Shown here one piece after another: positions 1-64,000 of a stretch of 64,000 nt of DNA. The notes beneath the pieces were generated by a model. It made no database searches and was not told the origin of the DNA. It saw only the letters and a program-made list of their open reading frames with translations. The DNA is from a virus. The translations under genes were made by a program, and so were the position numbers. The DNA is taken from positions 32,001 to 96,000 of the IMG/VR virus record IMGVR_UViG_3300046820_003928, one strand, 5' to 3'. Numbering within the stretch: the first letter of the stretch is position 1; every line of letters begins with the position of its first letter.

Positions 1-686
1 AGCTCCTTGACCGGCTTCGGATCGAGCTTGGCATTGATACCGTGCTTTTCTCCAACCCGATAGAGAAGCCATCTAGCAATCCAGAGATGGTCTGAAACTG
101 TGAGAGGATCAGCAGTTCCAATCTGGAATTCCCACTGCCCAGGCATCACCTCAGCATTCACACCGCAAATCACGATTCCTGCGTCCAAACAAGCTCTCAT
201 GTGGTCTTCAACAAGATCTCGACCACATACTTCATCTGATCCAACGCCGCAGTAGTAGGGGCCTTGCTGTGGTGGATATCCGCCCGCAGGCCACCCGAGA
301 GGTGTTCCTCCCCTAAACAGCGTGTATTCCTGTTCAATCCCACAAAGCGGTGCCTTGTGAGAATTCTTCTCCATCAGCTTGACAAGATGATGCCGCATAT
401 TGGAGCGATGAGGTGTTCCATCTGCGTTGTAGACCTCGCAAAGGACAAGAATAGCGAGCTTGTCACTGCTTCTTGTCGGATCCTTGCAGAAAGTGACAGG
501 AACGAGGATGCAATCACTTTTATCACCGGGAGCTTGATTTGTTGAAGATCCGTCGAATGTCCATTGCGGGATGTCACTGACATCAAGTCTTTCTCCAGAA
601 AATCCAAAAATCTTTGTCTTGCTTCTAACTCTAGAAGTTGGAAGAGTTCCATCTACCCAAATGTATTCTGCTATAATATTAACCAC
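1..686 (-). CDS. glnII: Glutamine synthetase type II (GSII), C-terminus truncated by window edge
   Basis: Manual translation from GTG at 686: MVNIIAEYIWVDG...W TFDGSSTNQAPG..SDCIL...LVLCEV...CGIEQEYTL...PLGWPAGGYPPQQGPYYCGVG...GVNAEVMPGQWEFQIG...DHLWIARWLLYRVGE...DPKPV. These are GSII signature motifs. Not in the ORF track because no stop falls in the window. Confidence 0.95.
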   Translation of the reverse strand, partial: MVNIIAEYIWVDGTLPTSRVRSKTKIFGFSGERLDVSDIPQWTFDGSSTNQAPGDKSDCILVPVTFCKDPTRSSDKLAILVLCEVYNADGTPHRSNMRHHLVKLMEKNSHKAPLCGIEQEYTLFRGGTPLGWPAGGYPPQQGPYYCGVGSDEVCGRDLVEDHMRACLDAGIVICGVNAEVMPGQWEFQIGTADPLTVSDHLWIARWLLYRVGEKHGINAKLDPKPVKE

Positions 687-693
687 GTCTCAC

Positions 694-1296
694 CTATTCA
701 AACTTGTATTTGATGTCCACGTTGATCTTCAGGTCTGGAACTCTCTTGTGATTTGCAAGACCATGAAGAATTGCTTCATCTGCATCAAGATACCAATCTG
801 CGTGGCTTTTTTCATGGATTATGTCTAGAAAGTAATTTGGCTCCTTGCCACAATTTGAAGACATCATCTTATAGACTTTCTGATTTAGTCTTTCTGCCTC
901 TTTTGAGTCTGCCTTAATATCCTCGATCTTTCCAATGGCGCCACTCGAGACGTCATGAATCATGATTGTTGCATCAGGATCGATGAATCTGTAGCCCTGA
1001 TTTCCAAAGCTAAACAAGATTGCACCACAGCTCATTGCCTTTCCCTCGACAATTGTAGCAACAGGAACCTTTGACGACTTAATGTTTCCAATCATCGACA
1101 TTAGGGAGTAAACTTGACCTCCGTAGCTATCGATGACAATTGGTATGATAGGCTGTCCCGTTGATTGAGCCAATGACATCTGTTGTCCAAACTCTTTTGC
1201 AGAGTCTTCATCAAACTTATTGACCCTAATGATTACAGGAGCAGCGCGAAGCTCAATCTCCTTGATCAAGGGAGATACGCAAGTTATTACATTCAT
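694..1296 (-). CDS. clpP: ClpP-like serine protease (S14)
   Basis: IDSYGG, AMSCGA (catalytic Ser), IMIHD (catalytic His), DWYLDADEA..GL motifs; 200 aa. Confidence 0.9.
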   Translation of the reverse strand: MNVITCVSPLIKEIELRAAPVIIRVNKFDEDSAKEFGQQMSLAQSTGQPIIPIVIDSYGGQVYSLMSMIGNIKSSKVPVATIVEGKAMSCGAILFSFGNQGYRFIDPDATIMIHDVSSGAIGKIEDIKADSKEAERLNQKVYKMMSSNCGKEPNYFLDIIHEKSHADWYLDADEAILHGLANHKRVPDLKINVDIKYKFE

Positions 1297-1321
1297 TTGA
1301 TTCTCTCGTGTTAGATGAAAA

Positions 1322-4300
1322 CTATCCGCACTTTGCGTATGAACAACTCATACAGCTAAGGCATCCTTCCTGATAGACAAGATCTGAATTTCCACACTGT
1401 GGGCAGGATTTATCTGATGACTTAGTACCGTCCTTGATGTACCCCTTGAGAACGCGAGATATTACCTTTGCAAAGGAAAACATGTCGCTGTTCTTGTCTT
1501 TTTGAAGCTGCTCAACAACGTAGTGAAGAGGAACATCATGTCGCAAAGCAAGAGAGACGGTTCTAGAAAAAGCACCCTGCGTGGGATTGTTGAAGAGATT
1601 GACAACATCCTTGAAGATTAGGTTGTCATCATCTCCAACAGGAACAACAAGATTGTACGTTGTAACCCCGTCTCTCTTTCCGTTCTTAATCAGAGATCCT
1701 GTCTTGTATTTCCGAGGAATCTCAATATTCTCAGGGATACCGCAGAAGACCTCATAGGGCTTTCCGTCATTCAATCCTACGAGAACAAGCCAGGACTCGG
1801 AGATGTCACCATTTCTAATTGTTGCACGGTGAATGTCACAACCAAGGCTCTTTGGGCGCTTCGGCGTAAGACGGCCGTCATCTACCTTCTTTTCTGGTTT
1901 GGGCTCATCAGCCTGGACGAGAACACCTGTCCTGCAACCATCGCGATAGACTGTGAATCCCTTGCAACCTGACTTCCAGGCTCTAAGGTAAACGTCATTG
2001 ACTGTTTCACGGGTTGCTGAATTGGGCAGATTGCAGGTCTTGGAGATCGAATGATCGATCCAGCGCTGTGCTGCAGCCTGGATCTCGACAGACTTCACCC
2101 AATCGATGTCGTTGGCTGTGCCGCCCCAGTACGGGCTCGCCTGTGGATCAGTCTTTCCGGTGACATCCATCCACTTCTTGAACCAGTGGTGATACACTGT
2201 GTACTCCTGCCACTTGTCACCCATGGGATCGACGAAGTCAACGCGGGAGGTGAGGTCTCCCTGTGTGATCTTGCGACGACGCTTGTAGGAGAGGAGGAAG
2301 GCAGGCTCGATGCCGGATGTCGTACGAGTGAGACAGGAGACTGACCCAACGGGCGCTGTCGTGGTGAGAGCGATGTTGCGACGGCCTGTGGTTTCCCACA
2401 TTCTCATGGCATCATCCCCGCATGCCGACATCACCTTGTTGAGGTAGCTGTGATCCTTCTCCTTTCCGTAGTTCCAGACTGGGAAAGCACCTCGCTCCTG
2501 AGCCATAATGAGGGAGGAACGGTGGGCTCCAACCGCGAGGGCCTTGTAGATCTCCTCGGTGACCGCGATCGAACGATCATCGCCGTAACGAACATTCAGA
2601 GCTGCAAGTGCGTCTCCGAGTCCTGTCACGCCGAGACCTGTGCGACGACCGTTAAGACCAGCAGCACGGATCTTGTTCCATAGGTCTGTCTCAATCCGCT
2701 TCACGTGTCCAGGCTGGGGATCATTCTCAATCTTTTGCAAGATCCGATCCACACACTCCACCTCGAGGTCGACAAGGTCATCCATAAGACGCTGGGCCTT
2801 CATGACGACGCTATCGAAACGATCGAAGTCAAACTTTGCCTTGTCGGTGAATGGATTAACCACGAATGACGTGAGATTGACAACCATGAGGCGGCAGCTG
2901 TCATATGGGCTGAGGGGGATCTCACCGCAATTCTTCACACAGACGCCAGAAGATTCTATAAACTTGTCATCTGAATTTGAAGTAATCACAAAATAGTTGT
3001 GGTTGTCATCAACGGTGATGTTGTAGACATCTTCGAAGCCAACGAATTCCACAGAGGCGACCTTGTGGTTTCCAATGACACAGCTCTTGAAGTTGCTGAA
3101 GTTTTCAAATCTAAACTCATTAGAGATGTGGATCGGTGCGCCGATGGACTTGGCGTGCGATGTCCATGACTGCTTGGTGATCTTTCCATCGCGCGCATAG
3201 ATCTTCTGGCCCTCAGAAATTAGCTCTTCGTTCGTGAAGCCGCTGAACCTTCCGTTGGTTTCTCCTGGATGAGATGCGAAGCTATGTTTCCACTCATCAT
3301 CCATCTGATGATAGGGATTGTTCTCCCCTCTCATTTTGGAGGCATGAAGCTCTCGATGGTCTTCGTGAAGAAGAACGGACAGGTTTTCGATTCGATCGTT
3401 GTGGCTGTCAAAATCCAAGTGGTGGATTGCGTGAGTTTTCGCATCAACTGGTCCACTAAAGAACTCGTGAATGAGACGATACTGCCGTCTGTTCCTGAAT
3501 CCGCCTCCCTTGAGCTTCTCTCCCGTATTGCAGATCTGTCTGTATCCGTTTGAATCGAAGGAGTTGAATGGGACGATGCTATCACCCGGCTTCAGCTCGG
3601 AGAGTGGAACATACACGAGATCCTTACGAAGAATCTTGTGATCTGGGGTGGCGCGAAGAGACGATCCATCATCCAGCATTAGCTTCCAAACTTCTCTCTT
3701 TTCCCCGGTGAGGCGAGGACTTCTGCCCATCTTTATGACAGTCTGTCCCGTCTTGAGATCAGTAGAATAGACCGGAACGTCACGTCCCTCTTGAGCGAGG
3801 AGCGCAATGCTCACAGCATTTCGACCGTCGGCGACAGCAATGAGAGAGTCTCCCGTGATGCAGGGATTCGTCGAGATTGTCTTGTAACCAGCGTCACGGT
3901 AGCAATCGACGATACCTTCATTTACCACAGTGTCCCAGAAGAGAGCACCCGGCTCTGCAGATGACCAGGCAGCATCAACAAACTTATCCCAAACCTGCTT
4001 AGCGTTGATGACCTTCGTGATCTGAGCGTCCTCGACCTGAGATTCAACGGGCCAACGAAGGGTGAAGTCGGATCCAATCTCAACAGCCTGCATGAACTCG
4101 TCAGTGAAGCGGATCGAGATGTTGGCTCCTGTCACCTTCTTGAGGTCACGCTTGATATCGATAAAAGTCTCAATCTCCGGATGACGACAGTCAATTGTGA
4201 GCATGAGTGCGCCACGGCGTCCACCCTGCGCCACCTCGCGCGTGGAGTTAGAGAAGCGCTCCATGAATACACCAATGCCATCTGTGGTCCGAGCAGCATT

Positions 4301-4753
4301 GGACGTAGGCTGCCCCTTCGGGCGTATGGTCGAGATGTCAAACCCGACTCCGCCGCGGCGCTTCATGATCTGGACCTGCTCCTGATCAGTGAACAGGATG
4401 CCAGCATAGCTGTCATGTGGCTGCTCAACAACAAAACAGTTCGACAGGCTCTGGAGCTGGTGAGGGTTCCCGATACCAGACATCGGGGAGCCCTGGGGCA
4501 CCACATCCCTGAAATCTCTAAGGAGACTGTAGATCTCATCCTCGCTCATTGCGTTTGGATACTTTGCCTCGACGCGGGCGAACTCCTTTGCAATACGACG
4601 ATGCATCTGATCTGGGTTTGTTTCCAGTAGATCTTCTCCGTTTCGCAAAGCATACTTCATAAAAACATCGGGTGCGAGAGCATCGCCCTCAAAATACTCA
4701 GAGGACTCGCGAAGAGCCCTCTCCTTGACAGATTCAGACATTTCAAGCTCCAT
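1322..4753 (-). CDS. nrdJ: Class II (adenosylcobalamin-dependent) ribonucleotide reductase, intein-containing, with C-terminal Zn-ribbon
   Basis: SLSNCFV, RRGGVG, GGRRGA, TNP|CGEIPL, RRTGLG, TTTAPVGS, GCKGFTVYRDG and C-terminal CPQC...CMSC. No ATP cone and no class I YY pair. Confidence 0.9.
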   Translation of the reverse strand: MELEMSESVKERALRESSEYFEGDALAPDVFMKYALRNGEDLLETNPDQMHRRIAKEFARVEAKYPNAMSEDEIYSLLRDFRDVVPQGSPMSGIGNPHQLQSLSNCFVVEQPHDSYAGILFTDQEQVQIMKRRGGVGFDISTIRPKGQPTSNAARTTDGIGVFMERFSNSTREVAQGGRRGALMLTIDCRHPEIETFIDIKRDLKKVTGANISIRFTDEFMQAVEIGSDFTLRWPVESQVEDAQITKVINAKQVWDKFVDAAWSSAEPGALFWDTVVNEGIVDCYRDAGYKTISTNPCITGDSLIAVADGRNAVSIALLAQEGRDVPVYSTDLKTGQTVIKMGRSPRLTGEKREVWKLMLDDGSSLRATPDHKILRKDLVYVPLSELKPGDSIVPFNSFDSNGYRQICNTGEKLKGGGFRNRRQYRLIHEFFSGPVDAKTHAIHHLDFDSHNDRIENLSVLLHEDHRELHASKMRGENNPYHQMDDEWKHSFASHPGETNGRFSGFTNEELISEGQKIYARDGKITKQSWTSHAKSIGAPIHISNEFRFENFSNFKSCVIGNHKVASVEFVGFEDVYNITVDDNHNYFVITSNSDDKFIESSGVCVKNCGEIPLSPYDSCRLMVVNLTSFVVNPFTDKAKFDFDRFDSVVMKAQRLMDDLVDLEVECVDRILQKIENDPQPGHVKRIETDLWNKIRAAGLNGRRTGLGVTGLGDALAALNVRYGDDRSIAVTEEIYKALAVGAHRSSLIMAQERGAFPVWNYGKEKDHSYLNKVMSACGDDAMRMWETTGRRNIALTTTAPVGSVSCLTRTTSGIEPAFLLSYKRRRKITQGDLTSRVDFVDPMGDKWQEYTVYHHWFKKWMDVTGKTDPQASPYWGGTANDIDWVKSVEIQAAAQRWIDHSISKTCNLPNSATRETVNDVYLRAWKSGCKGFTVYRDGCRTGVLVQADEPKPEKKVDDGRLTPKRPKSLGCDIHRATIRNGDISESWLVLVGLNDGKPYEVFCGIPENIEIPRKYKTGSLIKNGKRDGVTTYNLVVPVGDDDNLIFKDVVNLFNNPTQGAFSRTVSLALRHDVPLHYVVEQLQKDKNSDMFSFAKVISRVLKGYIKDGTKSSDKSCPQCGNSDLVYQEGCLSCMSCSYAKCG
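2930..3862 (-). mobile_element. Intein (311 aa) with HNH homing endonuclease in RNR
   Basis: Starts CITGDSLI, block B RATPDHKIL, HNH motif HHLDFDSHNDRIENL...HEDHRELH, block F DVYNITVDDNHNY, ends VCVKN|C. Removing it restores NP-CGE. Confidence 0.93.
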
Positions 4754-4772
4754 AAGAATTCTTACTCTTAGA

Positions 4773-6140
4773 CTACTTTCCGTTAATCTCTTTCCACTTC
4801 TCTTTTAGAAGCGTTTTCATGGACGTTCCGTCAGCTTTTACAACATCGTTGAGCGACATCTCATCGGCGTTGAGCAACGTGAATTTCGACATGGAAGTAT
4901 CTATCTGCATAGGAAAGAGCATACCATCTCGACCTGCACGATTCTTTGCAACGAAGATTCGACCAGCGCCGGTTGCTTTTTCATTTGGCTTTCTTGAAAT
5001 TGACAAGACAACGTCAGCGACCATTGCTTTACCATAAGCCTCAGACATGTTTTCGAGTCCAACAATGTCTGAGTTTGACGCATCTCGGTTTGCCTGCGAT
5101 GCTGTCCAGATCGGGAAATTCATCTCCATGGCCATGTTTCGAAGCTCCTCATAGACAAGCTTGAGCTCGTGTCGAAGAGAATCAAACTTGCGAGATGACT
5201 TCATAATATCTGCATAGTCAATAATGATGATGCTCGGCACAAACGACTTGAGAAGAAGCTTCTCAATGTGATTCCGCAAGGTCTGAACTGAAGCCGTTCC
5301 TGTTGGATATTCCTTGATGATAAGCCGCCCAAGCTGCGTGCCCTTGTAGAATTCGATCACTTCATCTTTGCGATCGATGACCTCGCTGCTTGGAATGTTG
5401 CACAGATTGGAGTCGTATCTCAGGCCAACTGCAGACTCAGTAAGCTCGAACGTGTAATGCACCACGTTCTTTCCGACTCGCAAGGCCTCAGCGCCCATCT
5501 GAACAAGAAAGTGTGACTTTCCAACGCCAGTCGGAGCGATAACAACCCCGAGCTCTCCGCGACCGAGTCCGCCATTCAAGATGTCAGGAGCATCAATCTG
5601 CGGCAGTCCAGTCGGGCAGACCTGTCGGCGTGTTCTAACAAATCGTGCCTCCATGTCCTCGAAGAAATCATGACCAACAGAGGCTGGCGTTCCTGCAGCA
5701 AGCGCATCTTTCATGAGACCGACAACTGAATCAAGGTTATCGGTTGCGATCATTTCTACGGCTTTCTCGAGTGCCTCCTTCATCGCCTGCTTCTTGCAGA
5801 AGTCAAGAGTCTTATCCTTGACATAGTCAAGATCGCCAACATTTGGATTTGTTCGCATCCGCTGAAGGTAATCAATGATCTGATCTCGAAGAATGGTGTC
5901 TTTCCCTTCTCGAAGATCTTCTTTGATAATCGTAACCAGCAGCGGCAGGGTCGGGAAGTCCTTGTACTTCTGGTGATAGGTAAAGTATGACTTGCAGAGA
6001 TATTGCAGATACTTGAGATCAAAGTACTCTGGCGTCATGATCTCAATCATCTGCATTGCCCAGGCTCGATCAGTCAGGAATGCCTGAAAGATCTTTTCCT
6101 GGAACTGCTTGCCGTACTGGCTGAAAAAAGCCTCACTCAT
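4773..6140 (-). CDS. Replicative DnaB-like helicase (T4 gp41-like)
   Basis: Walker A APTGVGKS, IIIDYAD, WTASQANR, AKNRAG. Confidence 0.92.
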   Translation of the reverse strand: MSEAFFSQYGKQFQEKIFQAFLTDRAWAMQMIEIMTPEYFDLKYLQYLCKSYFTYHQKYKDFPTLPLLVTIIKEDLREGKDTILRDQIIDYLQRMRTNPNVGDLDYVKDKTLDFCKKQAMKEALEKAVEMIATDNLDSVVGLMKDALAAGTPASVGHDFFEDMEARFVRTRRQVCPTGLPQIDAPDILNGGLGRGELGVVIAPTGVGKSHFLVQMGAEALRVGKNVVHYTFELTESAVGLRYDSNLCNIPSSEVIDRKDEVIEFYKGTQLGRLIIKEYPTGTASVQTLRNHIEKLLLKSFVPSIIIIDYADIMKSSRKFDSLRHELKLVYEELRNMAMEMNFPIWTASQANRDASNSDIVGLENMSEAYGKAMVADVVLSISRKPNEKATGAGRIFVAKNRAGRDGMLFPMQIDTSMSKFTLLNADEMSLNDVVKADGTSMKTLLKEKWKEINGK

Positions 6141-7093
6141 TCTGCACCAATGTGATTAACTGCGTAGAACATGTTGTCAATGTCAAAATTTCTAATTCCA
6201 ATAGATTGTGCTTCCCGCATGAAGCCAATCTTATCTCGCTTAGGGGCCCATTTTTCATTCGTAAATCGTATTCTTTCGATTTGTTGCGGAGGGATTGATG
6301 ATGAATCAAGGTAGACTAGCTTCCAGTTGCGACGAATTAGATCTGCAGCGTCACAGACTGATTCGAAGACTTTGACCTTGCCAGTCTTCCTAGATTCTGA
6401 TATTGACAAAAAGTCATCAAGAAGAATATCGTCCTGCAGAGAAAGCTCTGGAAACCGCTTTGCAAGCGTCTTAAACCCGACACCTTGAACGCCGGGAATG
6501 TTATCGGAATCATCGCCGCAAACAGCCTTTGCAAGAGCAAAGTTGTTTGGATGAACTCCAAATTTAGAAATCACCTCGCTGGTATCGACTAGCTTTTTCC
6601 AGGTCGGAGAGTAGATGATCGAATTGTCTCGAATTAGCTGATAGTAATCTTTGTCAGCTGAGAGAATAATGTGAAGCGACTCAGGATGCATGTACCTGCA
6701 GATGTATGCAATGACGTCATCTGCCTCACAATCCTGACCATACATCTGCACAATAGGAAGATGATTTAGCAGCTTTACTATTGCAATAATCTGACTATTT
6801 CGATCAGATACTGTCTGTGGGATATCTTCTTCGTAATATCTGTTAAGCTTCTCAGGTCTCCTGTGCATTTTATAGTTGGGATAGAGAGATCGACGTCTAG
6901 CAGATCCTCCGCTTTCCCAAACAACATAGACTCTCTTTGGTCTAAATCTGGTACAAAGAGATCGAAGCTCGCCCAAAAACCCGACAACTCCGCCAAGGTG
7001 GTTACCATTCACACCCATGGCTGGATGTGCAACGAAGTGTCGGGTAAAAAGGTTGAGAGCATCGACCAACAAGATCGATGCGTCTCCTTTCAT
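6137..7093 (-). CDS. 5'-3' exonuclease / flap endonuclease (T4 RNase H-like)
   Basis: LLVDALN, YPNYK..R, EADDVIA, SADKDYYQL, GDDSDNIPGVQGVG.KT (H3TH). Confidence 0.92.
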   Translation of the reverse strand: MKGDASILLVDALNLFTRHFVAHPAMGVNGNHLGGVVGFLGELRSLCTRFRPKRVYVVWESGGSARRRSLYPNYKMHRRPEKLNRYYEEDIPQTVSDRNSQIIAIVKLLNHLPIVQMYGQDCEADDVIAYICRYMHPESLHIILSADKDYYQLIRDNSIIYSPTWKKLVDTSEVISKFGVHPNNFALAKAVCGDDSDNIPGVQGVGFKTLAKRFPELSLQDDILLDDFLSISESRKTGKVKVFESVCDAADLIRRNWKLVYLDSSSIPPQQIERIRFTNEKWAPKRDKIGFMREAQSIGIRNFDIDNMFYAVNHIGAE

Positions 7094-8247
7094 TCTTCTG
7101 ACGCTCCATCAAGATCCGAGAAGTCATCTTGAGGTTCATCGCCAGTTCGCGTAAGAACAACGTCGATTAGAGAATCAAGGTACTCTTTGTATTCTGGATT
7201 CTGTAGAAGCTCTCCAAAGTCTGATTTGTGGAACTTCTTCTCAATGATGGTGTTCCCAGAAGCATCGGTGACTGTAAATGTCTTCCAGGCAGTCGTTCCT
7301 GCAACGCAGATAGTCTTTCCTCCGATGGTCCTCTCTCCAGCATCTCGAAGAACGTCAAAGACCTCCTCGTGCTCAAAGATTCCCTTTCCAAAATGAATCT
7401 GGAAATTGGCAACCCTGAATGGAGGGGCTACTTTGTTCTTCACAGTCTTTGCAGAAACGTTGATTCCAATGATATCTCCGTTCTTGTTCTGGATCTGCTG
7501 ACCTGCGCCCAGCTTGATTCGAACTGAGGCATGGAATGGAATTGCCATTCCACCCGGGACAGTTGTCGGGTCTCCGTGCAGAACACCGATCTTTGTTCTC
7601 GTCTGGTTCAGACAAACCATCAAGACAGACTGGTCACCGATGACACCAGTGATCTTTCGCATGCCCTTCGAGATCGCGCGTGCCTGAAGTCCGATGCTTT
7701 CTTTATCGTAATCCCCTAGAAGCTCTGCCTTCGGAGACGATGCGGCAACGGAGTCCCAGATGATAGTGATGGGAACGTCTTTCTGCATCGCCTTCGCCTT
7801 GACGATCGTCTTCTCAGCAACATCAAAGACTTCTTCAGTACAGTGAGTATCGACGTAGACAAATCGCTTTGAGACGTCAACGCCCAGGGCTCCGAGGTTC
7901 TCAACCGATGTGGCGTTCTCGGTGTCAATATAAACGCAAATTCCTCCCATTCGCTGCGTGGATCGTGCAATCTGTGTCGCGATGTGAGACTTTCCAATAG
8001 AAGGAGGCCCAAAGATCTCGACAATGCGACCTTCGGGCAATCCGCCGTCATGCCTGTTGGATACAATGTAGTCTAGCAGGGTCGAACCCGTTGAGATCCA
8101 CCGCTTTACATGTGTGGGTGATTCATCTTCTGAGAGGTTGTATGCAATTCGTGATCCGTGCTCCTTGTTAAGAGAAGAGATTAGATCAGAGGTAAAGTCG
8201 CCAGAAGCGTCTTCTCCTCTAGTTTTTTCCTTCGCAATTCTTGCCAT
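7090..8247 (-). CDS. recA: RecA/UvsX-like recombinase
   Basis: ISTGS..LD...GGLPEGRIVEIFGPPSIGKS, IDTEN, WDSVAA, LNQTR, PGGMA.PFHASVR, KNKVAPPFR. Confidence 0.95.
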   Translation of the reverse strand: MARIAKEKTRGEDASGDFTSDLISSLNKEHGSRIAYNLSEDESPTHVKRWISTGSTLLDYIVSNRHDGGLPEGRIVEIFGPPSIGKSHIATQIARSTQRMGGICVYIDTENATSVENLGALGVDVSKRFVYVDTHCTEEVFDVAEKTIVKAKAMQKDVPITIIWDSVAASSPKAELLGDYDKESIGLQARAISKGMRKITGVIGDQSVLMVCLNQTRTKIGVLHGDPTTVPGGMAIPFHASVRIKLGAGQQIQNKNGDIIGINVSAKTVKNKVAPPFRVANFQIHFGKGIFEHEEVFDVLRDAGERTIGGKTICVAGTTAWKTFTVTDASGNTIIEKKFHKSDFGELLQNPEYKEYLDSLIDVVLTRTGDEPQDDFSDLDGASEE

Positions 8248-8260
8248 TTTTTCTCCTTTT

Positions 8261-8303
8261 AAAAACAGTACGGGCCCGGAGCATGATTTATACCCCGAGC
8301 CCG
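8261..8303 (-). terminator. Putative intrinsic terminator after SSB
   Basis: Minus strand CGGGCTCGGGG-TATAAATCATG-CTCCGGGCCCG followed by TACTGTTTTT. Confidence 0.6.
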
Positions 8304-8311
8304 AAAGACTA

Positions 8312-9136
8312 TCAAGAATCGATTAGATCATTGAAAGCATCATCAAGGGTCTTGAAAGACTTCTTGGGTGCGCTTGCTGTAGACTTCGTAGTCTGGCTAG
8401 GAGCATCATCGTCGTCTGCAGATAGCGTAGAAGTGCGAGAATCGGATCCTCCGCGTGCTGTTCCATCGCCATCTGTCGGCATACCGCCCTCGACCCAGTC
8501 ATTTACGATCTTGGAGAGCTCATCATATGACTTGAGCTCAAACATCTTGTTCACATCTGGAATATTCTCAATCCACTGCTTGGCAGTTGCAGAAGATGGA
8601 GAAAGCGGGCTTGCCTTGCCACGAGGCATAACCTCAGTTTCAGAGTACTTCTTGCCCTGTGGCTTATAGCACTTAACTTTCACGTCACGACCGCTCTCGG
8701 GATCGGTGATATCACCGTAGTCCTCATCGAGCATGATGCCGAGAAGAGACTGGTAAACCTGCTTACCAAAGCCCCAGATCTGTACTCCCTTGTCTTCCTC
8801 GCCGCGGACGATGACTGCAGCATAGCAGCGCATCTTTGGATAGAGCTTCTTAGCAAGCTCATAGGAATCCTTTGTGCCCTCGTTGCGAAGCTTGGTGATT
8901 AGCTCCTGAATCGGATCAGACTTTCCAAACTGGTTCGGTGTAAGAAGACCCGGGTTGTTTCCGATGTTGTAGTAGAACCAGAGCTCCTTGAACGGCTGAC
9001 CATCATTGTTCGGGAAGGAGAGGAGTCGAACTGTGTACTCCTCGCCCTCCTTAGGCTTCCAGGAGGTGGACGACTTCTTTGTGTTTCCAGACAGATTGTC
9101 GAGACGCTTGCGGATTGCGTCAAAATTAATTGCCAT
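8312..9136 (-). CDS. Single-stranded DNA-binding protein (gp32-like)
   Basis: WKP..G...VRLL, YGDITDP..GRD, acidic C-terminal tail (LDDAFNDLIDS); adjacent to RecA. Confidence 0.85.
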   Translation of the reverse strand: MAINFDAIRKRLDNLSGNTKKSSTSWKPKEGEEYTVRLLSFPNNDGQPFKELWFYYNIGNNPGLLTPNQFGKSDPIQELITKLRNEGTKDSYELAKKLYPKMRCYAAVIVRGEEDKGVQIWGFGKQVYQSLLGIMLDEDYGDITDPESGRDVKVKCYKPQGKKYSETEVMPRGKASPLSPSSATAKQWIENIPDVNKMFELKSYDELSKIVNDWVEGGMPTDGDGTARGGSDSRTSTLSADDDDAPSQTTKSTASAPKKSFKTLDDAFNDLIDS

Positions 9137-9225
9137 GTTGTTTTTCCTTTAATGTTTAATGTGCAACTTACAATTCTTAAGTCTCAAGATTATTCTTGCG
9201 GCTTGCGTTGTAAGCTCACACCCCA

Positions 9226-9254
9226 ATCATAGCCTGGGATGCGAGAGTTTTCAT
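9226..9254 (-). promoter_or_regulatory. Sigma70-like promoter upstream of SSB (ATGAAA-17-TATGAT) inside an 11-bp inverted repeat
   Basis: Exact 17-nt spacer. Inverted repeat arms at 9215-9225 and 9235-9245. Same architecture recurs at 12231-12259. Confidence 0.5.
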
Positions 9255-10498
9255 GGTTTTGGCTTAAGAGTTTTCGCTGGGTCAACCAGATACTCACTTC
9301 CAGCAACCTTTGCCATGGTATTGTAGAACTTTTTAGGATCTTTGGGACCAGCGAGGGGTCCAGTATATCCTGCGACTGATCCGGCGCCGCTAAACTCATC
9401 AGTCCTGCGACGCTTCTTTCTATTGCGCTTCTCAGCAAGGGGCATCGAATCATCAGGAGATTCAGACTCCTGCTCAAGAGTTGAAATTCTAATGTACACT
9501 AGAGCTAGATTTGCAATTAGATTAGAAAGCTTGTTGAGCTCAGCAGCGTCTTTTCCGGGAATTACTCGACCGAGCATGCTCTCAGCCGATCTCAGAGCCC
9601 CAGAGAGACCGATGGCAGCCTGATAAAACACATCAGCAGTCCCTTCTCCTTCAGGATCAAAGGTTGTGCCCAGTGTTGTTATGCTAGAGAGCACAGCATC
9701 AAGAGCAGAGTCTAGCATTCCAAGACCTATTGTCTCAAGGGGAATTGCAGAAAAAGAGTTTACTAAAAACTCAACACAAAGCGTTGCAATTCTAACCAGT
9801 CTTTCCTTGATGATAGCACGATCAGCAGGAAGTCTTAGAGATAGATCAAGTTCTCCCTTCTGCAGTTTTTCATCGTTTTGTTCGGGAGGTGCAAAGAAAT
9901 CCAGACTTTCTGTCTTTCCCTTTAGCATCTCGCTAAGATCTTCTATTGCTTCATTAACATCTTTGAAGTTGTTGAAGGCGAGATATCCCTTGTAGATATC
10001 TCCTGCAAAAGGTATGAAAGAAGTCCCTGCTCCAAGAGCACCCCTTTCGAGGTCTGATGCATCTTCTCCCTTTGCAACCCTAAGCAGTCCCTTTCCAAAA
10101 TCTTTAATATCTTCAAGAGAAAACTCAAAGAGCTTGTATCGCTCTCCAATTTCCTCATTTGTCATATTGAGCGTCTCATTAAGAGGCGTTGTGTGAAGAT
10201 ATCTCTTCATATTTCCCAGCTTTCTAGGTAAATATCTTCGATCCGATGTTTTTCTGCTTACGATTGACCCAACGTTGATCTGATCCTCGGGCATCTCCTC
10301 ATCAACGTTGTGTCTACCCATCGAGATCGACGCCATTGTATCTGCTGACGTGCTCATACCGCCAGTCGATCTAAACGGTTTTGGAACAAAGGGTCTTGCA
10401 AGTCGTGTAAGCGCAGTGTCAGCACCCCCAAAACCGCCCGCGGCTGGAGGTGCTGTCCCACGACCTGATCTTTCTGTTCCGTCTGGTTTTCTGCTCAC
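9251..10498 (-). CDS. Hypothetical protein, possibly head-associated
   Basis: 415-aa ORF preceded by late-type GAATAATTA; C-terminal EFSGAGSVAGYTGPL segment. Confidence 0.6.
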   Translation of the reverse strand: MSRKPDGTERSGRGTAPPAAGGFGGADTALTRLARPFVPKPFRSTGGMSTSADTMASISMGRHNVDEEMPEDQINVGSIVSRKTSDRRYLPRKLGNMKRYLHTTPLNETLNMTNEEIGERYKLFEFSLEDIKDFGKGLLRVAKGEDASDLERGALGAGTSFIPFAGDIYKGYLAFNNFKDVNEAIEDLSEMLKGKTESLDFFAPPEQNDEKLQKGELDLSLRLPADRAIIKERLVRIATLCVEFLVNSFSAIPLETIGLGMLDSALDAVLSSITTLGTTFDPEGEGTADVFYQAAIGLSGALRSAESMLGRVIPGKDAAELNKLSNLIANLALVYIRISTLEQESESPDDSMPLAEKRNRKKRRRTDEFSGAGSVAGYTGPLAGPKDPKKFYNTMAKVAGSEYLVDPAKTLKPKP

Positions 10499-10502
10499 AT
10501 TT

Positions 10503-11105
10503 CTAATTATTCTCTGGCCCGCACGAATCTTGCATTCCTGTGATCTTTAGTGCTGTCTGAAGAAGCGCCATAAGCGGGATCTCGTGGCCGACATAAAACT
10601 TTCCTTCCTCGAAGGCAGTCGGCTGTGACACAATTGCCATCCACTCGTCCTGCGTTAGTTTCACTCCAGCAGACTGCAAAAGATATAGACCTCTATGCGG
10701 ATGAGTCATCCGTCTGATATCTGGATTATAGACGTAATTGATTCCTCTCTCCAGGTGCCAAGACGACGTCTGAGGCAGATAGTAATCGCCAATATCATCT
10801 CCAATTCTTCCGATATCGTGAAGTAGAGAGACTACAATCACAGATTCGATATCGATCTCTTTCTCAGAAAAAGCAGGAAGTCTACAGATCTCACGTGCAT
10901 TTGCAAATGTCTGCAAGCTCCTCTTGACAAGGCCTCCCGGGACCGCTGCGTGCTTATTATTTCGATCGTGTCCAGGAGCAGTTGCGATCCTGTCTCCGTA
11001 TGTGTCAAGAAGCACCTCAAGAGAGCCCCTGCGACTCTCAACCTTTAGAAGCAGCTTCTTAAACTTCTCAAAGTTGTCAAAGATCTCACTTTCACTCATC
11101 TCCAA
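10503..11105 (-). CDS. HD-domain protein (YhaM-like fold, apparently degenerate)
   Basis: TAPG...HAAVPGGL, LLHDIGRIG, LTQDEW.AI. The first His and last Asp of H..HD..D appear replaced. Confidence 0.75.
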   Translation of the reverse strand: MEMSESEIFDNFEKFKKLLLKVESRRGSLEVLLDTYGDRIATAPGHDRNNKHAAVPGGLVKRSLQTFANAREICRLPAFSEKEIDIESVIVVSLLHDIGRIGDDIGDYYLPQTSSWHLERGINYVYNPDIRRMTHPHRGLYLLQSAGVKLTQDEWMAIVSQPTAFEEGKFYVGHEIPLMALLQTALKITGMQDSCGPENN

Positions 11106-12225
11106 ACCTCCTCATCTTGACTGGAAAAATTCTGTCGATAATATCGATGTTCAGACCTGATTTACAGATTGATTCAATCTCTGGGATTGCGTGCTTTTTT
11201 ACATCAAGCACAATCGCATCGTGGATGAGAAAGACCGGCTTTGCAATCTCTGCATCCAGATTCTTGACAAGTCCTAAAAATCCGCTGCAAGCAACATCGA
11301 CCGCGGATGACTGGACGTGGTGACTGATTCTTGCACTTGTCTCTCCTAGCGGTCGACCGAATGAGTTTGAGAAATCTTGCATCTCTCGAAGTCTATCATC
11401 GAGCTGCTTGACTCGCATTAGCCTTCGAATGGCCTCGTAGATCTCAACGGCATCGGGTGTGTCCTGGTATCTAAGGGCGAAGTTTCTTTTTGACATGCCG
11501 TAGATTGCAGATAGCGTCGCCTCTTTGATTACAGCACGCGGCGTATCGACAAATCCTGCCTCTTTTCCGATCCATGTGTATGCGTCATCATCTCCGATAT
11601 CGTTTCCGGATATCCAACCAAGGACGCGTGCTTCAAGACCGTTAAAGTCAATCTCGATAAGTTCGCCGTCGTCCCATCGAGATCTTATTTTTTTCCTAAG
11701 ATCTCGTTGCAAGGTCAGGATGCGAGGTCCCTCCTTGATGGACATTCGACCTGTAGCGGAGTGAACGTTATCATATTTGGGAACATCAACTGTTCTGTCT
11801 TCCTTTGGAACAAATCCATGCTCTGCAAGCGATCCATCACGAACAGCAGACCTGCAAAGCGAGTCAAGGAGTTCCTGCTGGATCTGGAAAGCGCCAGTGA
11901 AATACCCATGCTTCTCGTCTAAAAGAAAGGATGTGACTTGATCAACTTGATCTCGAAGGTGAGCTCCAAACAACTCGCGAGATAGTATCTTGTGCCACGC
12001 TGGGTGCTGCGTGTGCTTGGTCCAGAACCTCGCCTGTGGTGCACTAGGTGCAACAATAGCGTTTAATCCTGCAGCTTCTGACGCTGAGATTACGCATCCT
12101 CGGCGCTGCTGGAGGTCTGAGAGGTGCCAATCAAAGCTTCCTAGATCACCAACGATCAGTGATCCGTCTTCCCAGATAAAATCATGCTTTGCGCCTGTCT
12201 TTTTGTGTGAAAAGTAAATACGCAC
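11092..12225 (-). CDS. Minimal family A DNA polymerase-like protein
   Basis: ATGRMS, motif A EIDFNGLEAR, motif B RAVIKEATLSAIYG, motif C LIHDAIV; only 377 aa. Confidence 0.75.
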   Translation of the reverse strand: MRIYFSHKKTGAKHDFIWEDGSLIVGDLGSFDWHLSDLQQRRGCVISASEAAGLNAIVAPSAPQARFWTKHTQHPAWHKILSRELFGAHLRDQVDQVTSFLLDEKHGYFTGAFQIQQELLDSLCRSAVRDGSLAEHGFVPKEDRTVDVPKYDNVHSATGRMSIKEGPRILTLQRDLRKKIRSRWDDGELIEIDFNGLEARVLGWISGNDIGDDDAYTWIGKEAGFVDTPRAVIKEATLSAIYGMSKRNFALRYQDTPDAVEIYEAIRRLMRVKQLDDRLREMQDFSNSFGRPLGETSARISHHVQSSAVDVACSGFLGLVKNLDAEIAKPVFLIHDAIVLDVKKHAIPEIESICKSGLNIDIIDRIFPVKMRRFGDE

Positions 12226-12230
12226 AACAA

Positions 12231-12259
12231 ACCATAAGCTCGGTATGATTTGTTTTCAT
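12231..12259 (-). promoter_or_regulatory. Sigma70-like promoter (ATGAAA-17-TATGGT) 5 nt from the GTG start, within an 11-bp hairpin
   Basis: Arms AACAAATCATA / TATGGTTTGTT at 12244-12254 and 12226-12236. Confidence 0.45.
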
Positions 12260-15111
12260 GGGATGCCTGTCTTATTTTGGCTCTTTTCGAGCAGAGTCAC
12301 TAGTTCGTTAATCTGTCGCGATGCAGTTCGAACGGTTGCAGAGTTGACTGGAATCATCGTTGCAGTGGTCGTGAAAGAACCTGGGCGAATGGTATGCGTA
12401 ACGCCCTGAACTGCATAGGAGTTGTCGACTGTGGTTCCTGTCGAGAAGTCAACATAGTAGATCTGACCGCGTGACATGCAGACATTTCCCAGCATGTTGA
12501 GTGTCACTGTTGATGGAATGATGATGACATCATCTGCAAGATCACCAGAAGATGTGTCTCCAAGCACAGAGCTTGCACTTCCTCCATCGAGTGCAGTGAG
12601 AAGATAGGATGAGGCGATCTCACCCGAAGGAGAGGACGAGAAGTTGGCTGATGTGACGCAAGATCCATCGGTTCCAACTGTAATAGTTGGATACATCTTC
12701 GAAGCAAGCTCCCTGAATGCTTGCTTGCTTTTGAATCCATAGACTGTTTCTTCACCAGCTATCTGGCTGTTGTTTGTTTTGATTTTATTTAATAGCTCTG
12801 CGCTTAGCGTCTCGCTAGCACCGCCCAGGACAGACGCAAGCCCGTTTGTGTTTGCCATCCCAAAGATCAGATTTCCTAGATCATTGTGACCTCCTGCTCT
12901 TTCGTCATAGATGACAATCCGGATGATGTTCTTGTCTGCTCTTCCCTTTTCATTAGAATTCGAATATGCTCCGAGTGTGTCCATCTGCATCTTAACACGA
13001 GCAGGTATGAATGCTGTGTCGCTGGTGATGTTCTTTTCTCGGAGAATAGCCCTGTTTAGCTCTTCTATTTTTTCATTTGAGGATTTAACCAATGTATCGA
13101 TTTGCTTTTGCGCGCCCTCTTTTGCGTTCTTCTGTGTGTCCTCTTCCTCGCTTGCAAGTTTAGCTGCATCCTGTCTGTATTGTTCTCGGATTGCCTCCAC
13201 AGCCGCACTAAGCCGCTCTGTCTCAGCGCTAAATCCGTAATACCTGGATCCTGGGCTGTTCACCTGCGCAAGAATCTTGTTAAGAGCTGTCTGGGCAGAG
13301 GATCGTGTGTTAAGCCCAGACTTTTTCAGCTTGTTTTCGTCAGACCTCTCTTCTAGAAGATCACTTATCACAATTGGAAAATTTCCAATGTTCTCTCCAG
13401 ACATGACGCCACACGATTTGTTGAATGAGAAGCAGTGGATCCTAACCTCATCTATATCCGGCAAAGTGAGAAGCAGAGGCTTGGCAACAAGCTGAGCCAC
13501 AGCAGTCACAAGTGGAACAGCGTTCACTGACTGAGATCCCGATGCTGGGAGTAGACCCGCATCTTTGTTTATAGCGGCTATCTTTTGTCTAATATCATAG
13601 TTTGAAACAAACTGTGTCTCAGAGTTGAACACGAAGGGTTCTATGTTTATGCCATACTCTAGTGACCCGCTGGGGTCAGCAATAAATTTGAGAGCAGACT
13701 TTAGATGATCTGATGTCTCAAGGGTGACACCTTTGCCGTCTATACTCACTAGTTGCTCAATGATTGCATCTATTTTTTCATTGTCAGGCGTGGTGCCTTT
13801 TGCAGTCTCTTCTACTTTTTTTACAAGATCATAGAAAGCAGAGACAGGAATAAACTTGTTTGATGTGGTCCCATTTGATGTGCTGGCAACGATGGAAGTT
13901 CCAACCTTGCCGGGATTATATGTGACAGTTGTGGGTGCATTTTTACCTGTAGAGCTTCCGGAATTTCTCTTCGTTGTCACATTGACAAACTGTTTTAGAA
14001 GCGTCTGAATGACAGAATATGGAAGATATTCACCACCTGCAGTCACGACTGAGGCGCTCTTTGCAACATAGCTACTCTTTGAGACGAGACTAAGATTGAT
14101 CTTGAGAGAGGACGTGTCTCTTGTTGAGACCGACACTGAGTAGAGAGCAAACTGCTGCTTTGATCTCATCGCATTAAGCAGTTTTGCGAAGGCACCGCCC
14201 GTCATCTTGTTTGTGTCTGGATGTGCCCATCCGTATTCTATCTGAAACGTAAGTGCTGGGAAGACCTCGACAGAGACCAGCTGCTCGATGTCCGAAAGTC
14301 GAGACCTGTCATGCAGGATAATGCTAAGATCGACCTTTGTCTGAGCATATAGAGACCCACCGATTCCTGTTTGTTGGATATTGGCACTCTCAATTGTCAT
14401 CAGCGGGACGAGCGGGTCAAGAACTTCCAGACCTCGATCAGCAAGAAGCTCTGGGCTGTTAAGCTGCGCCTTGTCGCCAGCAAGTGTCTGCGGCATACAA
14501 AAGATCTCCATTCCCGCCACGTCGAAACCGATCAGGCTGTTCGTCTCCAGACTGTTGCTTGAATCAAACCGCTTCTGCTTTTCTGAGCTAAGTCCGACAA
14601 ATCTAAACGGACTAAGTGCTCCAACCCCTGATCCCCCGGTTGGATAGACGATCTTGACATCAAAATAGGGGACGCAGAGAGACATCTCGACAGGAGGAAC
14701 AAGGCCGCAAAACAGCGCTGAGACGTCTGTCTGCGTGGCAGAAAAATCAACTTTTGCGTCAGCTCGATGATAGACAACTGATATTTCTTTTGTACGTTTT
14801 AGCACGCTTTCCGGAATTGCGTAATTCTCTATCGACAGACTAGCACCCTGACCAGGTTCTTCCTGGATGGCTTCGAGTTCTGTTTGAAGTGCGCTGTAAG
14901 TTGGAATGTTCTCTGAGTTTCCTAGCATCTTCTGACACAGGGCAGAATCAAACGAGCTTTGTGGGCTAGCCAGACCGAGAGCTGTGATCTGTGCCTGGGA
15001 AATCTCTTCTTGTGTCGCAAAAGAGACGTACCGCAGAAGGTTATCTGCAGCTTCCCGAAGTTCAGTTAGAGACTCAACTGTGATCGCAGGTGTCGTGATT
15101 GACTGCGGCAT
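12256..15111 (-). CDS. Putative baseplate hub / tail structural protein
   Basis: 951 aa. IEYGWAHP and C-terminal 'TLNMLGN...GQIYYVDF.TGT.VDN.Y.V.GVTHTI.PG.FTT' resemble gp27/gpD-like hub proteins; tail module context. Confidence 0.55.
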   Translation of the reverse strand: MPQSITTPAITVESLTELREAADNLLRYVSFATQEEISQAQITALGLASPQSSFDSALCQKMLGNSENIPTYSALQTELEAIQEEPGQGASLSIENYAIPESVLKRTKEISVVYHRADAKVDFSATQTDVSALFCGLVPPVEMSLCVPYFDVKIVYPTGGSGVGALSPFRFVGLSSEKQKRFDSSNSLETNSLIGFDVAGMEIFCMPQTLAGDKAQLNSPELLADRGLEVLDPLVPLMTIESANIQQTGIGGSLYAQTKVDLSIILHDRSRLSDIEQLVSVEVFPALTFQIEYGWAHPDTNKMTGGAFAKLLNAMRSKQQFALYSVSVSTRDTSSLKINLSLVSKSSYVAKSASVVTAGGEYLPYSVIQTLLKQFVNVTTKRNSGSSTGKNAPTTVTYNPGKVGTSIVASTSNGTTSNKFIPVSAFYDLVKKVEETAKGTTPDNEKIDAIIEQLVSIDGKGVTLETSDHLKSALKFIADPSGSLEYGINIEPFVFNSETQFVSNYDIRQKIAAINKDAGLLPASGSQSVNAVPLVTAVAQLVAKPLLLTLPDIDEVRIHCFSFNKSCGVMSGENIGNFPIVISDLLEERSDENKLKKSGLNTRSSAQTALNKILAQVNSPGSRYYGFSAETERLSAAVEAIREQYRQDAAKLASEEEDTQKNAKEGAQKQIDTLVKSSNEKIEELNRAILREKNITSDTAFIPARVKMQMDTLGAYSNSNEKGRADKNIIRIVIYDERAGGHNDLGNLIFGMANTNGLASVLGGASETLSAELLNKIKTNNSQIAGEETVYGFKSKQAFRELASKMYPTITVGTDGSCVTSANFSSSPSGEIASSYLLTALDGGSASSVLGDTSSGDLADDVIIIPSTVTLNMLGNVCMSRGQIYYVDFSTGTTVDNSYAVQGVTHTIRPGSFTTTATMIPVNSATVRTASRQINELVTLLEKSQNKTGIP

Positions 15112-15114
15112 TCT

Positions 15115-15408
15115 CTACCTCAGAAGCTCATAGACTTGATTTAGATCTGACGGTACATTCAAGACAGTGTCTCTTGGGCACTGGAGGTTCCATCCTATCC
15201 CGGATGCAGCAGCGATCACCCACCAGAGCGTAGAGTCGCTGTATGTCTGACCTGCAATTGTGTCAAGTCGACGTCCCTCTACAAGTCTAATCGTGTTGTA
15301 TCTTATCCTGTTCTGCTGTACAGCAAAGTAGATCCTTGAGCTGATGTCGGTCGTGGAGATCTTTTCTCCGTTTATCCTTGGGACGAATGCGTATCGGCTC
15401 GTTGCCAT
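15115..15408 (-). CDS. LysM-like baseplate protein (gp53/P2 gpX-like)
   Basis: RLDTIAGQTYSDSTLWWVIAAASGI. Confidence 0.8.
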   Translation of the reverse strand: MATSRYAFVPRINGEKISTTDISSRIYFAVQQNRIRYNTIRLVEGRRLDTIAGQTYSDSTLWWVIAAASGIGWNLQCPRDTVLNVPSDLNQVYELLR

Positions 15409-15409
15409 C

Positions 15410-18400
15410 TTACTTTCTCACAGTTTGTTGGAATGAGGGAAGGTTGACAATCTCAGGATTCGATGCGTTTTCTGCGACAGCTCCGCCCTTTTTGTAGAAG
15501 TACCTGGATGCATTGCCTCCGTCGGCACGCGGCTGTCCGAAGGTGTCGTTCATAATCTGGCCCACGTTGTAGATGGGAGCGCGGTTGAATCCGTTCGAAT
15601 CGAGACCCGGAGAGATATCGTGGATGGGTGCAAACGAGAGAGTCACCTTGCATGCCATCGGTGCACGAGAGTTCCAGTCTGTCTCCCAGGGTGCTTCCAT
15701 CCAATTGAAGCTCATGGATTTTGCTACCCCTGCGAGTCCCTCACCCATCCGATCTTCAAATGCTTTTGTAAGCGGGTTGTTGTAAGGGGAGGTGAACGTC
15801 CTGGCAACGGAGCCAAAGAAGTCAGCAAGCGGCAAATCAATGGGTGCGCTTCCGACACCTGCTTCGTTAAGTTTGGTCTGAACAAATCCTGCAGCTGCAT
15901 TTGAGGCAATTCCAGTAAGACCTACGAGTGCTCCAATCCCTAGAAGATATCCAGGTGCAGACGTTATATTGACTATCTGTCCTGCATCAACGTAGAGATC
16001 AGCAGCAGAAACCACGACACGCGTACCATTGATGCTGGATCCGGCTGTTGGATCGTCTATCTCGACCTGGTAAGCTGGGCCAGTTCTATTTCTATCGTTT
16101 GTGTTGATAGACTTTACAAACTTAACAAGAACAGGCCTCTGAATTCTGATATTTTGTGAGTCTGTCCTGTACGGCGTACCTCGTGCCTTAAGGATGAGAC
16201 CGCTTCTAAGGTTAAACGTTTCGAGAAAACCCCTTTCATCAGCGTCTTCAGCCTGTGCTGATCCGGGCACACCTGGATCGTTTGTAAAGAACCGAATCCT
16301 GTCTGCATAAAGCAAGGGATTGACAAATCCATTTTTGAGGAAATAGGCGCCGGCTTCGGCTGCAACATCGGTTGCGGCATTAACTATTCCAGATGCAACC
16401 TGCGTCTGCACGAGAGATGAGAGCTGTGTGAGCTCCATCGGAGATGCTGCATAGGCAAGAAACGGTGCAAGACGAATATCAAAGTTCGATACGTTTCTAC
16501 TAGAGTTAAGCACATCCACAGAATCAGCTAGCCCAGAAAGTCCTTCGCTGGCTTCAGTTCCCTTGTTTGCAAAAAACGTGTCGTTTCCAACGCCAAAAAG
16601 CTTTGCAAAGCTTGATCTGCTATAGTTCGTCTTTAACAAATCTCCAATTCGCAACCTAATAACAGGAGTGCCACCGGCAATCTGGCTAAAGGGCTGCTCA
16701 AAAGTCACATCCTGATTAAATAGAGCTGCTCCCAGGCTAGCACTTTCATCTCTCTGCGTGACAGATCTTCCACGCGTATACTGGGGGTATAGCAATGTCG
16801 TCAGCTTGTTGATCTTGAACCACATCTCATCGAAGTCTTCCTTCGAGGTAGCTGCGATCCAGAATGAAATGCTGATGGATCGATTGGTGCTGTTGTAGTT
16901 CTGAACTGGGTCTGCCCTGCCAAATCCTCTTGTTTCAGTGTAGTTTGCTGTAAAGCCGTCTGTGACACTTTCTAGAAAAGCGTGAAAGGCGATGATCTCA
17001 TTGGTGCGCAAATCCCTGAAATAGAAGGGAACATACTCAGAACCGAGCCTATCTTCAAGCACGCGCGCTGCAATGGCAGGTATGTTGCTTGAGTTTCTCA
17101 CTGCTTTCACGTAGGTCTTATCGTATAGGGAGGATCCCAGCATTCCCTTGACAGGATTGGCGCCCTTGTCTGGGTCGAACATGTAATCAAGATCTAGAGT
17201 TGCAGCCATCGCCTCGACTGGCAATATGAACATGCTCGGGAGCACGCTGTTGCGCCATGCCAGTGACGAATTGCTGATGAACTCTCCGTCGCGAGATTTC
17301 ATCTGTCTCGTGCCCGGAGCGTTTGGATAGCTGTCAACATCGTATGGGTTTTTGATCTCATCCCCAGCCGCAGCTGCCTCTGAGCTTATTCCCTGGATGA
17401 CAAGGCGCTGGTACCCAATTGAGCAAAAGACATTCATTATCCTGACAGCCAGGGAGTCCTTCATGCCCATGATCGCTTCTACGAAGTCTGCACCGTTTAT
17501 GCGCTCTGCTGATTTCTGCATCTTAACAATGGATCGATAGGCGCTTTCAGAGACAGCTCGCCAGAAGCCCTGTGACATAAACATGGGAGAATCGTATCTG
17601 CTAGCATAGCCTCCCGCAAGGTCTCCTGCGATTCTTTCGATCTCAGCGGTATACTTTCTTGCAAGATCAGGTGTTTCAAATGGAATGCCAGATCCAAGAG
17701 CAGAGAAGTCGCTTCCGAGACCAAAGTAGGCATAAAGACCCTCAGCAACGCAGGCTGTGTAGCTGTAGATTCCGGTCTGGAACATAAACGAGTGAACGAG
17801 AATTCGGGTCTTGGCACTCACATTAGATCTGATGCTTGTGCCGAGGTGATAGGGTCCACGCAGGACGTTGTCGTTGTCTCCAACTGATAGCTCAGCGATC
17901 TCTCGGGCAACGCTGCTCACCTTTCTGTCAATGATGTTAGCGAGTCCGAGCATTGCGATGCCCGCCTGTAAGGATTGAACTCGCTCACTAGATTCAAGGT
18001 TTAGGTCAAAGTCTCCAAATCTTTGGTCAGTCGTATGAGTCGATCCGCGAGTCTGCGTGTAAACAGCCTCGGCAGATGACTTCTGGATAGCATCGCCGCG
18101 ACCTGTAAGAAGACTATCCTCGCCGTTTTCTGCAAGAGGCATCCCATAGGAATCCTGCGCTCGGAAGTGGTCGGGAGTTCCCTGATTTCGTGATTCGATT
18201 GTTGGAAATTTCCCCATGTCTGCAGATGTGACACCGTCAAATGCGACGTCTGGATCCACTGCCTGATTGGGGAAATCGGAGATATCCCATCCTGCAGCCT
18301 TCAATAACATACTTCTCGCGACAATCTGGAGCTCATCTTGGGAGACGTCAGCCGAAAGCTCGACTGTCTGAGGCTCATAGGTCCCAGCACCTACCTGCAG

Positions 18401-19033
18401 CCTCATCGACCTCGTGTCATCATACTCTGCTGATGTAAGAGGAACCCCGGAGTTATCATCAGCGTAGCTGCTTGGCGACGATGTGGGCGAAAAGTTGTTA
18501 TACTTTCGAAGCGATGCAAAAGATCCAAGAACTGCTCGAGACTGGTCCAGCTCTGCGTCAGAGTTCTGAGTTGCAGGGATGACACTCGATAAGAGGTCAT
18601 TTCCATTTTGTGCAGATCCGTCTCCGGTCTTGTCAACGATTGAGTCAATTGAATACCCAGCAGCATCAAACTGTGCGCTGTTTGATCGATCAAGAGAGAT
18701 GCTGTTCTCTCCGACGCTTGGATCTGCAAAGACCTCGGGTGCGCTGGATGCCTGTGCCTGCTGGATGGCGCTGCCCCGATTAGAGCTGGGTGCCTCGTGT
18801 GTTCCTGGAGACAGAGGGTAGAGATTTCTCTGCGTCGTAAACGAAGTGTAATCTCCCAAGAGGGAGTCACCCGTTGACAGATCGACCAGCTCTCGCTCGG
18901 TCCCGGGATCGACCCCAAGATCATCACCCTCAGCGACAATCCCATCTGGCCCGGGATCGACTGGCATCGAGATTGAGTCAGTCGTCTTTCCGATGCTCGT
19001 TAGAAAATCACGCAGGGTCTGTCGTGTTGCCAT
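15410..19033 (-). CDS. Large tail/baseplate protein with tube-initiator-like domain
   Basis: 1207 aa; 'FHAFLESVTD..TANY....GFGRADPVQNYNSTNRSISISF' tube-initiator (gp48/gp54-like) segment; follows the tape measure gene. Confidence 0.6.
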   Translation of the reverse strand: MATRQTLRDFLTSIGKTTDSISMPVDPGPDGIVAEGDDLGVDPGTERELVDLSTGDSLLGDYTSFTTQRNLYPLSPGTHEAPSSNRGSAIQQAQASSAPEVFADPSVGENSISLDRSNSAQFDAAGYSIDSIVDKTGDGSAQNGNDLLSSVIPATQNSDAELDQSRAVLGSFASLRKYNNFSPTSSPSSYADDNSGVPLTSAEYDDTRSMRLQVGAGTYEPQTVELSADVSQDELQIVARSMLLKAAGWDISDFPNQAVDPDVAFDGVTSADMGKFPTIESRNQGTPDHFRAQDSYGMPLAENGEDSLLTGRGDAIQKSSAEAVYTQTRGSTHTTDQRFGDFDLNLESSERVQSLQAGIAMLGLANIIDRKVSSVAREIAELSVGDNDNVLRGPYHLGTSIRSNVSAKTRILVHSFMFQTGIYSYTACVAEGLYAYFGLGSDFSALGSGIPFETPDLARKYTAEIERIAGDLAGGYASRYDSPMFMSQGFWRAVSESAYRSIVKMQKSAERINGADFVEAIMGMKDSLAVRIMNVFCSIGYQRLVIQGISSEAAAAGDEIKNPYDVDSYPNAPGTRQMKSRDGEFISNSSLAWRNSVLPSMFILPVEAMAATLDLDYMFDPDKGANPVKGMLGSSLYDKTYVKAVRNSSNIPAIAARVLEDRLGSEYVPFYFRDLRTNEIIAFHAFLESVTDGFTANYTETRGFGRADPVQNYNSTNRSISISFWIAATSKEDFDEMWFKINKLTTLLYPQYTRGRSVTQRDESASLGAALFNQDVTFEQPFSQIAGGTPVIRLRIGDLLKTNYSRSSFAKLFGVGNDTFFANKGTEASEGLSGLADSVDVLNSSRNVSNFDIRLAPFLAYAASPMELTQLSSLVQTQVASGIVNAATDVAAEAGAYFLKNGFVNPLLYADRIRFFTNDPGVPGSAQAEDADERGFLETFNLRSGLILKARGTPYRTDSQNIRIQRPVLVKFVKSINTNDRNRTGPAYQVEIDDPTAGSSINGTRVVVSAADLYVDAGQIVNITSAPGYLLGIGALVGLTGIASNAAAGFVQTKLNEAGVGSAPIDLPLADFFGSVARTFTSPYNNPLTKAFEDRMGEGLAGVAKSMSFNWMEAPWETDWNSRAPMACKVTLSFAPIHDISPGLDSNGFNRAPIYNVGQIMNDTFGQPRADGGNASRYFYKKGGAVAENASNPEIVNLPSFQQTVRK

Positions 19034-19202
19034 CTTTCTCCGCCTGTGACCCTAGGTCTCTAAGAATAGGTATCCTGTCGAAGGACTCGTTCGCACTCTT
19101 CAAGAAGTCCTCAGACAGGTAGGCTGAATCGATGGCAGCACATGTATCTGCGATGAGCTGCTCAATCTGAGTTGCAAAGTCCCTAGGGTCGCTCTGATTC
19201 AT
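19008..19202 (-). CDS. Small hypothetical protein
   Basis: Start overlaps TMP stop (TAATG), fills the operon gap. Confidence 0.55.
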   Translation of the reverse strand: MNQSDPRDFATQIEQLIADTCAAIDSAYLSEDFLKSANESFDRIPILRDLGSQAEKDGNTTDPA

Positions 19203-20941
19203 TATGCAGTTCGCTCTTCTGTAACAAATGTGTATTGCTTACTGTTAAATGTGACACCGCCAGCGAGATGCACTGCTATCATTGGTGCAAGCACTGCGGC
19301 AAGCTCACCACCGTCTCCCTTTACAGTTACCGCTGCTGTGCTTGTCACCGTGATTGGCTGCGGGGGTGGCGGAGTTGCAGGAACAGTAGGCGTCGGGACA
19401 GCAGGAGCGCCCGGTGCAGTTGTTGTCCCAGGGGTCCCGGGCGATGCTGGGACTGTGGGTGCAACGGGAGAAGCAGGCTCTGCTCCAGTAGCCTCGATCA
19501 GTCTCTGATTTAATATCGAAATTGCTTTTCTTAACTCTGCTTGTGACTTAATTGCAGCATCTTTCACACCCCCGAGGCTTTTAATCATTTCTTCATTTGT
19601 AGAAATGATAGCACTGCTCTGTGTCCCTATGCTTTCTGCTGTTTGAAGTGATGCTGCTGCTGCTTGTGTCTTTAGCTCAAGAAGGCTTGCAACGTTTTCT
19701 CGGGCTTTCTTTTGAGAATCAGCAAGGGAGTTTAGAAGGCGCTCAGCATCTGCCTGTGTGGTCTCCTCTATCTTGTCTTCAAGTCCAATGCTAGCGCCTG
19801 TGATAGATTCGATGTTCTCATTCATCAGACGCTGTAAGACGCGAGGATCGAGTCCGAAAGCCTGAGAAAGCTGACGCTGCTGAATCAGGTTCAGCTCATC
19901 AAACTGAATTCCTTGCGCTTCAAGTTGCTCGCGCAAATCAACAACAAATGCCTCGGGATCTTCATTTGCAAGCCTGAAGAGTTCCAGAGTATCAAGTGTG
20001 GCTCCAGTAATCGCAGAAAAATTGCTCATTGCCTGTGTGGCAGCATCAAAGCTTTGAAATTTTCCAACAACAGAAGTCAGGTCTGATAGATTCAATCCAA
20101 GGTTGTTTAGTGTAACTGTAAGAGAAGCAGCACGAGCTTCAGTAATATCACCGAACGTGTTGAAATCACGCATCACGTCGATCATCGACTTTGAGACCTT
20201 CTCCGCAGATAGGCCCGTCGCTTTGACTGTTGCTGCAACAGCAGTCTCATATTTGCTAAGTGCTTCTCCCGTTATTTCTCCCGCCTCAGAAAGCTCATTT
20301 TGAAAGATTAGATTGATATCTCTTGCATCCAGCCTCAGCGCTGTTTGAGCGCGTGTGATGCCTCGAACCATGTCTGCGTTGTCAGCTGTTAGAGACTCAG
20401 CAGCAAACTTATAAAGACGGGTATCATTGAGAAGTGCAGCAGAGTAATTTCCTAGCTGTTCCTTGGCACCACCAAAGAGAAGCCCGCTTGTCTTGATCAC
20501 ATTTCCCGATGCGTCTATGAATTCTGTCTGTGAATCTGCAAGTGTGTTCACAAGATCAAAGGAGTTCTGTGAAAACTTCCCAAGTGCTTGATCAGACGCA
20601 ATACCCAGCGATTCAAATGAAGCAGCTGTTAAACCCGTTACCTTGGATATCTCGTTTGAGGTCTCTACAGTTCCCTTGGCAAGGCCCTCGACTGTTCCAA
20701 GTGCCTCATTGAGTGCACTAATTGGAATACTTACAGCTTTTATTGCAGCAGTTTCAACGCCCAATGCTGGCAATGTAGTTGCAAAAGACCTGAGAGAATC
20801 GATGATCTCTTTTCCAGGAACGCTCTTGATAACGTCTGAGAATTCTGAGGCTGCTCCAATTAGAGTGTCAAATTCTTTGCTAAGGGAATCCAGAACCGCT
20901 GAAATCCCGGATTGGGTGCTTGTATCATTAGGGTCTGCCAT
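19202..20941 (-). CDS. Tape measure protein
   Basis: Ala/Leu/Ser-rich helical 579 aa, Pro-rich C-terminal linker, directly after tail tube and chaperone-like genes. Confidence 0.7.
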   Translation of the reverse strand: MADPNDTSTQSGISAVLDSLSKEFDTLIGAASEFSDVIKSVPGKEIIDSLRSFATTLPALGVETAAIKAVSIPISALNEALGTVEGLAKGTVETSNEISKVTGLTAASFESLGIASDQALGKFSQNSFDLVNTLADSQTEFIDASGNVIKTSGLLFGGAKEQLGNYSAALLNDTRLYKFAAESLTADNADMVRGITRAQTALRLDARDINLIFQNELSEAGEITGEALSKYETAVAATVKATGLSAEKVSKSMIDVMRDFNTFGDITEARAASLTVTLNNLGLNLSDLTSVVGKFQSFDAATQAMSNFSAITGATLDTLELFRLANEDPEAFVVDLREQLEAQGIQFDELNLIQQRQLSQAFGLDPRVLQRLMNENIESITGASIGLEDKIEETTQADAERLLNSLADSQKKARENVASLLELKTQAAAASLQTAESIGTQSSAIISTNEEMIKSLGGVKDAAIKSQAELRKAISILNQRLIEATGAEPASPVAPTVPASPGTPGTTTAPGAPAVPTPTVPATPPPPQPITVTSTAAVTVKGDGGELAAVLAPMIAVHLAGGVTFNSKQYTFVTEERTA

Positions 20942-20950
20942 GCTAGATAA

Positions 20951-21164
20951 CTATTTGATCTGTGAGATCGGTGTGTCATCGTCAAGGCCATATTGATCTT
21001 TAGGCGCCGACTGTTTCCACAGCTGGATGAGCCTGTTTCTAAACCAGGATCGATATGATACAGGCATTCCACGCAGTGAGACATAGTCGATCTTGAGATG
21101 GTTCATTAGCAGAAACATCTCCTCAAGAATGTCTGCTCGGCTTTGTTCATTCAGGCCAAAAAAA
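20951..21164 (-). CDS. gp51-like small baseplate/tail assembly domain, probably expressed as a frameshift extension of the upstream gene
   Basis: EEMFLLMNHLKIDYVSLRGMPVSYRSWFRNRL. The frame overlaps the upstream gene's end at TTT TTT T (21158-21164). Confidence 0.6.
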
Positions 21165-21983
21165 TGCAGCACCCAGGGGCAAAGCCACCTTCGACTCAAC
21201 GCCACAAGATCTGCATTCCATATCAAGCTGCATGTCAAGACCTGGTTCTGTATCTCTCATTCGCGTCCTAAGCGCGCGGCTATCAGCTGCTGGCATCACC
21301 TTGATGAAAGCTGCGATCGCAGTCCTATCAGTCTTTCCATCGATGCTGATCACCTGGTTCTCGAGCTGTCTAGTCACCGGGTTGTTCTGGTTGGCATCCG
21401 GGAATAGGCGCTGCATTCTCTCTTTGGCAATTCTATCGTCGTCCTCGTCCTGAACTGTGAGAAGCTTAAAGACGACTCGCTTCTTTGAGACAGGTAGCAC
21501 AAACTCAAACTCGTTGGCGCCAGGAGCAACTGGATTAGATCCCATCCTCTTGATTCCGATCTGAGATAGATCGAAGGTGTAGCTGTCACTCTTGCTGCAT
21601 GCGGGACATGTTGCTGTTGCTCGATAGTCAGTTCCATATCCAGTGATTCGAATTGAGACAAGCAGCGCATTTCTGTCTCCCGATAGAAGCTCTGCGGGAT
21701 TGACACTCTTATCAATTAGGCAGTTCTTAATGAGGTGTGTCGTAACTGTCCCCTCCTTCCAGAGCGCCCTTGACATGAGGATATCCTCCTCCTGCGCTGT
21801 CATCGCCTTGATCTGCAAAGTCTCTCTGCCGTGAAGCGGACTGCCCTTAGGGTAAATCAGACCCGCAGACGGGAGCGGAACCTGCTCCACTGGAACTGTC
21901 CACCCAAAGACATCTTGAACAGGCGCTGCCCTTGGGATCTGACTAACAACTTCGCTTATTGGAACATCTGTCCGCTTTGGCAT
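21147..21983 (-). CDS. gp26-like baseplate hub assembly protein / tail assembly chaperone
   Basis: VPLPSAGLIYP, MTAQEEDIL, GDRNALL..IRITGYG, two CxxC, ends FFWPE; start reassigned to ATG 21983. Confidence 0.75.
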   Translation of the reverse strand: MPKRTDVPISEVVSQIPRAAPVQDVFGWTVPVEQVPLPSAGLIYPKGSPLHGRETLQIKAMTAQEEDILMSRALWKEGTVTTHLIKNCLIDKSVNPAELLSGDRNALLVSIRITGYGTDYRATATCPACSKSDSYTFDLSQIGIKRMGSNPVAPGANEFEFVLPVSKKRVVFKLLTVQDEDDDRIAKERMQRLFPDANQNNPVTRQLENQVISIDGKTDRTAIAAFIKVMPAADSRALRTRMRDTEPGLDMQLDMECRSCGVESKVALPLGAAFFWPE

Positions 21984-22186
21984 CTTTGTCTCTCTTGGGC
22001 AAATAGATGCCCATATTCCCTTTATTATTAAGAGACTTAGACAGACTGTTAAACGACAATGAGCCCCAACGCACAAAGAAGCAATTCAGAGAGACGTGCA
22101 AAGCAAACCTGGTCCCGTGGCGACCAGCGCAGCTTGGGACCAGATGACTTATTAATTTGACAAAATGCTTTTGTCGAATGCTTATG

Positions 22187-22684
22187 TCAAAACTGGAGTA
22201 CGCAGTTATCAAACCGGATCGTGAGTGCGATGTCGATTGGATCATCCTGTCCGTAGTCAACTCCGTTGAAGTTTGCCGACGTCAAGAATGCTCCCTTGAT
22301 GTCCCAAAGCTCAACGACAGTTCCGATTGGATCAAGCATCTTAAGCTGGATGTCGCGCTTGTAGAAGTCAGCATATCCAGATCGCCCTGAGACTGACTCG
22401 TGGTGTGTGCGGATCCATTCCATCACCTGCTGTGAAGCAGAAGGTGCAATCGGATCGTGAAGGTTCACGTTGATTGTGTTGAATGTCAGCTTTCCCGAGA
22501 TGTAACGTTGTGTGTTCATCCAGGGAATCGTTTTATCTGTCATTGTAAACGTGGGACGAGCTGCTGACTTAATCAGAAAAGCATCGATTCCCTCGATGGC
22601 AAAGACCCATCTGTGCTTTCTCTTTGGCTCAAACTTGTTGGGGAGCATATCTGTGACAGATAGTGTCTCAGCGGACGTTGCCAT
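22187..22684 (-). CDS. Tail tube protein (gp19-like)
   Basis: FEPKRKHRW, LHDPIAPSASQQVMEW, YKRDIQLKMLDP.G.VVELW.IKGAF. Confidence 0.9.
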   Translation of the reverse strand: MATSAETLSVTDMLPNKFEPKRKHRWVFAIEGIDAFLIKSAARPTFTMTDKTIPWMNTQRYISGKLTFNTINVNLHDPIAPSASQQVMEWIRTHHESVSGRSGYADFYKRDIQLKMLDPIGTVVELWDIKGAFLTSANFNGVDYGQDDPIDIALTIRFDNCVLQF

Positions 22685-22704
22685 TTACTTCTCCTGTTAC
22701 TTTT

Positions 22705-22714
22705 TAAATATCAC
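22705..22714 (-). promoter_or_regulatory. Putative late promoter GTGATATTTA (tail tube)
   Basis: Identical 10-mer upstream of genes at 22684, 42987 and 58521. Confidence 0.7.
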
Positions 22715-22730
22715 GTTATTGTCTTTCTGA

Positions 22731-25607
22731 TCACAGATCTGTGCTGCGTCCCTTGACCTCGAAATCAATCGAGATGAACTCAGCTGTTCTTGTTGGTTGC
22801 AAGAAGATCTTGCCCCTGATAGTGTTGTTTTCGATATCTGCCTGTGTTGTTGTCGTTGTATCGATCTGAACTTTAAACCGTTCTACACCGCCGCCAGACT
22901 GGACACGCTGGAGGATGGGGTTGACAAGTGCGTTGAACTTATCAAGCGTTGCCTGTGTATTGGGCTCAAACAGGAGACTATTGGCGACCTGACGAACCTG
23001 ACGACGGATGAAGATTAGTAGTCGGCGAACGTTGATTCTGTCAAGAGCAGAAGCTGTCCGCAGCAGTGTCTTTTGTCCCCAGACGACGAATCCGCTTCCC
23101 GGGAATTCAACGAGGGGATTCAGCGATGCATCATAGAGAAGATCAAGATCATCCTGTGACAGAGATATGGAAGATCCCACGACGCTTGGAAGCGCTGCCC
23201 TGTTGTATCCTGCAGGAGCGTTCCAGTAGGATCCGATTCTGTCGTTGGCTGCAATGGCACCGAGAACTGCAACTGAGGGTGGCACAGAGCTTAGGTCGCC
23301 TGTGTCCGGATTTGAGACGGTAACGTCAGGGAAGTAAGCAGCTGCAAACGATGTGTTTAGATTTCTTCCCACGAATTGGTCAACTGTGTATGAGACATCC
23401 GGGGTATCACCAGAGCCTGTAATGACAGTGTTGAATGCATCTCTCTCTTCGATGTCCATCACGTACATTGCATCAAAGCGATTTTCAACTGCTGTGATAG
23501 CGTAGTTTGTGACTGATGGATGCCTGATTCCAGGAATTGCAAGAAGCTGAACATCAGTGTCGGACTTGCTTCCCATGATGTCAACTGCTTTCTTGTATGC
23601 AACAACAGTTGGACCAGCAGATGCCCCTCCCTGGTTTCCAGCATCGTCAATTTCACGCTTAATAGCGAGGTTTGTCAGTCTTGACTTCTGTGAGTCGAAG
23701 ATATTGACTCCATCAAATCCGCCCTGCATTATCATCTCAAAAGAGATGTACTGTGAAGTGCGAGAAGTAACGTTAGAAAGGTCGCCCACGGTTAGACCGC
23801 GTGTCTTTGTTGCATTATCTGCGATGATTCCACCTTCTCTAACGTAGACTGCAGAGGCCCATTCATTAGGATCTGCATAAGTGTTCGAAGCAGTCACAAC
23901 CTTGATGTTTTCAATGGAGAACAGGTTGTTTGCAAAATTATCTGCAGCAACAGCATCTTCTACGAAGAATTTTGCACCAGGTGCAAAAGACGGGAAGAAC
24001 TGTGTAAAGCTTCTAATTGAATCATCTTCAGCAGACGTGTAATTGTAATCAGAGAGGCTTTGGAGCTGCAGCTGAGTTCCCCAGGCGAGATCAGAGGTTG
24101 CATTTCCACCCACAACAATGTTCTTTCTCATGGGAACGGGTGGGATTGAAGCCTTCTGGATATCCGCGAGGTGGCCTGCAATCATTGTCCCAGCATCAGA
24201 CGTGTATGTGAGGATGCTACCAGAGGTGTTTAGGTATCCGTATCCTCTGTATCCAAAGGGAAGTGCATTATCTGGAACATTTCCCTGGATGACATCATCT
24301 GACATCTCAACGCGAACGTAGTTGTTTGTAACTGGGTAGTCACCTGTGATCGCAATCTTCTGGGATGCAGCTGATCTATCGAAATCAAAATATACGTGCT
24401 GATCGCCGATAACTCGGGCTATGTAGTTTACCGAGCTTGGATCCAGATTTACGCTGAATCTCTGAAGGACAACATCAGTGCTGTAATCATACACTGCAAC
24501 ATCAAAGCGACCAAAAAGGTATGCAGGATCAGCTGAGGGTATGATATTCTCGACGAGAATGCGATATTTCTCATTTGCATTCGATCCGTCTGAGAGCGCA
24601 AAGAACTTGAACAGTGGGTATCTTGTTCCGCCAAAGTCCTGGGAGACAACACTTGGCGTGTGTGGTGTTGTATATCTCTCTCTAAAGTTTTCAAAGTTTG
24701 GAACAGTTGCGTTTCCTGTATCCCGGGCAATAGAGCTTGTTGTTATGAAGACTGTATCTTGAAGTGTTGTAGATCCGATTGTGGTGGGTTTGGTGAAAAC
24801 GCCAGTACCAGTATGAACTGCGAGAGAAGTCGGAATGTCATAATACGTGTATAGACAGTGTCCTGCCTTTTCGATCAATGTTGGATCTGTGTTTAGCTTG
24901 CTTGAAATATGGTTATCTCCCACCTCAAACGATGCTGTAATGACATTGGGATACTCAGAAGTATTGATGTGACCATTTAGGAGCATCACAAATAGCGATC
25001 CGTCAATCGACAATGATCCAGTAATGCCGCCGTTCGGAGAGGAAGAGAGAGATGCAGGAGAGTTATTTGTGTTGTAGTTGCCCGACAGCGTGAGGGAGAC
25101 TCCAGATGGTGTCATAATGACACCTCTGACTATCGGGTAAGCAGTACTGTCAGATTGGAAGCCCGCTTCGCTGAAGATTGTCGATCCTGCAGACTCGGAC
25201 ATGAAGGCGCCGAGGAAGTGCGTTCTTCCTAGCGTTCCCCCGTTGTTTGCATTTGGGTTTCTTGCAACTATTCCGGAGTTCTGGACCTGCCGATCTCCGA
25301 CAACGAATCCTGCATTTGTAACCTGTCCAGTTGAGACGTCTCTCTTTAGTCCGTTTCCTGCCCCGAGTACACGCAAGTAGGTTGCCTGAGTTGCGCTGGA
25401 GAGCCACTGACTAACAGCGATTGGACCAAACCTATCGCCACTTTCACCAAACAGAGTCTTCCACTCTCCATAAGTCGTAAATGTCACAGGAACAAATGCG
25501 GGGCCTGTCTCGGCCGTTCCAACGATGCCTGCGGGAATGCCAGATGCAACTGCCCTTGCAGGTTGCGACTGGTCAATAATGCTGACTGTTACTTTTGCGC
25601 TGCCCAT
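22731..25607 (-). CDS. Tail sheath protein (gp18-like), copy 1
   Basis: GPAFVP, YLRVLG, W.APAG.NR, NPLVEFPG.GFVVWGQKTL...SALDRINVRRLL, QPTRTAEFI.IDF. Confidence 0.93.
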   Translation of the reverse strand: MGSAKVTVSIIDQSQPARAVASGIPAGIVGTAETGPAFVPVTFTTYGEWKTLFGESGDRFGPIAVSQWLSSATQATYLRVLGAGNGLKRDVSTGQVTNAGFVVGDRQVQNSGIVARNPNANNGGTLGRTHFLGAFMSESAGSTIFSEAGFQSDSTAYPIVRGVIMTPSGVSLTLSGNYNTNNSPASLSSSPNGGITGSLSIDGSLFVMLLNGHINTSEYPNVITASFEVGDNHISSKLNTDPTLIEKAGHCLYTYYDIPTSLAVHTGTGVFTKPTTIGSTTLQDTVFITTSSIARDTGNATVPNFENFRERYTTPHTPSVVSQDFGGTRYPLFKFFALSDGSNANEKYRILVENIIPSADPAYLFGRFDVAVYDYSTDVVLQRFSVNLDPSSVNYIARVIGDQHVYFDFDRSAASQKIAITGDYPVTNNYVRVEMSDDVIQGNVPDNALPFGYRGYGYLNTSGSILTYTSDAGTMIAGHLADIQKASIPPVPMRKNIVVGGNATSDLAWGTQLQLQSLSDYNYTSAEDDSIRSFTQFFPSFAPGAKFFVEDAVAADNFANNLFSIENIKVVTASNTYADPNEWASAVYVREGGIIADNATKTRGLTVGDLSNVTSRTSQYISFEMIMQGGFDGVNIFDSQKSRLTNLAIKREIDDAGNQGGASAGPTVVAYKKAVDIMGSKSDTDVQLLAIPGIRHPSVTNYAITAVENRFDAMYVMDIEERDAFNTVITGSGDTPDVSYTVDQFVGRNLNTSFAAAYFPDVTVSNPDTGDLSSVPPSVAVLGAIAANDRIGSYWNAPAGYNRAALPSVVGSSISLSQDDLDLLYDASLNPLVEFPGSGFVVWGQKTLLRTASALDRINVRRLLIFIRRQVRQVANSLLFEPNTQATLDKFNALVNPILQRVQSGGGVERFKVQIDTTTTTQADIENNTIRGKIFLQPTRTAEFISIDFEVKGRSTDL

Positions 25608-25633
25608 TTATTTGCTCCTAGACGTAAGTATTC

Positions 25634-28600
25634 TCAAACGAACTCAACGCCTGCGTTTGTGATAATGAAATCAATGGCGATGTATTCAACAGCGCGCGTT
25701 GGAACGAGTAGAATTCTACCATTAAGCTTGTTTTGCTCAATGTCTACTGCCGTGTTGTTTGTCTCGTCCATTACAACTCGGAATGCCTCTATTCCGCTCT
25801 GGCTTTGCACCAGGGTCAGCTCAGATGTAAGCTGGTTTACAAATCTTGCTCTAACAGATGCTGTATTCTGCTCAAAGACGTACTGAAGTCCGATAACTCC
25901 GACTCGTCTTGCAAGCTCAATCAGCATTCTCATGACGTTTACCCTGTCAAGAGAAGACCTTGCAATCTGGAGCGTCTTCTGACCAAATATAACGAATCCT
26001 GCGCCCGGGAAAGACGTGATGGGATTGATTCTTGCATCATAAAGACTGTCGCGATCTGCACTTGTAAGGCGTGTTGCAAGCCCTGTAACGTCAGCAAGAG
26101 AGGCTCGATTAAATCCGGCAGGTGCATACCATGGGAATGCAAGTTTGTCGTTCTGAGCGATTGCACTAAGCGCTGCAACTGAGGCTGGGACTCGAATCCT
26201 TCTGCCCGATGTGCTATCGATTAGATTCACATCTGGGAAGTATGTTGCTGCATATCTGTTATCAATTCCGCGCCCGGAGAACGCCTGAATTGTATTTGAA
26301 ACATCTGGCATATCAGTTGCGTCAAATATTCTTACGTTATCATCGTCGTAGGTTGGGATATCCATCAGATAGAAACCCCTTGCATATTGACGTGTTCTTA
26401 GGAGCGCGTAGTTTGTGATATTTGAGTCTCGAATCCCTGGGATTGTTATTGTGTTTGATGTGGAGACAAGAGGATCAGTTATGATGCTAATGGCACCCCT
26501 GTATGAATTAACCACAGAGTTTGCTGCACCTGTTCCAAAGGTGTTAGAGGTTGAGCTAATGCTCAAGCCTATATTAGGAGACGTAATTGCCTTGCCGCCT
26601 GTCTCAGAAGATGACGCCCTATCATTGAGAGCTGCCATATCCCTGTCAAGGATGTTGGTTCCATCCCATCCGCCGTACATGACGTTAGTGAATTTCGTAA
26701 AATCAGAGAACCTATTGAACTGGTAAGGTGATGTCTGAGTTGCAAGGGTTGCAAATGTTATTCTTGCTGATTCTCCTGCAAATGTCACCTTGTAGTCGGG
26801 AGCAGCTGGTGTCGCACCTCTACCGTAGAAGGCATTGATCATGTGCTGATTTACTGTTCCTGTCACGTCTGCAACAGCACCGTTATAGAATGCAACCTTT
26901 GCAAGAGTAAACTTGTTTGAACCAAAGGTATCAGCCCCAGATCCAGAGGTAAGCATATCAAGCTTCTGAATTCCTGAGAATTTTACGATGTTTTCAAGAT
27001 ACTTGCTTCGGGATGTTCCTGAGTTTGGATCAAGTGCATCAGTGACGTTTTCTGTCTTGACTCCCCAATAGAGCTGTCCATTTACAGATTCCTGCACTCC
27101 TTCTTGCCCAAAGAATGAAGGTGAACTGTCTGTCTGACCTGTGGTCACCTTGAATCTCATTGGAACAGGAGGTAGAATCGATGCAGTAAGACTCGTTGTA
27201 GCGCCTACAAGACCGAGTCTACGCGTATTACCAGAGTCAATAAGCGTATCTGATGTCTTAACAACAGGCAGACCAGTAAATCCGAAAGGAAGAGCTGCAG
27301 CTGGGACGTTTCCTGATTCAACGAGGCTATTCATTACGACTCGAACAAACCTTGAATTGTTCGGGAATCGACCTGAGGTAATGAATCTGCGCTCAGATTC
27401 AGATGCTGCATCAAAATTAAAGTATCTGCGTCTATCTCCGATCACCTTCGCAATATACCTGTCACTTGCAGGATTTAGATCGCACAAGGGGAACTGCTCA
27501 AGAATTCGAACGTCTGTATCGGAATCATAGAAGTCTCTAACAAGAACCGTAAATGTTCCATACGGATTTGCTGGATCGTCTGAACGACGCAGGTTTGAAA
27601 TAGAGATCTTAAACTTGAGGCTTGTGTCAATTCCGGATCCAATCGTCTCAACGTGGAAGAGCTCGTATTCCTTGTCGACGAATGGCTGGCTGATGAAGGG
27701 TGTTGTTCTTGCAGCCTGGAATCTTGCATCAAACTTTCCAAAACCTCTGACAAAGGGAAGCGAGGCATCACCCGTAGCTGAGGTTGAATTAGATCCGCTG
27801 ACAATTGCTACAGATCCCGCTGAGACAGTGGGTGTGGCAATTGCTGTATCGACTGGGTAGTCAGCATAAAGAAGGTGCTCACTAGACTGAAACATCTCAG
27901 GAGACGTGTTCAGAACATTAGAGATGTAGTTGCTGCTGTTTGGATCTAGAGATGCTGTATAGATTCTTAGTCCCGTATATCCATCTGCCGTTCCGAATCC
28001 GGGAGCTGAGCTCGAAATGACGATCTTAAAGTTGCCAGCGGCACTTGGCGTGGCAAGATCGTCAGAGGCATTTGAAGGTGAATATGCAACTGTGTTATCA
28101 AGAACCTGGACGCGAGTTCCGGATGCAAGCAGCAGCATGCCTCTCACAAGGTTAACAACGGAGCTTGGCGAGGCTCCCGGGAAAGAGCTGTTCTGTGTGA
28201 ATATCGGATAGGCAGCTTCGGCGTCCTGGAGCGTGTGCTTTCCTACGATAAACTGAACAAAGCCCTTGCCTCTAAGATCTGTTGCACTTGCTGCTGATCC
28301 AGAGATAACAAATCCTGCACCTACTGTCGTTCCCTTCGTCTGTGTTGTAAGAGCATCTCCAGACGATGCATTTCCACCTGCACCAAGGACTCTTACGAAG
28401 GTTAGTGCATCTCCGCTTTTGAAATATTCCTGTGCAGCATAGTATGCAGGTGATCGATCGTTCTCAACATCTCCGAAAATGGTTGTGAACTCACTCAACG
28501 ATGTTATAGTCGTTGGAACAAATGCAGGTCCCATAGGAGACGTTCCAATCAGTCCCGCAGGTGTGCCCGCGACTCCAGGAGTCGGCCCACTCTGATCTAT

Positions 28601-28645
28601 TTCAGCCTCAAAAAATCCGGGAGACCGATAGGTTACTTCTGCCAT
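25634..28645 (-). CDS. Tail sheath protein (gp18-like), copy 2
   Basis: YRSPGFFEAEIDQS, GPAFVP, PWYAPAGFNR, INPITSFPG.GFVIFGQKTL, VPTRAVEYIAIDF. Confidence 0.93.
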   Translation of the reverse strand: MAEVTYRSPGFFEAEIDQSGPTPGVAGTPAGLIGTSPMGPAFVPTTITSLSEFTTIFGDVENDRSPAYYAAQEYFKSGDALTFVRVLGAGGNASSGDALTTQTKGTTVGAGFVISGSAASATDLRGKGFVQFIVGKHTLQDAEAAYPIFTQNSSFPGASPSSVVNLVRGMLLLASGTRVQVLDNTVAYSPSNASDDLATPSAAGNFKIVISSSAPGFGTADGYTGLRIYTASLDPNSSNYISNVLNTSPEMFQSSEHLLYADYPVDTAIATPTVSAGSVAIVSGSNSTSATGDASLPFVRGFGKFDARFQAARTTPFISQPFVDKEYELFHVETIGSGIDTSLKFKISISNLRRSDDPANPYGTFTVLVRDFYDSDTDVRILEQFPLCDLNPASDRYIAKVIGDRRRYFNFDAASESERRFITSGRFPNNSRFVRVVMNSLVESGNVPAAALPFGFTGLPVVKTSDTLIDSGNTRRLGLVGATTSLTASILPPVPMRFKVTTGQTDSSPSFFGQEGVQESVNGQLYWGVKTENVTDALDPNSGTSRSKYLENIVKFSGIQKLDMLTSGSGADTFGSNKFTLAKVAFYNGAVADVTGTVNQHMINAFYGRGATPAAPDYKVTFAGESARITFATLATQTSPYQFNRFSDFTKFTNVMYGGWDGTNILDRDMAALNDRASSSETGGKAITSPNIGLSISSTSNTFGTGAANSVVNSYRGAISIITDPLVSTSNTITIPGIRDSNITNYALLRTRQYARGFYLMDIPTYDDDNVRIFDATDMPDVSNTIQAFSGRGIDNRYAATYFPDVNLIDSTSGRRIRVPASVAALSAIAQNDKLAFPWYAPAGFNRASLADVTGLATRLTSADRDSLYDARINPITSFPGAGFVIFGQKTLQIARSSLDRVNVMRMLIELARRVGVIGLQYVFEQNTASVRARFVNQLTSELTLVQSQSGIEAFRVVMDETNNTAVDIEQNKLNGRILLVPTRAVEYIAIDFIITNAGVEFV

Positions 28646-28672
28646 TTTCACTCCAAGTGCATTCTTAGCAAA

Positions 28673-28682
28673 TACATATCAC
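28673..28682 (-). promoter_or_regulatory. Putative late promoter variant GTGATATGTA
   Basis: One mismatch to GTGATATTTA, upstream of sheath copy 2. Confidence 0.6.
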
Positions 28683-28699
28683 GGAAAGCAATGAAGTGA

Positions 28700-29881
28700 C
28701 TAATTCTTGGTAGTCTCTATCTTCTTAATTATTCTTCCCGGATCTATGTCTTCTCCTTGTCTCGGAGATCTTTCAATAAGATTATCATATTTTGCAGGAT
28801 CTCCCACGGCAGTTTTAATAATCTCTTCACCTCTATCAGATGCCATATATCCAGAATTATCAAGAATTTCAACATCACTAAGAACGAATCTGTTCACACG
28901 TCCAACAGCAGTTTCAACAGTAGGAGGTTCTGCTACTTGCTGTCTAATCTCATATGTGTCAAACACAACGTCAGGAGCTGTCTGGAACACTCTTGTCGGT
29001 GTCCCTAGGCCAGGATGACGCGGGGCTAGAATATAGGCAGGAACGCGAACAGAGAATGAGTATCGTATAATTCTTTCAGTAGCTGTAAAGTTCTCGAAGT
29101 TATCTCCAGATGTGAGAGTTCCCATTAAGAACGCTGTGAATGTGAAACCCTTGCTAGACTTAATCTGGAACTCTCTCCCTTGCCCGCTCGTCTTAATGAG
29201 CATTGTCTCAATAAGCTGGTTCATCTGGGACATGTATTGAGTCCAAAATGTTATTTCGTAATTGAGCTGAACAAAGACAGGATAGGGAATTGTGATAACT
29301 TCAAAAATGTTATTATTGGGATTGTTTTCAAGCGCAAAGTTTAATTTTCCGGTTCCATACGCAATCCCGGGTCCGTTTCTTCTTGAAGCAACTGTTCCTG
29401 GAACCGCTCCGTATCCCGGTGAGGTGCTAGTATCAAGAAAGTTCTTTCTAGCAGCAACATTATCTTGATTTTTAATAGAGAGACGATTGACAATGTTCTG
29501 GTAGTCTCGATCTGTTTCTGCCAGCCTCTTTCTTATGACGTAGTCAGTGTTCTGTCTGAAGGAGATGGCCACACCTCCCGCATCCGACTCTGTCTTAAAC
29601 CCTACATTGGTGCGCCTAACTGCTATCAGCGGAAGGATTAGAGCGTTGTTTTTATCTCTGATCGGCTTCTGCCTTCGAGTCAATACAAATCTTTCACCGG
29701 CAGCAAAGACAACCGGGACCTTTGTAGTCTGTTCATTGACATGAACTTCAAATGCTAGATCCTTGTCAAAGAGATCAAAAAGGGCCCGATCGACGTCTTC
29801 CATTCCGCAAGAAGGAAAGGAGAAGCTCTCGGGTACATTGTATCCTTCGTATCCTTTTTTAAGTGTCTCTTTAGGAGGCAT
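28700..29881 (-). CDS. Tail terminator / sheath stabiliser (gp15-like)
   Basis: KVPVVFAAGERF, LILPLIAVRR, P.PVFV.LNYEI.FWT.Y..QMNQLIE; between neck and sheath genes. Confidence 0.7.
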   Translation of the reverse strand: MPPKETLKKGYEGYNVPESFSFPSCGMEDVDRALFDLFDKDLAFEVHVNEQTTKVPVVFAAGERFVLTRRQKPIRDKNNALILPLIAVRRTNVGFKTESDAGGVAISFRQNTDYVIRKRLAETDRDYQNIVNRLSIKNQDNVAARKNFLDTSTSPGYGAVPGTVASRRNGPGIAYGTGKLNFALENNPNNNIFEVITIPYPVFVQLNYEITFWTQYMSQMNQLIETMLIKTSGQGREFQIKSSKGFTFTAFLMGTLTSGDNFENFTATERIIRYSFSVRVPAYILAPRHPGLGTPTRVFQTAPDVVFDTYEIRQQVAEPPTVETAVGRVNRFVLSDVEILDNSGYMASDRGEEIIKTAVGDPAKYDNLIERSPRQGEDIDPGRIIKKIETTKN

Positions 29882-29883
29882 GG

Positions 29884-30549
29884 CTATGACTCATCATAGA
29901 ACGAAGATCCAACATTGTCTGGGTCGCCAAGAAGTGACACCTCAGCCGGACCCGTAATCGGTGCATCAAGAACACCATTCTGTTGCAAAGCGCGGACATC
30001 CCCAGTAGCTCCCTGCTTGTTTTCAGAGAAGCCACGCTGCTGAACAAAGGTCTCTTGGACGGCGTCTGGATCTGAGTACCATTCTGACGTTGGTCCGAAT
30101 ATCTTTGACAAGAACTGTCCTTTTCTTGATTGCTTTCCTGTGATCGTGATGTAGCTTTTGTGTTCAATCTGGCCAAAAATTGTATCAGTTCTAGGGGCCT
30201 GTACGATCTCAAAGAACGTCTCACCGTAAGAGAAGAAATCTCCTTCTACAAGATCAATCTTTTTATCGATAAGATCTCTAACCTGAACATAGCACTCAAC
30301 TGTGTAGTACTCTTCTGATCCGAACTTGTTAGTTGAAATGGCCTGGGGTGAATACTTTACAAGACACTCAAGCTCAATTGGTGTCTCAAATATCTTGTCA
30401 GGTGCTTCTTCATAGACGTCGTGAACTCGCGTCTTGATCTCGTTGATAGAGAAATAGTAGATCTTCTGACCGATTACGTCCTTAATGAGCTCTTTGGCGA
30501 TGTCATTTATGAAGTTGATCTCTCTGGGTGTAACAAAAAGTCTTGACAT
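29884..30549 (-). CDS. Neck protein (gp14-like head closure)
   Basis: ELIKDVIGQKIYY, DVYEEA..K.F..PIEL, EGDFF; synteny. Confidence 0.7.
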   Translation of the reverse strand: MSRLFVTPREINFINDIAKELIKDVIGQKIYYFSINEIKTRVHDVYEEAPDKIFETPIELECLVKYSPQAISTNKFGSEEYYTVECYVQVRDLIDKKIDLVEGDFFSYGETFFEIVQAPRTDTIFGQIEHKSYITITGKQSRKGQFLSKIFGPTSEWYSDPDAVQETFVQQRGFSENKQGATGDVRALQQNGVLDAPITGPAEVSLLGDPDNVGSSFYDES

Positions 30550-30561
30550 GTAATCCTCCTG

Positions 30562-31737
30562 TTATCCCATGAAGATTGCTTTGCCATTAGGGACTGGTAT
30601 CTTGGCAAGCTGCTTTGTTAGATTTTCTGCCCGAGTAGCTGCTGTCTCAATTAGCTTGTCATAGGTAAGTGTATCAAGCATCTCTCTAAGCTTTGTATTT
30701 AGGTTTGTCTTGTCTTCTCTTCCACGAGTAATCAGATCTGAGCCGTTCAGGGTTACAGTTCCTCCCGGGATTGGAAGTGTTCCAAATTTATTTCTAATGA
30801 GACCAAGCTGTTCCATGCAGAGAGCAAGCGTATATTGCCTAATCCATTGCTTGCCCATGCTATTTACACGTGTGTAGTCAACATTTCCGAAAGGAATATT
30901 TGAGAGATTGGACACGCCGTTTGTGGATTGATCTTCATAGTCTGGATTGAGCGGGTTTGCGTAAAAGCGAACTCTCACCCAGAGCTTATTTGGGACCTCG
31001 TTCAAGGAAGGGGTCGGATAGATTCGAAGATTTGTTCCGATTACCTTGTAGGAATAGTTCGATCTCCTGACTCTGTTTGAGATGTCAAGCATTCCCGCCC
31101 TTAGTACGTCTTCAAAGACAGGCAAGACGTAAAATATTGTCTCTGGGGTGAAGGATTCAAATGAAAAAGCGTTGTTCAGATAGTTGATAGCCGAAGTTGT
31201 ATCGAAGAATCGATAGGCTGCCTGCGGGCTGAAGTGAAAGACCTCCATTATCCTCATCTTTGTCTTGGGAGATTCATTGTGACTCCCGCTAAAGAGAGCT
31301 ATCCCGTCTCCGCCAAGAAGGTCATTGTAGAGGTTATAGTCCTGCTGACCAGGCTTAAGGGTTATGGACCCTGAGTAGTGATTGTATGATCCTCCGAGAC
31401 CTGCCTCTGTTGCATAGGGCTCAGCAAATCTTGCAAGATATTCAAGGCTCTCTCTTGGCATCTTGTTTGACGCCTCATCTCCAGATCCCGTGTTAAAACC
31501 GAGATATGTAAGAAGTTGAGATTTTGCCTGGTATTGATTTAGTATGTTACCATACTCCAGGGTGGCCTCTTCGAAGTTTCCCCAGACCATCTTTTTCGTG
31601 AGCTCAACAGAAAGAACGTCGTCTCCAAGCTTTCTCTTGACAAAGACAACCATTTTATCCGCATCAGTCTGGAAGACAGAGTCTAAATCGAATATCCCGA
31701 AAGGGGTAGGATTCAGGGTTGTGCTAAAAATTGACAT
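30562..31737 (-). CDS. Neck protein (gp13-like head-tail adaptor)
   Basis: RKLG..VLSVEL, WIRQYTLAL..EQLG.IR.KF..LPIPGG.VTLNG. Confidence 0.85.
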   Translation of the reverse strand: MSIFSTTLNPTPFGIFDLDSVFQTDADKMVVFVKRKLGDDVLSVELTKKMVWGNFEEATLEYGNILNQYQAKSQLLTYLGFNTGSGDEASNKMPRESLEYLARFAEPYATEAGLGGSYNHYSGSITLKPGQQDYNLYNDLLGGDGIALFSGSHNESPKTKMRIMEVFHFSPQAAYRFFDTTSAINYLNNAFSFESFTPETIFYVLPVFEDVLRAGMLDISNRVRRSNYSYKVIGTNLRIYPTPSLNEVPNKLWVRVRFYANPLNPDYEDQSTNGVSNLSNIPFGNVDYTRVNSMGKQWIRQYTLALCMEQLGLIRNKFGTLPIPGGTVTLNGSDLITRGREDKTNLNTKLREMLDTLTYDKLIETAATRAENLTKQLAKIPVPNGKAIFMG

Positions 31738-31780
31738 TTGCTCACCCACATTCTAGAAGTAAATAGGCTGCAAACGCAAG

Positions 31781-31808
31781 TCAAGCGCCCAAGATTTTGG
31801 ACGCTTGA
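31781..31808 (-). terminator. Putative intrinsic terminator
   Basis: TCAAGCGTCCAA-AATC-TTGGGCGCTTGA then CTTGCGTTT on the minus strand. Confidence 0.5.
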
Positions 31809-31817
31809 TCTATAATG

Positions 31818-32276
31818 CTAAACTAGATCTTTTTCTGCAACAATTTCAAAGGATCCTGATTCCCATTTGACTTTCATCTTTCTTCCATCGGGATACTTTC
31901 CTATCCAGACGACAGTTCCTGACTTGCCACCCTTTTGAATGCTTGAACCGACAGTCAAGTGAACTGCTGTCTTTGTGCTGCTCTTTTTGGACTTTGGTGA
32001 GGGTGAATCCTTGACATCGAGAGCCTGGACAGGCTTTTCTTCTTCGAGACTTGGCGCTTTGTCGAATGTCGTGAGAGGAGCTTCTTTAGAAAGAGATTCA
32101 GATGGGGACACCAGCTCTGCTGTCTGGGCGTCTGTTACCTGAAGAGGTTCGACATGAAAACCTGAAGCACTAGCAGAGGCATCTGTAGTTACAGCTGGGA
32201 TAGACTTGTCATCGACCTTGCTGGGCTGATTCTGATGCTGAGTCTTAGGGTTTTGCTTTTTTTGCTTTTTTCCCAT
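31818..32276 (-). CDS. Hypothetical protein (disordered N-terminus, SH3-like C-terminus)
   Basis: Lys/Ser/Pro-rich N-terminus; C-terminal VGSSIQK...GTVVWIG...KVKWESG...EKDL. Confidence 0.55.
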   Translation of the reverse strand: MGKKQKKQNPKTQHQNQPSKVDDKSIPAVTTDASASASGFHVEPLQVTDAQTAELVSPSESLSKEAPLTTFDKAPSLEEEKPVQALDVKDSPSPKSKKSSTKTAVHLTVGSSIQKGGKSGTVVWIGKYPDGRKMKVKWESGSFEIVAEKDLV

Positions 32277-32279
32277 AAA

Positions 32280-32711
32280 TTAGCTCACGACTGGAGAGAG
32301 CGTATTTCCAATTGCAACGTTGTGCGCAGACATTAGACTCCAGCCTACATTTGTCCAGATAAGTTCAGCGACATCTCCGGCATTCGTAAATACGATCTGT
32401 GAAAGCTGATTCCCCTTGGAGACTGAAATTGTTGCATCCCCGCCATCGGAGACCATCATGATACGCTTTAGTTGTCCCACAGCACTTCCGTTTCCAAGCT
32501 CGAGAGCAGCAGATCCTGCTGCTACGTCCACGTAGGATGTGTGACACCGCACACTGACTGGGCCAGATGCTGTAACAGTCTCGGGAGCAGCAGCAGGAAT
32601 AAACCCAGCAAAACATACAGAGCTTGCAATTCCAGTAGATCCATCAACACTAAAGCCAGATCCCGGGTATTGAACGAGGCCCTCTCCCGGGCTATAAACT
32701 ACACTTGGCAT
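32280..32711 (-). CDS. Hypothetical beta-rich virion protein
   Basis: Good RBS (CAGGAG), upstream TATAGTTA, G/A/S/V-rich. Confidence 0.55.
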   Translation of the reverse strand: MPSVVYSPGEGLVQYPGSGFSVDGSTGIASSVCFAGFIPAAAPETVTASGPVSVRCHTSYVDVAAGSAALELGNGSAVGQLKRIMMVSDGGDATISVSKGNQLSQIVFTNAGDVAELIWTNVGWSLMSAHNVAIGNTLSPVVS

Positions 32712-32807
32712 ATGATCTCCTGTTTTCTTTGCTAGCTTTTAGAAAAGCTTGATAGCAGTATTGTACTTATAACTATACTGGCGTTTAAAAAGACATACAA
32801 TCAAGGA

Positions 32808-34550
32808 CTATCCCTTAATGCACATCTGAACGAAAGATCGCAAAGTGATCTCTGAGATCGTTTCTGGCTTGTCCAGAATGTTCCAGATTTCTTTCTTTGA
32901 CCTGTCGTCCAAGTCGCTTGGTAGCAGTGAAACAAACTGTTTTTCACTCCTGGATGCGAGTAGATCCCTCATATGAGTTCCGGATATTCTTTCTCCGCTA
33001 GAAAGCTGGACATTTTTTACGAAGACGGGTTCAATTCTCCCAGTGCCGTACTGGACTGGATAGTATTTCTGCAGAGACTCTGGAGAAAATCTGTCCTTAT
33101 CGTCTTCTCCTGCATAGAGTCTAAAAAAGACCTCAGGATCGTTAGCGTATGATCTTATTGCGCCTCTTGTGTCTCCCACAGGTTCTGCGCTGTAGCTAAT
33201 GTCTACATTTTTAGGAAGAATTGGTTCAAGATATCTCTTCCATATTTTTATCATGTCTGAACCAGAGATCTGGACTCCTCCGCTCTCTCTTGATTTTACT
33301 GAAACAATGAGAAATACCTTGTCGTTCTCTCTTGCAGCTTGCTCAATAACTGCCCAGTGTCCCTTGTGAACTGGTTTCACTGCCATCGGGACGACTCCGA
33401 TACTGACAGATCCTCTTCCCTTTCCTAGCCCGACTGCCTGTCGCTTTCCGAGAATATTACGAACAGCAGCAAGAGCGTCTTCTTGAATGTTTATGAGATT
33501 TTTTCTATCATTTTCTACGCCGACTGTAGCAAAGTCTTCCCTTGACATCGAAAAAACAATCTTAGAAAGGAAGGAGATTGCATCACCCATCGGTTCATCG
33601 TCAAGGTCGTCTTCATCAATTTTATTTCTAATGAACTTTGAAAGTTTTTCGTAATAAACATTCTCTTCTTCTGCAGATTTCTCACCAAACTCTTCTTGCT
33701 TCTTGGCACGTCTCGCTTCCTGGTCGTGCTGATCAGCCCGGGACGTCTTGAATAGCTTTCCAGTAAATCTTGTAGTCTGGCCGGTTTCTGGATCAGCAAT
33801 CGGAGAAACCACAACACCCTCAGCATCTCCACCAAGAGAAGAAGTAAAATCAGACAGAACATTAACAAAGGTGTCCAGAACTCCTTTCCAGTTCCCCCTT
33901 GAAATAAAACTGTCTATCTCTTCACTTAGATTCTCAAATCTTGTGCGAATACTGCTATCTTTGCACCCGTCGATAATTGAATCTGTAGAATCAAGTCTTC
34001 CTTCAAATATGACGGGATAAGCTTCGAGGTCAAGTGCACGTCTAAATTCTTCTTTTCTTTGTGTATCGTTTTCAAACTCTGCAAGAGATGTGACCCTGCC
34101 TCCTCTAAGGGAGTATGTTGTAGGTCCAAACCCAGTCAAAAATAGACCGCCTGTCTTTTCATAGCTCCTTGAAATTGTCGGCTTTCTCTGGATGAACTCA
34201 ACAAAAAATTCATAGTCCCTAGGAATTTTTGATGTTTGCGGGTGGACACGTGCAAGATGATCATGGACAAAAGAATACTGGCTTCTTCCTGCTGACTGTC
34301 TCTCTATTTCCTTTTCTCTGCCTAGCCCCTTTAGGCCGGCAAATTCCTCAGGAAAAACAACGTTTTCCTTGTATGAGACTATCCAGTTGTTTAGATAGCT
34401 CTTAGGATCAAAAGGCTGATCATTTCTAATAAGAGTAAGCTTTGTACCATCAAGCTTCTCTTCAACAACCATGTATTGATTGCAAAATTCTTTGGCTGCA
34501 GAATTTGATGTGATAGTCTTGACAATCTTTGGAATTGAAATATCAAGCAT
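32808..34550 (-). CDS. Fusion of ATP-dependent ligase-like nucleotidyltransferase and HxGH (cytidylyl/NMN adenylyl) transferase domains
   Basis: N-terminal EEKLDG (motif I), FFVEF, AEGVVV (IV), LFK (V). C-terminal Rossmann VKPVHKGH...DKVFLIVS...ISGTHMR. Confidence 0.75.
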   Translation of the reverse strand: MLDISIPKIVKTITSNSAAKEFCNQYMVVEEKLDGTKLTLIRNDQPFDPKSYLNNWIVSYKENVVFPEEFAGLKGLGREKEIERQSAGRSQYSFVHDHLARVHPQTSKIPRDYEFFVEFIQRKPTISRSYEKTGGLFLTGFGPTTYSLRGGRVTSLAEFENDTQRKEEFRRALDLEAYPVIFEGRLDSTDSIIDGCKDSSIRTRFENLSEEIDSFISRGNWKGVLDTFVNVLSDFTSSLGGDAEGVVVSPIADPETGQTTRFTGKLFKTSRADQHDQEARRAKKQEEFGEKSAEEENVYYEKLSKFIRNKIDEDDLDDEPMGDAISFLSKIVFSMSREDFATVGVENDRKNLINIQEDALAAVRNILGKRQAVGLGKGRGSVSIGVVPMAVKPVHKGHWAVIEQAARENDKVFLIVSVKSRESGGVQISGSDMIKIWKRYLEPILPKNVDISYSAEPVGDTRGAIRSYANDPEVFFRLYAGEDDKDRFSPESLQKYYPVQYGTGRIEPVFVKNVQLSSGERISGTHMRDLLASRSEKQFVSLLPSDLDDRSKKEIWNILDKPETISEITLRSFVQMCIKG

Positions 34551-35841
34551 TGAGAATTCCTCTGATTAGCCTGCGTAGCCCTTCTTCAAGTTCAACTGGC
34601 GCAAGCTCTTCATCGTCACTAGCGAGCGAGCCTCTATCCGCCATTTTCAGCTTGAATCTTTTATAATATTTCTCAAGCATTGCCTCAATCTCTTCAGGAG
34701 GTAGCACTTCATTGAGAACATCATCAAATCCAAAAGATCTAATTGCAGCAACAGCAGCTGCCTTTGGCTTGATGTCCTTGGCCTCACTATACGTGCTGAT
34801 CTCTTGTCCGTGATCACCTATAAGCTTATACAAAAAAGATTTAAGAACTTTCCCACAAAACTTCCTGCCCTCGGGATCTGGTAGAAGATTCTCTCGCATA
34901 ATATCGAGTAATCCTAAAAAGGATCTCATCTTCTCAAGATCCTCAGGCTCAGCAGAAAATCCAAAGGCTGCCTCGAAGATTTTTTCAGCATCAGTCACGT
35001 ATTTTTTCTCGCTAGGCTGCGTCACCTTGTAGACAGGCTGCCCCTCGTGTTCATAATCTTGCTTTGTAAGACGCGTTGTCCCTAGACCCTTGTCAACTGC
35101 AAGAGACTGCATATGGAGATCTGGTCCGGGCTCTTTCACAAGTCTTAGCTTTTCTTTTGTCGAAGCTGGGGTAGCAATATGTCCAGAGACACGAGATCTG
35201 ATTGATACGAGAGACTGCAACAGGTATTTGTGAAAAACTCCCTTGACTGACTGCTGAACATCTCGCCAGTTGGATGAGTGACTCAATTTGACCCATGATT
35301 TTAATGCTTTAGAAGTCTTCTCATCCTCTCCCTGCACTGGAATAGGTTGTGGCATAAAGTCAAACTGAATATATGGATTTCCCTTTCCATCCACGTACTG
35401 AAAGATTGTATTTGTGCCCCTATCATTGGCAACATTTTCGTTTGGCTGGATCTTCGTTCCAATAATCTTAAATTTGGATCCGAGCATCGATCCCTTGTTT
35501 TGATCGAGGAACTTTATTAACGAAGATCCGCGCTCTCCTGCTTGCGGGATGTAGATGTCAAGATCGCTAAAGGTCTCTTTATAAAATGAGAAATCCTCGT
35601 CGCTGATGCTAGGGTCAACGATGTGCTCAGTTGAACCGCCAAAGATCAAAAGATCACTGAAGTAGCTCTCAAGTTCGGGCCAAAGCAACTTGCCAAACAT
35701 TGATGAAAATCCATCATTGAGAGCAGACAGCATTTCTTTGATATCTGCAATAAATCGATTTCTAGCGTTCTCTGATTTGAATTTAAGAGAATTTCCAGAG
35801 ATCAGTTTGCCATCAAGATCATAACGATAATTTCCACCCAT
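34543..35841 (-). CDS. Pol-beta-superfamily nucleotidyltransferase
   Basis: IFGGS...FSDLDIYI...YIQFDF acidic triad; MGGN start. Confidence 0.65.
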   Translation of the reverse strand: MGGNYRYDLDGKLISGNSLKFKSENARNRFIADIKEMLSALNDGFSSMFGKLLWPELESYFSDLLIFGGSTEHIVDPSISDEDFSFYKETFSDLDIYIPQAGERGSSLIKFLDQNKGSMLGSKFKIIGTKIQPNENVANDRGTNTIFQYVDGKGNPYIQFDFMPQPIPVQGEDEKTSKALKSWVKLSHSSNWRDVQQSVKGVFHKYLLQSLVSIRSRVSGHIATPASTKEKLRLVKEPGPDLHMQSLAVDKGLGTTRLTKQDYEHEGQPVYKVTQPSEKKYVTDAEKIFEAAFGFSAEPEDLEKMRSFLGLLDIMRENLLPDPEGRKFCGKVLKSFLYKLIGDHGQEISTYSEAKDIKPKAAAVAAIRSFGFDDVLNEVLPPEEIEAMLEKYYKRFKLKMADRGSLASDDEELAPVELEEGLRRLIRGILNA

Positions 35842-35865
35842 ATGCAATCACTCGCTTTTAGCTAA

Positions 35866-37278
35866 CTATCGTGAAATAGTAAAAATCTTTGATCCTGCAC
35901 CCCAGATCCTAAAAACTCGGGATTCTGATGCTATCTGTCGCTCAGATTTTCCATCTCTTGCTCTGAACTTAAATCGATCAAACCTGCTTCTGAGATCTGA
36001 GTACCAGTAGTCAGGACCCGTTGATCCCACTTCGACAAATCCCGACTTTAGATACCCTTCTCCCTTTCCGACTCGACGATCGACGTAAGTCATCAATCCT
36101 TGTTTTTCAGATTCTACTGCATATTTGTAAGCCACACTAGAAATTCTCGACAATCCTCCTGGAATATTCCATCCGGGAGCAATTGCAAATCTTGAGATCT
36201 CAAGCCATTCATTCCACTTTTTCTGTCGTGGCGCCCGCAAAGACATACAAGCAACAATCTCGCCCTTGTGCTCTAGCCCCCACGCGATCTTTGCTACTGC
36301 ATACCCAGACAGGTGGCTTCTTTCAAAAAACTGTCGCTGCGTATGAGCGTCAACTTCTACAATCTTGCACTGTCTTGCTCCAGCGTGATATTTAAAAAGA
36401 CCTAGACGACTAAGGATCATACCTTTGACAATCTCCTGTCGATCTTGCCATTCATCTTGAAAAATCTGTAAGAGTCGAACTCCTGCAGCATCTGCAAGAT
36501 TTGCCTTTATAGAATGTGCTTTAGGGTCACACCCAGTTTTTGCCTCAGAGTGAAAATAGAGACCGTGACACTCGATGCCAAGATTCTTCTCTGGAACAAA
36601 GATGTCAATCTCTTTCGGGGCTATTACAGTTCTGTCTCCCCTTCTTGTCTGTATGCCAAGATCTTTGATCCAGGACTCGACCTCAATCTGCCATTGAGAC
36701 GCTGTGACTGGGTGACAGGTCTCACAGAGGGATCCTCGTTCAAATGCTTGCAAAGTCTTCTGCTGGATATCTCCACAGGTTTTGCATCTGAGTTCAAGAT
36801 ATTGACGCTGTCTGCTAAAATATTCATGCAAAGGAGTTAGAAGCTTAAAATCAGAATCTCTTTCCTCGATTCGTGATGCTATCGTCTCTTTCCCCAGCCG
36901 CTTTGAGATGCTGATGCGTGCCCGAGTGACATCATCGTGCCTGCGACCAAAAAAGGGATTTCCGGATCCAGATACCTTGTTAGAAATTTCTCTAATGCGA
37001 GAGTCAGTCTGCGCCGTTTTTCCCTTGTTCCATGATTCAGCCCTTCCTCCCTTTGCGCCGCCTTCTCTAGCTGCAATTCTGGAACACCCTTGACAGTATT
37101 TCTTAAACTGGAAAGAAGAGTATCTCGTTAAAGATCCACATGAAGCGCAAAGGGGTCGCACATCATGATGATGGAACTTTATTGTATATTCCTCTCCTGA
37201 CATGCCATGAGACTTCTTGATATGGTTTGACAGAGATTTACCATCAGGAAAATCAGCATCGCATCCAAGACACTTCAT
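35866..37278 (-). CDS. Hef-like homing endonuclease: Zn fingers + NUMOD + PD-(D/E)xK nuclease + GNAT/Mom-like C-terminal domain
   Basis: C2H2 N-terminus, GNPFFGRRH, EIDIFVPEKNLGIECHGLYFHS, LEISRF...TYVDRR.G.G.GY..SGF. Confidence 0.7.
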   Translation of the reverse strand: MKCLGCDADFPDGKSLSNHIKKSHGMSGEEYTIKFHHHDVRPLCASCGSLTRYSSFQFKKYCQGCSRIAAREGGAKGGRAESWNKGKTAQTDSRIREISNKVSGSGNPFFGRRHDDVTRARISISKRLGKETIASRIEERDSDFKLLTPLHEYFSRQRQYLELRCKTCGDIQQKTLQAFERGSLCETCHPVTASQWQIEVESWIKDLGIQTRRGDRTVIAPKEIDIFVPEKNLGIECHGLYFHSEAKTGCDPKAHSIKANLADAAGVRLLQIFQDEWQDRQEIVKGMILSRLGLFKYHAGARQCKIVEVDAHTQRQFFERSHLSGYAVAKIAWGLEHKGEIVACMSLRAPRQKKWNEWLEISRFAIAPGWNIPGGLSRISSVAYKYAVESEKQGLMTYVDRRVGKGEGYLKSGFVEVGSTGPDYWYSDLRSRFDRFKFRARDGKSERQIASESRVFRIWGAGSKIFTISR

Positions 37279-37364
37279 GTCATAATACCCTTGTATGATA
37301 TTTATTCTAATAGAAAATGATGTTTATAAAACAAAAACGGCCACCCCGGTGAGAGCGTAGCGAA

Positions 37365-38153
37365 TCAAGAGAATCTAACCACCTCAAGATGCGCTTCGTT
37401 CTGGATGCACCATGTCATTGTTGCACGCCACTTTTCACGGTCGGTGTCAGTCTCATGCCCTTTCACCTCGTACAGAGTCTTTCTGTCAAGCGTCAGAAAG
37501 TCTGGGATGTAGACCCGCTCGACACCGTTCGGGTCCACGTACGGGATGCGGATGCCGTGCTGCTTGGTGACAGGAATATTCCGTTCGATGCACTCATCGA
37601 GGAATCGAGTCTCCCAGGAGGAGTGCATGTATTCCTCCCGACCGGTGAATGGGTTGAGCTTCCACTCGGTTCTGTAGGGCGCCTGGGGACCGATCTTGCC
37701 CTGCTCGAGGAGATCACAAGCTCGGGAGGACTGCAGCTTTCTCTTCCCAGCTGATTCGGGCTTCTGCCAGTTCTCGGCGTTTGTTTTTGCTGAGCGCTTT
37801 CGGACTTCAGGGGTGATGTGCGCTCGCATAAGCGAAGCTTGATTTGTTGCCTTGTCTTTATTTTCTCCGTAAAAACGGACTAAGTTTTTACGATTCTTCT
37901 CGCCAATTTTCGCTTTCGATTCATTTGTCAGACGACCCTCAATTCTTGCCGAGTGGCCGTGAATATACCGCAGAAATCTCATTCCCTGAGATCTTGAGAA
38001 GGGTACATCGAGTCCGCAGCCACATTCACACTTTGGGTTGACTCCTCCGTGTATGTAGTTTAGAAGATAACTTTCGTAAGAAGTGTTGTGTGCCCGGAGC
38101 ACGTGTGGTGCAAGACGTTCGAAATCTTTCTGGCAGATTTTGCATGATTCCAT
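37365..38153 (-). CDS. Homing endonuclease-like protein (Zn finger + TnsA-like PD-(D/E)xK)
   Basis: CKIC...H...H, CECGCG, HSSWETRF, IPY......YIPDF.....LYEVKG. Confidence 0.75.
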   Translation of the reverse strand: MESCKICQKDFERLAPHVLRAHNTSYESYLLNYIHGGVNPKCECGCGLDVPFSRSQGMRFLRYIHGHSARIEGRLTNESKAKIGEKNRKNLVRFYGENKDKATNQASLMRAHITPEVRKRSAKTNAENWQKPESAGKRKLQSSRACDLLEQGKIGPQAPYRTEWKLNPFTGREEYMHSSWETRFLDECIERNIPVTKQHGIRIPYVDPNGVERVYIPDFLTLDRKTLYEVKGHETDTDREKWRATMTWCIQNEAHLEVVRFS

Positions 38154-38189
38154 GATTAGATTATATTCATATCAACATGAAAGTTATAT

Positions 38190-38232
38190 AAAAAAGAAAC
38201 AAAGATGGCGCCCTTTTTAGGGGGCGCCATCT
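38190..38232 (-). terminator. Intrinsic terminator after the major capsid gene
   Basis: AGATGGCGCCC-CCTAAAAA-GGGCGCCATCT followed by TTGTTTCTTTTTT. Confidence 0.85.
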
Positions 38233-38271
38233 ATATAGTTGATCTAATTGATTAGATTAGATTACGTTCAA

Positions 38272-40179
38272 CTATATAATATTCATGTCAAGACACGTGA
38301 CCGTCCCGTAGAAGTCGGCGCGGACCATCTTCTTGCCGTAACGGGTCATAACGCCCTTGCGAGGAGTGAAATCCTCGGGAGCAAAGATCGTCGGGGTGAC
38401 GATGAGTGGGACGTAAGGAGCGTAGACATAGCCTGTCTCGAGGTAGCTGCCGCCCTTGTAGCCGACAAGAACCTTGTTACGGGGGAAGTAAGGGTCCTTG
38501 TAGACGGTGAAGCGGTTGCTCAGGGTGCCGATGGGGGTGGCGCCGATGGACATCGAGCCGCCGACCTGGCCCTGGCCATCGATCGAGTAGTTGGGCTTGT
38601 AGAGAACCGAAGCCTCGAGGACGGTGGCGACATCGGGTGAAACCACGATGAAGTTGGCCGAGCCGCGAAGGGTCTTGCGGTGGATCTCGTTAGCGACGTC
38701 GATGATGGTCTCGATGAGGGTCTCGTACCACTCGCGGACGGTGCCTGTGAAGGCAGGGCCGGGCTGCGTGGAAGAGGAGCGAGAGATCTCAGCGCCTGTG
38801 GTCTTGTTGACGAAGCGACCTGGTGCACGGCTCCAGTAGTAGTTGGCGCCACGAGCCTCGGTGAGGAGGTCGTTGAGGATCTCACGGTCGATCTCAAGAG
38901 CGATCTGCTCGGAGAGGATCTGGGTGAGCTCGACCTCTGCATCCATCGAGTGGTATGCGTTGAGGTCCTGGGCCAGCTCTGGTGACCAGCGAGCGCGCAG
39001 CTTGCGGGTTGTGGCTGTGACTGGGATGCTCTCGATCTTGATGTCGATCTCGGGGATGACAACCTGGGGCTGTGTAGCAAAGTCAGACTCGAACGAGGGG
39101 ATCGTCAGAGTTGATGCATCAGAGCCGTCAACGTTGAGCGAGTCAGCGATGGCGTATGATGCTGTGAGGTAGACAGCTGAGGTTGCTGCAGCGCCTGGGA
39201 TGTATGTACCAGAGACAACTGTAAGAACTGCTGCGCCGGCGGAGCCAGAGGGAAGCAGGGGGTTGGGGGTGAAGATGCCACCGCTGTAGGTGCCGAGCTG
39301 GTTGAGACGACGAACGTTGAGGATGTTCTGGCCGCCCTGGAAGGTCTCACCAGGAACTGCAAGGCCTGAAGTGCCTCCTGCAGAGTGAAGGGCGATCTCC
39401 TTGACCTGATTGAGGTCAACGTTTGATGGGAAGGAGGCAACGCTGAGGACCAGGAACTGGAACTGACCGGTGGAAGCTAGTGTACCATCAGCTGCATCTG
39501 TCTCGATAAGCGAGGTGATCTGTGGGTCGAACTGGAGGAAGCGACCGTCTGTACCAGTTGCAAAGGCCTTTGCAGCGTTGGTGAGTGTGGTGCCGCCCTG
39601 CCAGGAACCCGAGGCGAGGAGACCAACGCCGGTGGAGCTGGTGTGCACCTTTGTGAAACCGGTGCCGACGAGATCGTACTGGCCGCCGGTTGCGAGTGAA
39701 CCAGAGCGGATTCCCTTTCCGGTTGGGTTGTTGTAGATCGACTGACCACCCTTGTAGGTTGCGCCTGAGGTTGAGACGCCAGTCTGGAGGTTGGCATCGC
39801 CACCGACGTCTGAGCCGTAGGTGTAATCCAGGTAAAACAGGAGACCGGATGGGAGGCTCATTGGCTGGATGGAGACGAGCTCGTTAGCAACGAGACCGCC
39901 GAAGACGCGACGGACAATGGGGAAGGCGATGTTGGTGAAGCCACGGATATCACCGGAGCCAACTGCATTGGCGCCGCCGGTGCCGAGGGAGTTGACCTCG
40001 CGGAGGACCTGGGCTGCCTGGTTCTCCATGAGGCGGGCCATGTTGTCACGCTTGACGCCATCGAGACCGCGGAGGAGACCGGTGCGTGTCCACTTCTCGA
40101 TGAGGCGCTTGCCCTCCTCAGTCACATTACGATCGGAAATGCCCTCAGTGAGCATGTTGAGTGAAAAAGACTTAGACAT
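38272..40179 (-). CDS. Major capsid protein (gp23-like) with large insertion
   Basis: PIVRRVFGGLVANELVSIQPM..PSGL.FYL, RKLRARWSPELAQDLNAYH.MDAEVEL, YAPYVPL, F.PRKGVMTRY; strong C-ending codon bias. Confidence 0.97.
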   Translation of the reverse strand: MSKSFSLNMLTEGISDRNVTEEGKRLIEKWTRTGLLRGLDGVKRDNMARLMENQAAQVLREVNSLGTGGANAVGSGDIRGFTNIAFPIVRRVFGGLVANELVSIQPMSLPSGLLFYLDYTYGSDVGGDANLQTGVSTSGATYKGGQSIYNNPTGKGIRSGSLATGGQYDLVGTGFTKVHTSSTGVGLLASGSWQGGTTLTNAAKAFATGTDGRFLQFDPQITSLIETDAADGTLASTGQFQFLVLSVASFPSNVDLNQVKEIALHSAGGTSGLAVPGETFQGGQNILNVRRLNQLGTYSGGIFTPNPLLPSGSAGAAVLTVVSGTYIPGAAATSAVYLTASYAIADSLNVDGSDASTLTIPSFESDFATQPQVVIPEIDIKIESIPVTATTRKLRARWSPELAQDLNAYHSMDAEVELTQILSEQIALEIDREILNDLLTEARGANYYWSRAPGRFVNKTTGAEISRSSSTQPGPAFTGTVREWYETLIETIIDVANEIHRKTLRGSANFIVVSPDVATVLEASVLYKPNYSIDGQGQVGGSMSIGATPIGTLSNRFTVYKDPYFPRNKVLVGYKGGSYLETGYVYAPYVPLIVTPTIFAPEDFTPRKGVMTRYGKKMVRADFYGTVTCLDMNII

Positions 40180-40205
40180 ATTAAAAACTCCTTAAGCTTG
40201 TTTGA

Positions 40206-41543
40206 TTACTTGAGACCTGCCAGGGTGGCCCAGCGATCGACTTCACCTGCACCGTTCATGCGAGCAGATGATGAGGTAACTGGACGTGATGCCAGACCGG
40301 CTGTGTGCTTGACTGATTCGTTGAGAGACTCATTCTTCGATGTGATCGAGGTGGTGAGGCTCTCAAAGAGCAACTTGGCTTCGCGAAGATTCGATGCGCC
40401 GTCAAGAGCCTCGATGATTGCGCGACGTTGATTAGGTGCAACGTCCTTGTTCTGGAGGATCTTGTTTACATAAAGAAGCTTGGCGTTGAACAAGTTTAGA
40501 TCGGAAAGTTGCTCACGAAGCGTTTCAATTGCGCCTCTGTAATCATTGAGCTGATTCTTGAGGGCGTGATTTTCACGCGCTCCTTCCTTGATCTTCTTCT
40601 TGGCGAGATCTAGCTCGTTCATGTTGACGTCCATTGCGTCACCCTCGAGCGTGCCACCGCCAAAGGCTGCTGCTGCAACCTTGTGCGATTTTTCAGATGA
40701 ACCCTTTTTACGAGACTTAGCCTCGCGGAGCCTTGCAAGCTCACGACGAAGCATGTTCTCATCAATCTCATAGACCATCTCAGCGAGAGCCTCCTCGTCG
40801 CCTTCTTCAGCGCCGGCCTCAGCTGCTGGCTCGACGGGAGCAGCCTCAGCTTCCTCCTCGCCAACCTCAACCTCTTCCTCCTCGCCTTCGGTCTCTTCGA
40901 ATTCAATTCCCATAAGACCGAGCTTGTCAAATGCCTCTTTCTCTTCGGCAGTTCCAACAAGCTTGAGCACGGCTTCTTCAAGGTCATCCTCGTCGCCGTG
41001 CATCATTTCATCGAGCTCATAGAGCTCCTCATCCATCACTTTGTTCATTTTAGCTCCTTTAGCCTTTGATTCAGTCTCAGAGACAACGGATTTCTTGAGT
41101 TCCTCAAGGTCTACCTCGTAGGATCCGCTTGCCTCAACAGTTTCGGTCTCCTCGGACTCACCCTCTTTGATGAGTGCCAGGAGCCTTCCCTGCTCCTCTT
41201 CTGAAAGCGAGTCAAAGGCTTCAGAAAGAGCTGCAAGATCATCATTCTTTCCGGCGGAGCTTCTTTGTGATCCATTCATTAGATCTACAAGAGAGCGAAG
41301 GGCAGTCTCATCAAGTGCCACTTCTTCATCGGCGCCTTCCGCCTTTCCGTCTTCTTCGGAGATCGCTGTTGCAAGAAAGTCTGCGTCTTCGTTGACTGGA
41401 GTCTCTCCTACAAGCTGACTTTCAATAAACTCTCTAATCTTAGGAGTAACCGCCTCGATGATGGCGTTCTTTGCATTGAGCTCTGCTACTTCTCGAAGCT
41501 GCTTAGCGTCAGCAATCGCCTCTTCGAACAGTGATCTCGACAT
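40206..41543 (-). CDS. Prohead core scaffold protein (gp22-like)
   Basis: Acidic coiled coil directly upstream of MCP; LFEEAIADAK, LNLFNAKLLY, ends W.TLAGLK. Confidence 0.8.
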   Translation of the reverse strand: MSRSLFEEAIADAKQLREVAELNAKNAIIEAVTPKIREFIESQLVGETPVNEDADFLATAISEEDGKAEGADEEVALDETALRSLVDLMNGSQRSSAGKNDDLAALSEAFDSLSEEEQGRLLALIKEGESEETETVEASGSYEVDLEELKKSVVSETESKAKGAKMNKVMDEELYELDEMMHGDEDDLEEAVLKLVGTAEEKEAFDKLGLMGIEFEETEGEEEEVEVGEEEAEAAPVEPAAEAGAEEGDEEALAEMVYEIDENMLRRELARLREAKSRKKGSSEKSHKVAAAAFGGGTLEGDAMDVNMNELDLAKKKIKEGARENHALKNQLNDYRGAIETLREQLSDLNLFNAKLLYVNKILQNKDVAPNQRRAIIEALDGASNLREAKLLFESLTTSITSKNESLNESVKHTAGLASRPVTSSSARMNGAGEVDRWATLAGLK

Positions 41544-41593
41544 ATTCTTTCCTCTAATGCTGAAATTATGTATATCTATGCTTTGGTTTCTTC

Positions 41594-42139
41594 TTATTCT
41601 TGACTAAGTCTTGCAATTTTTAGCTTTTTTCTTGTTCTTTCTCGAAGATCGGGATTAACAGCGTCTACAAATCGAAAGGGAGCCTGATCTGTCACAGGGT
41701 TTGCTTTGACATCTCCCATTGACCACCCGCGTGGATCGACATCGACGACGCCTGGTGCAACAGTAAAAGAGGGATTTGAAGATGTCCCACCAAGAGCAGG
41801 TCCGTCAAATTTTCTCATTGGAAAAGGAACGATTCCAGAAAGTGTAGTTCTAGGAGTCGCTGAGTTCTCTGCGAGATCTAATCGATTCTTTGCCATTGTG
41901 AATCGATCAGTTCTTGAGAACGGTTCAGGTCTTTTTGCAAGGTTGCCATAGCTAACTTTTTTATTTATGAGGGCTCTCAGATTTAGTCCAGAATCACTAT
42001 CATCATACGCTTCTTCTTCATCACTGTTTTCTGTATTGTAGGGAAATTTATCACCAGATTTCTCTGGATTTTGAAATCCCTTCCTTCCAGTAAACCCATA
42101 GCCAGCGCCAGTCCTTTGATCGTGGACAAATTTTGGCAT
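41594..42139 (-). CDS. Hypothetical head-module protein
   Basis: Operon-packed ORF overlapping upstream stop (TGATG). Confidence 0.6.
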   Translation of the reverse strand: MPKFVHDQRTGAGYGFTGRKGFQNPEKSGDKFPYNTENSDEEEAYDDSDSGLNLRALINKKVSYGNLAKRPEPFSRTDRFTMAKNRLDLAENSATPRTTLSGIVPFPMRKFDGPALGGTSSNPSFTVAPGVVDVDPRGWSMGDVKANPVTDQAPFRFVDAVNPDLRERTRKKLKIARLSQE

Positions 42140-42675
42140 CAGGAACGTCCGTCAGATCCTAGATAAGACCTTCCTGAGATGTATGATCCAATTGTCTGCC
42201 CTGCAACACCAGGAGTCGTCTCTGATGGTGATACTGCGCCTAGACCAAATCCATATTCATTTCCCTTTTCTGGAAGCTGTCCAACATACTCAGGAATATC
42301 GTACGGAGACGTGCTACCCGGACCAGGAGATGCTGGGTTGGGAACATATGGAGATGCTGGGAGGCCCTCGCCTCCGACAGGAACTGTTTCAAGGTCTGGC
42401 ACGCCAGAGAAATTTAGATCGAATGACCCAAAGGCATATCCGCCATCATTTACGACGCCAGATGTGACACCGATGTTTGGTATGCTATCCCCGGGACCGC
42501 CATTCCCATTCAGCGCAGCAATTGCTGCATTCTTTACAGCCTCTTCGCTGTATGTCGTTCCCACAGGAGTTGCAAACATCGCCGAAAGATTGACATCGTT
42601 CCGATGACCAAGACCACCCTCTCCGGGAACGCCTTGCGGCACAACAGTCGAATACTTTACAGATGACATTTGCAA
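42139..42675 (-). CDS. Gly/Pro-rich hypothetical head-module protein
   Basis: RBS CAGGAG; operon context. Confidence 0.6.
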   Translation of the reverse strand: MQMSSVKYSTVVPQGVPGEGGLGHRNDVNLSAMFATPVGTTYSEEAVKNAAIAALNGNGGPGDSIPNIGVTSGVVNDGGYAFGSFDLNFSGVPDLETVPVGGEGLPASPYVPNPASPGPGSTSPYDIPEYVGQLPEKGNEYGFGLGAVSPSETTPGVAGQTIGSYISGRSYLGSDGRS

Positions 42676-42702
42676 CTCCTGTGTAACAGTTTTTAAGGTT
42701 GA

Positions 42703-42987
42703 TTAATCAAGATCGTTGACAATCTGACGGCGGAGAGCAAGACGACGCTCCTGGATCTTGCGAAGCTGGTCGCGAAGCTCGACTTCCTGCTCCTTGAGCA
42801 TCTTGAGGGTCTGAAGCTTCTTGCCGGGAGTCTGCTTCACTGTGTGTGCAGGCTTGCCTGGCCACTCCTCGTCCATCTCAAGAGCAAGATCCTTCTTTGC
42901 CTGCTTTGTCTTCTTGTCATTCATCATCTTCGCCTTCTCCTCGAGAACGAGCTTGCGAAGCATATCGGGTGTAAGCTTGGTTGCCAT
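42703..42987 (-). CDS. Small charged head/prohead-core protein
   Basis: MATKLTPDMLRKLVLEE; RBS AAGGAG; upstream late motif. Confidence 0.65.
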   Translation of the reverse strand: MATKLTPDMLRKLVLEEKAKMMNDKKTKQAKKDLALEMDEEWPGKPAHTVKQTPGKKLQTLKMLKEQEVELRDQLRKIQERRLALRRQIVNDLD

Positions 42988-43014
42988 TTTAAAACTCCTT
43001 AGGGTTTCAAAGAT

Positions 43015-43024
43015 TAAATATCAC
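43015..43024 (-). promoter_or_regulatory. Putative late promoter GTGATATTTA
   Basis: Exact repeat of the motif at 22705 and 58543. Confidence 0.7.
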
Positions 43025-43029
43025 AGAAC

Positions 43030-43539
43030 CTACGATCTTGTGGGAACCTTTTCAGCAAATGCCAGCGCAGCCCACATTCCTGCACTTTCTCCAAAAATGT
43101 CTGTCGGATCGCTTTTTAGCATTGCTCTAGATGCGGCATCTCCTGCAGATTCAATCATCTGTTCGTGACTAACCCGACCAGAAGAAGATTCAGACATGCT
43201 CATGTAGGCACCATTTCTTGCAGTGTCTGCAAAGATGTCAGCCATTATAGGATCAGATGTGATAGAGCTGGCAAGAGCTGCTGTTCTTTGATTTACAGAT
43301 GTAGTGCCTTCCCGTATTTCTTCCCTCTTTGGAAGAAAGCTAATCTTATCTGCAATTGATTGTCTTGGATTCTGAGGTTGTTTGGTGCCTTGCGAGGTGC
43401 TCATTCCGCGAACCGGAGCAGCCGTGCGCATCTGTCGTGACTCATTTATAGTCTGCTGAGTCTCTGAGAGACCCTCTGCGAGGATCTCAACGAGGCATTC
43501 TTTGACCAGGTTTTTCAGGTCATTTCTTGTCATCTTCAT
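43030..43539 (-). CDS. Hypothetical prohead-core protein
   Basis: MKMTRNDLKNLVKECLVEILAE N-terminal helix; follows the protease gene. Confidence 0.65.
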   Translation of the reverse strand: MKMTRNDLKNLVKECLVEILAEGLSETQQTINESRQMRTAAPVRGMSTSQGTKQPQNPRQSIADKISFLPKREEIREGTTSVNQRTAALASSITSDPIMADIFADTARNGAYMSMSESSSGRVSHEQMIESAGDAASRAMLKSDPTDIFGESAGMWAALAFAEKVPTRS

Positions 43540-43542
43540 TTA

Positions 43543-44148
43543 TCACTTCCAGGATTTGATCTCATTGAAGATTCTATTGATGCGATCAGATCTATTAAAG
43601 GTTGCACGAAGATCGACAGGATTTATTGATCTTGACTCACGAAGCATAAAGGCACCGGGTGTGCTCGGCTCAGAAACAATATCAAAACAGATCAGCTGGA
43701 AATCCTCTTGTACAACTGTGTGTCCGTCCTGCTGACGAGTAGATCCTACGCCTCTTGAGGAAATCCCAAGTGTAACTCCTGATTCGATGAGACTCTGCAA
43801 GATCTTTCCGCTAGGAGTATCTAGCAGCTCAACAGATCCATAAACAGTATCTCCCTCCATCCGGGCTTCTCTAACGATATGAGAGGCGTTCTTGAGTTCA
43901 ACAACAGAGGTGTCTGGGTGATCACACTCACCAAGCGCGCGATTTTCTCGGATGAACTTCTGGTAGTTGATTATCTCTCTTTCCAGTATGGCTCGTGGGT
44001 AGATTCTACCATTTTGATTGAGTGTATCAGATCTCTGGATTATGCCCTTAAGCATGATCTTGCCCCCGTTAAGGGCTCGAGACTCCTTGATGAGGTCAGG
44101 AGTAAGTGAGAGGGGTGTCCACTCAGTAAGCAGAGAAAGTGCGCTCAT
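43543..44148 (-). CDS. Prohead core protease (gp21-like)
   Basis: NQNGRIYP, ALGECDHP, TPSGKIL, GISSRGVGS, DIVSEPSTPGA. Confidence 0.95.
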   Translation of the reverse strand: MSALSLLTEWTPLSLTPDLIKESRALNGGKIMLKGIIQRSDTLNQNGRIYPRAILEREIINYQKFIRENRALGECDHPDTSVVELKNASHIVREARMEGDTVYGSVELLDTPSGKILQSLIESGVTLGISSRGVGSTRQQDGHTVVQEDFQLICFDIVSEPSTPGAFMLRESRSINPVDLRATFNRSDRINRIFNEIKSWK

Positions 44149-45002
44149 TTTGCCTCCTTAGATTCCTCGATGAGCTGTGATAGAGTCATTAGTCGACCAA
44201 GGGTCTCGTCATTTAGGTTCTTAGTATCAAGATCATTAACGCGCTTTCTTATGTTAGAGATGTTCTCCTGGATAATCTGATTTTTCTCATTCTTCTCAAT
44301 TTCATCTAGGCAGGCAAGAGAATCAACTTTAATCTTTTGAGCACGCTCAATCATCCGCTCTGTTGGTCCCACATCAGACTTCATGAGGACATAATCTCTT
44401 ATGATCGCCTGCTGATCCTGCGTAAGACTTCCTGCATACTTTTTATTGAATTTTTCATTGAGGATTTTGACAACAAGCGTGTCAACATTTTCGTTTACCT
44501 GAGGCATTGGCTCGGCGTGGGGCAATTCACTTCTTAGCATCTCAACGAGCTTTGTCTCAATTAGAACTGTCTTGGCAAGATCAGATCTATCGCCAAGCGC
44601 CCATTCATTGAGCGCCACCTGGATCGTAGCAAGGTCTCTGTAGTTTGAGATTCGACGGTGAAAAAACATGCTATCATTGAGCGTGTGATTGATATCCTTG
44701 ATTAGAAGAGACTTCTCTCTATCAAGCTTTGTAAAGTCAATACGACGCGCTGCTGCCTTCGACTCTGTCAGAATAACTGCAGATATGGCAGAATCAGAAA
44801 CTCTTGTTTTTGCAAGAGCATTGAACAGTCTGAACTCCTTAAATAGCTCAGTGTCCCTAGCAAACCGCTTTGAAACAATGTCAAGCGCGATTTGTGCCTT
44901 GCTTCTGTTTCCTTCGATTAGGTATGAAGAAACTGCACGAAGCAAGAGCTCATATACAATTCCAACATTTCTTTTCTTGTTATGATTGATTCCCGTTTCC
45001 AT
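44145..45002 (-). CDS. Conserved hypothetical protein between portal and protease
   Basis: HNKKRNVGIVYELL; helical; operon-packed. Confidence 0.7.
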   Translation of the reverse strand: METGINHNKKRNVGIVYELLLRAVSSYLIEGNRSKAQIALDIVSKRFARDTELFKEFRLFNALAKTRVSDSAISAVILTESKAAARRIDFTKLDREKSLLIKDINHTLNDSMFFHRRISNYRDLATIQVALNEWALGDRSDLAKTVLIETKLVEMLRSELPHAEPMPQVNENVDTLVVKILNEKFNKKYAGSLTQDQQAIIRDYVLMKSDVGPTERMIERAQKIKVDSLACLDEIEKNEKNQIIQENISNIRKRVNDLDTKNLNDETLGRLMTLSQLIEESKEAK

Positions 45003-47035
45003 TACTCTTTCTCCCCTGTCGTATTTGACACAGAGCCGATATTATCTAATGATCTAAGTATCCCTTCGACTTCAAGATCTCTTTGTTCAGTACTTCTTAT
45101 ACTTCTATCTAGAAATTTTTCAATAAAGCTATCCTTTTCGTCAATCTTTATCTTGTGTGCATTCTTGAGGGGATTGACGAGATCTTTCTTTTCTCCGTAG
45201 GGATGTGCTATTGAATCTCTTGGGTCTTTCTTGTCGGATCCAGCAAGATCATCATGGTGAGTCCTGGTCCCGATAGATCCTGTCATCTTTCTTCTTGATC
45301 TGTTGTAAATTTCTCTCTCTGCATAATCGGGTCCAACTTTTGTCTTCTCATCAAGAATCTTGCGAGGTGAAACCGGCGGAGATCTTGTGAGTCCAGCAAA
45401 AGCCTTCAAGGGCAATCCCTTTGAGGCAGCTATGCGAGACAGATCGATCTCTGGATCTCCGTCAAGCTCATCAATCTTCGGGAGTCCCCTTGGATTTCTG
45501 GTGTCTCCTGCTGTTATTGGAGTCTCTCCGCCGCCGGGACCAAGGTCAATACTTGAGGTCTCAGGGCCTGTCTCAGCGGACTCACCAGGAGATCTTCCTG
45601 GAGCACCTTCAGCTCCTTCCTCATCAGTCCCAGGTAGCTTAACAGCTTCGAGCTGGAGTGACTGCTCCTTGTCCTGCACAAGACCCTTGTCAATCGCATC
45701 AATCTCTTCGTCTGGCATCATAAAGATGTTCTTCTTGATCCACTTTAGATCGACAAGATTCTCAACGTTCTTTGCTGCCTGTGCAATGGTAAACTTTGTA
45801 TTGTAAAGCTCCAGCTTCTGTTGTTGTGCAATTGTTGAAGGATTTGTGAGCTTGAGCTCAAAATCAAGAAGATCGTGTCCGTCAAAACCGTTGCAATAAA
45901 GATGAACAATTGCAAGCTTGTTTAGCTCAGAAATGATAGTGCGCTGAATTCTGTTGATTGATCGAGAAAATCTAATGTCTTCCTGCGACAGTGTTGCTTT
46001 GGCGCCGAGACCCTCATCGTATCCAAGGTATGCCTTGGGAATCTTGAGAGCAGAAAACAGCTTCTTTTGGATGTACTGGACGTCTTCAATTGCTGCAGCG
46101 TTGGTTCCGCCTCCTAGATTTTCAACCTTTGTCCCAGTTTGTCCGCCTCGAACGGGAATAAAATAATCCTCATCGACGCTCATTGGATTATATCTGAGAT
46201 CAACTCGACCAGAAGTTCTATCGATAACCTGGTTTTTCTTAAGAGTAGCCTGTGCCTGCTCCATGTAGTTTGGAATTTCCTCAGGAGGAACGTTTCCTAC
46301 GTCAACATAGAAGACTCTTCTATCTGGTGATCTAACAATTCGATAGACAAGCATCGAATCTTCAATGAGAATAAGCTGTCTCCAGATTCTTCTAGCAGCC
46401 TCAAGAACAGAAGTTCCATAAGGTAAAAATGCATCATTTCCAAGAAGTCTAAAATGCGAAACTTGCCAATTCTGGAGAAGTTGATTTCCCTGTGTTACCC
46501 AGCGGTATCTAACAGCAAGCGGATCATTTTTATCAAATCCTTCCTCTCTTTCGATCTCATTTACAGCAATCGGAAAGACGTTGATGACGCCATGCTCAGG
46601 AGAGACGTCATTGAAAAGGAAGAAGTCTCCATACTTGCACATGTTCCTGGCCCATGAAGTCATGTTAAAGTTGACATTCAGGGTGTCATAAAAAAGCTCG
46701 TTTAGAAGCCTCTGGATCTGTGAATTCTCAGAGTAGATGTGAAGAATATTTCCCTTGTCATCGGGAGATACTGTCTCTTCTGAGTAGATGTCGAGGGCAC
46801 TTGCAATCTCAGGAGTATATTCCATTTCTTGGAAATCAGAATATCTCGCCATTCTATCATACGCGCCGTAGGCGCTCATTGCTGTGCTATAGACGTTGCT
46901 TTGTGTCTTTCTAAATAGCTCGTATGCAGACGTGCTTGTGTCGTTCGGCTTGTACTCTCTTACTCTTCTTTTAACGACAGGGCCACTGCGAAACAGGGAT
47001 GTGAGTCGATTGAAGATGTTTTCGTTTTTTGCCAT
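45002..47035 (-). CDS. Portal protein (gp20-like)
   Basis: LIEDSMLVYRIVRSPDRRVFYVDVGN.P, EDYFIPVRGG, DVQYIQKKLF.ALKIP, EDIRFSR.I.RIQ. Confidence 0.95.
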   Translation of the reverse strand: MAKNENIFNRLTSLFRSGPVVKRRVREYKPNDTSTSAYELFRKTQSNVYSTAMSAYGAYDRMARYSDFQEMEYTPEIASALDIYSEETVSPDDKGNILHIYSENSQIQRLLNELFYDTLNVNFNMTSWARNMCKYGDFFLFNDVSPEHGVINVFPIAVNEIEREEGFDKNDPLAVRYRWVTQGNQLLQNWQVSHFRLLGNDAFLPYGTSVLEAARRIWRQLILIEDSMLVYRIVRSPDRRVFYVDVGNVPPEEIPNYMEQAQATLKKNQVIDRTSGRVDLRYNPMSVDEDYFIPVRGGQTGTKVENLGGGTNAAAIEDVQYIQKKLFSALKIPKAYLGYDEGLGAKATLSQEDIRFSRSINRIQRTIISELNKLAIVHLYCNGFDGHDLLDFELKLTNPSTIAQQQKLELYNTKFTIAQAAKNVENLVDLKWIKKNIFMMPDEEIDAIDKGLVQDKEQSLQLEAVKLPGTDEEGAEGAPGRSPGESAETGPETSSIDLGPGGGETPITAGDTRNPRGLPKIDELDGDPEIDLSRIAASKGLPLKAFAGLTRSPPVSPRKILDEKTKVGPDYAEREIYNRSRRKMTGSIGTRTHHDDLAGSDKKDPRDSIAHPYGEKKDLVNPLKNAHKIKIDEKDSFIEKFLDRSIRSTEQRDLEVEGILRSLDNIGSVSNTTGEKE

Positions 47036-47037
47036 GT

Positions 47038-48651
47038 CTATCCTTTAAAGACCCACGCAAATTCAGGCGGGATCATTCCTGGTTGATTTCTTATTCCTCC
47101 AGTCACAAGATCTCTCTTTGCCTGGACGTTCCGTATGTGTTCGTTCCTCATAATACTATTCGATGCGCCGTTAAAGTGATTAGCATTAACTGCCATTCCT
47201 GCAAGCATTGCTCTATTTATTGCACCCGAATCTCGAGAATGTTCTGCAGATGCATCATAAAGCCACGATCCAATTGCAAGAGACATCACAAGATCATCGT
47301 TCTCTCCCTTCATAGCAGAAACCCTGTTGTCCTGCCAGACGAAAGTCTTAAGTTCATCATAAAAGCGAGAAGAATAAGTTACAAGCTGCTTGTTTCTTAG
47401 TAATTCTTCAAGTTTTGTAAGAATCAATCCGCGAGTCTTGCCGCTGGTGTTGAATCCTGCTGTCTCGGTCTCTCCAGGGGGAATATAGTCTCCGATATAG
47501 ACTGCATTGCTCTTCTGGTAATACATCCTCGGATAGTTTAGATCTCTCAGCTTTATGATAGTGGCATATCCGTATGTGTTATTTTCAGGGCAGAGCAATG
47601 CTTTGTTGTATAGCATCCCAAATTCATATAACAGGTCACCAAATCTATCTGGTGCAATTTTTCCACGGTATTCTGCAACTACGTCTCCGACTCCGAGATC
47701 TATCACGTGGAAAGTGGAATAGTCCTTTCCGTCACCGCGTGCAACATCAGCTGAAATTAGATACTTTGATTCTGCTAGTGGGTATCTCCAGATCCAGACG
47801 TTTCTATCGAGTCCCTTTCTATCAATCGGTGTCTTGATATTCGCATACACCCACTTTAGCTCGTCATCTCCGAGAAAAGTCTCTCCTGATGATGCGAAAT
47901 CGCATAAAAGCTCTTGTGCAACTTGACGAGAAGACATATTTCTTGTCTCCTTGTCAAACCACGATTGATCTCTTTCTGGGTGAACGTCCCAGTTAAGCTT
48001 GATGGGATTGAATTCATTGACCCCTGATTCAGCTTCTTTGTAGAGCTTATAGTACTGTCCTCCGACACCGTTCGGAGTTGACAAAATAATTGCCCTGCCA
48101 CCGGTTGACAAAGTAGGATAAAGACCTGTCCATAGCTCGTCAAAGTTTCTAACGAAGGCAGCCTCATCTACAATTAGCAGAGAGAGTGACTCAGATCGAC
48201 CAGCATCATCAGAAGTCGGAACTGCCTTAATAGAAGATCCGTGACTAAACTCTACAAATTGCTTGTTATCAGCCACAACCTGCGGAAGAACTAGCCAGGG
48301 CGGAAGATTTCTGAGGATTGTCTTTGTTTTCTTGATGAAGTTCTGTGCAACCTGCAGCTTTGTTGCAATAATAAGGATGTTTTTATCTTTTTGAAAGAGT
48401 GCCAGCCATACTGCGTATGCTGCAGTAAGTGTTGAAAGACCAAGCTGTCGACTTTTTACAACAATATTAAATCGATGATCTATGAAGTCTTTGACACAGT
48501 CATCCTGGAAGGGGTATGTCTTAAATGACAGAAGTCCCTTGGTTGGATGCTGGATCTTGACATAAGTGTTAAAGAAATAAACTGGATCCTTTCCACATCT
48601 GATTATCTCTTGGACCTGCTTTGTCTTGTTTGGTGCAGGTGATGTCGCCAT
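47038..48651 (-). CDS. terL: Terminase large subunit (gp17-like)
   Basis: KSRQLGLST, LLIVDEAAF, LSTPNG, ISADVARGDGKDYST, NDDLVMSLA. Confidence 0.95.
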   Translation of the reverse strand: MATSPAPNKTKQVQEIIRCGKDPVYFFNTYVKIQHPTKGLLSFKTYPFQDDCVKDFIDHRFNIVVKSRQLGLSTLTAAYAVWLALFQKDKNILIIATKLQVAQNFIKKTKTILRNLPPWLVLPQVVADNKQFVEFSHGSSIKAVPTSDDAGRSESLSLLIVDEAAFVRNFDELWTGLYPTLSTGGRAIILSTPNGVGGQYYKLYKEAESGVNEFNPIKLNWDVHPERDQSWFDKETRNMSSRQVAQELLCDFASSGETFLGDDELKWVYANIKTPIDRKGLDRNVWIWRYPLAESKYLISADVARGDGKDYSTFHVIDLGVGDVVAEYRGKIAPDRFGDLLYEFGMLYNKALLCPENNTYGYATIIKLRDLNYPRMYYQKSNAVYIGDYIPPGETETAGFNTSGKTRGLILTKLEELLRNKQLVTYSSRFYDELKTFVWQDNRVSAMKGENDDLVMSLAIGSWLYDASAEHSRDSGAINRAMLAGMAVNANHFNGASNSIMRNEHIRNVQAKRDLVTGGIRNQPGMIPPEFAWVFKG

Positions 48652-49035
48652 TTAATCACCGATTTTGTATGTCGTCTTTCTCCGATAATAAACAGTGCGC
48701 TTTGGATTGTAAGGGGACATTGAAATCATCTCAACGGAGTCATCAGATACAACCTCTTTTAGCTTTAGAGCGCTTCCTGATGCCGCCTTGTATGCCTTCT
48801 CAATTTCCTTCACTCTGTCCTTGATCTTTACGACAGACTCTTCTGCTTGAGCTCTTAGCTGGTCTCTTGGGTTTATTCCCATTACGACATTTGCTATCGT
48901 CGTGTACGTAAAGACAATGACATCTCCCTGCATTGTGCTTTTTATGGAGTGTGTCGGGGATGCAACAGTTGAGCTAGCACCCCAGGTGTCATTTAGAATC
49001 TGTCCAAGAATATTGACCTCTTGTGTGCTAAGCAT
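48652..49035 (-). CDS. Hypothetical protein
   Basis: Abuts the terminase start; operon-packed. Confidence 0.65.
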   Translation of the reverse strand: MLSTQEVNILGQILNDTWGASSTVASPTHSIKSTMQGDVIVFTYTTIANVVMGINPRDQLRAQAEESVVKIKDRVKEIEKAYKAASGSALKLKEVVSDDSVEMISMSPYNPKRTVYYRRKTTYKIGD

Positions 49036-49276
49036 TGTAACCTCTTTGTCGACGAATTAGTTGCATTCTACTGTTGATATACATATCTATCTGCTCACGT
49101 GATGGCCTCCACCCGGATAGCCACTCGGATTGGCGTGCCTCAACAAGCGTCATAGCACATTCTTGACACATCTCAAATTTCTCAAAATACATCCAGTCCC
49201 TGTTTGCATCATGTGGAAATTCACATGTACCACAGAAAAATGGCATCGAATCAACATGAGACTTTTGCGAATCCAT
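49028..49276 (-). CDS. Small Zn-binding hypothetical protein
   Basis: FCGTC...CQEC, W..GWRP; probable start ATG 49276. Confidence 0.55.
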   Translation of the reverse strand: MDSQKSHVDSMPFFCGTCEFPHDANRDWMYFEKFEMCQECAMTLVEARQSEWLSGWRPSREQIDMYINSRMQLIRRQRGYNA

Positions 49277-52200
49277 CTTCCCATCCAATGTCGACAACAT
49301 TATCAACAATATCCTTGATTGCATCAACATGTGAAATAATAAGAATGTTTTTGAAATAAGTTTTTAGATTAGTTAGAAGTCTAGCACAGGCTTCGAGATT
49401 GCTGTCGTCGAGTGCACCAAATCCCTCGTCGATTATGAACATGCTTGACTTAGGAAGAGAAGAAATATTGGTAAGTGCGACACGGATCGCTATCGAAGCA
49501 ATCATTTTCTCCATACCAGATCCAAGCTCAATAAGGCGCTTGTTATCACCATAGTTCAAATAGATCTCAACAGAATTTGAATCATCACAGTCTATTTCAA
49601 CTGTGAATCCTGCGATCCCATCAAGAATCTCTCCGATCTCCTGATTGATCTTGGGAAGTGCATGTGAAATAATCTCTTGGGGCACACCTTTCTTAGAAAA
49701 TGCAAGCTCGAGAGTCTCTAGAATCCTAAGTGCCCTGATAGATGAGTTAATTTCACTGATCTGGTTCTTAATGTGTCGGATCTTTTCAGTTTGAATTCCT
49801 ATCTCTGTTGCAATCTTGATAAGTCTAGATTCGCAGTCCTTTAGGTCTCTTTCAAGGTCTGAGATTAGTTTCTCATCTGATTCATTGGTATCTCTGGTAA
49901 GCTCAGAAATTTCAATGATTCGCCTGTTGATTGTAGAAAGATTAGTCTCTCGAGAAGCTATTCTTTCGTTTAGAATTTCCTCTTTGGAATGTTTTGCCTT
50001 AAGATCAGACTCAAGCTCCCTGGATAGATCTTTTATTTTCTTAGCTTTTTCAAGGGCAGCAACAGGATTGTCTCTCTCAAGTGCTGACGCCCGATTTTTA
50101 AGGATGTCGATGGCACGCTGCTTCATAGTAACCTGCGATTCAGCTACAGGAAGCTTCTCCTTGTTAGCGTGTGACTGACAGATGAACTGGCAGGTCGGGT
50201 ACTGACCCATACATGGTACAACGTCTAGAAGTTCAACAGACTTAAGGAGAGTGTCTCTTTCACGCTGTCTTGAATTGAGATCTTTCTCTTCAGAAATAAT
50301 TTGCTTTCTAATGTCAGTCTGATCTACAGCCATCTTCTCGAGATCTGAGAAGTTAATGCCTTCGAGTGCAGACTGGGCTCGCGTCGACTTGTCCTTGATT
50401 GATTCAATCTTTTCTTCTAGAGAAGACTTTTCCTGTCTAATCTTCTCAAGTTCAGACTCGATGGATGCTTTTTCACTTTCGAGACGAGACAGCTCCCTTC
50501 TGTTCTTTATTTGATCATGTGGGACTTTGCTTGTGGCGTCATTTATCTTGTCACGCAGAGATCCGATCTTTGTCTGGGTCTCTTCTTTTTCCTGCTCAAG
50601 ATTTTCAATCTTGTCCTCGCAGATCTTAATTTGCTCATTGCATTCAATTTCAGATCCGGCAAGTTTTAGCTTCGTCTTGTAAGGAGCAATGTCTGACTTT
50701 ACCTTGTTGTTAAGATCTTCAAAATAATCAATGTCAAGAAATCTTGTTAGCATTTGCTTTCTTGCTGTAGACTTCTCATTGATGAAGAGATTCATGTTTC
50801 CCTGGGGAGAGAGACATGTGTAGAAAAAGTCATCTGATGTCCCAATTAGGCGACGCAAGACCTTTTCTGTCTCTCTTCTCTGTTCATCGTTTAGGTCTAC
50901 ATGCTCAGCAAGTCCGTTCTCAACCTTTGAAACAGAAAGAGTTGTGCTTGCCCAGACTTCTGACTTTTTAGGGTAGTTCTTGACTGTCTCTCTGGTGATC
51001 TCGTATTCATCAGAAGAAACTGACAGATTAATCTTTGTTTTGCAAAATTCCTTTTTTGAATTTATCACGTGAAGATTTTTCATACTTCCACGATCCGTGG
51101 TATTGAAAAGTCCGTATGTAATAGATCCAATAATAGAAGACTTGCCAGATCGATTCTTTCCAAAGATGCCTGTTATTCCAGGAAGCTTTCTAAAATCGAT
51201 GCTGTTGCTATCGCCATAGGCAAACAGATTGTCAAAATCAATCTTATTAAGATCCCACTTAACATTTCTTACTTCATCTTCAGCACCTTGTCTTGACTTT
51301 AGATAAAAGTCTAGCTTCTGAAGTGTTTCAGATTCTATCTCGCTGGGAAGCTCTCTTCTTTTTATGAAATCCACAAGAGACTGTTTGACATCAATTGTAG
51401 AAATTTCTTGAACTCTTTCGGGCGTCGAAATAACCGAATCAGCGAGAGTTTTGTATGTTATCTCAACAGGAGAGCATGACGATTCTACAAGATTGCAAAT
51501 CTCTCTTACTTTAATCGCATCCCGTGTTTTAATGTCAAATCTTACTCTTGCCTGGCCGGGGATTGACTTGACAATTTGCTCTGGATGATGAACGTCATCA
51601 ATCTCAACAGTTAAAAACGGGTGTACGTTTTTAACAGAATGAAATTCAACATCAAAATCATTCTTTGATCTGATATCCCAGACAAGAAATCCCTTTCGGT
51701 TTTCTTCAGAATAATTTTGCTGGATAGTTGATCCCGGGTAAGCGATAGTTCTTTGCTTGTTTAGAAACTGTCGCTTGTGAATGTCACCAAGCAGAGAAAA
51801 ATCAAATCTTTCAAAGAAGCTTAAATTTGTCTCTCCCTCTAGCTCGTAGTCTGTATCAGAAACAGCGCCCTTCACAGATCCGTGATAAAGCGCAATATTC
51901 ACCTTACTAGGGTCGATTTTTACATCTTCCCAAGGCTCTCTGTCAAACAGGGAAAAGACATGAAAAAGAACATCAGGATCGAGCGTCTCGTAGGTTCCTG
52001 ACTTCTTCATAAGTCTAATTCTTGGATTGTTTAGCGTGGATATGATCGGAGAGATTGCATCTTGCCGATTCTTGTTCATGATTAGTCCATCATGATTGCC
52101 AAGAATGACATCAACAGGTGCAATCTTTGCAAGAGATTCAAACCACCAGCTTAGAATGTCAATAAGCTCTGGAGTAATTCCCTGTGTCTTAGAATGGACA

Positions 52201-52334
52201 ATGTCACCGCCGATATAAATCAGATCGGGGTTTATTTCTCGAAGTGAGTTAAATGCATCTTCGAAAGCGATCTTGTATTCACTGTGCCTAGCAAGGCCAC
52301 GAAAATGAATGTCGGCAAAGTGCGCAATTTTCAT
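49251..52334 (-). CDS. Fused Mre11/SbcD nuclease - Rad50/SbcC ATPase (gp47-gp46)
   Basis: HFADIH, GGDIVH, LGNHD, LGDIHK; then GKNRSGKSS, Q-loop SPQG, coiled coils, LGSGMEK, IIDEGFGALD, IISH. Confidence 0.92.
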   Translation of the reverse strand: MKIAHFADIHFRGLARHSEYKIAFEDAFNSLREINPDLIYIGGDIVHSKTQGITPELIDILSWWFESLAKIAPVDVILGNHDGLIMNKNRQDAISPIISTLNNPRIRLMKKSGTYETLDPDVLFHVFSLFDREPWEDVKIDPSKVNIALYHGSVKGAVSDTDYELEGETNLSFFERFDFSLLGDIHKRQFLNKQRTIAYPGSTIQQNYSEENRKGFLVWDIRSKNDFDVEFHSVKNVHPFLTVEIDDVHHPEQIVKSIPGQARVRFDIKTRDAIKVREICNLVESSCSPVEITYKTLADSVISTPERVQEISTIDVKQSLVDFIKRRELPSEIESETLQKLDFYLKSRQGAEDEVRNVKWDLNKIDFDNLFAYGDSNSIDFRKLPGITGIFGKNRSGKSSIIGSITYGLFNTTDRGSMKNLHVINSKKEFCKTKINLSVSSDEYEITRETVKNYPKKSEVWASTTLSVSKVENGLAEHVDLNDEQRRETEKVLRRLIGTSDDFFYTCLSPQGNMNLFINEKSTARKQMLTRFLDIDYFEDLNNKVKSDIAPYKTKLKLAGSEIECNEQIKICEDKIENLEQEKEETQTKIGSLRDKINDATSKVPHDQIKNRRELSRLESEKASIESELEKIRQEKSSLEEKIESIKDKSTRAQSALEGINFSDLEKMAVDQTDIRKQIISEEKDLNSRQRERDTLLKSVELLDVVPCMGQYPTCQFICQSHANKEKLPVAESQVTMKQRAIDILKNRASALERDNPVAALEKAKKIKDLSRELESDLKAKHSKEEILNERIASRETNLSTINRRIIEISELTRDTNESDEKLISDLERDLKDCESRLIKIATEIGIQTEKIRHIKNQISEINSSIRALRILETLELAFSKKGVPQEIISHALPKINQEIGEILDGIAGFTVEIDCDDSNSVEIYLNYGDNKRLIELGSGMEKMIASIAIRVALTNISSLPKSSMFIIDEGFGALDDSNLEACARLLTNLKTYFKNILIISHVDAIKDIVDNVVDIGWEDGFAKVSC

Positions 52335-52340
52335 AGATCA

Positions 52341-52369
52341 ACTATACGTGTGAATTTACTAGAATTCAA
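52341..52369 (-). promoter_or_regulatory. Sigma70-like promoter TTGAAT-17-TATAGT, 6 nt from ATG
   Basis: Near-consensus hexamers with a 17-nt spacer and no room for an SD. Confidence 0.6.
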
Positions 52370-52653
52370 TTTCTAAGCTTCTTTATTACCCGTGCCATCT
52401 CAACGATTTTTTCGTCAAGTTCAGGAATTCCAGTCTCATCTCCGCTCATTCCGTCATAGAGATCAATTGCCGCTCTAATGAGAGAGAAAAGTGCGTATCT
52501 TGTTGTGACAAAATCGTCGTCACATTTGCATGATCCTGAGCAGCCGCAGCCATCTGTAGCTGGCGGATCATCGATGTCTCCGGGTAGGTCCTTCCTTCGA
52601 TAGATTGCATCATCAGATAGGATCTTTCTTATTATTTCTCTTATGTTCTGCAT
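52366..52653 (-). CDS. Small hypothetical protein with Cys cluster
   Basis: MQNIREIIRKILSD...GCGCSGSCKC; late motif GTGATAGTTA at 52661-52670, 7 nt upstream. Confidence 0.6.
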   Translation of the reverse strand: MQNIREIIRKILSDDAIYRRKDLPGDIDDPPATDGCGCSGSCKCDDDFVTTRYALFSLIRAAIDLYDGMSGDETGIPELDEKIVEMARVIKKLRN

Positions 52654-52666
52654 GATGATATAACTA

Positions 52667-53632
52667 TCACAGAATTGAGCCACTTCTAATTGAATGAATG
52701 CGAGAAAGAAGGGAAGTCCTAGCAGACCAATCTGTTATTCTCGCTACAGATTCCTCGATCTCATCCCGACTCATGCTTCCTAGGTCTTTTTGATCAGGAA
52801 TATTCATAAACTGAACCTTGCATCCGTATTCTACAAGAGAGTCAGCAATTTTTTTTGCCTTGTCTTGTGCATCATGATCAAGTGCCATTATAACGTGTGA
52901 TTCATTGAGGACAAGTTTTCTGAAAATTAGGCTTGTAGGTAACAGAGAGGATCCAAGAATAACAGCACTATTTCTGTTCAGGCTGATTTGGTCAAAAACA
53001 CCTTCAACAAGGAATATTGGTTCATCCCAGTTTATGTCACATTCATTAAAAATAATTGAAGTCTTATCGACCTTTGAATTAATGTACCTGTATCTTGACT
53101 GATCGTCGATACTTCTAGAGACAAAGTAGTTTTCGTCTCCCTGATCATCGAGAGAGATAAAAAAGATTCGTCTGGGGTCTCTTCCAGTGGGTGTCATTCC
53201 AATTCGATATCGATACATTTCTGGTTCATTGACACCACGAGAAGACAGATAAGATATTGCTGCCCTTACGTTTGGAGATCTCGATCCAAGTAGATTTACG
53301 ATAGGAACAAAACCCTCTGGATACTCAAAGACAATCTCTTCTTCTTTTTCAGCAATATCTTTGATAATGTGCTGGTTGAGAAACTTTTCTCGATAAAGGT
53401 TGACAAGCTCTCGAGATTTTGATTTTCTTAAAATCGGAACAAGAGTCTTGCCTTTTTCATTGCAAACCCAGCAGTGAAAGCTCCAAGTGCTCAAAGAGAT
53501 TGAAAGCTTTTTCTTTTTTGCGTCTTTGCAGAGTGGGCAAGAAACAGCAATATCCTCTCCGCTTCGAGAGACTATTCCCTTTCCAAAGGTTCTCTCGATG
53601 AAAGATACTTTCTCAGTTATTGTTGGTTGCAC
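52667..53632 (-). CDS. DNA primase (gp61/DnaG-like)
   Basis: CPLC...FHCWVC Zn finger, YLSSRG, TOPRIM LVEGVFD and ALDHDA, KDLG; start reassigned to GTG 53632. Confidence 0.9.
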   Translation of the reverse strand: MQPTITEKVSFIERTFGKGIVSRSGEDIAVSCPLCKDAKKKKLSISLSTWSFHCWVCNEKGKTLVPILRKSKSRELVNLYREKFLNQHIIKDIAEKEEEIVFEYPEGFVPIVNLLGSRSPNVRAAISYLSSRGVNEPEMYRYRIGMTPTGRDPRRIFFISLDDQGDENYFVSRSIDDQSRYRYINSKVDKTSIIFNECDINWDEPIFLVEGVFDQISLNRNSAVILGSSLLPTSLIFRKLVLNESHVIMALDHDAQDKAKKIADSLVEYGCKVQFMNIPDQKDLGSMSRDEIEESVARITDWSARTSLLSRIHSIRSGSIL

Positions 53633-53654
53633 ATATAAGATTCTATGTGAAGAC

Positions 53655-54188
53655 CTACTCTTTACAACCCATCGATCCCGCAAGGGCTATAACATAGGCA
53701 TCTGCCATATCATAGGCGATCTCTTTGATCTCACCAGATTTCTTCAAAGGCCAGTCAATGCTTACTTGACTTGACACCCACTCAAAGACTTTCTGCTTTG
53801 TATTTTTTGTTTTGTCTTTGTGATCAATTTTGATCTTTAGGTGGTTTCTTGCGTTTGTTACATTGAGAGACACTGGATCAACTTGAAAAACCTGGTATGA
53901 GACATAGCTGCAAGCTCCGTTGAATCTTGCAAGCGTATTGATAGTGTGTGCAGAAGAGAGGCCCCTTCTAAATGAACTCAAGTTCTGCTCGATGAAGACT
54001 CTATCGACATTGAAGTCTTTCTTGATGACTTGTAATCGCTCTTTCACAAACTCACACTTTTCTGAAAATGATGTGTGCTTGGTTAGAACGATAGGCTCTA
54101 TGTGGACAATTTTCCCAGAAGAATCAAGGCAACAAACACCTGTGCAAGATGTTGAAATGTCAAGTCCCATCACAACGCTAGAAGTCAT
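53655..54188 (-). CDS. ruvC: RuvC-like Holliday junction resolvase
   Basis: GLDISTSCTG, VFIEQ, L.RFNG, DMADAYVIA. Confidence 0.85.
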   Translation of the reverse strand: MTSSVVMGLDISTSCTGVCCLDSSGKIVHIEPIVLTKHTSFSEKCEFVKERLQVIKKDFNVDRVFIEQNLSSFRRGLSSAHTINTLARFNGACSYVSYQVFQVDPVSLNVTNARNHLKIKIDHKDKTKNTKQKVFEWVSSQVSIDWPLKKSGEIKEIAYDMADAYVIALAGSMGCKE

Positions 54189-56514
54189 ATCTCAGCCTAA
54201 AGGTAATTTCATCTCCCTCTCTCTTTTGAACAACTTGAGAGAGATTTGCACGCATAACAATGTTGAAGTTTTCATCGTGCAGGTTTATTCCAGAAATATA
54301 CACGAAGTCTTCTGCCTGTTCTGATATTAGATTTGTTGGTGGGAAACTCTTGTATGTCTGATTATTTGATTTATTGAATAGATCGGATCTAGCAGGTACA
54401 GAGAAGTTTGCAACTGTCTTTCTCATTTCTCCCCTGAAGCTTATCTCGAATGAGTTTTTTCCAAAGAAAGAAAGGTGAGGAGAGATGATAGTGATAATTC
54501 CGTGATCATAAAAGACAGAACCTACACGATTCCAGGCTGCAGCCTTGGTAGAAGAGTCTGATCTATAAATGTTTCCCCTAGAATCATCTCGAAGGGTCAT
54601 GGATAGACCTCCAGACCCAGAAAGAGAAGAATCTGTCATGACAAGAGTCCCAGGGACTATTCTTGTCATATAGTAGAGGCTTGGAACAGAGAACATGACT
54701 GACCTATTTGAGCTATTATCAATAGATCTCGTAGTAGTAGATCCATAATTGACATTCTGGTATAGAGGCAAGTATGGATCAGATCCGTCATAGCTAAAGT
54801 CATCAAAGGCGACGGAAGGAACGTAGATTCCAGCCGGAACAAGAGAGTCCATCGAAATTAGCATTGAAGATGTTCCAAATCCAATTTCTTTGAATCTAGA
54901 TCTATCTTTCTCTAGAACAGAAAATGAGGGCTCAAAATTTCCATCATCGCAGGGAAGAATAAAAAAGTTTCTTGCTCTATTTTTTTGCTGCTGCATTAGC
55001 AGCTGCTCAACAGTTCCATCACGAGAATCAAAAGGTGTAGTTACAACAGTCCCTTCAGACATGTTATAGGCTCGAGATTGCTTGACCCTTGCGAAATCAA
55101 TTGTGAAATTTTGAAGATTAACAAAGGTTGAATTATATCCGGATGCAAGACTAAAAGATACTGGGCTATCAGTGCGCTGTGAAGATATCGAAGTGGGTGT
55201 ATAGTAGGTAAACACTGCAGAAGGAATTGATGAAGTAAAAAACGGAGGGAGGAAGAAAGCGGGCCCAGTTGTTTCTGGAGAGTCAACAATTATATCATTG
55301 ATGTTTGAAACTTCAGAATCTGTGATGTATCTCTTGAATAGCGTTAGATTGTGAATTTCTGCGTTTAGAGGGTGACTAAATCCAAATCCTACAGGGTCAG
55401 TTGTACTTCCTACAGGATCTATTAGAGTCCCGTAATTTATCGCGGCAAAAGTGTTGAAAAACTTGGATATTCTGTCTCCGCTATTGTAATAGTTTCCAAT
55501 CACAAGTGCATCAGATGAAAGACCTGTTGATATTGAACTACTTGGAATGTTGAAGATGAATCTTTTTTCATCAATGTTTATCGAACAGTCTCCGTAGCTT
55601 CTTGTGCTTCCTCCCCATCTAATTGTAACTCGATGCCAGCTGTCTCTCTTCAGCTCCTCAGGAGGCGAAAATATAAGATTTGCAGGAAATGAAAGTGGGA
55701 TAGAGGAAGCATCAATGCTGGATGGCGCAATATCAGCACTCTGACTAAGCTGCAACAAGACTCTAAATGTATCTGGTTTTCCATCAATCCCAACAATTGA
55801 TCCGCTTATCAGAGAAACGCAGATAGAAGAAGAAAGATGAAATACTGTCCCAGCTCTAAAATGCCCAGTTTCGTCGATAGGTGCCCTCGGCTTGATGAAA
55901 AAGTCAAGGCTGAACGGACCTTCGGGCGTATAGTCTCTAATTCCGTCAATGTTTGGAAAATTTGGAAATACAAGAGCTGAGCTTGTTCCAAAGTTGCTGG
56001 AAGAGACAAAGTTCAAGCTGTTGTAGTTTGTGTAAGCATTGAAAGAAAGAGGGTTCTGGATTCTCTGTTCTCTCATTAGAACATGTGTGGCGGATTTTCT
56101 TTGAAAATTTATCCATTCTCCAGGATCTTGATCTGCTCCTCCGCTTGGTCCTTCAATGACTGAAGGTGGAGATGAATATCTAACGGGATATGTTGTTGAA
56201 AACTGCTGTGCATTCACAGCAGAGTCAGTTGCACTTCGAAGATACGTCTCCATGATCGTACTGACATCTAATACACCAGAGATGACTTGCTGACTTGCGT
56301 CATACAGGAAGTCATCATCTGCTGTAACGCCATCTGTCTCAACAAATCTCGTACCTGATCTTTCTCCTACAAAAGACCTGATCGTTTGTGACTGATTTGA
56401 AAAGATATCAACTGATCCAGTCAGGCCCGAAGATGAAGAGGAAAACGATCGGCTTGGTTGTAATACAAGCGTCGTTACCTCTATCAGATCCGGGCTGATC
56501 TCGATGACAGACAT
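54178..56514 (-). CDS. Virion structural protein with LamG/ConA-like domain
   Basis: FSLDFFIKP, WHRVTIRW, LVIGN; C-terminal YISGINLHDENFNIVMRANLS. Confidence 0.6.
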   Translation of the reverse strand: MSVIEISPDLIEVTTLVLQPSRSFSSSSSGLTGSVDIFSNQSQTIRSFVGERSGTRFVETDGVTADDDFLYDASQQVISGVLDVSTIMETYLRSATDSAVNAQQFSTTYPVRYSSPPSVIEGPSGGADQDPGEWINFQRKSATHVLMREQRIQNPLSFNAYTNYNSLNFVSSSNFGTSSALVFPNFPNIDGIRDYTPEGPFSLDFFIKPRAPIDETGHFRAGTVFHLSSSICVSLISGSIVGIDGKPDTFRVLLQLSQSADIAPSSIDASSIPLSFPANLIFSPPEELKRDSWHRVTIRWGGSTRSYGDCSINIDEKRFIFNIPSSSISTGLSSDALVIGNYYNSGDRISKFFNTFAAINYGTLIDPVGSTTDPVGFGFSHPLNAEIHNLTLFKRYITDSEVSNINDIIVDSPETTGPAFFLPPFFTSSIPSAVFTYYTPTSISSQRTDSPVSFSLASGYNSTFVNLQNFTIDFARVKQSRAYNMSEGTVVTTPFDSRDGTVEQLLMQQQKNRARNFFILPCDDGNFEPSFSVLEKDRSRFKEIGFGTSSMLISMDSLVPAGIYVPSVAFDDFSYDGSDPYLPLYQNVNYGSTTTRSIDNSSNRSVMFSVPSLYYMTRIVPGTLVMTDSSLSGSGGLSMTLRDDSRGNIYRSDSSTKAAAWNRVGSVFYDHGIITIISPHLSFFGKNSFEISFRGEMRKTVANFSVPARSDLFNKSNNQTYKSFPPTNLISEQAEDFVYISGINLHDENFNIVMRANLSQVVQKREGDEITFRLRYDF

Positions 56515-56520
56515 AACACC

Positions 56521-57807
56521 TCAGTAGTCGAGTCTTACTCTAAATGACAGCTTCTTTTCGTCATTTTTCTCAACAGGTCTCGAAAGTTTTGCAACTGCAA
56601 GAAGGTTATCTGCAGCATCGTAGAGTCCGATCGTTGTAATAAACGTAAAGGACTTCTGTGTTGTCTCTTCGCCCTGATCAATTACAACTATTCTTCCATC
56701 AGAATCTGTGAATGTCGGGTTTGATGAATAGTTGAACTCATCTGCAGAGGCCTCACAGAACACCAGTGTTGAATTGATTGCAGTAAGATTCTGGAATGTG
56801 ATAGCAGTGTCGTTAGAATTGCTAGAATTTCCAAATCTAACCGAAGCTAAGTGATTGATGATGTCATCCATTGAAGAGGATACAACAAAGTCTGGAATGA
56901 ATCTGGCAGATGGATTTTCAACAGCTGACCAAACATTTCTTCCGATAAACGTTGTTCCTGCCTGGGTGGTGACTCCGCCAAATGTATCAGATGCAGTTGC
57001 TGCACTGATTACTCCGCTCATATGCTGCGATGAAAAGAACACCTTTTCCATGTCAAGGACAGCGATTCCCTGATCGTAGAAGATCAAGCCCACGTTCTGC
57101 GAGGTGTTAGATGCATTTATCAAATTTGAAACAGTTCCACCATAGGTAAACTGGGGAGCTGATCCGGCGCCTGCATCGGTGACAATAAATGATCCTGATG
57201 CAGCAGGATAGTCTATGTTAGATGCTGTCAGGGTGTTTCTGATTGACTTCTCATATGCAGAAGCATTGACAGATCCGTCAAGGGCTGCCGATGCGAAGAT
57301 CTTCATTGCGAATGTTTCGTGCTTTATTCCATCTCTTGAAAAGAGTCTCTTAAATGGAATAAAGACCGCAGCGTCAATTTTGTCATCGGTTCCAGCATTT
57401 GTAAAAGGAGAGGTAAACTGAGCGTTTGCATTCCCGAGTAGAATCTGCGCAAACTGACTGTAGACTTGAACCTTCTCTCTCATCATTGCAGTATTTGAAT
57501 CAAATGTAAGCTTACCAGCAGTGTCAACTCCGTATCCAGGAGCTCCTGTAACGAGTGTGCTAGAAGCAAAAAGACCAACTGTTATGTCAAACATCTCGTT
57601 GGCGGTTGCAAGAGTAAAATCTTGATCAAAGACTGTCTGGAATAAAGAAGACGTGATAGATGCAGCACCAGATCCAGAAATGAAAACTTCATATGCCTTT
57701 CTGGTTGCTGATCCGCTGACACTTTCCTGGACAACATCGACAAGCTGATTTAGAAAAGACTTTGCTGTCTTTATGTCTTTAGGTCCGATACCTTTGTAGA
57801 CTGGCAT
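56521..57807 (-). CDS. Virion structural (baseplate/tail-collar-like) protein
   Basis: FNYSSNPTF, FITTIGLYDAADNLLAVAKLSRPVEK...FRVRLDY. Confidence 0.65.
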   Translation of the reverse strand: MPVYKGIGPKDIKTAKSFLNQLVDVVQESVSGSATRKAYEVFISGSGAASITSSLFQTVFDQDFTLATANEMFDITVGLFASSTLVTGAPGYGVDTAGKLTFDSNTAMMREKVQVYSQFAQILLGNANAQFTSPFTNAGTDDKIDAAVFIPFKRLFSRDGIKHETFAMKIFASAALDGSVNASAYEKSIRNTLTASNIDYPAASGSFIVTDAGAGSAPQFTYGGTVSNLINASNTSQNVGLIFYDQGIAVLDMEKVFFSSQHMSGVISAATASDTFGGVTTQAGTTFIGRNVWSAVENPSARFIPDFVVSSSMDDIINHLASVRFGNSSNSNDTAITFQNLTAINSTLVFCEASADEFNYSSNPTFTDSDGRIVVIDQGEETTQKSFTFITTIGLYDAADNLLAVAKLSRPVEKNDEKKLSFRVRLDY

Positions 57808-57816
57808 TTTTTATCC

Positions 57817-58521
57817 TTACTGTGTAGTTGTAACGTTGACCTGAATGTCAGTTCTCTGACCTGAATTTCTTCCAATTATTGCAACGTATGTTGTGATGTA
57901 TGAAGTTCCAGGAATTTTATATGCAAGTTGAGTTGCTGCAGGAACAGACTGTGGCACGATGCTAAAGGAAAGCTGCGAAAGCGGGTTTGTTGCAGATGTT
58001 GAGCTTGCCGGGAATGTGTAAGTTGCAACGTTTGTTGAAGAAATAGACGTCGGAGTAGTTACATTGTTAGAAAAAGCACGAAGAAAACGATTATCAAGGT
58101 AGACAAAGAAGTCATCATCGATAAGCTCAGGAGGACAAGAAAATCCATCTGCTATTGTTAGCTGTACACTTACTGCCTGAGCTGATTTGCTGGAAAAGTT
58201 CAAAGAAATTGCACCAACAGGAGAGATCTCAAAAGTCGGAAGGTAAGTTACAACATTTGAAACTGTCGATACGCTAACAAGACTATTTCTAAGGGCAATA
58301 TTTGGATTCGTAAGGGCCTCGAAGACAGGTGTGTTCTTTTCTATCTTCTCTTTTCCAACTGTTCGACCGTATTGCTCTATGATTCCATAGTCAACTTCAT
58401 CATCAGCAAGCGCAAACTTCGTAATAACAAATCGACCCTGTGAGGCAAGTAGCCTTCTACCTGTATCTGTAAGAACAGCGTCAAGGATGATGTTGTTCGT
58501 GCTCTGGTCTAAGAAACCCAT
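57817..58521 (-). CDS. Virion structural (baseplate wedge-like) protein
   Basis: MGFLD...ILDAVLTDTGRRLLA...ITKFALADDEVDY; upstream late motif. Confidence 0.65.
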   Translation of the reverse strand: MGFLDQSTNNIILDAVLTDTGRRLLASQGRFVITKFALADDEVDYGIIEQYGRTVGKEKIEKNTPVFEALTNPNIALRNSLVSVSTVSNVVTYLPTFEISPVGAISLNFSSKSAQAVSVQLTIADGFSCPPELIDDDFFVYLDNRFLRAFSNNVTTPTSISSTNVATYTFPASSTSATNPLSQLSFSIVPQSVPAATQLAYKIPGTSYITTYVAIIGRNSGQRTDIQVNVTTTQ

Positions 58522-58542
58522 ATTCTTCTAACCTCTCATCTT

Positions 58543-58552
58543 TAAATATCAC
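58543..58552 (-). promoter_or_regulatory. Putative late promoter GTGATATTTA
   Basis: Exact repeat of the motif. Confidence 0.7.
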
Positions 58553-58573
58553 ACTTTTTAGTTCGCAGGTAAA

Positions 58574-60355
58574 TCAATTAGCTGTGTAAAACCTGGCTAG
58601 ACTTGCAGGTATTCCGTCTGATCCTATTCTAATGTCTCCGATTGAAATGTCAACTGTTTGATTTTGAATGAGATTTATTTCTGTAAGTGAAAGTTTGTAA
58701 TTTATGCCATCAAATCCTGTTGTCGAAATCAAAGAAAGCGATTCTCCCTCTCTTGTGACATCAAGATATTCGGGATCAAAGTAGATCCTAATCCTGCTGT
58801 GTCCGCTGTCCTTGATTAGATCGCTGAAGAAATCACCCAGAATATTGACATTTGGATATGGCTTTGGTGCACCAGCAGTAGAGATCCTAGAAACAAGAAG
58901 TTTTCCTGTTATTCTATCAAATCTTACACGGAATTGCTCAGAAAAAGAAGAAGAGTATCCGTGAGCATCAATACAGCACAGGGCGTAGATGTAATCGCTG
59001 GAAAAATCAACGAAGGTTGTATCAAGATAACTCTTCTTTGGACCTGACTCTATTTGAATCTTGCTCTCAGGAATTGTCTCTCCTGACGTGTATGGCAAAA
59101 TTGTGTTATCAAAATTGATCTCTCTTATGATTGAGAAGGGATCATTTATACTCTTCCTTCTAAAGACCTGAAATCTCTTGATATCTTTTTGTGGATTAGA
59201 GGGAAAGTTCCATCGAATGTATAGTCCAGAAAGTGTCTGCTGGAAGGAAATGTTGACCGGTGGGTCGGGAGGAATTATCTCAATGCAGTCAACAGTTGCA
59301 AATTCACCAGTAGATGCAAATAAAGAAATTGCGACAGAAAACCCTTCAGGCGTAGGAAATGATGATGTATCTGCAAGAGAAAAAACAGACGAATAAATCG
59401 TTCTAATCTTGTACTTGTATGTTGCTCCGTACCTTACTTGTGTATCCTGGTATGAGCTGATTGTGGGATCTTCAATTACTATATCTGGGTAACGAAGCGT
59501 TGAACCGTCAAGCTGCTCACCATATTTCTCAATAATATAGCCAACTTTTCCGCTTCGAAGACCCGATGTCTCTGTTCCCGATCGAAAAAAATTAGAATAA
59601 ACAGTCTCAATTTCAACGTCAATTTCATTTTCTGTTATTCTAAAGGGATCAAATGCCGTAGATTTTGCCCTATCCTGAACGGGAACTGATTCATTATACG
59701 CTGCTGCAAATTCATCAGCATATGCAGATGCTTGCCATCGTGCAGAAGTCTCAAGAATATCAGATACAAATAGGTTATTCAGAGACAGGCCAAGATTTAC
59801 TGCTTTTACATCGGTCTCATATAAGTTTGTTATCTCTGAACGTGTGTCTGCCTCGGAAAATTTAAGACCAGACGACTGTTGCCTTCCTGCGCTAAGAAAA
59901 TCTCTTGTCGATGCATTCGTTGCAGAAACATCCGACGAGCTTGCAAAGCTGTAGATCTTCTCATCGACTGCGGTGTCATGAATGAGAATTCCCGAAAAAT
60001 TATTATCAAAGGGTGCATCCTCGTAGATTAGCTTTCCTTGATCGATTGCGTTGCTAATCGTCAACCCCTCGGGCAGTGAAGTATTTTCATATTCAGTATT
60101 TGATGAAAATGAAAGGTTCACAACTCGAGGTAGAACTCCATTTTCATAGTTTTCAGATACAAAAAGATATTGATCAGTGTCTGCATCGATTGAATCTAAG
60201 AAAGTCTCCTCAGAGACTCCTTCGTCTCTTGTGTAGTAGTTGTACACAAACTCTGCTTCTATTTTTTCACTTTTTGGAAAGTAAATGTAATAGAAAGGAA
60301 TGCTTACAGATGAAGTTGCGAAGAGAAGATCAGAATCTGTAATGTATGAAGACAT
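58574..60355 (-). CDS. Fibronectin type III-containing structural protein
   Basis: YQDTQVRYGATYKYKIR; PPDPP.NI......LYIRWNFP...FQVFRR...YIYAL..IDAHG.SS.FS. Confidence 0.65.
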   Translation of the reverse strand: MSSYITDSDLLFATSSVSIPFYYIYFPKSEKIEAEFVYNYYTRDEGVSEETFLDSIDADTDQYLFVSENYENGVLPRVVNLSFSSNTEYENTSLPEGLTISNAIDQGKLIYEDAPFDNNFSGILIHDTAVDEKIYSFASSSDVSATNASTRDFLSAGRQQSSGLKFSEADTRSEITNLYETDVKAVNLGLSLNNLFVSDILETSARWQASAYADEFAAAYNESVPVQDRAKSTAFDPFRITENEIDVEIETVYSNFFRSGTETSGLRSGKVGYIIEKYGEQLDGSTLRYPDIVIEDPTISSYQDTQVRYGATYKYKIRTIYSSVFSLADTSSFPTPEGFSVAISLFASTGEFATVDCIEIIPPDPPVNISFQQTLSGLYIRWNFPSNPQKDIKRFQVFRRKSINDPFSIIREINFDNTILPYTSGETIPESKIQIESGPKKSYLDTTFVDFSSDYIYALCCIDAHGYSSSFSEQFRVRFDRITGKLLVSRISTAGAPKPYPNVNILGDFFSDLIKDSGHSRIRIYFDPEYLDVTREGESLSLISTTGFDGINYKLSLTEINLIQNQTVDISIGDIRIGSDGIPASLARFYTAN

Positions 60356-63300
60356 TATGAGTTTATCCTTGCATAAAATTCTGTAAGAACATTTCCTACA
60401 TTTTTTCCTTCATATAGAACATATACGATCTTGTCAAACAGAGGTGAAGATTCAAGGTCATCAAGCATTGTTGTAGTTATAAAGTCTCTGTGCATCATTA
60501 TCATAGATCTAAGCCTTGCATATTCGAGTGCTCTATCTGCATCCTCAGTCCCATATCCAGCTGCTATAAGGATCTCATTGGCTGTGATGAGCTCTGGATA
60601 GTCTCGTGACATGGGGGTTTTTGTAGTAGCATACCTTACATATAGACCGTAAACGTCCTCAAGATATGACTGCAATGCTGCCTGGACCACTGCAGAAGAG
60701 TAATCGATGGATCTCTGATTTTCTGTCATTTCAGATCTAAATAGAGTTGAAAGAGAAGAAAGACCAGAGTTCGACACTAGATACCCGATGCTATTATCGG
60801 ATAGATCGCTTGGTCTTGCATTTGATTCAAAGTCATCATACATTCCAACGATGAGACTATTGAACGGACCTCCAGTATCTGGTCTATTGTTTTTTGCAGA
60901 TTCAATATACTTGAACTGGTAATCTATTTTGTTTTCATCAGTTTCTGCAGAGACATCGTCAGCAAAAAGATCAACTCCAAAATAAAACTTTCTTTCGGAT
61001 TGAGCAAGTCGTAATCTCTCGAGTAGGCCGTACGGGATACCCACTATACAGACTTGAAGGTCTGATCTTTCTGGTATCCTGTCTTTAAAAACTGCCTCAA
61101 TTATCGATCTATAGTTTTGTGACCTTGTCGCAATCGTGCTTATGCTTGTTCCGGGTATAAGTGTCTGGTATCTTTGTGATCTATAGAGAAGCTCAACAAT
61201 TGACTCTGGTGTTAGATATCTTCCAGCGATCCTTGATGCTCTGTCTGAATCTCCGCCATATTGTCCTGCTATTATTGAGATTTGATTTTCAATCTGCCTA
61301 ATTGCACTAACTTGGGAATTCAGCGTGGTTAACTGATACGCAATGAGAGAAATCAAGTCTTGAGATACCTGAAGTGAGAATTTCACAGGAGATCTTGCGA
61401 ACTTAAAAAATGACTCCTGTCCTATGTCAATATCTGACTGTTCAGGGGATTCTCCTGTGATTATCTGATAGTATTCGAAATCAAGATCACTTGCCTGAGT
61501 ATTCTCAAAGGCTCCTCTCAAAGATTCAACAAGAAATGCAGCAGATGATCTGAACCACTCAATCGAACCTCTAAACCTGTTGTTTGACTCATTATAAGAA
61601 AGTGCAATTCTAAGTCTTAGCTTTCTAATGAAGTAAAGAAACATTGTAAAAGCTGAGATTTTTATCTTTCTTCTTAGACTTTCTGATGTTGAAATTGCTG
61701 GGTACTTTGTCTCAAGTACACCTAGAATTCCATCAAAAATACCAAGAATTCCACTTGAGGCAAAGATGTTGCTAAATGTATCTTCGTAGTTGTCTCCCTT
61801 TCCAAAGTCTATCTCAGATTTTGCCTGATTTTTCTGGATTTGATCACCAGTTCCTGTTCTTGTTTTGGTAAAATCAGACTTGCTATCTTTGACAAATCCA
61901 GTTGAAAAAGTAAATTTATCATATCCATCACTTTCATTAAAGATGTCGTCTCTGGATCGAAAGAGATCACTTTCAGGATTTTCATTCATAATCTTGGAAA
62001 GAAGCATGAGAGCATTTTCATCATTCTTGGATGCAAGACCAAACATTATCATTCTAAGGGTGTCTAATTCGCTTGGTGAATCTGAACAAAGCGAGACGTT
62101 TATTGCATGTCCAAAATAATCATAGAAAGCTCTCAGAACTGTCAATGCACACTGGTTCGTTATTACGGCTCTATTTTCAGAAGGAAATCTTGAAAGAGAT
62201 CCGGCAATTTCATCGATTCCAGATTTTATCAAAGCAAGATCTTCTAGTTTTTTAATCAAAATGTCTTCAATAGGAGAATAAATGTTAGATTCATTGACAT
62301 TAGAACTAATAAAACTGTCAAATAGTGATAAAATCTGACCTTCAGAAGTTTCCACAAATCGTATAGAGTCCTCGGTTGTCTGATTGATAGTAATGTTTAC
62401 CAGATCGTCCGGAAGAAAGGCAGAAATTCTTCCCGCATCTTCTCTTCCTGGACGAATTGAAACTGGGAGGCTTTCTAGCTGCGAAAATCCAGACACTTCC
62501 ATTATTTCATATGCAAGAAATACCGGAATCTGTCTAATAAACTCTGTTGTAGCAGCATCATTTCTAATTGCATATCCGAATTTAAAGGCAAGAGAGTTTC
62601 CGTAAGATATGTTATTGTCAATGGCAGCCTGCTCAATTTCATTATAATTGTTAGATGCAGAATAAAATTCAGCAACCTTTGCAATCGATGATTTTGCAAA
62701 GGATAGATTAGAATTCATTGATATTCTATCGGATGTAAAATCCTGAAGCTTTGCCACAGTAAATGCATCGACATCATCATATGGATTTAGATAACCAAAT
62801 TCATCGATATCATTTAGCCTAATTCCCTGAGTTATCTGAAAAAGAGCTGCCTTTAAAATCTGATATTGTCTTGTGGTCTTTATCTGGCTATTTCTCTCAA
62901 ATTCAGATCCAGCAGGGCCAATCTTCTTTCCTATGAATCTGTCAACCATCTGAGAGTAGATGTCTTTGTTTGAGCTATTGTATTTTGAAACATCGTCATC
63001 GACATAGTCGACTGACATATTTCCAAAGTCTCCCGTATCTGAACTTGTAAAAGAAAATGAAAATGCAGATGGTCCAGCAGGTCCTAGCACGTTTCTAGGT
63101 TCTGCAACTGTTGTAGCAGAGTCTATCGACACGCTTAAAAGTTCTGAATCTGTGGGCGTGGTAATTTTTGTTGTATCAATAATTTGCTCTTTTAGAGACC
63201 CAATCTCTATGAGAGCTTTTGAGACTGTATTGTATTTAGAAAGATTCTCGTTGCGCCGTGACGCAATGACTTCCGGCGCCGTTGGAGATCCGTCACTCAG

Positions 63301-63804
63301 AACTGAGCCCAGGCTAAGATAGTATTGATTTACTATATCATTTGCCTTTGTAACCGTTGAATCCCTGAGATCATTCTGGATCTCATATATTGACCCAAGA
63401 TTTGTAGGAACATCTCCCTTAAAGAGGTTTGTTAGAGGAAACGTCCCAAGTATAACAGGATAGCCACTGCAAATTCCGCTTCCGGTAATCTCTGTGTCAT
63501 AAATCGTTGAATCATATGAAAAGACTGTGCTAGTAATTTCGGGTATTGTTCTTGCTTCAACACCAAGTGATCCTGCTGCCCCTACAGCAGCAGTATTCGG
63601 TATTGTAACTCTAAATGCAGGATTTGAAGGTTCTTCACTATCACTTATAACAGCAGGAGATACCTGTGAAAGTGTTGCAGGAATTACCGGGATAGTCACA
63701 GCAAGGCTGGGAGATCCGTAATCCGAAATTCTTAGCTGATTAGGCTTTGCAGCGGAGACATTTGAAGCTGAGATTTTTGATCTTGTTGTATCTTCTATTG
63801 GCAC
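60355..63804 (-). CDS. Large hypothetical (probable virion) protein
   Basis: 1149-aa ORF with overlapping start and stop junctions. Confidence 0.65.
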   Translation of the reverse strand: MPIEDTTRSKISASNVSAAKPNQLRISDYGSPSLAVTIPVIPATLSQVSPAVISDSEEPSNPAFRVTIPNTAAVGAAGSLGVEARTIPEITSTVFSYDSTIYDTEITGSGICSGYPVILGTFPLTNLFKGDVPTNLGSIYEIQNDLRDSTVTKANDIVNQYYLSLGSVLSDGSPTAPEVIASRRNENLSKYNTVSKALIEIGSLKEQIIDTTKITTPTDSELLSVSIDSATTVAEPRNVLGPAGPSAFSFSFTSSDTGDFGNMSVDYVDDDVSKYNSSNKDIYSQMVDRFIGKKIGPAGSEFERNSQIKTTRQYQILKAALFQITQGIRLNDIDEFGYLNPYDDVDAFTVAKLQDFTSDRISMNSNLSFAKSSIAKVAEFYSASNNYNEIEQAAIDNNISYGNSLAFKFGYAIRNDAATTEFIRQIPVFLAYEIMEVSGFSQLESLPVSIRPGREDAGRISAFLPDDLVNITINQTTEDSIRFVETSEGQILSLFDSFISSNVNESNIYSPIEDILIKKLEDLALIKSGIDEIAGSLSRFPSENRAVITNQCALTVLRAFYDYFGHAINVSLCSDSPSELDTLRMIMFGLASKNDENALMLLSKIMNENPESDLFRSRDDIFNESDGYDKFTFSTGFVKDSKSDFTKTRTGTGDQIQKNQAKSEIDFGKGDNYEDTFSNIFASSGILGIFDGILGVLETKYPAISTSESLRRKIKISAFTMFLYFIRKLRLRIALSYNESNNRFRGSIEWFRSSAAFLVESLRGAFENTQASDLDFEYYQIITGESPEQSDIDIGQESFFKFARSPVKFSLQVSQDLISLIAYQLTTLNSQVSAIRQIENQISIIAGQYGGDSDRASRIAGRYLTPESIVELLYRSQRYQTLIPGTSISTIATRSQNYRSIIEAVFKDRIPERSDLQVCIVGIPYGLLERLRLAQSERKFYFGVDLFADDVSAETDENKIDYQFKYIESAKNNRPDTGGPFNSLIVGMYDDFESNARPSDLSDNSIGYLVSNSGLSSLSTLFRSEMTENQRSIDYSSAVVQAALQSYLEDVYGLYVRYATTKTPMSRDYPELITANEILIAAGYGTEDADRALEYARLRSMIMMHRDFITTTMLDDLESSPLFDKIVYVLYEGKNVGNVLTEFYARINS

Positions 63805-64000
63805 TAGAATCTCCTTGCAAGGCTAATATTTCCACGATTTCCTGAATAAAAGACTGGAATAATAGAAACTGATATTGGTCTCTGGGTTCCTAAGAAATAA
63901 ACTTGTCGACTAAGTCCTGTGGGAGTAGACTTAAACACTTCTTGATCGGCAGTTATCTCAAAATAGTCTATTTCTTCGGTATTTCCTGCTGCATTCCAGG
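63804..64000 (-). CDS. C-terminal end of a hypothetical protein (truncated by window edge)
   Basis: Open frame ...WNAAGNTEEIDYFEI...IIPVFYSGNRGNISLARRF*, with TAG overlapping the next GTG. Confidence 0.6.
   Translation of the reverse strand, partial: WNAAGNTEEIDYFEITADQEVFKSTPTGLSRQVYFLGTQRPISVSIIPVFYSGNRGNISLARRF

Follow-up and report, generated by a model that had tools for sequence, protein, structure and literature searches.

What purpose might three different nucleotidyltransferase folds serve when they are encoded in the midst of a phage's head genes? The question is raised by two genes, here called A and B, of an uncultured marine T4-like phage represented by a 140-kb record, 64,000 nucleotides of which (the window) were analysed. 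An initial annotation had described two overlapping genes between capsid and neck genes, behind a late-type motif, and had proposed them as a candidate for an undescribed system delivered with the virion. The arrangement is as described: the genes lie on the minus strand, overlap by 8 nt (ATGCTTGA), and are flanked as follows.

38272-40179, gp23-type major capsid gene, upstream flank of the A/B region
38203-38232, minus strand, strong hairpin resembling an intrinsic terminator, immediately downstream of the capsid gene
34543-35841, minus strand, gene A, a 432-residue Pol-beta-superfamily nucleotidyltransferase (phrog_19290)
32808-34550, minus strand, gene B, 580 residues in which a helical linker connects a ligase-like domain to an HxGH nucleotidyltransferase domain (phrog_27149)
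31781-31808, minus strand, terminator-like hairpin downstream of two small genes after B
30562-31749 and below, neck/adaptor genes, far flank of A/B
43543-44148, minus strand, prohead protease, Peptidase_S77 of the T4 gp21 family (Pfam E 1.9e-27)

Two homing-endonuclease genes come after the capsid gene and before A. The hairpin at 38203-38232 is the upstream limit of the unit that holds these two genes with A and B, and the hairpin at 31781-31808 is its downstream limit; a similar hairpin stands between the major capsid gene and A in relatives. The late-type motif was not confirmed: a search of the window for the T4 late consensus TATAAATA gave no match, and the only late-promoter-like candidate is a degenerate ATAGTTAG 28 nt upstream of A. 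The element CTAAAAGC precedes A as well as the gene that follows B, but at chance frequency, and was rejected as a promoter; ATATTTAG-like elements precede A in relatives and are unconvincing in the window.

The folds of A and B

The motifs of A are listed below, with their conservation among 27 relatives.

Residues 67-70, 35632-35643, minus strand, FGGS, hG[GS] triphosphate-binding motif, G69 and S70 nearly invariant
Residues 93-97, 35551-35565, minus strand, DLDIY, DxD metal-binding carboxylates D93 and D95, invariant in 27 sequences, strand 94-99 of the model
Residues 159-163, 35353-35367, minus strand, QFDFM, third catalytic carboxylate D161, with Q159, D161 and F162 invariant, strand 157-165
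Residues 187-207, 35221-35283, minus strand, SHSSNWRD...KGVFHKYL, helical region with invariant S189, S190, D194, K200, H204, K205 and Y206, probably for NTP or substrate binding

A Pol-beta fold for A is supported by these motifs (little or no variation at G68-G69-S70, D93/D95 and D161), by an AF2 model (pLDDT 88.5) in which they fall on the expected Pol-beta elements, and by fold neighbours that are almost all members of the Pol-beta superfamily (Cid1, TUT1, Pol X, PAP, CCA-adding enzyme, CD-NTase). The model has a palm and a thumb-like region followed by a C-terminal helical domain, and its matches score modestly, with a Foldseek E of about 0.02 and a VIA Z no higher than 7.3. In VIA, Pol mu, Pol beta, Pol lambda and ASFV Pol X come out on top (Z 6.6-7.3, rmsd 3.4-4.4, 164-188 residues), with TUTases within about 1 Z of them. 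While family X DNA polymerases, including the minimal ASFV Pol X, superpose on the palm and thumb of A, A differs in a 22-residue insert between GS and DxD and in a further helical domain, some 120 residues long, at its C-terminus. A profile search of A against the PDB yields no Pol X sequence match, and no 8-kDa, fingers or helix-hairpin-helix DNA-binding domain was recognised in A, its N-terminal part being taken within the whole protein. A belongs to no Pfam family, though one related Atlas cluster has PF01909 on 33% of its members. Its own family is a virus-only one of 719 clusters at 50% identity, likewise with no Pfam model, and no cellular relatives were found in the GTDB species set.

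Protein B joins two catalytic domains through a helical region.

Residues 1-275, 33726-34550, minus strand, ATP-dependent RNA-ligase-like adenylyltransferase domain, from invariant motifs and Foldseek
Motif I, 34440-34463, minus strand, EEKLDGTK
Motif III, 34194-34211, minus strand, EFFVEF
Motif IV, 33807-33824, minus strand, AEGVVV
Motif V, 33723-33758, minus strand, KLFK
Residues 276-373, 33432-33725, minus strand, all-helical region joining the two catalytic domains (AF2 secondary structure)
Residues 374-566, 32853-33431, minus strand, HIGH-superfamily (HxGH) nucleotidyltransferase domain, NMNAT/PPAT-like
KPVHKGH motif, 33357-33377, minus strand, H395-K-G-H398, H398 invariant
ISGTHMR motif, 32967-32987, minus strand, I522-S-G-T-x-x-R528, S523 and R528 nearly invariant

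Across 36 sequences the ligase domain keeps K32xD34-G35, E114/E118/F119, E244-G245 and K268 invariant. Its best structural match is T4 RNA ligase 2 (gp24.1, rnlB; 2hvr/2hvq), with which motifs I and III align (Foldseek E 7e-8, probability 1.0, for 2hvr); Trl1-LIG, Rnl3 and NgrRnl also reach probability 1.0. The ligase fold is supported by its motifs and this match. B differs from T4 Rnl2 in several respects: B has KxDG where Rnl2 has KxHG, motif V of B holds one invariant lysine only, and a relation in sequence to Rnl2 is not significant (hhalign probability below 1%). The Pfam RNA_ligase model (PF09414) scores 21 bits on B, under its cut-off of 27, though precomputed tables assign it to a few relatives. 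No OB domain was seen in B.

The HxGH fold is supported by its motifs, by profile searches (NadR-type NMNAT, E 8e-7; archaeal NMNAT, 1.5e-6; PPAT, 2e-5) and by structure (VIA Z 12-13 against PPAT, NadD and NadM, over about 150 of 157-185 residues), PPAT and NMNAT being equally close structurally. NadM/NadR-type NMNATs and PPAT share with it HxGH, ISxTxxR and the whole small Rossmann-like domain. In B, however, this domain is fused to a ligase and not to a Nudix or kinase domain, has no NadV partner, and in the clade of B carries MAxKP in place of the signature G[RK]FQP.

A and B as a candidate end-repair machine

Functional coupling of the three folds gained support from neighbourhoods. Among 80 related viral loci from IMG/VR, A and B are fused in 29, adjacent in 34 and 0.3-3.9 kb apart in 10, so that 63 of the 80 have them fused or adjacent. 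Where adjacent, the order is always A then B, with a gap of -13 to +57 nt; in the 29 fused loci B and A form one protein, and reverse-order fusions exist too (P0175, P0204). Both proteins match the identical set of 21 cultured-phage records. The Far-T4 clade has the gene order MCP-A-B-neck, and in another clade a fused gene stands directly before terminase-portal. The fused forms run to 950-1350 residues. The middle 390 residues of the 1300-residue fusions give no significant hhalign match to A; a common GGWR...ILSAMNKF start and look-alikes in the Atlas suggest that they may be a second, diverged nucleotidyltransferase module.

Most likely, A and B restore 3' ends in broken nucleic acid, RNA more probably than DNA, and seal the breaks. 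The analogue is RlaP with its RNA ligase: like A, RlaP is a Pol-beta-superfamily nucleotidyltransferase whose gene is associated with that of an RNA ligase, and it extends damaged RNA 3'-OH ends by 1-2 NMP ahead of sealing. T4 itself carries RlaP (NrdC.11, 43 bits with PF10127). In contrast to RlaP, A is larger, has a Pol X-like thumb, is ligase-fused in many phages, lies in the head module and ends in a tail with a protease site. A relation in sequence between A and RlaP/T4 NrdC.11 was not detected: none of 27 A-family members matches PF10127 even at E 10, and hhalign probability is below 1%. Nor is there a PF10127 gene in the window phage record, in CP220 or in SRILMA, the latter two of which carry A and B. 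T4 rnlB, like B, lies beside capsid genes, but on the strand opposite the late genes and without an HxGH domain. The system is not entirely undescribed: in RlaP a Pol-beta nucleotidyltransferase is already known to work with an RNA ligase, and an Rnl2 gene (rnlB) adjoins the capsid genes of T4.

We would call the chances evenly balanced that A and B make up one nucleic-acid end-repair machine with three active sites, which is synthesised late, packed into the prohead and enters the host along with the DNA. For such a machine we infer the activities and substrate as follows. A, with two metals on D93, D95 and D161, would extend a damaged 3'-OH end by one or a few nucleotides. In B, the Rnl2-like domain would be adenylylated with ATP at K32, pass the AMP to a 5'-phosphate and seal the break, while the HxGH domain would bind ATP and a phosphorylated acceptor for an accessory nucleotidyl transfer. 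The most likely target would be host or phage RNA, above all tRNA cut by defence nucleases at the onset of infection.

Several points tell against this explanation, first that the best structural neighbours of A are family X DNA polymerases, not RNA-specific enzymes. An end-healing partner is not evident: in five records (the window phage and four large relatives), a Pnk-like kinase scores above the family cut-off in one, with one further weak match below it, and KptA/Tpt1 in none. Also to be counted against it are the absence of tRNA genes from the 140-kb record and, as taken up below, the tailless and separated Campylobacter homologues, a QueC/ExsB homologue among virion proteins and the CP220 virion bands.

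The polymerase-like structure of A opens another reading, in which the kit acts on the DNA that the phage injects and not on RNA: A, as a minimal enzyme of the Pol X kind, would fill gaps and B would seal nicks (possibly with a ribonucleotide on the 3' side) in a heavily modified genome that is a poor substrate for host enzymes. Virion-borne enzymes would be the first to meet the DNA, the family X polymerases match A over palm and thumb, and firehammerviruses, which carry both genes, are described in PMC3322345 as having DNA that inhibits Taq and phi29 polymerases. Yet the ligase domain of B, with no OB domain, resembles RNA ligases (Rnl2, Trl1, Rnl3, Rnl5) and not DNA ligases; the Pol X matches have middling Z values, level with those of RNA-specific TUTases; and A has neither the Pol X sequence match nor a recognised 8-kDa or helix-hairpin-helix DNA-binding domain. 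We consider DNA repair unlikely, if the strongest of the competing accounts.

C-terminal tails and the phage head

An end-repair machine of this kind would have to reach the capsid, and both proteins end in a peptide that may serve this purpose.

34546-34596, minus strand, C-terminal peptide of A, VELEE followed by GLRRLIRGILNA, an L-E-E site then a 12-residue amphipathic tail, conserved and clade-covarying
32811-32858, minus strand, C-terminal peptide of B, ISE followed by ITLRSFVQMCIKG, an I-S-E site then a 13-residue amphipathic tail, predicted helix 567-579

That both proteins end in a short amphipathic helix is borne out: the tails are conserved and co-vary in parallel from clade to clade, that of A being a helix at low pLDDT in the AF2 model. 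Their supposed likeness to the N-termini of prohead-core proteins goes no further than that of generic amphipathic helices, and core N-terminal helices were not seen to co-vary with the tails across clades. A regex scan of the 140-kb record for the common tail finds only A and B, in the window. By eye only, a third basic C-terminal tail was spotted on the protein encoded at 41594-42139.

T4 gp21, the prohead protease, cuts at L/I-x-E-type sites. Those of the window are L-E-E before G in A and I-S-E before I in B; the protease at 43543-44148 is their presumed cutter, its specificity being taken over from T4 gp21. In the fused forms every nucleotidyltransferase module begins right after L/F/I-x-E, with GGWR or SGQSVA, whereas stand-alone A begins M-GGN, an N-terminus conserved as part of the fold. 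From these sites we infer proteolytic processing: the tails would be head-loading peptides removed by the gp21-type protease, and in fused relatives the same protease would split the polyprotein into modules. T4 IPI-III and Alt, which are loaded into the prohead, trimmed by gp21 at L/I-x-E and injected with the DNA, offer a precedent for what the genes suggest of A and B, with the difference that the T4 targeting peptide is N-terminal and that of A and B C-terminal; an N-terminal capsid-targeting sequence like that of IPI-III is absent from both. The fused forms of 950-1350 residues also look like the injected phage polyvalent proteins, as these appear in a portion of PMC5512222; that portion does not name RNA ligases among their component domains.

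Evidence from virions comes from the Campylobacter phage IBB_35, whose CsCl-purified virion proteome lists homologues of both A and B (PMC3322345, Table S2). These share 25-30% identity with A and B, and the gene identities were checked. The list has 38 proteins out of 210 ORFs and includes the A homologue, gene 1-56, at 17% coverage and the B homologue in two pieces, gene 2-25 at 2.9% and gene 2-24 at 23.7%, as compared with 2.5% for the portal and 6.7% for the protease (PMC3322345). Head packaging is supported by the kept place in the head module, by the L/I-x-E sites together with a gp21-family protease, and by the detection in IBB_35 virions. A and B are probably carried inside the capsid; of the initial proposal of virion packaging, what has been observed is the detection of homologues in IBB_35 virions, while for the window phage packaging is predicted from its genes.

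The same data may be read otherwise, A and B being ordinary late enzymes that stay in the cytoplasm and never enter the head; their position among the head genes would then be inherited synteny, and their detection by mass spectrometry carry-over of abundant late proteins. The ligase might even moonlight in assembly. T4 Rnl1 (gp63) moonlights in tail-fibre attachment, and T4 rnlB adjoins gene 24 while its product is not known as a virion component. The IBB_35 list also contains one or more proteins that are probably not structural, among them a QueC/ExsB homologue (PMC3322345), the homologues of A and B are not among the 11 major CP220 virion gel bands, and the Campylobacter homologues lie 65 kb apart and have no tails. 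Carry-over would nonetheless have to account for three separate A/B-family ORFs in a list of 38 proteins from 210 ORFs; two of the three are covered to 17-24%, above portal and protease. Inherited synteny would have to account for the L/I-x-E sites at each border between modules in the fused forms and for tails that co-vary. We regard this account as quite unlikely.

The HxGH domain and wider implications

The initial annotation had put forward a counter-defence against NAD depletion, for which the case is weak: NadV (NAMPT, PF04095) was found neither in the window phage record nor in four relatives (51-84% complete), so that the pair with which phages are known to salvage NAD+ is not present, and with KptA missing as well, a role of the HxGH domain in NAD salvage is unlikely. 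A broader version, in which the module acts on nucleotides or caps, HxGH making NAD+ or a related dinucleotide (a refill after depletion, NAD-capping of RNA or an AMP feed to the ligase) and A making a nucleotide signal or NMPylating a protein, draws on the NadR/NadM-type NMNATs as nearest sequence relatives of the domain, on the match of phrog_3462 (annotated NMNAT) to B residues 383-427 and on CD-NTases, alarmone synthetases and protein NMPylases among the weak fold matches of A, but we hold it improbable, given the missing NadV and KptA, the equal structural closeness of PPAT, and two features that argue for a nucleic-acid substrate: the domain is always fused to an intact ligase, and A has a polymerase-like thumb.

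Returning to end repair, we suggest tentatively that A and B may stand for a widespread class among T4-like phages, in which a three-enzyme repair kit is loaded into the capsid, by C-terminal peptides that the protease removes or as a polyprotein that it cuts, and is injected, with HxGH doing chemistry not yet linked to repair. This chemistry could be, for example, adenylylation of a terminal phosphate or the coupling of NAD+ to ligation.

Known injected effectors include T4 Alt and the virion RNA polymerase of N4. If A and B are injected with the DNA, they would be the first case found of pre-packaged nucleic-acid repair enzymes in a phage, and on our proposal RNA or DNA damage from host defences would then be mended before phage gene expression. 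This would explain how a phage survives tRNA- and RNA-cutting defences that act before phage protein synthesis. It would also offer a possible biological setting for Rnl2-type ligases; we know of no established role for Rnl2 in T4 infection. A large virus-only family of Pol-beta nucleotidyltransferases is now defined, and the C-terminal head-loading peptides, if they act as proposed, may find use in putting foreign proteins into capsids.

Gene neighbourhood and possible expression of A and B

The record from which the window comes is 140 kb of an uncultured marine T4-like ("Far-T4") phage, about 39% complete by estimate, and its head module is encoded on the minus strand. Beyond the capsid gene, after a hairpin and two homing-endonuclease genes, lie A, a 432-aa nucleotidyltransferase (NTase), and B, a 580-aa ligase-like and HxGH nucleotidyltransferase fusion, which overlap by 8 nt (ATGCTTGA).

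Features of the head module and the A/B region, by window position
47038-48651, minus strand, T4-type large terminase (head module)
45002-47035, minus strand, gp20 portal (head module)
43543-44148, minus strand, prohead protease, Peptidase_S77, gp21 family (head module)
Between prohead protease and capsid gene, minus strand, small core proteins and scaffold (head module)
38272-40179, minus strand, gp23-type capsid protein, 635 aa (head module)
38203-38232, strong terminator-like hairpin directly after the capsid gene
37365-38153, homing-endonuclease gene, TnsA-like, between the capsid gene and A
35866-37278, homing-endonuclease gene, NUMOD3/HNH-type, between the capsid gene and A
34543-35841, minus strand, gene A, 432 aa counted from its ATG
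32808-34550, minus strand, gene B, 580 aa
After B, before the second hairpin, two small genes
31781-31808, second hairpin, after the two small genes, with the neck genes next

The Pfam Gp23 match of the capsid protein falls mainly on residues 358-625; its Gly/Ser/Thr-rich N-terminal half is encoded where the GC content of the window peaks (0.57), and the protein carries an L-T-E/G site at residue 12. ARAGORN found no tRNA or tmRNA genes in the whole 140420-base record (estimated 39% complete). The two homing-endonuclease genes look like mobile insertions, as many relatives are missing one or both of them (35866-38153).

A and B had been described in the initial annotation as lying behind a late-type motif. 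This was not confirmed: the T4 late consensus TATAAATA has no match in the window, and comparison of the stretches preceding its late genes revealed no recurrent element. In relatives without endonuclease insertions, A begins 24-100 nt after the capsid gene, downstream of a conserved terminator hairpin, a placement that fits expression by low-level read-through or from a weak promoter of its own, which would make A a low-copy protein.

Three nucleotidyltransferase folds and their coupling

Protein A has no Pfam match, even at E 10 across all 27 aligned relatives. Invariant in that alignment are G69-S70, D93-x-D95 and Q159-x-D161, together with a further block of S189, S190, D194, K200, H204, K205 and Y206, and in the confident AF2 model (pLDDT 88.5, pTM 0.85) the invariant residues sit where a Pol-beta nucleotidyltransferase should have them. 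Foldseek matches are weak (E ~0.02) and nearly all to the Pol-beta superfamily (Cid1, TUT1, alarmone synthetases, MenT, CD-NTases, Pol lambda). A structure search independent of Foldseek places family X polymerases on top (Pol mu, Z 7.3; Pol beta, 6.9; ASFV Pol X, 6.6), with superpositions of 164-188 residues within model residues 5-309, followed by TUTases, poly(A) polymerases and CCA-adding enzymes at Z 5-6.4. On the predicted model we take the Pol-beta fold as settled; because the Z values are middling, the assignment is one of fold rather than of subfamily. At 50% identity the family falls into 719 clusters, and it is apparently confined to viruses: every member of its Atlas look-alike clusters is viral (100%), and no relatives were found in GTDB species genomes.

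The N-terminal 275 residues of B contain ligase motifs I (EEKLDGTK), III (EFFVEF), IV (AEGVVV) and V, and K32, D34, G35, E114, E118, E244, G245 and K268 are invariant among 36 sequences. The best structure match of its AF2 model (pLDDT 89.8, pTM 0.82) is T4 Rnl2 (2hvr, E 7e-8), followed by fungal Trl1-LIG, archaeal Rnl3 and Naegleria Rnl. By sequence the likeness is fainter: Pfam RNA_ligase scores 21 bits, below its threshold of 27, and hhalign finds no significant similarity between B and T4 Rnl2, even though motifs I and III can be aligned. A small but complete HIGH-superfamily domain, bearing KPVHKGH and ISGTHMR, occupies residues 374-566; for it, profile searches return NadR-type NMNAT (E 8e-7), archaeal NMNAT (1.5e-6) and PPAT (2e-5), and structure comparison gives Z 12-13, equal for PPAT, NadD and NadM. 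The three folds first proposed from sequence alone are thus borne out by motif alignments, AF2 models and structure and profile searches, and the predicted active sites of all three look intact.

The cultured-phage records matched by A and by B are an identical set of 21, from Campylobacter Firehammervirus and Vibrio Va1/phiKT1024-like phages. Among 80 IMG/VR loci collected with the B profile, many of them mutually close relatives and so not to be counted as independent events, 29 have the two fused, with B preceding A (950-1350 aa), 34 have them as neighbours, A invariably first and most pairs overlapping, and 10 have them 0.3-3.9 kb apart; in the other 7, A was not found in the fetched flank of B. 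The reverse order is seen too, in the fusion proteins P0175 and P0204. The fusions in both orders, across divergent clades, are strong evidence that the A, ligase and HxGH active sites function jointly.

The 1300-aa fused forms (L025:4117-8037, L038:9929-13831 and similar loci) have a middle module that opens with E/GGWR...ILSAMNKF, much as stand-alone A does, and they appear to carry two tandem NTase modules, B-A'-A. Residues 857-942 of the L025 protein weakly match a crAss001 auxiliary capsid protein (E 0.003). Two other A-family members, P0253 (2078 aa) and P0256 (1304 aa), are giant multi-enzyme proteins fused to Amidoligase_2 (PF12224), the former also containing DUF6934 and another NTP_transf_2 domain.

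Candidate virion cargo

Three lines of evidence point toward A and B being virion cargo, namely gene position, protease-type sites and one virion proteome. As to position, the Far-T4 clade has MCP-(endonucleases)-A-B-neck throughout, another clade places the fused gene directly upstream of terminase-portal, and in Campylobacter phage CP220 B adjoins a virion structural protein, two genes from portal. This argument is weakened by T4 itself: its rnlB (Rnl2) likewise adjoins gene 24, though on the opposite strand, and Rnl2 is not known to be a virion protein.

T4 gp21 cleaves after Glu in L/I-x-E. The C-terminus of A in the window reads ...V-E-L-E-E/GLRRLIRGILNA, and that of B reads ...T-I-S-E/ITLRSFVQMCIKG. 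Among the distinct fused proteins, all NTase modules start directly after [L/F/I]-x-E, with GGWR or SGQSVA following; stand-alone A proteins start M-GGN, so that cleavage at the junctions would regenerate the stand-alone N-terminus. The A and B tails vary in step between clades (ELEENVRRFVRF with SESSIRYFIRESL; elsewhere DESRxRKLNRLIEAVIW with DSRRRSSLLKILFESV), and fused forms retain one tail. A 181-aa head-module protein (window 41594-42139) has a basic amphipathic C-terminal tail, DLRERTRKKLKIARLSQE, and its homologues in loci L031 and L061 end RLRRLIRAIHL, much like the window's A, so that this protein is a possible third bearer of such a peptide.

Products of three relevant genes are listed among the virion proteins of Campylobacter phage vB_CcoM-IBB_35, whose particles were purified on CsCl (PMC3322345, Table S2). 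Gene 1-56 (44.4 kDa, 17% coverage) is an A homologue (E 3e-80 to the A profile); gene 2-25 (39.7 kDa, 2.9% coverage) is the ligase domain plus TKAH motif of a B homologue (E 6e-85); and gene 2-24 (11 kDa, 23.7% coverage) is a C-terminal B piece with an ISAT motif, ending identically to CP220 gp026 (coverages from PMC3322345). In CP220 (L002) a single ORF of 503 aa encodes the B homologue, whereas IBB_35 contig 2 (L086) has two, of 339 and 97 aa, owing either to a frameshift from pyrosequencing or to a genuine split; virions contained both pieces. The same virion list also contains a QueC-like protein (PMC3322345). Delivery in the virion, as initially proposed, is favoured by position, sites and the IBB_35 homologues, but the 11 major virion bands of CP220 include neither protein, and the Campylobacter homologues are without tails.

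Likely function

A simple NAD-rescue role for the HxGH domain, also raised at the outset, is disfavoured, since neither NadV, the known partner in phage NAD+ salvage, nor KptA, a repair enzyme that uses NAD+, was found in the 140420-base record or in four relatives that are 51-84% complete. We consider it more likely, by analogy, that A and B work together to restore and seal ends, RNA being the likelier substrate in view of the RNA-ligase character of the ligase domain. The main rival is that the pair repairs injected genome DNA, in keeping with the Pol X-like structural neighbours of A. A Pnk-like kinase was found in only one of five records, so no general healer of 5'-OH or cyclic-phosphate ends is evident.

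Repair pairs made up of an RNA ligase and a Pol-beta NTase are already known, as are T4 Rnl2, phage NMNATs and head proteins that are injected. In the literature searched, we found no description of the NTase family of A, of a ligase fused to an HxGH domain, of the three domains as obligately coupled or fused, or of the likely capsid delivery of A and B with protease-site tails. The Pol-beta NTase RlaP, predicted from gene neighbourhoods (PMC7824862), extends damaged RNA 3' ends by one or two NMP and is required for restoration of tRNA function (bioRxiv 10.64898/2025.12.29.696909). A is not itself an RlaP by sequence, having neither a PF10127 match nor profile similarity to NrdC.11, the RlaP that T4 carries. 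Searches of the 140420-base record, CP220 and Vibrio phage SRILMA found no RlaP gene, and A may take RlaP's role there.
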